This document shows positions 1 through 24,905 of a stretch of 24,905 bases of DNA, in pieces. This stretch comes from a virus (Duplodnaviria > Caudoviricetes). The stretch covers positions 1-24,905 of the IMG/VR virus record IMGVR_UViG_3300006802_000519. The stretch is one strand, 5' to 3'. The translations under genes were made by a program, and so were the position numbers. The notes under the pieces are model-generated. The model was not told where the DNA came from. It worked only from the letters and a program-made list of their open reading frames with translations, and did not search any database. Each line of letters starts with the position of its first letter. Within the stretch, counting starts at the first letter, position 1.

Positions 1-342
1 CAGCTGCCCACTAGACCCTCCGACTAATGCCACGGTGCCCGTTGCGTCAGGCAGCGAAATCGTGCGGTTTGCAGTCGGTGTGATTGTTTGGAGGGTTGTA
101 GTAAACACCCCTCCGTCGTCTAAGTTAATGTCTCCCTTGACGATTGCTGTACCGGGATCGGCGCTACTTACGCCAACAGTGAGCGTGTTGGTTGTTTTGT
201 TGTAAGTAAGGCCACTGTCGCCGCCAAAGACGCCGCCGTCATTGAATTGGACCTGGGTGGTGCTGCCACCAGGAGTACCTCCTCCTCCTCCAGTGCCGAC
301 GTTATCAAGGGTGCCTGTAAACGGATTGAATTTGTATCCCAT
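1..342 (-). CDS. Tail fibre-like virion protein, runs off the left edge (3'-truncated)
   Basis: ATG at 342, open to base 1 and not in the ORF track. Translates MGYKFNPFTGTLDNVGTGGGGGTPGGSTTQVQFNDGGVFGGDSGLTYNKTT...TPTANRTISLPDATGTVAL. The QVQFNDGG and RTISLPDATGTVAL motifs are typical of phage fibre proteins. Confidence 0.75.
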   Translation of the reverse strand, partial: MGYKFNPFTGTLDNVGTGGGGGTPGGSTTQVQFNDGGVFGGDSGLTYNKTTNTLTVGVSSADPGTAIVKGDINLDDGGVFTTTLQTITPTANRTISLPDATGTVALVGGSSGQL

Positions 343-344
343 GA

Positions 345-560
345 TCAGGACTTAGCAACGGAAGCTAGTTCGCCGCCGGAATAGGTGAGGACTAAAGTTG
401 CCACGGTGTCACCACCTGAACCACCGACCTTAAAAGTAATCGTTTGGGTTCCGTTTGTAGGAGTCGCCACTGGAGAAAATGAAATATAATCGTGCAGGGG
501 GACATTCAAACCTGCCATCGTAACGACAGGTTTTGTGCCGGTATTAACGTTGACAGGCAT
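345..560 (-). CDS. Small beta-rich hypothetical virion protein (71 aa)
   Basis: Stop lies 2 nt before the next ATG. Thr/Gly/Val-rich. TAGAAT -10-like box at 583-588. Confidence 0.65.
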   Translation of the reverse strand: MPVNVNTGTKPVVTMAGLNVPLHDYISFSPVATPTNGTQTITFKVGGSGGDTVATLVLTYSGGELASVAKS

Positions 561-603
561 GCTCTTAACTTAATCTGTTACGATTCTACTTTGAACAAAC
601 AGA

Positions 604-1059
604 TCAGCAGCCTAAATTGGATTTAAGCAGCCACTGATATTTTTTGTGTGCCCGCCCACGTTCAACGGCGAGGTCGAGCGTCAGCTGATCACCAATTGCT
701 TCAGCTTGCGTAGCAATGCTAACAAACGTTTCTGCAAGCGTGTTGGTGTTCGCCGCCAGGGAGCTGATCAATCCCTCTTGATCGAAGCAATCTTCTGGCA
801 ACCTGGGGAGAGAAGAGTAGTTCAAATCTTCAACAGTCTTTGGCGCTGCAATGTCCAGAGAACGGAGGTGCTCAGCAATCGTATCAAGACCACCCTGCAG
901 TTCTTCGTACATCGACTCAGTCAGTTTATGAATCGAGTAGAACTTACAGCCGATCAAGTTCCAGTGAACAATGTAGGTCTGATTGAGGAGGTAAGATGTG
1001 TCGCGCAATGCCTGCACCAGGGCGGCATAACAAGGGGTTTTCTTGTCGGGTTTAGCCAT
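604..1059 (-). CDS. dps: Dps / ferritin-like DNA protection protein
   Basis: HWNLIGCKFYSIHKLTESMYEELQGGLDTIAEHLRSL matches the Dps ferroxidase signature (HW..G..F...H...D...E). C-terminal HKKYQWLL. 151 aa. Confidence 0.9.
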   Translation of the reverse strand: MAKPDKKTPCYAALVQALRDTSYLLNQTYIVHWNLIGCKFYSIHKLTESMYEELQGGLDTIAEHLRSLDIAAPKTVEDLNYSSLPRLPEDCFDQEGLISSLAANTNTLAETFVSIATQAEAIGDQLTLDLAVERGRAHKKYQWLLKSNLGC

Positions 1060-1064
1060 TTAAA

Positions 1065-1352
1065 TCACCACTTTGTCTTGTTGCTCCAGTAGCGGGCCGA
1101 CATGATGTCTGGATTTGGATCCTGGGCATTATGTCTAGCATAGTACGACCTCTTACGGGCTTTATCTTCTTCTGTTTTTGGATGTTTTCCAGCCCCTTCT
1201 ACGCCTTGCTGACCAAAACGAATGATCTTTTCTTCCCCATTTTTACAAGCCTTGACAACATGGGACTTTGTCGGATGGCCTGGAGTGCGCTGAGGCTTGT
1301 TGCACTTCATGTGCTCCTTGGCCAGCTGCTTGGCTTTTGCTCGTTTAGACAT
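1065..1352 (-). CDS. Small basic hypothetical phage protein
   Basis: 95 aa, K/R-rich. KIIRFGQQG...RKRSYYARH...SARYWS motif of a kind seen in small viral proteins. Tight operon spacing. Confidence 0.75.
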   Translation of the reverse strand: MSKRAKAKQLAKEHMKCNKPQRTPGHPTKSHVVKACKNGEEKIIRFGQQGVEGAGKHPKTEEDKARKRSYYARHNAQDPNPDIMSARYWSNKTKW

Positions 1353-1354
1353 GC

Positions 1355-1510
1355 TTAGATCTGAGCAACACCGGTGTTGATTTTGGTTCGGAAGTCCTCA
1401 GGTACTTCACCTTTGGCCAGCTGATCAAAGCGAGAGGGAATACGCTTTTCTTGCAAGTCAGCAATGTCTAAGTACTCAGCAAGAAACTGCTTTGAGTCTT
1501 TAGCTGGCAA
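1355..1510 (-). CDS. Small hypothetical protein (51 aa, not in ORF track)
   Basis: TTG at 1510 overlaps the end of the HNH gene. MPAKDSKQFLAEYLDIADLQEKRIPSRFDQLAKGEVPEDFRTKINTGVAQI*. Fills the gap exactly; stop is 2 nt before the next ATG. Confidence 0.6.
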   Translation of the reverse strand: MPAKDSKQFLAEYLDIADLQEKRIPSRFDQLAKGEVPEDFRTKINTGVAQI

Positions 1511-1910
1511 CCCATCCGATGTAAAAGTCACTGGCGATATACGGAGTAGCCGTTTCAGTGGCTGGTAGTTTCATGGAGCAAGGCTTTTGCTCCATCCACT
1601 GTTTTAGTTTAACAAGTCTATCATCGGAGAAATTCCGATTACTCTCATCATACCAGACCTGGAGAGGCGTGGATCCTTTGGATCTATTACAACCTGAACA
1701 ACAGCAAGCCATGTTGCTCTTCACATTGTGTCCGCCTTTATGTTTCGGCACGATGTGATCAATGGTAGCTGTATCTTCGTTTAACTGTTTATCACAGTAA
1801 GCACATTTCCATTCCCAAGCTTCAAAGATGTGCTGCCTAAACTTTCGACGTGCATGTTTCGGAGTAAGAACAATGAGGTTGGCTAGAAGGTCTTGCTCGC
1901 ATTGGAACAT
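1500..1910 (-). CDS. HNH endonuclease
   Basis: CAYC...TIDHIVPKHKGGHNVKSNMACCCSGCNRSKG. Start placed at ATG 1910 (1919 also possible) because the longer ORF runs into the tRNA. Confidence 0.88.
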   Translation of the reverse strand: MFQCEQDLLANLIVLTPKHARRKFRQHIFEAWEWKCAYCDKQLNEDTATIDHIVPKHKGGHNVKSNMACCCSGCNRSKGSTPLQVWYDESNRNFSDDRLVKLKQWMEQKPCSMKLPATETATPYIASDFYIGWVAS

Positions 1911-1961
1911 GGTCGTCATGAATCCATGACAAGACTCTATGGTGCATACACCTTCCCTTTG

Positions 1962-1970
1962 TGCTATCCT
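1962..1970 (+). promoter_or_regulatory. Putative extended -10 promoter for the tRNA pair
   Basis: TGcTATCCT ends 10 nt upstream of tRNA-Leu. Confidence 0.4.
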
Positions 1971-1980
1971 TTCGTTGTAA

Positions 1981-2066
1981 GCCCCGGTGGTGGAAGCTGG
2001 TAGACACAACGAGTTTAAGCCTCGTTGCCGAAAGGCGTGCAGGATCGTGGCCTGTCCGGGGTACCA
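1981..2066 (+). tRNA. trnL: tRNA-Leu(UAA), long variable arm, encoded CCA
   Basis: Acceptor GCCCCGG/CCGGGGT + ACCA. Anticodon arm ACGAG-TT[TAA]GC-CTCGT. Variable arm GCC-GAAA-GGC. T arm GCAGG-ATCGTGG-CCTGT. Confidence 0.9.
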
Positions 2067-2138
2067 CGGGGATTAGCTCAGAGGAAGAGCGCTGTCTTTG
2101 GGAGGCAGCTGCCGCAGGTTCGACCCCTGCATCCCCGA
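2067..2138 (+). tRNA. trnP: tRNA-Pro(UGG), no encoded CCA
   Basis: Acceptor CGGGGAT/ATCCCCG + A73 (C1:G72 Pro identity). D arm GCTC/GAGC. Anticodon arm CTGTC-TT[TGG]GA-GGCAG. T arm GCAGG-TTCGACC-CCTGC. Confidence 0.93.
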
Positions 2139-2139
2139 C

Positions 2140-2358
2140 TTAATTGATACAATCAGCTTCATCTTCTGCTGGATCATACTCAGCATCTTCGAGAAGCTTT
2201 AGCAGGAAGTAATGCAGTTTATCTATAACCCACCGAATATCTTCATCCGATACATCACGGACGATCGCATTAAGCCGCAGTTCCCTGGAGGGTTCACGAA
2301 TAAAGTCTGTGATCAGCTCCAGGGCACGGTAACGTCCTTTGGTAAAGTCTCCCAGCAT
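2140..2358 (-). CDS. Hypothetical protein (72 aa)
   Basis: ATG at 2358 in a TGATG overlap with the upstream stop, preceded by GGAG. MLGDFTKGRYRALELI..., acidic C-terminus. Confidence 0.65.
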   Translation of the reverse strand: MLGDFTKGRYRALELITDFIREPSRELRLNAIVRDVSDEDIRWVIDKLHYFLLKLLEDAEYDPAEDEADCIN

Positions 2359-2558
2359 CAGCTGGCTCCAGCAACATCGGCGTTGCAATCAGTCAACAGC
2401 ACATCTTTCTTTAAGACATCAATGATTTCAAGCGCACCCTGAACTTTCAGGAAGCCTTCCTTTAAGGTCACGAGGTCCGCTTCCATCACTTTGATTTTTG
2501 TGTTGAGGTCAGACAGTTGCCCCTGCAGCCCTTGTTCAATTTGCTCGATCTTGCGCAT
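2358..2558 (-). CDS. Small coiled-coil protein
   Basis: Heptad pattern (IEQIEQGLQGQLSDLNTKIKVMEADL...LKVQGALEII). Overlaps the endolysin 3' end. Confidence 0.7.
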   Translation of the reverse strand: MRKIEQIEQGLQGQLSDLNTKIKVMEADLVTLKEGFLKVQGALEIIDVLKKDVLLTDCNADVAGAS

Positions 2559-3816
2559 GATCGCTTTGTTTCTTCTTGAAGTTTAACCAGCACCACCCAT
2601 TACCGTCTCCGCCAACAAAGAGTCGTGGGTTCAAATTCTTGAAGCTGTAGTGAATGTTCTTGCCAGCAGTGGCGCTGGTGTTGGCCCAGGAACCACCAAC
2701 CAAATCAAGTTCTCCGTATGGATCCTGCACTAGCCAATAGTCCTTGCCATAACCAGTAATAACCACGAAGTGGCCAGTACCAGTAGGCTGATCGACAGTT
2801 CCATGATGAAGAATACCAGCAACGACAGGTCGGCCTTGATCGATCTCGTCTTTAACATCTTGTATATTCACCGCTAGAGAGAACCTAGCATACGCCCCGA
2901 GCTCTGCAAGGGCTTGTTTGTGCGGTTCCCGGTGAGTTGTATCACCATATTTCTTTACGTACTTTAGGTAGTCGACGTCATCGTTAATTCCCGGTACATC
3001 CATGTACTTTAAGCACATGGCGACACAACTGGTTTGGCACTGGCGCCATCCTTCTGGGCCATTGTCCTGCTGGTAGAAGTATGGAAAGTTGCGAAGGTAA
3101 CGTAAATCTCCCTGAACAGCGTACGGCTTGATCTCTGTCTGCGTTGTAAGTCCTGTCCAGTGTTCGTCGTAAACCCACCAACGACCGAGGCCGAATCCTA
3201 GCTCCAGGTACGTGTGCTTATTTTTACGCTCTAGGACCGTGCAATTCCGGATAACACGGGATTGCATGACCTTGGCACGCTGATCGCTGCTCAGCTGCTC
3301 AGAAGGGATGGGCTCCTTCTTTAGTAGTGTGTGTTTTAGAGCGGTGATTGTAACAGTTCCGGTTAGAGGCTTGGGAGGTGGCGTACAGAAGAGTTCAACC
3401 TCCTGCATCCGGCGCCTGGTCAACCCTTCAAGAGTTTTATTTTTATCACCTTTATTCCAGCGGGGCAGCTCTTCTTTTGCAACTACAGACGGATCCTGTC
3501 CTTCATTAAGTCGCTTCCGCAAGGTTGATGCTTCCAAAGCACCAGCGCCAACATTAAACGTGAAAGAAACCAGCGCATCAAACTGATACTGGTTTAACTT
3601 GACATTAATAAGGCGATTAACAGCTTCTTCAAACTTAGCAAGATCCTTTTTCAGTACAACTTCGGCTTGTTGCGTAGTGTACCAAGTGCCCTTAACAACG
3701 TCTGGCCCTGTATGACCGTAGCCTACAGTCCAGACGTTGACGGCATCGAGGTACGCTTCATTACGAATGCCCTCAAAAGCTTTAATGAGGTCTACACCAG
3801 CCTGTGAAGTCTTCAT
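2536..3816 (-). CDS. Modular endolysin: GH24 lysozyme + linker/binding domain + C39-like peptidase
   Basis: FEGIRNEAYLDAVNVWTVGYGHT (E-x8-D-x5-T), QFDALVSFTFNVG and GLTRRR mark GH24. QCQTSCVAM, GHFVVITGY and LVQDPYG mark a Cys-His-Asp C39 triad. Confidence 0.92.
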   Translation of the reverse strand: MKTSQAGVDLIKAFEGIRNEAYLDAVNVWTVGYGHTGPDVVKGTWYTTQQAEVVLKKDLAKFEEAVNRLINVKLNQYQFDALVSFTFNVGAGALEASTLRKRLNEGQDPSVVAKEELPRWNKGDKNKTLEGLTRRRMQEVELFCTPPPKPLTGTVTITALKHTLLKKEPIPSEQLSSDQRAKVMQSRVIRNCTVLERKNKHTYLELGFGLGRWWVYDEHWTGLTTQTEIKPYAVQGDLRYLRNFPYFYQQDNGPEGWRQCQTSCVAMCLKYMDVPGINDDVDYLKYVKKYGDTTHREPHKQALAELGAYARFSLAVNIQDVKDEIDQGRPVVAGILHHGTVDQPTGTGHFVVITGYGKDYWLVQDPYGELDLVGGSWANTSATAGKNIHYSFKNLNPRLFVGGDGNGWCWLNFKKKQSDHAQDRAN

Positions 3817-3840
3817 TTTTCTATATCCTATAAAGGAATA

Positions 3841-4314
3841 TTACTCTGCGTCACCACTGGGCTGCTGCGGCCAGGTGGAGTAATCAGGACTTGTAACGTA
3901 AATAGCAAGCTCTTCCGTTGTAGTCGTTGACTCAATGTCAGAAACTTTTTGATTCGCAGCCAATCTTATATCTTCTCGCCATGTCTTCATGTTCGCCGGA
4001 CATGGATTGCCATTGTCAACCTCTCGGATGATCATCCAGTCAGTAGGAAACAGTAAGGTATTGGCAGTGGTTCGAGTTTGGCTTGACCAAAGAGTCACAA
4101 GTTGACCGTGATCCTTAGGAATCAGATTTGCATCTTGATCGTACCCCCAGTAGAAACGCTGGTCGTAGTAGGGGGGCTCTGGTGCTTCGGTGATGCCTAC
4201 GGCAAGTCGCTCTTCCGGCGTTGCACAGCGCAACCAGTTTGCAGGGTATTGCGTTCCGTCAGGACCTGTAAATGGAACGTCAAGCACCAGAGGACGGCCG
4301 TCTAATACGAACAT
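3841..4314 (-). CDS. Tail fibre assembly chaperone-like protein
   Basis: QYPANWLR...YDQRFYW and ANTLLFPTDWMIIR...WREDIR...TWP motifs. Lies downstream of the tail fibre gene. Confidence 0.75.
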   Translation of the reverse strand: MFVLDGRPLVLDVPFTGPDGTQYPANWLRCATPEERLAVGITEAPEPPYYDQRFYWGYDQDANLIPKDHGQLVTLWSSQTRTTANTLLFPTDWMIIREVDNGNPCPANMKTWREDIRLAANQKVSDIESTTTTEELAIYVTSPDYSTWPQQPSGDAE

Positions 4315-4320
4315 GTTTCT

Positions 4321-4349
4321 ACCTGTTTAGTTTCATTATACAAACAGGT
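4321..4349 (-). promoter_or_regulatory. Inverted repeat enclosing a TATAAT box and overlapping the RBS of the chaperone gene
   Basis: Minus strand reads ACCTGTTT-G-TATAAT-GAAACT-AAACAGGT-AGAAAC-ATG. Confidence 0.55.
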
Positions 4350-4403
4350 TTCGCGCCTGCGTCCAATAAAGTGTTAGTGTTGTCTCGTGCCACAACATTA
4401 CTC

Positions 4404-4625
4404 ATGACTGACGAAGAAATCCGTTACCTGATGTATGAGTACGCAGATTGCTTCTCGACGTCAATTCATTTTACGGAGCAAGGAGTTATCGATTTTGCTA
4501 GAGCCGTGCTGAACCACACAGGAAACGCAATCGACTCAGTAAAAGAAAAGCCCCTTGAATACGAAGAGGCTTTAACTGCATTCAACAATGCGGTTGATAA
4601 GTACAAAATTTCCTGCCAATCATAG
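4404..4625 (+). CDS. Hypothetical protein (73 aa), opposite strand
   Basis: ATG at 4404, MTDEEI...IDFARAVL. Fills the gap between two minus-strand genes. TGtTAGTGT upstream. Confidence 0.65.
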   Translation: MTDEEIRYLMYEYADCFSTSIHFTEQGVIDFARAVLNHTGNAIDSVKEKPLEYEEALTAFNNAVDKYKISCQS

Positions 4626-4665
4626 AGGCTTTTTCTGACACAGGCGCACTGCAACTTACGTGATC

Positions 4666-6993
4666 TTAGCGCGCCCTACTCGTCTGAAACGGCGACTCGG
4701 CGAAGGCGGCGTAGATGTAAGTATCCGAGCTGCCATTAGCGTTTGTATTGGTGACCCTCAACTTAAACCCATTGCTCAAGAAATCACAGTCACCTCCAGC
4801 GTTTTCGATGGCACTGGAATTAGCGCTCAGCGTACCAGCCGTGTAGTTGTACGGGATACGAGATGAGTCCCAGATCCACCAGTCGCCATTTGTTGCGGCC
4901 GTTGTTCTCTTAACGATTAAGTACCTCGGCCTGAACGCGGTGTAAACAAACGGCCCGTCCGTATTGCCATTGCCGGTGTAGCTGCCGAACGCGCTGTACC
5001 CGGCTACTGGAGCGAAACAGTACGCGACGTATGTGAGCGCGCCGCCATTGACATGGCTATCACCTGCAACAGTAAAGACGCTGGCTGTAGGGTTTGTCGT
5101 GTTCCAGAGGTTTGGAGATGTCGCAGGGGCGTTTGTGGTGTTCAGGTACAGGTATTGCCCAGCCGTCAGACTCGTATGCTTTACTGCCCAGTCGTCGGCG
5201 TTGGAGCGGCATTTAACGATGATCATGGACGGCGTCACGCCAAGCCCGTGTCCGACTGTTCGCGTTCCCCCAATTCCGGTGTACGTCACCACTGAGAACC
5301 CCGCACTAGGATTGGCCCTCACCGTAGAAGTGATGCTGCCTTGTGTGTCGACAACATTAGACGAACCAGCGTCCCAGCACCAGGCGACATAGGTTGCACT
5401 ACTGGTGTTAACCTTGGCCAGTGTACCAACGTTAAAACCGTTGCTGTTAAATGCTGTTAAACCCTGCGTTTGAGTTGTTTCAGCGGCAGTACTGTTACCG
5501 ACCAGATCAAGGGTCGCCCCACGCAAAGCATCGTACAGAGCGTGATCGGTGGCTCCAGATCTGCCTTTAATCCATACAAAATCTGGATTAAATCCTAGCG
5601 AACTTGTTGCTGTTAACGCAGAACCTGTGCCCGTGTACAAGGCAACATCCATCACGGTGGAAGGCTTGGCGATTACTGGAGCTGGCAGGTTGGTATCGCA
5701 CAGTGCTTTAGCGCCAGATGGAGGTGTATATGCCCAAGGTCGTTGACCGAAGTTGACAAACATGTTGCCAGCGTTGGTTCCGTCGCCCCGGTAGCCAAAG
5801 AATAGCGGAGTAGAAACAACGTTTGTGTTCAACGACCATTGAAAGGCTCCGTTCCTGTAAAACGTCAACACTCTTGTGGTTTGATCATAAGCAACGCCGA
5901 GAACATTATTTGCCGATAGCGAAAAAGCCGAAGATCCACTGATCGTTGCCCCGGCCAAGCCGCCCCCGGTGTGCCCACCGGTGTCAAATCGCTTCAGAGC
6001 GTAACTTCCCTGGCCGGCAGATAGCGCCCAAGTAGTTATTCCAAAGGCGCATCCAGGTCCCGAAGTGCTTACGGTGCATTCGGCGTAACTAATTTGACCT
6101 ACGGGAAGCGCGATCGTAGAGAGAGCCTGTCCGCTGGCTGTACTGGCTAGGCGCAGGCCGCCGTTCGTGATCGTAATTCCAGTACCGACGCTGGATGTGT
6201 TGAACGTCGCATAATTCCCCCTCACCTCCCCACCAGCGCCCGTATCAGTGCCGTAGCTGGTGGGGGTGTCTACGAGGGAATCGTTACCACTGCCTGCGGT
6301 GACGCTGAGGTTATTCGGCGTCCAATTATTCGCTGGGGAGTTGCCAGAAGTGTCCTTCCCTAGTGCAGCTGCGGTCGCTGCACTGTTATCTGCGAAGTTC
6401 AGCTCGAACCCGTTGGTGCCGTAGGTGCTGGTGTACGCAATCGGTTGCCATTCACCGTTGGCATCCGTCTGACCAAAGCTGCTGGGGGTTAGGGCTTGGC
6501 CGTCGATGAAGTGGATGTCGGCGAGGTAGCCATTAAAGAAATTGGTCGTATTCGCAGAACCAATCTGATGCGCAACCGCTGTATTAAAAACACTGCTGGT
6601 TGCTGTTACGGTGCCGACGGTAACATTGTTGACGTAGAGCGTGTGCGACGTGCCGCTTTGACGCCAAACAATGTGATACCAGGCCCCAGGGTCACGAAAT
6701 TTTGCCGTCGTTGTTAGGGCACTGACGCCTCCAAATGTAAGGTTTAGAGAATCGCCAGATGTAAAACCAAAACTATGATTCGTTGAGACACCAAAAAGCT
6801 GCTGAGTGCTGCTAAGAACGGAACGCTTTACCCATACTGAAAAAGTAAACGTGCCTTGTGTTGTTGGTGTTCCAAAACTACGCGCACAGTAAGCACTGTC
6901 ACTACTGTTGAAACGAAGTGATCTGCTGATTTGATATCCGCTGCCAGCTGCAGCAGCACCTGCAAGAAGAAGAGTATTATTAAGAACTGTCAT
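4666..6993 (-). CDS. Tail fibre / receptor-binding protein (LamG/ConA-like + SPRY-like + C-terminal beta repeats)
   Basis: SRSLRFNSSDSAY, TFSVWVKRS, FRDPGAWYHIV, FFNGYLADIHFIDGQALTP (LamG-like). RGNYAT...VNFGQRP (SPRY-like). PDFVWIKGR, GFSVVTYTG, YIYAAFAESPF. Confidence 0.85.
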   Translation of the reverse strand: MTVLNNTLLLAGAAAAGSGYQISRSLRFNSSDSAYCARSFGTPTTQGTFTFSVWVKRSVLSSTQQLFGVSTNHSFGFTSGDSLNLTFGGVSALTTTAKFRDPGAWYHIVWRQSGTSHTLYVNNVTVGTVTATSSVFNTAVAHQIGSANTTNFFNGYLADIHFIDGQALTPSSFGQTDANGEWQPIAYTSTYGTNGFELNFADNSAATAAALGKDTSGNSPANNWTPNNLSVTAGSGNDSLVDTPTSYGTDTGAGGEVRGNYATFNTSSVGTGITITNGGLRLASTASGQALSTIALPVGQISYAECTVSTSGPGCAFGITTWALSAGQGSYALKRFDTGGHTGGGLAGATISGSSAFSLSANNVLGVAYDQTTRVLTFYRNGAFQWSLNTNVVSTPLFFGYRGDGTNAGNMFVNFGQRPWAYTPPSGAKALCDTNLPAPVIAKPSTVMDVALYTGTGSALTATSSLGFNPDFVWIKGRSGATDHALYDALRGATLDLVGNSTAAETTQTQGLTAFNSNGFNVGTLAKVNTSSATYVAWCWDAGSSNVVDTQGSITSTVRANPSAGFSVVTYTGIGGTRTVGHGLGVTPSMIIVKCRSNADDWAVKHTSLTAGQYLYLNTTNAPATSPNLWNTTNPTASVFTVAGDSHVNGGALTYVAYCFAPVAGYSAFGSYTGNGNTDGPFVYTAFRPRYLIVKRTTAATNGDWWIWDSSRIPYNYTAGTLSANSSAIENAGGDCDFLSNGFKLRVTNTNANGSSDTYIYAAFAESPFQTSRAR

Positions 6994-7649
6994 TTCACGT
7001 CATTCAGAAGACGAGCAGTAATACGCGTACTTGATTCAACATACCAGCAGAGTACATCCACAGCATTCGCTGTGATCGTTAACGTTGGAGCGGTTCCACC
7101 AGGAAACTTCCAATAAGAACCATAAGCAAGAGTGCGAGATCCGCTTCCATCCTGGGTAATTACAATGACGCCGCTTGAGCCAGAAACTAAATTAGTCGGG
7201 TTTGCAAGAGTTCTATTTCCACCTAGAGTAACAGAAAAATTGCTAAATGCAGAAAAATCAGGCGTAATCGTTGCTGCATCAGTCAAGGAACCAATTAAAG
7301 CAGCTGATCCAGCGCGAACATTTAAAAAGCCATAGGCAGTCGTGGTGCCAGAAGCATCAATAGTTATCCGAGATACGCCACCCGTGACAAGACCAAGTTG
7401 ATCTGGACCAGGGCTGTAGAGTCCTGTATTTGGATCACCTGCGAACTTGATTGCGCATGTTGAAAGAGATCCAGGAGTAAGCTCAATGTTGCTGCCATCT
7501 TCTAAAAGCAGAGGGTATCCACCAGCGGTCGATCCATCATGCACAACACAAACGTGCTTTGTTAGGTCAACGGTAACTTCCCCAATCGCCCCAGCAAATA
7601 CGCTGGTTTCAGCGGTAGTGCCACGTCTAAACTGTACTTGCGTTGCCAT
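6990..7649 (-). CDS. Tail fibre / adaptor protein with Mtd-N-like N-terminus
   Basis: MATQVQFRRGTTAE...GEVTVD...VVHDGSTAGGYPL. C-terminal TLGGNRTLANPTN...QDGSGSRTLAYG. ATGA overlap with the next gene. Confidence 0.8.
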   Translation of the reverse strand: MATQVQFRRGTTAETSVFAGAIGEVTVDLTKHVCVVHDGSTAGGYPLLLEDGSNIELTPGSLSTCAIKFAGDPNTGLYSPGPDQLGLVTGGVSRITIDASGTTTAYGFLNVRAGSAALIGSLTDAATITPDFSAFSNFSVTLGGNRTLANPTNLVSGSSGVIVITQDGSGSRTLAYGSYWKFPGGTAPTLTITANAVDVLCWYVESSTRITARLLNDVK

Positions 7650-7739
7650 GAATAACCGCAGCTACAACTGCAGAAACATTTCTAAACCTTATTATAGGTT
7701 GTCACTTCGTCTAAAATAATAGAAAGCATTTCTTCTGCT

Positions 7740-7991
7740 GTGGAGCTTGAAACGTTAATCGCTATCCTGTCGGGTAGCGCCGGCGCTTTTGCTGGCCTGT
7801 CACGTGCGCTGTCAAACTTTAATAGGAAAATCGAAAAACGCTTTGAGTCAGTTGAGCTGAATTTAGACAACCTGCAGAACCGAGTGATCAGGGACTATGT
7901 TCTAAAAGAAGATTTCCTAAGAGAAATGCAGGCTGTACACAATAAGCTTGACAGAATTCTGGATCACATCTTGACGGCTAATCAACGCTGA
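7740..7991 (+). CDS. Small membrane-anchored coiled-coil protein (holin-like candidate)
   Basis: GTG start. N-terminal hydrophobic LIAILSGSAGAFAGL, then coiled coil, YVLKEDF...KLDRILDHIL. Confidence 0.65.
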   Translation: MELETLIAILSGSAGAFAGLSRALSNFNRKIEKRFESVELNLDNLQNRVIRDYVLKEDFLREMQAVHNKLDRILDHILTANQR

Positions 7992-8417
7992 CTAGACTGC
8001 AACCCAAGCCGCAGTAGCAGAGTTATAAATAAACAAACCTGGAACAAGCTTGTCATAGTGAAGTTGGCCATCGACTGGGTTAACAGGCTTTCCATTACTG
8101 TTCGATGCAACGGCTTTTACGGTTTGCCAGGACGTTCCATCAAAAATCTTATAGATGTAAGTACTGGCTGTATCAAGCCAAGACTCGCCTTTACTAAAAA
8201 CGTTGTAGCCAGCCGCTGGCGTATTAGGAGCTGCAGAGCCAATAAATGTTGGCCCAACTTTAATTAGCTTTGTGGAGGGAGAAGCAGTACTGTCAGCAAA
8301 GTACAGACCAGGGTCACCTGGATTTAGGTTGATTGCAATCTCAGCGGCGCCAAGTCGCGTCGGATATGGCCGATCGTAAAGAAGAGTTGAACGCCGAGAT
8401 AGGATTTGTACGGCCAT
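7992..8417 (-). CDS. Virion / tail-associated protein
   Basis: MAVQILSRRS...AEIAINLN...LYFAD; GESWLDT...IFDGTSW; GQLHYD...YNSATAAW. These are fibre-type motifs. Confidence 0.7.
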   Translation of the reverse strand: MAVQILSRRSTLLYDRPYPTRLGAAEIAINLNPGDPGLYFADSTASPSTKLIKVGPTFIGSAAPNTPAAGYNVFSKGESWLDTASTYIYKIFDGTSWQTVKAVASNSNGKPVNPVDGQLHYDKLVPGLFIYNSATAAWVAV

Positions 8418-8419
8418 GG

Positions 8420-10720
8420 TTAAGAGTTAATATAAGGACCGGCATCGACCAAGGTGTCTTGAGCCGTGACTGGACTATACGTACTGCATTCTATTGTACT
8501 CAGTGATCCAGCAGGCTCCACTGGTACACCATTTAAGTAACGGCCTCCATCAACCAAACCGAAACGGAATCCAGAATCGTAGTTGATCAAAGGCTGATCC
8601 AACATGCCAATTTTGACATCCTGAATCTGAGTCGGTTGTAGATTGAGCAGCTTGGACATCATGAACAACATGAGGTCTGCAGTATTAAGAAGCTTACCAG
8701 TTCTACTGAGGGCACCAGATTCATCCCGCCGGATGTTATCTGTCATCAGCATCGTAACCAACTGCGGATCATAATCAGCTACCTGCTCCGGCTGATTATA
8801 GGAGCCCGTTACCGACTTGGCACCGACCCACTTCATTCCTTGCTGCATCATGACAAGTCGCTCAGCGGCCAACTGTAGCTTCTCGTTTTCTTTTTCAAAA
8901 TTACGATAGAACGTATCAAGATCGTCGCCGATCGGCTTGTCACTTGGCTCCAGAAGCCAGCTGCCAACGTACTCATGTTCTTTAACGTTGGACACGGTGC
9001 AGTATCCAGATGTCGTAGAGCTAAATGGATAAACGACAGTAAATGTGTTTTTGTTTACAACAGAGCTGACGGTGTACTGACCCGATATGGCATTACCACT
9101 AGTGAAATCTAATTGGATCTTTGTATTAGCTTGTAAGTTGTGATTCGGCGAAGTGATTGTGATTGTTGCACCTGTTTGCGAATATTGTGACGCAATCGAG
9201 ATTGGCACATTACCCTCATCGTGCTGCAGCGCAAACATCGCGGCGTAGATATGCTTACACCAGCGCAGTTGATAATACATCAAGTTTGGGTAAGAGCTAT
9301 CTGCTTTATCAGAGTAACTGGGTAACTGATAGAAATTATTGATAGCCACATAACCAAGATCACTGTAAACGCCAGGGTTGTCCCTGGTGTCAGACAGACT
9401 ATTGTCTGGGTTTTCTGATTGCCCTGGCTTTGTTGAATGAATTGTTGTTACAGGGAACCGACGCTTCTGCGATTCCTTAAAGAAATTAAATTTCTCGCGC
9501 CGCAAATAATCATGACAACTGCACTGCCAACGTAGCTCTGTTGTTAGAAAACGTCCTACTGTAAAGCCGCGATGTGCGGGAACAACGGTTTGCGTAATGT
9601 TGTTCGTTGTCGTTGCACCATAGCTATCGTCTCTTTGGAATATGATTTCATTGGTAGACGCATCTGTTCCTGTTACGGTATAGCCAACATAGTCATCATA
9701 TGCATATCCTTGAATCAACCGGTTGACAATTAAATTACCAGATGTTGATCCGCTATCAATTGTTGTAAACGTAAATTGAGTGCTACTGGTAACAGTAACG
9801 TTATACAAATCTGAACCGACAAGACCGCTTGTAACCGCCACAAAAACACGGTTCCCTGTGGCAAGTCCATGCTGTGCCGTGCAGTTTACAGTAACCAGGG
9901 ATCCAACCCTGGAGTAAGTGGAGAGGATGCCTGGATCCCTTTCAATGACACGATCAGCCAAACGCTCCCCACTGAAGAAGGTTACTGGAAGAGGGAGCGT
10001 TCTTAGCCGAACGCGTGTCGTTGTCCAGCGCGAGTCGGAGAATACGGTCGACAAATAGTAAAGAAGATTGCCTGACGTAGTGGCTGCAGCGGCCGCAGTT
10101 ACAGTAAAGGTATTCTGCGTACGGCTTACAATCGGCAACGTAGCGTCCACGCCAGCACCGGACAGCATGTCCAAATAGACACTTTCTCCGACCCGTAAAC
10201 CGTGATCAGCTTTAGTTACAACGAGGGAAGTACCAATTTGTGAATAAGTTGCAGATACAGATTCCCCAAGGTAACGTACAGCAAGTATAGGTAAGCCAAA
10301 ATTATAGAAATTAAACGAATTAGTATCTCGCATGCCAACCATCTGCTCACCAATCTCTTGGTTTGTAGACGGAAATGTGAAAACACGTGCCGGGATAAAG
10401 ACACCAGGGAACTGCTGGAAGGAACAGTACATCCTGTAGTCACCCCTGGTGGCCCGTTCAGCCGCAGACGATCCCAGGACGCTCTGGGTGATCGTGTAGA
10501 GCTCATAGCCACGACGCCAGCGAGCCCACATCGAGTCCTGATCGTAGAAGCGTACACCGCTCTTTAACGACCGATCCTGTGGGGTAAATTTAAACGGGTT
10601 TGTATCGAGATAGCTTTTAGGTACTTTGTTAAATTGTTTTGGATCTTGAAAATCGCCAAAAGATTTCTCGTTAAAATTTAACCTTGATAACGAATTAAAC
10701 CCACCCGAATTGGAAGGCAT
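8420..10720 (-). CDS. Large putative tail/baseplate protein with three beta-barrel repeats and a split SWIM-like Zn finger
   Basis: Three YSxxGxxxxVTxxxHxLxxG/N repeats; WQCSCHDY...WCKHIYAA. 766 aa. Confidence 0.7.
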   Translation of the reverse strand: MPSNSGGFNSLSRLNFNEKSFGDFQDPKQFNKVPKSYLDTNPFKFTPQDRSLKSGVRFYDQDSMWARWRRGYELYTITQSVLGSSAAERATRGDYRMYCSFQQFPGVFIPARVFTFPSTNQEIGEQMVGMRDTNSFNFYNFGLPILAVRYLGESVSATYSQIGTSLVVTKADHGLRVGESVYLDMLSGAGVDATLPIVSRTQNTFTVTAAAAATTSGNLLYYLSTVFSDSRWTTTRVRLRTLPLPVTFFSGERLADRVIERDPGILSTYSRVGSLVTVNCTAQHGLATGNRVFVAVTSGLVGSDLYNVTVTSSTQFTFTTIDSGSTSGNLIVNRLIQGYAYDDYVGYTVTGTDASTNEIIFQRDDSYGATTTNNITQTVVPAHRGFTVGRFLTTELRWQCSCHDYLRREKFNFFKESQKRRFPVTTIHSTKPGQSENPDNSLSDTRDNPGVYSDLGYVAINNFYQLPSYSDKADSSYPNLMYYQLRWCKHIYAAMFALQHDEGNVPISIASQYSQTGATITITSPNHNLQANTKIQLDFTSGNAISGQYTVSSVVNKNTFTVVYPFSSTTSGYCTVSNVKEHEYVGSWLLEPSDKPIGDDLDTFYRNFEKENEKLQLAAERLVMMQQGMKWVGAKSVTGSYNQPEQVADYDPQLVTMLMTDNIRRDESGALSRTGKLLNTADLMLFMMSKLLNLQPTQIQDVKIGMLDQPLINYDSGFRFGLVDGGRYLNGVPVEPAGSLSTIECSTYSPVTAQDTLVDAGPYINS

Positions 10721-10726
10721 CTTACA

Positions 10727-11518
10727 TCAATAGTAACCAGCTTGCACGCCAAAGTAGAAGCCGTTGCTCAGTGAGGTAGCGCCACTAACGGAAACGTACA
10801 GTGCTTGACCACGTTGTAACATCAAGCCACGCATCTTGGGAGCCGTAGTGCTGTTTGCACTGGTAAAGTTTGAACCAGCCTGGACAACCGGGTGATTAAT
10901 CAGAGGTAGCACATTGTTTTGCGTCAGGCTGTAATATTGATTATCGTACGTTGCAGGTACGCTTGCAATGAACAGAGGGAAGAACTGGTTGGTATTTGTG
11001 ACTGTACTGGTACTTACCAGGTAGAAGCAGAAGTCAATCGGGAGATATGCGCTGACGTTACCTGTGATTGGACCAGCGATCGAGGCAGCTGTTGTGCCAG
11101 TGAAGGTTGTACCAGTCACACTGGTTACGGTAATAATTTCGTCAGCAGGCAGCGTACCAGAGCTATAGCTGGTGTAATCCAGATAAACCTTTTGCCCAAC
11201 CTGAACGTTGTGGCCAGCGGAAATCGTTACCGTAACCGTCGTTGAGTTTGCCGAATATGTTCCGGTCGTTGCAGATTGCGCGTCCGTATATAAGTTACTG
11301 CGCTTGGTATATTGCAGCCAAATTTCATCGATGTATGCACCACTAACTGATGTATCCGTTAGCGCAGAGTCGACGTCAAGAATCTTGGTGGAGTTACCGA
11401 CCGCAGTAGGAATCAAACTGGTTGAGAATGCCTGACCAGAGGCCACCGTCACCAGCGTGCTCGTCGTCGCTGGACGGTCAATAAGCATAGGCTGCTTATT
11501 TGAACTAGAACTGGACAA
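10727..11518 (-). CDS. Virion structural protein with one copy of the same beta-barrel repeat
   Basis: TTG start with AGGA upstream. GTYSANSTTVTVTISAGHNVQVGQKVYLDY. S/T-rich. Confidence 0.7.
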   Translation of the reverse strand: MSSSSSNKQPMLIDRPATTSTLVTVASGQAFSTSLIPTAVGNSTKILDVDSALTDTSVSGAYIDEIWLQYTKRSNLYTDAQSATTGTYSANSTTVTVTISAGHNVQVGQKVYLDYTSYSSGTLPADEIITVTSVTGTTFTGTTAASIAGPITGNVSAYLPIDFCFYLVSTSTVTNTNQFFPLFIASVPATYDNQYYSLTQNNVLPLINHPVVQAGSNFTSANSTTAPKMRGLMLQRGQALYVSVSGATSLSNGFYFGVQAGYY

Positions 11519-11581
11519 ATGGTTGACTTCCTGTACCTTGTGTAGTACCTTGAGGGAGAGGGGCTCCTGCCTTTCACCATT

Positions 11582-11725
11582 TTACGCCAGTGAATCGCTC
11601 GCTTTCTCTTCTGTTTTCTTTTTCTTCCGAGCGGCAAGCCACAGCTTGAAATACTGAAGCTCAGCTGGAGAATGAAGTTCAGGATGCTTCAGCGCGTTCT
11701 TTACTAGCTTCTTTTTCTTGGTCAC
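11582..11725 (-). CDS. Small basic protein (47 aa, not in ORF track)
   Basis: AGGAGG RBS then GTG at 11725. MTKKKKLVKNALKHPELHSPAELQYFKLWLAARKKKKTEEKASDSLA*. Confidence 0.7.
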   Translation of the reverse strand: MTKKKKLVKNALKHPELHSPAELQYFKLWLAARKKKKTEEKASDSLA

Positions 11726-11891
11726 GTCCAGGCCTCCTATTCTTTTCTTCCAGTCTAACCCTGGCCTTCTTCACGGCTTCCTTGCGTCGTGTCTTGTCGC
11801 TTTCCTTAACCTTGTCGCCAGACTCCTCACCTTCCTTTTTCTTTTTGAAATGAGCGAGGAGCTCAGGTGGCATTGATTTTTTGCTAGACAT
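11679..11891 (-). CDS. Small K/E/R-rich hypothetical protein
   Basis: MSSKKSMPPELLAHFKKKKE.... Starts 3 nt after the upstream stop. Confidence 0.7.
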   Translation of the reverse strand: MSSKKSMPPELLAHFKKKKEGEESGDKVKESDKTRRKEAVKKARVRLEEKNRRPGRDQEKEASKERAEAS

Positions 11892-11894
11892 TGA

Positions 11895-12386
11895 TCACTG
11901 AGGAGGATTAGATTGTGTGGCGTTAACCGCTGAATCATACGCAGCTCGTGCACTGTTTCTTTCCTTACGTGCGCTGCGCAGCGTCTCACGTGCTTGCTGA
12001 AACTTATCGGATGCTGCACCGATGTTTCCGCGTTCCGCTGCAGCACGCAGACCTGAACGAGCTTCACGCACATCCTGTTTGGCGACACGGGCCGTCTCAC
12101 GTGCGGCTTTAAGTTTGTTCAGCATATAAGCGGCTGATCCGCTGGGCTGCACAGGTCCTAACGATTCAAACTCTGAATCAGGTTTACCAAATACAGCTAA
12201 AATCTCTGATTGTGTAACAGGATCTAAGGCGGCTTGAGATGAACGACGTTTTCCTGTCATCTTGTCGCCAGCGAGACGGCGACTATAAAGATACTGTGGT
12301 GCACCAGATTGCATCTGCTTGCTGCTGGCAATCGAAATGGCGCCTTCCGGCGTGGCTCCCATACCGCCTTTTTTGGCTTGTCCCAC
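11895..12386 (-). CDS. Hypothetical protein with Ala/Arg-rich helical C-terminus
   Basis: GTG start with TAAGGA RBS. TAAAAT box at 12410-12415. Confidence 0.7.
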   Translation of the reverse strand: MGQAKKGGMGATPEGAISIASSKQMQSGAPQYLYSRRLAGDKMTGKRRSSQAALDPVTQSEILAVFGKPDSEFESLGPVQPSGSAAYMLNKLKAARETARVAKQDVREARSGLRAAAERGNIGAASDKFQQARETLRSARKERNSARAAYDSAVNATQSNPPQ

Positions 12387-12426
12387 GTTAATTAGTTTTC
12401 CTTACTTTAATTTTAATGCAATGTAT

Positions 12427-12735
12427 TTAGGGCTGCAAAATATCAGGTACGCGCATTTCTGCACCACCGATGGAAGGGGGAGGCAAATACTTTGGTACGC
12501 CAGGAGATTCAGTAATGTTCAGAATGTCCATTGCCATTCGTCTGCGCGGTTGCTGGCCAGGCCCAGTGCCACTGGATAATGGCGTTTCATAGGGCGACTC
12601 ATTGCGATTGATGCCAAGGGTGTAGCCCAATGTAGCCGTCGGTTCGCTTGCAGGAGCCTGCTCATAAGGTCGTTGACGATCCTCTGGATGGGAAGGTGGA
12701 TTTAACCTACGATTAAAAGTGCCGAGCCGTCCCAT
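12427..12735 (-). CDS. Pro-rich hypothetical protein
   Basis: 102 aa. ATG 1 nt after the upstream stop. Confidence 0.65.
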   Translation of the reverse strand: MGRLGTFNRRLNPPSHPEDRQRPYEQAPASEPTATLGYTLGINRNESPYETPLSSGTGPGQQPRRRMAMDILNITESPGVPKYLPPPSIGGAEMRVPDILQP

Positions 12736-12736
12736 G

Positions 12737-13390
12737 TCAACCTAAGTAATTCGGGGCTTGAAAGATAGCCTGCGTCAACAACGCTGTTGGATTAAACGTA
12801 GAGGCTTGAGCCTCTGGTTTACCTTCTAACTCTTGTTGAATAAAGTAGTTCAAAAAAGCAGATGCTGCATCACTCTTCTTTTTACCACGTGGTAGGTAGA
12901 TGACGGTACCACCCTGTACTGTGGCTTCTGGCATCGCAGCGGATAGTGTTTCACCACTCGTTTCAGCTTGTTTACCACCTTTAGTATGCAGCAAGCGGAT
13001 CTCATATGGATTGCCTTGTGCATCTGTAGTCTGAATGGTGCCGTAACCTTTACCTGGAGTAAAGCTGCCAGGACCTTCCCAGGCTAAGGGAGTCCCACCA
13101 GGAACACCATAATCATGCGCCTGGTGGAATGTTGAGGCTCCTTTTGTTGGGGCAGTGCGCTGTCCGTATCCAGATGTGATTGGGAACGTAGAGCGCCACT
13201 GATCCCCTTCTTGCTGCCAAAGTGACTTGCGTTCCTTACCGACTTTTAGGCGCGTGAGCAGAGAGCGGATCGTGCTGGGATCGATGTATTTGCCATCCTT
13301 AAGTACACGAACATCAAGATGAGGTCCTGTTGTAGGTAAAACATCTTGACCTGCTGGCGCTACATAACCAACGTCGGTAAGGCTAGCCAT
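12737..13390 (-). CDS. M23-like metallopeptidase, circularly permuted (putative virion-associated)
   Basis: N-terminal TTGPHLDVRVLKDGKYIDP precedes PITSGYGQRTAP...FHQAHDYG...GTP...GYG...LLH. TAATG coupling with the upstream gene. Confidence 0.72.
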   Translation of the reverse strand: MASLTDVGYVAPAGQDVLPTTGPHLDVRVLKDGKYIDPSTIRSLLTRLKVGKERKSLWQQEGDQWRSTFPITSGYGQRTAPTKGASTFHQAHDYGVPGGTPLAWEGPGSFTPGKGYGTIQTTDAQGNPYEIRLLHTKGGKQAETSGETLSAAMPEATVQGGTVIYLPRGKKKSDAASAFLNYFIQQELEGKPEAQASTFNPTALLTQAIFQAPNYLG

Positions 13391-14073
13391 TACATTTTAC
13401 CTCCCAGGTAGTCAGGAGTCTGGAAGATTGCCTGCGTTAACAAGGCAGTTGGGTTGAAAGTAGGTGCTTGCTGCATCTTCTTACCCAGTAATTCCTTACC
13501 CAGATAAGCAGTTAAGAAGTCTGCTGCGGTTGACCCTTCATCGTCATCACCTTCTGGCAATACAATGTATGTGGTGCCAGAAGGTGCTGCTTTTCGGATC
13601 GCGGTGTCGCTCGGCGTGCCGCCATCAATGGGGTCACCAAGTGTCGCTTGAGCCTGCTTGTACAGCGCACCGCCTTTAACAAAACGTGGCAGTGAACTTG
13701 CAACAGACGTGCCAAAAGAATCTTTAGCTGTTAAAGAAACGTTAGGATTACCACCAAGGACAGTTGCATACGCCTTAGCAATACCCATGCCTGGCTTATA
13801 TCCACGCTGCTGGAAATACTTCTCAACGTAAGGGAGCTGTTCTGAAATCGTCATCTCCTTACTTGGAAGACCAACTTCCTTTCTGGCGCCAGGGCCAAAC
13901 TGAATCAATCCGCGATACTGGTTGCCTGCACCACCGATGACATTAGGACGGAAGCCAGATTCCTGTTGGATCAGTGCACCAAACTCATATGGATCAAGAC
14001 CAAGTTTTTTTGCAGTTTGGAAGACCGCCGATCTGTCTTCTGGCTTTAATGTACCAATGCGTTGTGTTGCCAT
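13390..14073 (-). CDS. Lytic transglycosylase (SLT/GH23-like), putative virion-associated
   Basis: AKKLGLDP...ALIQQESGFRP (catalytic Glu), YRGLIQF. Start reassigned to ATG 14073, 10 nt after the upstream stop. Confidence 0.82.
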   Translation of the reverse strand: MATQRIGTLKPEDRSAVFQTAKKLGLDPYEFGALIQQESGFRPNVIGGAGNQYRGLIQFGPGARKEVGLPSKEMTISEQLPYVEKYFQQRGYKPGMGIAKAYATVLGGNPNVSLTAKDSFGTSVASSLPRFVKGGALYKQAQATLGDPIDGGTPSDTAIRKAAPSGTTYIVLPEGDDDEGSTAADFLTAYLGKELLGKKMQQAPTFNPTALLTQAIFQTPDYLGGKM

Positions 14074-14083
14074 GGTGGTAGCT

Positions 14084-14563
14084 TCAGCGGAAATCGGTTT
14101 CAAGCATAAGGCGAGTACCGACAGCAACATCGGCAGGCCCAGGTAATGCTTGGATAAATTCAGCGCCTTCTCGATTAAAGCGGTACCTAGCCTGTTCTGG
14201 GTTTCGGTAATTCGGAACATAAAGATGGAGTGCTAATCGATCCGTCTCGTATAAATAGATTGCCGTCCATGTTTTCAGCGTGTCCTTAAAGTCAGAAGTC
14301 GAAATCGTACGATCAACGTCACCAGCGATACTCTCGATACGATTACGGGGGACAGTATTATTATTCACGCTGCCAGTCATGTCGGTGCGTTTTTCAGCCT
14401 CGTCGCACCGATTGATCTGTTCGACAATCTTTGAATACCAGAACGAATCCTGGATGTTGTTGACAGCTTCTTCTAGGCGAGCCTGATCACCAGCAGGGAC
14501 CGACGTAAGGTTATATCCCAGGTGCCAGCGAACTTTGGACTGCAGAAAGCTATCGAGTTGCAT
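14084..14563 (-). CDS. Putative head-tail connector/adaptor protein
   Basis: 159 aa, helical N-terminus KVRWHLGY. Located after the capsid genes. Confidence 0.55.
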   Translation of the reverse strand: MQLDSFLQSKVRWHLGYNLTSVPAGDQARLEEAVNNIQDSFWYSKIVEQINRCDEAEKRTDMTGSVNNNTVPRNRIESIAGDVDRTISTSDFKDTLKTWTAIYLYETDRLALHLYVPNYRNPEQARYRFNREGAEFIQALPGPADVAVGTRLMLETDFR

Positions 14564-14636
14564 TACTAAAAAAGAATGCGTTATAGGCGCAGCTACCTAT
14601 AGCTGCACCCAATAACACACTAGCATGCGCAAATTA

Positions 14637-15077
14637 TCACTCAACGCGAACCAAGTTTTCTTTGAAAATCTCTTCCCAATCAACGCGCTTAATAGCTTTC
14701 AGTTGATCCAGATTTTGGAATTTTTCACCTGCCATCGACGTTTGAAGGTCCTTGATATCGCGGGCTGTTTTAAGGCCGACGCCAGGTAAGGCATCTGCAA
14801 TCTGCCTGGCGCTAGCAGTATTGATGTTAATACGAACGTCAACGGGGAAGGTTTCGCGTGTCGTTGGCTTAGCTGGACGCACACCTTCCGCCTCCAGCTC
14901 GGCGGTTAAACGTTCTTCTGTTCGGATCTTTTCATTAGTTGCCTCCAGGTGTGGCGTAAGATCTGATTCCTCAATGTAAAGAACTTCGTCTTGTGAATCA
15001 ACGCACATCAAAACTCCATCTCCGTGCTTGGAGACAACCTCAACAAGACCACCGGTAAGACGGTATTGATACAGCAT
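14637..15077 (-). CDS. Helix-hairpin-helix (ComEA-like) DNA-binding protein
   Basis: RININTASARQIADALPGVGLKTARDI...FQNLDQLKAIKRV. Confidence 0.85.
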   Translation of the reverse strand: MLYQYRLTGGLVEVVSKHGDGVLMCVDSQDEVLYIEESDLTPHLEATNEKIRTEERLTAELEAEGVRPAKPTTRETFPVDVRININTASARQIADALPGVGLKTARDIKDLQTSMAGEKFQNLDQLKAIKRVDWEEIFKENLVRVE

Positions 15078-15136
15078 AATTGCTCAGCTATCTCCGCTTA
15101 GCTTACCAAGGTTAATCCTTGCTTTCAAGTAGGCAC

Positions 15137-15163
15137 AAAAAAAGCGGGCCAAAAGACCCGCTT
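15137..15163 (-). terminator. Intrinsic terminator after the capsid operon
   Basis: Minus strand AAGCGGGTC-TTTT-GGCCCGCTT followed by a T run. Confidence 0.8.
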
Positions 15164-15181
15164 AATTTTATGTTAAAACAA

Positions 15182-16000
15182 TCAGCTATCAGTGCCGCCA
15201 ACTTGCGAAGCAAAGTCGACGAAGCCCTGGATATCGGTCCAGGACACGGCAGCTGCAGGACGCAGGTAGTTAACACGGCACAGGATGTAACCGGACTTAC
15301 CAGCATCCTTATCAGCGGAGCTAATGAACACGCCATCACCGTCAACGGTGGTCGAGGTCACACCGTTCACGTTGAACACCTTGAAGGTGGTGTCCGCAGT
15401 GACGCGGTAGAACATCGAGTTAGCGAAGTCAGCTGCCACGATACCAGCAGTGGTCACACTGGCGGTAAAGGGAAGGTCAGCAACAGTGGTGTCGCTCAGA
15501 CCTTGGGCGAACAGCGAGCTGGTGGCGCTCACGATGGAGCTAGCAGCAGCAAGGCCATTGGCTTGGGTAGCGGGAACACCAAAGGGCGAACCAGCGTTGT
15601 TGGGACCGAGGAGCAGGCCTTCGGTCGAGGTGCCACCGATGTCAGCGGTCACAGGCGAGGCAGGGAAGCCGGCCAGGCCACCGCTCGGATAGTCACGAGC
15701 AATCGCGATAGAAGCGCCGTAGATGTAGGCGGGACGATCGCTGCTTGCTTGCACCACCAGGGAGGTGCGGTTGTCACGCACACGGTCGTCAGGACGACGA
15801 TCGGGAGACGGGACAGTGATGTCGAAGCTCTTGTAGCTAGCCTTATCGGCAGCCAGGTTATCGATTTTAACGTAACCAATCAGTTCGAAAGCTTCGACGC
15901 CGGGCCAACCATACACACCTTCGGTGTTGTAGGAGGACAGGCGGTTGATCTGATTACCGGGCTGAAGGATAGCACCGGCTTCTTCTTTGTAAGTTGCCAT
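15182..16000 (-). CDS. Putative minor capsid / decoration protein
   Basis: Directly follows MCP with a strong AGGAGGT RBS and highly biased codon usage, then a terminator. Confidence 0.65.
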   Translation of the reverse strand: MATYKEEAGAILQPGNQINRLSSYNTEGVYGWPGVEAFELIGYVKIDNLAADKASYKSFDITVPSPDRRPDDRVRDNRTSLVVQASSDRPAYIYGASIAIARDYPSGGLAGFPASPVTADIGGTSTEGLLLGPNNAGSPFGVPATQANGLAAASSIVSATSSLFAQGLSDTTVADLPFTASVTTAGIVAADFANSMFYRVTADTTFKVFNVNGVTSTTVDGDGVFISSADKDAGKSGYILCRVNYLRPAAAVSWTDIQGFVDFASQVGGTDS

Positions 16001-16018
16001 TGTTAGTTACCTCCTATA

Positions 16019-16729
16019 TCAAACGATGGTGAAAGCACAGGTAACAAAGTCCTTGTTCAGGTTGGCAAAACCGGCGTACAGCTGCCAAATCAGGATGATA
16101 AAGCGGCTGAAATCGTCGTTATTGTTGATAAGAACCTGAGCATTTGGACCACCGATGCCCACACCAACTGCCTGAGGACCGAAGAACAGTGCAGGAGGAG
16201 TAGTGTGAGAGACAGCACCAGCAACGTCACCAATGTCAACGGTGATGGACTTGTCAGCGAAGTTGGTTGACTCGAAGAAACGAACGCCTTCGAACACAAA
16301 CCCGCTCGGCATAATGGGCTCGCCAGCAACAAACTGGGCTTGGCCGTATTGACCACCACCATAGATGGCAGCGTTAGGAGCCATTGCACCCATCATCGGG
16401 TTGGGCTGACCCATGCCAGGGTAACGAGCCACTTCGCGGAAGCCTTGATCGGCACGCAGATCCTTCATGAAGGAGGGATCAGCGATACAACGATAGTAGC
16501 CGTCAGCGAAAACAGGAACGTTGCGCTTGCGAAGTTGCTTAACAACTTCAAGCAGGTCAGTCTTAACGTTGAACTTGTAGCGCTCAGAAGCGTACTCAGT
16601 AGCAGAGTAGCTGTTGAGAACAGTGGAGCTAGAACGGGTTTTACCGTTCGGATAGTAGTAACCGCCTTGGGTGTCGGAGGATGCGCCACGGGCTTCCGTT
16701 TTGGCGAACTCATCCAAGAACACGCGATC
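16019..16729 (-). CDS. Major capsid protein, exon 2 (236 aa; spliced product 380 aa)
   Basis: DRVFLDE...GFVFEGVRFFESTN...ALFFGPQAVG...DDFSRFIILIWQLYAGF, typical of an HK97-fold/N4-gp56-like C-terminal half. In frame with exon 1 after intron removal. Confidence 0.88.
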   Translation of the reverse strand, partial: DRVFLDEFAKTEARGASSDTQGGYYYPNGKTRSSSTVLNSYSATEYASERYKFNVKTDLLEVVKQLRKRNVPVFADGYYRCIADPSFMKDLRADQGFREVARYPGMGQPNPMMGAMAPNAAIYGGGQYGQAQFVAGEPIMPSGFVFEGVRFFESTNFADKSITVDIGDVAGAVSHTTPPALFFGPQAVGVGIGGPNAQVLINNNDDFSRFIILIWQLYAGFANLNKDFVTCAFTIV

Positions 16730-17873
16730 CAATATTGTTATCCCAGTGACAGTTTAATCACTGGCTCTTGCGGTTTTCCATCCCGCAAGTTCAGACTATA
16801 TCATGATCTAGTCACGCCAACGAAAATCAAGTGCATTTACCTGACGGTCTACTGTTCTTCAGTAAAGAGGAAATAGAACATCTTACTGACAATTGGTCAG
16901 ATCTAGAAATTGCCAAAAAGTTTGACATTTCTTACGCGACAGTCAGAAAAGCACGAATAACACACAATGTAAAAACTTTCACCCAAAAAACCGGACTTGT
17001 TCGAATTGCAGAGACAGGAGAACTGCGAAAAAAAGGCAGCGTCAGAGGCGTCATTAGACAAGACAACCTAGACGTAACCTATTTCTCTGCTATTGATACT
17101 CCGAAAAAAGCATACTGGTTGGGAATGCTTCTTGCAGACGGTTGGTCTACTCTGCGAAATGGTGTGCCCAAAGAGGTGGGATTGGCTTGTTCACCAAAAG
17201 ACATTCATATTCTTCAGGAATTTCAAAAAGAAATTAACCACAAAGGCAGAATTGTCATCAAGACAAACAAAAGTTCCCTCAAAAAAGACAACATTTCACA
17301 AATAGCTACAATCAGGATTACGTGCCAAGAATTTACACGACTGGCGATTGAGGCTGGAGTTACACCCAAAAAGTCAGGGAAACTTTACATTCCCCGCTCC
17401 GTTCACGATTTCCCAGCAGAATTTTGCCGTGGATTTTTTGACGGAGACGGCTCGATCAGTGAAAAGAATTTTACATTTATTTGCGGGTCGGCAGGATTTC
17501 AAAAAGAACTACAAACATTTATTCAAACATATACGGGTGTAAATTTGTACCCAGCAGCTTTGATTAGCCCGACAACTGGAAAACCGGTTGAGAGACTAAG
17601 TGGATACAAAAAAGATCGTGGCGTTTTGGAATGGATGTATGTAGATCCTGATCCGTGTTTGGAACGCAAATACAAAAAATTCGTTGGTTCTTGGTGCTAG
17701 ATCCCCGGCGCTCGTGGGAGTATTACTGTCCGTTCTGGACTCGACTCCTAGTCGTTGCACCTTCTAAAAAATTCCTTTTTTAGCTTGGCTCAGGATTCCC
17801 CGTAGATGGAGGGGTTCCCTGAATTCACCGGGTTATTGCCTGCTTATCACTAAGCAGCGGCGCAATTGTGTTT
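16730..17873 (-). mobile_element. Group I intron (1144 nt) in the major capsid gene
   Basis: 5' exon ends in U (TGGCGT) pairing with GCGCC (P1, U-G wobble). P2 CTGCTTA/TAAGCAG. P3 CCCGGTG/CGCCGGG. P4-P5 TCAGGGAACCCC...GGGGAATCCTGA. P7 GACTA/TAGTC. P8 GATCTAG/CTAGATC. P9 CTTGCGG/CCGCAAG and CCAGTGA/TCACTGG. Terminal G at 16730. Confidence 0.93.
16831..17700 (+). CDS. LAGLIDADG homing endonuclease (two motifs, N-terminal HTH), antisense in intron loop L8
   Basis: AYWLGMLLADGW and FCRGFFDGDGSI; SDLEIAKKFDISYATVRK HTH; C-terminal CLERKY. AT-rich. Confidence 0.9.
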   Translation: MHLPDGLLFFSKEEIEHLTDNWSDLEIAKKFDISYATVRKARITHNVKTFTQKTGLVRIAETGELRKKGSVRGVIRQDNLDVTYFSAIDTPKKAYWLGMLLADGWSTLRNGVPKEVGLACSPKDIHILQEFQKEINHKGRIVIKTNKSSLKKDNISQIATIRITCQEFTRLAIEAGVTPKKSGKLYIPRSVHDFPAEFCRGFFDGDGSISEKNFTFICGSAGFQKELQTFIQTYTGVNLYPAALISPTTGKPVERLSGYKKDRGVLEWMYVDPDPCLERKYKKFVGSWC

Positions 17874-18305
17874 ACGCCAGCGTCTGTAATCATCCAGGAG
17901 GGTTAAGCTACCAATGCTCTGATGGAACATATTAAGATTGCCAGTGTCTAAAAGAAGACGCTGGGCAGTCATCAGAGTTTCGCGCGCGATCTTAAAAGTG
18001 CTCGGAAGATTAGCATTGTTAGGATCGGCAGGACCAGTGTATTCGCGAAGACTCACTAACACTTTGTCCTTGACAATCGAACGGCTGTTGGCCGTACCGA
18101 TCGTCTGATCTTGGGTGCGCTCGCGTTGAGTCTTAGTTCCCGGATTACCCCAGAAACGATAACGGTCAAGCTGGACAGTTTGTCCAGGTTGTTTAGTAAA
18201 ATCGTGGACAACTACAGGCTCTGCAGCCATCTCAACGATGTAGGCTGGATGGGGCCGATATAATTCTGCACCCAGCAGCTTGGGGAAGTCATTATCAATG
18301 AACAT
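17874..18305 (-). CDS. Major capsid protein, exon 1 (144 codons)
   Basis: MFIDNDFPKLLGAELYRP...HDFTKQPGQTVQLDRY...LREY...LLDDYRRWR. Joins DRVF after splicing. Confidence 0.88.
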
Positions 18306-18451
18306 GTTGGTATTACAGCGTAGGGTTTAGCTGATACCAGGATCTAGAAGATCCATGGTGTAATGGACCAAGAACTGGAAAATTTATTCAATTTTCAAGG
18401 TTCGCGCCATTACTGGCCTGGAACTTCCGTCCCATTGAAAAAATTATAGCA
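18306..18451 (-). promoter_or_regulatory. Extended -10 promoter and structured 5' leader of MCP
   Basis: TGCTATAAT at 18451-18443. Stem-loops at 18360-18413 and 18336-18359. Confidence 0.6.
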
Positions 18452-18480
18452 AGACTTTATCAACCTGGGTTATTGAAGTC

Positions 18481-18738
18481 TTAGCGGCCGATCATCTGCG
18501 GAGCCTGCAGGCCAGGAAGCATGTTGCCTGCTGTGTACTCGGTCGGCGCCATGGCACCTGTGTAGCGGTAAGGATTCACGTAGCCATCTGCCGGCTGAAG
18601 ATCTGCGGCGGCAGCTTGCACTTCTGGATTGATGCCAGGGGCATTTAGCTGCATCGCAACCTGCTGCGCATCTGCTGGGGCGGAACTCTTGCGGGACTTG
18701 GCTTTTTTAACAGCTTTTTTTGCTTTGGAATTGTCCAT
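18481..18738 (-). CDS. Small protein with basic N-terminus (head region)
   Basis: 85 aa. TGATG coupling with the upstream gene. Confidence 0.7.
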   Translation of the reverse strand: MDNSKAKKAVKKAKSRKSSAPADAQQVAMQLNAPGINPEVQAAAADLQPADGYVNPYRYTGAMAPTEYTAGNMLPGLQAPQMIGR

Positions 18739-19172
18739 CAGCGGCTACCTTTTTTACGGGGAGTAGGTGGTTGAATGACGATGGGCAGCTGACCGGTGGG
18801 AGGCATGTACTGCGACATCACATACTGCTCATTAGCCACAATGTTATCTTGAGCGTACTGTGCGGCATCGATAAACTGAGGCGCCAGTAGACCGTTGCGT
18901 GGTAACGGAGAACCTGGCAAATTCAACTTAATGTATGCAGAATCAAGGTCCTGTGGCATGGCAGGCTGCGGTGCACCTGGTGTTCCAACCCCAACCTGCG
19001 CTGCACCACGCAGAGCTGCATACTCATCGGTTGTTCCAAATTGAAGCTGTTGTAACAGGTCTTGAGTGCCGAATCCAGCCAGACCAGGGGCTCCAACAGG
19101 GCCTCCAGCCGTACCAAAGCCGATCAGGAATTGTTTCGCCCTGTCCCCGGCACTGGCTTTTTTTGATGCCAT
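18738..19172 (-). CDS. Hypothetical head-region protein
   Basis: ATG at 19172 (MASKKASAGDRAKQFL...). P/G/Q-rich with basic termini. Confidence 0.7.
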   Translation of the reverse strand: MASKKASAGDRAKQFLIGFGTAGGPVGAPGLAGFGTQDLLQQLQFGTTDEYAALRGAAQVGVGTPGAPQPAMPQDLDSAYIKLNLPGSPLPRNGLLAPQFIDAAQYAQDNIVANEQYVMSQYMPPTGQLPIVIQPPTPRKKGSR

Positions 19173-19191
19173 AATCAATCGCCTTTTGAAT

Positions 19192-19219
19192 AAAAAAGGG
19201 GCAGCCCTTGCTACCCCTT
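19192..19219 (-). terminator. Intrinsic terminator after the scaffold gene
   Basis: Minus strand AAGGGGTAGC-AAGG-GCTGCCCCTTTTTT. Confidence 0.78.
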
Positions 19220-19272
19220 ATTTTACAGTTACTCAGTTTTGTGATAAATGACGCTTATTCAATTTCCGAGTA

Positions 19273-20274
19273 TCACTCCATCACCAGCAGTTTCTGGCGG
19301 AACACCTCAGGGTTGGTCTGGGCAGCATTCAGATAGCGCCAGGCATTAGAGGGGTCACGTTCGGCCAGGGAGCCAAAGCTGTTCCAGAAGTCAGCAGGGT
19401 TGCCTTGTGCCTGGGGCTGAGGGGGAACAGGCATCTCAGGACGCTGCGGAGCGACAGGACGCTGGAACTGCTGGCCAACAGCTTGTGCACGGGGAGCACC
19501 GCCATAACCAATCTCCTCATCGGGAATCGGATAGGGACCATTCTCACCGAAGAACTCACAAGTATAATCTGCCAGGATGTCAGGATCGGTCAGGATCGTC
19601 TCGTAGGAACGATGCTCACCGGAGAGTTCCTGAAGCAGATTAACAGCTTCCATCAGCTGATTGTTCGTGGCAATCAGTGCATCTTCCAGTTGGCAGGAAT
19701 ACTCGTTGAGTAGGGAAGGAGCGTCAGGACCGAAGTAATCAATAACTTCAAGACTTGCTTCGCTTACTCCGTTTGCCAGGAGTTGTTCCTGGGTTATTTC
19801 CTGAGAAGTTTGGGAATAACCGCTGGAGTAATCCTGGCTGTTGTTGATCCCAGGCGTATAGGTCGGCATCCCCGCGTTGTTGTACTGGGGAACCGGCTGG
19901 GAATTGTAATTGACCGGTGCGTTTTGCGGGCTCGCGGTCGATTGTTGACCCTGGAACGGGAATTGAACTGGAGAACTCAGGAGCCCCACCACTCGGTTGA
20001 ACGCTTCCTTGTACGGATTCTCCGGTTGTGGGGACGCCTGGGGTGCCTGGGGATAGTACGGTGTAGGGCTGGATTGGTAGTTGCTGACCCCCATCTGGGC
20101 CTGCATTTGCGGGGCTGGGGCCACCGCTTGCTGGTAAGGCGCCACCCATTGTGAATTCGTTGAAACCGCCGGGGCCTGAGCCGCCGTCTGAGCCACTGGA
20201 GCCGCGTAGCTGATCGGCTGGGTCTGGGATACTTGGGGTGCCGATTGGGTCGGCATTGCGGTATCGGCCTGCAT
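19273..20274 (-). CDS. Putative capsid scaffolding protein
   Basis: GAGGT RBS then ATG. P/Q-rich disordered N-terminus, acidic helical core, compact C-terminus. Lies between portal and MCP. Confidence 0.7.
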   Translation of the reverse strand: MQADTAMPTQSAPQVSQTQPISYAAPVAQTAAQAPAVSTNSQWVAPYQQAVAPAPQMQAQMGVSNYQSSPTPYYPQAPQASPQPENPYKEAFNRVVGLLSSPVQFPFQGQQSTASPQNAPVNYNSQPVPQYNNAGMPTYTPGINNSQDYSSGYSQTSQEITQEQLLANGVSEASLEVIDYFGPDAPSLLNEYSCQLEDALIATNNQLMEAVNLLQELSGEHRSYETILTDPDILADYTCEFFGENGPYPIPDEEIGYGGAPRAQAVGQQFQRPVAPQRPEMPVPPQPQAQGNPADFWNSFGSLAERDPSNAWRYLNAAQTNPEVFRQKLLVME

Positions 20275-22009
20275 AGGTTACCTCTTTTTGTAGGCTTTCG
20301 AGAGTTCGGTAAAGGAAGGGAGTGAGATCAAGTCTCGGATCCGCAGCCATCGGTAAGTTCGGTTGCTGCGGATGTGGAGTCCTCATTTCTTGATTGATTA
20401 GATCAATGAATGAAGAGTAGGCCCTCTGTACTTCCCCTACCATTCGGAATGGGAAACCGGAGAGCATGCTCGCGATTTCGTCATCCGTTTTCGAAGGGAA
20501 TAAATACTTCAGTGCTTCAATGCTATCAACACCTAATTCTTGTAGGTTGCGAGTGAAGATAGATTGGTTCAGTTTGTCCTGTGCAGTGTCTTCATAAACG
20601 GGTCCCATCCAACGCCAGTTGACCTGACGATCACCGTCTGGCGCTAATCCAAGAACGCCATCAGGAATTTCTTTTGTTTCCAGCGCGACATCAATTGCTT
20701 TCTGTAACTTCTTCTCGTACGTTGATTTTTGTTTTTCATACTTAGCTTGAGCAGCTTCATCTTCTGAGTCTTCCGGAGGAGTTGGGTACTTAATGCCAGA
20801 GGCATACGCCATCGACTTGCGGAAGATCTGCTCCTCCTGGAAGATCATCAACTCAAAACACTTGCAGATACCATAGGTATAGAGCTGCAAGCATTTTTTC
20901 TTTGCAGTTGCACTTACGCGTCCATAAGCTGATTTAATCTCCGTAGCTGTTACGTTAGTAATACTAAGGTCGTCGATACCGCCTAAGGCAAGACGGATCT
21001 CACTACGAAGTTGTTCGGAGTACCGAGCCTGGTCTGTGCTAACAGCGTTCGGAGTAATGAAGCCGACACGATCTGTTGGCTCCAGGTTTGCGATAACACG
21101 TGGTACACGCATACCGGAACCGGGTCGTCCAATGTAGCCAGCCGGTTGCCGCGTAACGTTGTCTTGCTTGTACGTTGAACTGGAGAGAAAGAATTCAGAC
21201 TGGAACCCAGATTGACTGGAGATACTAGGACGCTGCGCCGTATCACCTTCTTGACTTTCAATGATATCTTGTTTGGGTCGAGAAGACAGAAGGGTCGGAT
21301 TACCAAAGAACGAAAGATTTGCTCGGATGTTCTTAACCATTTCATCGTGAGCAATGATCTGATTTGCCAGCCACTGAAATTCGCCAGCACCATCCGTACC
21401 AAAAGCATCAGGATTATTGAAGACCTCAACACATGGAATAAATTCCATGGTGTTAATGACAGTCTTTTTATCAAAGACGCCAAACTCCATGGACGGCATG
21501 TCAAAAGTAATCTCCTGCTCGCTATGGAACTCTTCAATTTCAGTAGCGGTGATGCGCAGACGCATGTACCGTTTATCTGTACTCAGTCCAACACCCTGGA
21601 AGCCACGCGTGGATTTAACCTTGTAAGGGTAAATGATGACGACTTCTTCTAGTTCACCGTCTGGAGAATAGTAGGTTCGATACGCATCTTTATCAAACCA
21701 GTAAAGCCGATAGGTCTTTTTTGTTGGGCGGATATAGAACAACCCTTTGCCATAGCAAAGGAAGCGATCCCAGATGGAATCCAGCCTAGCGTCAAGTTTA
21801 TTGAATTTAATAACCTGCTGGATGAAATCAAAACGCTGGGTACCGAAATTATCTTGCTCCGGATAAAACTCAACGCCTTGTCTCACGCCAAACATCTTCA
21901 TCTGAGACAAATGCGCGTTCACCAGCATGGTGTCAGCAGAACCTGTTCCGTCGCGGCTTACAACCGCCTTGAGGATAGAGTCAAGTACCGAGTTACTGCT
22001 ATCGCTCAT
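19748..22009 (-). CDS. Portal protein with long C-terminal extension
   Basis: Follows TerL. DRFLCYGKGLFYI, MEFIPCVEVFNNP, NLSFFGNP, VTATEIK and WRWMGPV motifs in the order expected for portals. Confidence 0.82.
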   Translation of the reverse strand: MSDSSNSVLDSILKAVVSRDGTGSADTMLVNAHLSQMKMFGVRQGVEFYPEQDNFGTQRFDFIQQVIKFNKLDARLDSIWDRFLCYGKGLFYIRPTKKTYRLYWFDKDAYRTYYSPDGELEEVVIIYPYKVKSTRGFQGVGLSTDKRYMRLRITATEIEEFHSEQEITFDMPSMEFGVFDKKTVINTMEFIPCVEVFNNPDAFGTDGAGEFQWLANQIIAHDEMVKNIRANLSFFGNPTLLSSRPKQDIIESQEGDTAQRPSISSQSGFQSEFFLSSSTYKQDNVTRQPAGYIGRPGSGMRVPRVIANLEPTDRVGFITPNAVSTDQARYSEQLRSEIRLALGGIDDLSITNVTATEIKSAYGRVSATAKKKCLQLYTYGICKCFELMIFQEEQIFRKSMAYASGIKYPTPPEDSEDEAAQAKYEKQKSTYEKKLQKAIDVALETKEIPDGVLGLAPDGDRQVNWRWMGPVYEDTAQDKLNQSIFTRNLQELGVDSIEALKYLFPSKTDDEIASMLSGFPFRMVGEVQRAYSSFIDLINQEMRTPHPQQPNLPMAADPRLDLTPFLYRTLESLQKEVTYAGRYRNADPIGTPSIPDPADQLRGSSGSDGGSGPGGFNEFTMGGALPASGGPSPANAGPDGGQQLPIQPYTVLSPGTPGVPTTGESVQGSVQPSGGAPEFSSSIPVPGSTIDREPAKRTGQLQFPAGSPVQQRGDADLYAWDQQQPGLLQRLFPNFSGNNPGTTPGKRSKRSKS

Positions 22010-22027
22010 TGGTGTTTAAAAATCAGA

Positions 22028-22210
22028 TTATTCTTCAATATCGTAGCCAGCGGCAATGCGTTTGAGTGTGATGATGTCATCTTCCACTTCCAGTTCAAAC
22101 CGTTCGTTAGGTTGAAGCGCCATGTCGTGGCACAGCTCATCTGGAAGCGGGATGACTGCAGAACCGTAAGCGTCCTGCTCAAGCTCTACGTTGTAATAGC
22201 TGGTGGACAT
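22028..22210 (-). CDS. AbrB/MazE/SpoVT-like DNA-binding protein
   Basis: GSAVIPLPDELCHDMALQPNERFELEVEDDIITLKR swapped-hairpin pattern. Confidence 0.75.
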   Translation of the reverse strand: MSTSYYNVELEQDAYGSAVIPLPDELCHDMALQPNERFELEVEDDIITLKRIAAGYDIEE

Positions 22211-22239
22211 TGTAAGGTGATGTCTTCAGTTTAAGTCGT

Positions 22240-23763
22240 TCAATACTCTAACTGTAGTGCGCCTCTGGTCATCAGGCCATTACAGAGCCAAATGAGAGCG
22301 TCGACACAGTCGTCGTGAGAGCTAACGCCGAAGTTAATGATTTCATCGGTCAGCGCTGTAAACCGCCTGTACTTATTGAAGATAAGTTTACGCTGCTCAA
22401 ACAGACCCATAATGCCGCGGAACCGTGCAACTTTATCACCACGGAAACCTTTAACGGCGTGCCAGTTCATGTTGTACAAACCGTGGTCACCAAGGCAAAT
22501 GCGCTTGAAGTCTGCTTCCAGGGAAGCCTGGTAGGCAACAGCCTCGGACCAAATGTCAATGTGGCTGCCGGTGGGGAAGTATTGGTTTTTGTCTTTATGA
22601 ATGACACCCCATTCTTCCATCATCTCCATCAAGGCCTCCAGCTTTTCGAGGTTACCCATGATGCGGATGCGTTTGCAATCCACGATATGAATCTTGTCGC
22701 CAACACGTCCACCCATGACGAAGACCGTGTAGTCATTACGTTCCCTAACACCAGCGGATAGATCCACGCCCACTCCAAGGGTGTCGAACTGTGTCGCGAT
22801 CGTCCCCTTAACAATCAGATCTGGAGAGAGGGACAACTCACTGGTTTGGGCAATCTGATTTTGGTACTGAAAGCTAAAAGCAATTGGTGCTTGTCGGCGG
22901 CGATCCTGCAAGTATTCCAGGGACCACATCTCAGGCCAGTATGATTCTTCATCGCCATTTTCATCGACGACGATTGCGGATTGCACCAGTTGGATCCAAT
23001 CATTTGCTGGAATAAATGTTGTTCCATGCATGTCGTCGTGACGGAACCTGGTACCAAGGCAGATCGCTCTCCCACCCTCGAACATGGTCGGCACGATAAC
23101 TGAATTCCAGTTATCCTCCATAGCCGATCGGATTTCGCGGTTTTTAATTTCGTCGGCTGACTTACAAATGTCGTCGATTAAACAGAGGTGACTTCTTTTA
23201 GAAGTAACGGCACCTTTAAGACCTGCACAACATACAGTAAATTCTTCTTCACCGGTAGATTTAATACCTGCAAACTTCCAATCAATACTCCAATATTCAT
23301 TGGAATTGATCCCTTTGGCGATCTTAACCATTGGGAATACTTCGCCGTAGGTCTTACTCTCTTCAATGATCCGTTTAATTGCAGCACTCTTTGGACGGGC
23401 AACATCAATCGTGTACGAGATGTACAGGATCTTCAGTGGCATCTTGTGAAGAGCATGCACACCAATTGTCCAGGCAGTGAACAAACCCGCAACGCTCGAC
23501 TTTGCGCTACCCCTGGGACCAAGAATATCAATGTTTGGACCAGCAATACCCTTGAGGCAAGAGGAGTCCTCACCTGTGCAGAGGTATTTGTGCCACTCCA
23601 TGTGGTGCTTAGCCGGAGGTTTATCGCCTACGACATCACAGAAATAAGCAAAATCAGTACGCGCCCTCTCAATGTCGATGTTGCTTGTTTGCTTGACGAC
23701 GCGTTTCTGCGCAGCAGCACGAGCTGTTCTGCGGTAAACGGAATAGATGTTAGTCCCTGCCAT
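22240..23763 (-). CDS. terL: Terminase large subunit
   Basis: Walker A GPRGSAKS, Walker B LCLIDD, GTRFRHDD, FQYQNQ. Nuclease GVDLS...DYTV...HDDCVDAL. Confidence 0.95.
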   Translation of the reverse strand: MAGTNIYSVYRRTARAAAQKRVVKQTSNIDIERARTDFAYFCDVVGDKPPAKHHMEWHKYLCTGEDSSCLKGIAGPNIDILGPRGSAKSSVAGLFTAWTIGVHALHKMPLKILYISYTIDVARPKSAAIKRIIEESKTYGEVFPMVKIAKGINSNEYWSIDWKFAGIKSTGEEEFTVCCAGLKGAVTSKRSHLCLIDDICKSADEIKNREIRSAMEDNWNSVIVPTMFEGGRAICLGTRFRHDDMHGTTFIPANDWIQLVQSAIVVDENGDEESYWPEMWSLEYLQDRRRQAPIAFSFQYQNQIAQTSELSLSPDLIVKGTIATQFDTLGVGVDLSAGVRERNDYTVFVMGGRVGDKIHIVDCKRIRIMGNLEKLEALMEMMEEWGVIHKDKNQYFPTGSHIDIWSEAVAYQASLEADFKRICLGDHGLYNMNWHAVKGFRGDKVARFRGIMGLFEQRKLIFNKYRRFTALTDEIINFGVSSHDDCVDALIWLCNGLMTRGALQLEY

Positions 23764-23787
23764 GCCCGTAGCATAGCCTATAAATCC

Positions 23788-24273
23788 TTAGGATTCTTCT
23801 GACAAGATCTTTGTCCACACACCCATCGATGCTTCCTGGAGGGGGCCTTCGATGGGGTCGTCGCGGAAGATGGAAAGCATCTCACGCAAAGCTCTGTCTG
23901 CGCCAGCAAGGATCAAACCTTGTTTATCCATCAAGATCTTTTCATCGTTTAGTTGCTTAATTGAGCCACGGAGCTCTTTTTGCATCATCGCGATACGCGA
24001 GGTGCCCATGTCCTGTTTGACCATGCCCATGTCAATAGCATCTCGCAACTTGGCGATATCAGCTTGCATGGAATCAATCTCATCTTCCAGGATGGCATTA
24101 AAGTTCCTTTTCTTGTATTCCTGTTTCGACCACTCATCACACTCCACGATGGAACCTTTAAACCCGAGGAAACGGGCATAAAGATACATCTGAATTGGAG
24201 ACGGGGTTCGCTTACAGAAGGCAAGAAAGGATTCGCGGTCTTTGTCGGTTAAACCTTGAATCCACTTGATCAT
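23788..24273 (-). CDS. Putative terminase small subunit
   Basis: 161 aa helical/coiled-coil protein immediately upstream of terL. Positional inference only. Confidence 0.5.
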   Translation of the reverse strand: MIKWIQGLTDKDRESFLAFCKRTPSPIQMYLYARFLGFKGSIVECDEWSKQEYKKRNFNAILEDEIDSMQADIAKLRDAIDMGMVKQDMGTSRIAMMQKELRGSIKQLNDEKILMDKQGLILAGADRALREMLSIFRDDPIEGPLQEASMGVWTKILSEES

Positions 24274-24905
24274 ACTTGTCTGGCGGCCGTCTGGGCTTGC
24301 TCATAATCTCTGTTCTCTTTATAGCGCCGGAACATCTCCTGTTGCAAGTCGGTTAACCGTTGTTGCGTACCAGTTGTTTCAATTCCCTTGCGGCTCTCTT
24401 CTCCTGTTGTACGAATAAGTCCGGTTTCGCCAGCATACCGTTGTGCTTGAGTAAGACGTTGCTGTTCACCAGTCGTTGCAATAGACTTGCGCTCTTGTTC
24501 TCCACTGGCCACAATATTCGCTCTGCTTTGCACACCTTGCTCGGCAATATTGAATCGTTCTTCTTTGCCGGTTGCTCTTGCTACGTCAAGAGTCCTAGAG
24601 AGATTCGAATCATTGAGGCGTTCTTCTAAGTCTGCAGCAAACGTCAGATTGCGTTGATTCGTCTCAATTGCTAAATCATTAATCGCCATCATGGTTTGAA
24701 GAGTTTGCGTGGCTCGCCTCAGTACCCTTACTCCCGCTCCTCCCTTGCCTCTATTACTCGAACCGCCAGCCATCCGAGATGAAGCACCTCCAGAAGACCT
24801 GCTGCCTCCGGAAGACCTGCTGCCTCCGGAAGACCTGCTGCCTCCGGAAGACCTGCTGCCTCCGGAAGACCTGCTGCCTCCGGAAGACCTGCTGCCTCCA
24901 GAAGA
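24270..24905 (-). CDS. Repeat-rich putative internal virion protein (5'-truncated)
   Basis: The frame of ORF 24270..24773 stays open to the window edge through (SSGGSR)n. 11-residue xxGEQxRxxxx repeats near the C-terminus. Confidence 0.7.
   Translation of the reverse strand, partial: SSGGSRSSGGSRSSGGSRSSGGSRSSGGSRSSGGSRSSGGASSRMAGGSSNRGKGGAGVRVLRRATQTLQTMMAINDLAIETNQRNLTFAADLEERLNDSNLSRTLDVARATGKEERFNIAEQGVQSRANIVASGEQERKSIATTGEQQRLTQAQRYAGETGLIRTTGEESRKGIETTGTQQRLTDLQQEMFRRYKENRDYEQAQTAARQV
24789..24905. repeat. 18-bp tandem repeat, about 6.5 copies, cut by the window edge
   Basis: Unit tcc(a/g)gaagacctgctgcc. Encodes SSGGSR on the minus strand. Confidence 0.97.

Follow-up and report, generated by a model that had tools for sequence, protein, structure and literature searches.

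A capsid gene split by an intron, with an endonuclease gene inside that intron and on the opposite strand, raises the question of what the endonuclease gene does there: does it spread the intron, does it control the capsid gene, or does it serve something else? We studied such a locus in a window of 24,905 nt (the whole stretch of DNA analysed, IMG/VR record IMGVR_UViG_3300006802_000519), the source fragment of which (G000) is estimated to be 29% complete. The anatomy of the intron, its junction, the ORF within it and the pattern in its relatives were observed directly. On this basis we consider it about 85% probable that the capsid gene harbours an intron predicted to self-splice, with an opposite-strand LAGLIDADG gene in L8 whose product likely cuts intron-free alleles and so spreads the intron by homing. 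The feature is real and well supported; by every trait that could be tested, it belongs to the mobile group I introns in which a LAGLIDADG homing gene is found, and the layout has already been published.

The window represents part of a phage and has its head module on the minus strand, with genes for a terminase (phrog_38), a structural protein (phrog_20475) and a head protein (phrog_1357). An intronless homologue of the split gene (L002) matched phrog_1357, the major head protein, with an E-value of 1.4e-17, and exon 2 of the window itself matched it at 8e-13. Against TIGR04387 the capsid protein reached only 21 bits (cut-off 60). A structure model of the capsid homologue, of low confidence (pLDDT 54), gave no match at E ≤ 0.001, although the ten top-ranked entries below this level were phage capsids throughout. 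The split gene is thus predicted to encode the major capsid (HK97-type head) protein, in agreement with the first-pass annotation. Among 50,697 phage records, S-EIV1 (KJ410740.1) was the only match, with one matching place in its whole genome. Exon 2 showed 59.7% identity to S-EIV1. The S-EIV1 capsid gene lacks the intron, unlike that of the window, and its protein is 69.9% identical to the window's over residues 1-380 and collinear at the junction WR|DR. The phage, which is uncultured, is likely S-EIV1-like, with a cyanobacterial host. In the S-EIV1 record the capsid frame (L390, 2569-3699 of KJ410740.1) is intact, but it is not annotated as one gene; the record has a hypothetical gene on the opposite strand there, together with a partial gene for the C-terminus. 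Elsewhere in the window, adjoining genes for tRNA-Leu(TAA) and tRNA-Pro(TGG) are located at 1981-2139 (+), opposite to the gene block and beside an HNH ORF (1500-2009). An 18-nt tandem repeat of 6.6 copies (24787-24905) ends at the window edge; an Rfam IRES_Bag1 match was rejected, as it is really an 18-nt tandem repeat.

The capsid gene lies on the minus strand, with exon 1 at 18305-17874 (144 codons), the 1,144-nt intron at 17873-16730 and exon 2 at 16729-16019 (236 codons and the stop). Exon 1 ends with an Arg codon, CGU, the last base of which takes part in the U-G pair of P1, and the last base of the intron is a G. Excision of 16730-17873 yields a single frame of 380 aa, in which WR|DR is formed between codons 144 and 145. 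Near the intron ends we found 21 frame-restoring U/G pairs, and only the pair 17873/16730 gave the sequence of the relatives. Collinearity of homologous capsid proteins across WR|DR, which the first-pass annotation had named as a check, was found in S-EIV1 and in 80/80 related capsid loci. These loci were fetched with exon 2, are the best 80 of 596 confirmed (chosen by exon 2, with 83-94% identity to it, and not selected for introns) and are all uninterrupted at this point. When the unspliced RNA is read, seven intron codons are followed by three consecutive in-frame stops (17852-17844) within P2. Since the unspliced RNA would give a product of 151 aa only, capsid protein production needs splicing, as had been proposed. 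A TTG at 16732 can open exon 2 separately.

A second IMG/VR contig is identical to the window at 99.99% across 6,867 nt, intron included, and a contig from run X11 spans exon 2 (16592) to the intron (17078) with two differences; the intron is therefore not an assembly artefact. Public RNA was represented by 14 runs, of which seven were compared as contigs, a type of data that carries no strand, start or level. One contig of RNA run X3 joins 17874 to 16729 exactly, with no differences over 69 nt of exon 1 and 50 over 744 nt of exon 2. It supports the boundary and could be spliced RNA or, given the exon 2 differences, an intronless relative. The missing cover of the endonuclease ORF in X3 was disregarded as meaningless in contig data. 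Together, we confirmed that the capsid gene is split by a group I intron, for which self-splicing is predicted.

RF00028, the sole covariance model scored, matched 17883-16767 (-) with an E-value of 3.2e-9 and 46.9 bits, below its gathering score of 50 bits. All helices from P1 to P9.1 could be placed on the minus strand, in line with the P1-P9 core described earlier for 16730-17873. P1 (17878-17859) pairs exon bases 17878-17874 with intron bases 17863-17859 and is supported by folding and invariant among the six same-site introns compared below; the P2 hairpin (17857-17840) contains the three stops. The 5′ half of the core (17832-17704) comprises P3 (17832-17827 with 17709-17704), P4 (17823-17818 with 17794-17789), P5, P6/P6a, the 5′ strand of P7 (17753-17749) and P7.1 with P7.1a (17748-17717). 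The 5′ arm of P8 (17703-17697) is followed, after the large insert in L8, by a segment (16811-16794) with the P8 3′ arm (16811-16805), J8/7 and the P7 3′ strand (16798-16794). P9 (16789-16767) and P9.1 (16764-16743) complete the structure, with a fold z-score of -4.12. A group I core with the P3-P7-P8 pseudoknot, the P4-P6 domain and the P/Q/R/S elements is thus recognisable. Presumably P7.1/P7.1a are reminiscent of subgroup IA and the P/Q elements of cyanobacterial tRNA-Leu introns.

Six introns at the same site were compared, namely that of the window and those of L083, L262, L249, L243 and L256 (L258 is identical to L249), the last five of which were located by pattern scans and an endonuclease-profile scan. 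In the hand-drawn 5′ structure, 97.8% of 276 cells were paired and 18 of 47 pairs had changed on both sides. Slid controls gave at most 50.7% paired and at most five both-side changes, and 0/500 shuffles reached the observed values; these controls are lenient, because the drawing was based on the window sequence itself and the introns compared are related to each other. P9/P9.1 was paired at 96.4%, with both-side changes in 9/14 pairs, and in P2 such changes affected 5/7 pairs. Overall, compensatory changes were located in P2, P3, P6a, P7.1, P9 and P9.1. Furthermore, P7 was fully paired in five of the six introns (one mismatch in L256), whereas P8 with at least seven pairs and the P1 U-G at the 5′ splice site were present in 6/6. 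By eye, P10 (guide-3′ exon) has about three consecutive pairs in the window versus five to six in L249 and L083.

The ORF fills L8 on the plus strand (16831-17700) and is positioned between the two arms of P8, as the first-pass annotation had described. It encodes 289 aa from a GTG start, the position of which agrees with the start of most homologues in the alignment. Its TAG (17698-17700) corresponds to three bases of the P8 5′ arm, read as their reverse complement. This overlap was considered as a sign of co-adaptation and rejected, as the ORF-less intron of L256 has the same P8 bases. The ORF matched PF14528 (LAGLIDADG_3) with an E-value of 2.4e-6 and 28.1 bits (cut-off 22.5) and phrog_4645 with 2.1e-31. 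An N-terminal helix-turn-helix-like region is followed by two LAGLIDADG motifs (residues 96-104 and 198-207); of the motif aspartates, D103 is invariant in 25/25 sequences and D206 is present in the window ORF. The structure model (pLDDT 90.8) gave monomeric LAGLIDADG enzymes and maturases as best PDB folds (best E-value 4.8e-9), including bI3, I-AniI, I-SceI and I-DmoI. The ORF is therefore predicted to be an intact two-motif LAGLIDADG protein, probably with cleavage activity. In total, 30 homologues were found, 22 of them at 48-93% identity. A 58%-identical endonuclease (P0011) is located on a 2.5-Mb contig of Prochlorococcus sp. MIT 1306.

As an antisense ORF, the endonuclease gene must have its own opposite-strand transcript, in line with an earlier statement on this locus, and selection on its relatives points to a product that is made. 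The ORF does not avoid codons that are stops when read on the capsid strand, as it contains 1 TTA, 5 CTA and 4 TCA. Between the antisense ORFs of L083 and L262, dN was 0.084 and dS 0.879, and between those of L084 and L247 the values were 0.175 and 2.93. Three comparisons with the window ORF were saturated at silent sites, so that selection was measured on relatives only. The large excess of silent over replacement changes in these relatives suggests that the antisense genes are expressed.

A candidate sigma70-type promoter for the endonuclease (TTTCCA-18 nt-TATCAT; 16775-16804, +), 26 nt before the start codon, consists of the P9 loop and J8/7 read backwards. Another candidate start signal, TAGACT, is present in four copies in the window, none of them within the intron. 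The promoter scan of the region gave two sites versus 3.0 expected by chance. A similar hexamer pair occupies this position in almost every one of the 37 introns that were resolved, including those with sense ORFs or without an ORF, with a mean of 9.29 matches of 12 for antisense (n=7), 8.75 for sense (n=12) and 8.06 for ORF-less introns (n=18). A TTG at the -35-like site in 5/7 antisense versus 5/30 other introns (p 0.009) was not trusted, because the seven come from three sites, the window has TTT and the ORF-less L243 has TTG. In L016, the antisense ATG follows the -10-like hexamer by 7 nt, as for a leaderless start. The antisense ORFs in the codon-139 intron of L084 (2965-3813) and L247 (2725-3573) have no ATG past the -10-like hexamer, and their frames are open into exon 2. 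By eye, a clear ribosome-binding site is missing from most of 30 listed gene starts, and the lack of one in front of the ORF therefore does not speak against expression.

We tentatively propose, while holding the opposite to be the better bet, that conserved parts of the ribozyme form a ready-made backward promoter, with a -35-like hexamer in the P9 loop and a -10-like one in J8/7, 18 nt apart and aimed into L8. The spacing of the hexamers would then be held by the P7 and P9 helices, and any gene entering L8 in reverse orientation would be transcribed immediately. The persistence of one LAGLIDADG_3 lineage in this loop and on the antisense strand, in several capsid introns, would thereby be accounted for. 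Moreover, a catalytic RNA core would double as a promoter, the transcript of which competes with splicing of the capsid gene.

The comparison with related capsid genes places the window's intron in a hotspot. Among 111 capsid-gene-bearing sequences (the fetched loci and the window, several from the same contig), introns were found at 17 or more site/phase positions between codons 21 and 242, although errors in junction placement may account for part of the spread among adjacent positions (35-37 and 85-88). This count leaves out a site near codons 3-4, for which few junctions could be placed. At this capsid start, a group I core was seen in 10/80 loci (L005, L008, L011, L012, L015, L037, L040, L055, L066 and L069). 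One capsid gene, in L243 (1571-3793), contains six group I introns, all ORF-less, and another, in L083 (630-3913), contains five, two of which have endonucleases, on opposite strands. In the 80 unselected loci, an intron core was present anywhere in the capsid gene in 14 and at codon 144 in none. Five other distinct sequences have an intron at the window's site; it contains an antisense ORF in three of them (L083, L262 and L249, 59-62% identity) and no ORF in the other two (L243 and L256). Automated gene calling will break up or overlook the capsid gene of S-EIV1-like phages, an abundant aquatic group, and the gene offers a natural test set for why some phage genes gather introns.

Strand, loop and endonuclease family co-occurred without exception in 20 classified ORFs. 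All seven antisense ORFs (sites 30, 139 and 144) belong to PF14528 and lie in L8, whereas 13/13 sense ORFs tested belong to PF03161 (LAGLIDADG_2), and the 12 of these with resolved junctions are all placed after the P7 5′ strand and before the P3 3′ strand. For these counts, we had removed identical copies, repeated rows of one contig or phage, and five rows for which the junctions were not resolved. The two groups gave no mutual BLAST match at 1e-3. In 165 loci with more distant relatives of the ORF, 10 were antisense in an intron, 26 were sense and 129 had no intron found with our profiles, which derive from six cyanophage introns and overlook divergent ones. A tree was made for 160 of these proteins, in which eight antisense capsid-intron ORFs fall in a clade of nine tips (support 0.82) with sense ORFs next outside, which makes the antisense orientation a trait of one lineage and not of LAGLIDADG_3 overall. 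It seems to have been inherited within a single endonuclease lineage that has spread to several capsid introns, and does not look like a device to regulate capsid output. Distant endonuclease relatives outside the window protein's clade are antisense to an intron core in other phages (L085, L089 and L159). A closely related intron core with an insert of about 780 nt is located in a non-capsid gene (L248, 1153-2088).

Codon 144, the last of exon 1, is CGT in 6/6 intron alleles versus 18/80 intron-free ones (p 0.0003, for sequences that are not independent). We infer that this bias fits the U-G requirement of P1 and co-conversion of the flank. The nearest fetched intron-free alleles have a DNA identity of about 82%, and are therefore too far to date the transfer or to show recent homing. 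In the course of events that we propose, ribosomes on the unspliced RNA would halt after seven codons in P2, so that the core could fold unhindered, and splicing would restore the capsid frame. The endonuclease would come from a separate transcript of the opposite strand, the most likely start of which is near 16811, just behind the sigma70-like signal. In a mixed infection, the enzyme would cut the intron-free site, and repair would copy the intron together with the flanking CGU codon that it needs.

The strongest competitor, which we regard as unlikely, is an intron that splices and contains an ORF that does not home to its own site, being silent, a maturase or a cutter of another site or of competing phages. 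The top folds of the model include maturases (bI3 and the bifunctional entry 1p8k), the weak P10 could call for a helper, and the promoter is an unproven candidate. However, a dN/dS near 0.1 in the family and intact motifs speak against a silent gene, and the ORF-less introns L243 and L256 at the same site against an obligate maturase. Moreover, the ORF subfamilies follow the insertion site in the tree, as expected of site-specific enzymes. Homing to the capsid site remains our preferred function for the ORF.

Somewhat less likely again, we think, is that the opposite-strand transcript is itself the regulator, pairing with P8, L8 and, if it extends further, the P3-P7 core, or colliding with capsid transcription, and so timing or throttling the capsid. 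The antisense transcript must overlap P8, a scan found no plus-strand terminator-like site between the ORF stop and 18171, and antisense interference has been raised for nuclear introns (PMC9548176). On the other hand, other capsid introns carry sense ORFs. In addition, 80/80 relatives are intron-free at the site and two same-site introns are ORF-less, so capsid control cannot depend on an antisense transcript. The S-EIV1-like capsid genes also lend themselves to studying how a homing gene on the antisense strand can be expressed in a phage without blocking splicing. That the insert stays unspliced, leaving a capsid in two pieces, a dead allele or a mis-assembly, is very improbable: exon 2 can be opened at the TTG and the low estimated completeness of G000 would allow a second capsid gene, but the full covarying core, the near-identical second contig, the intron at the same site in five other distinct sequences and the single matching place in the S-EIV1 genome all argue against it.

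In a study of introns in T7-like phages, the endonuclease is reportedly antisense as well. The rarity of the layout, which the first-pass annotation had implied, did not hold up. In the mycobacteriophage LittleE, the major capsid gene (gene 13) harbours a probable group I intron with a bottom-strand LAGLIDADG-like ORF (gene 14), and splicing was demonstrated by RT-PCR and protein sequencing (PMC3706429, Pope et al. 2013). As in the window, the exon ends with U, the intron ends with G and the endonuclease ORF is on the opposite strand of a capsid-gene intron. The LittleE intron is about 819 nt long, versus 1,144 nt in the window, and its host is actinobacterial, versus likely cyanobacterial. 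Gene 14 is called HNH in the figure legend and LAGLIDADG-like in the text of PMC3706429, and we liken it to the window ORF by description only. The same paper mentions, in passing, a capsid-gene group I intron in the lactococcal phage Tuc2009 and a psbA group I intron in the cyanophage S-PM2, which resemble the window in the interrupted gene and in being from a cyanophage, respectively. Antisense homing genes are also described for the nuclear rDNA introns Dsq.L2066 and Dir.S956-2 (PMC9548176), together with a separate promoter and the problem of antisense interference. There too the homing gene is opposite to the ribozyme strand but, unlike in the window, the introns are in eukaryotic rDNA and the enzymes are of the His-Cys box type, expressed by RNA polymerase II.

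Other components have precedents as well. Bastillevirinae phages contain up to two or three group I introns per gene and one LAGLIDADG_2 ORF (PMC11878797). Unlike in the window, these introns are in DNA polymerase, terminase and nucleotide-metabolism genes and mostly have HNH ORFs; the word 'capsid' does not occur in that paper. Phage group I introns are said to prefer DNA-metabolism genes (PMC12350094), and bacterial group I introns have been described as having an in-frame stop inside them (PMC3984707). Since each component has a precedent, the single locus is unsurprising and the family view adds value; set against LittleE, the window's capsid gene is a multi-site intron hotspot. In passages of PMC3428280, PMC1995217, PMC8557907 and bioRxiv 10.1101/325100, nothing on the window's intron was found, and the word 'intron' is absent from the last. 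We found no publication on capsid introns of S-EIV1-like phages in a search that covered mainly open literature. In the cyanophage Pf-WMP3, an intron has a working endonuclease, I-PfoP3I (PMC3428280), and in T4 a free-standing antisense gene, segD, is found beside the capsid gene (PMC2988022).
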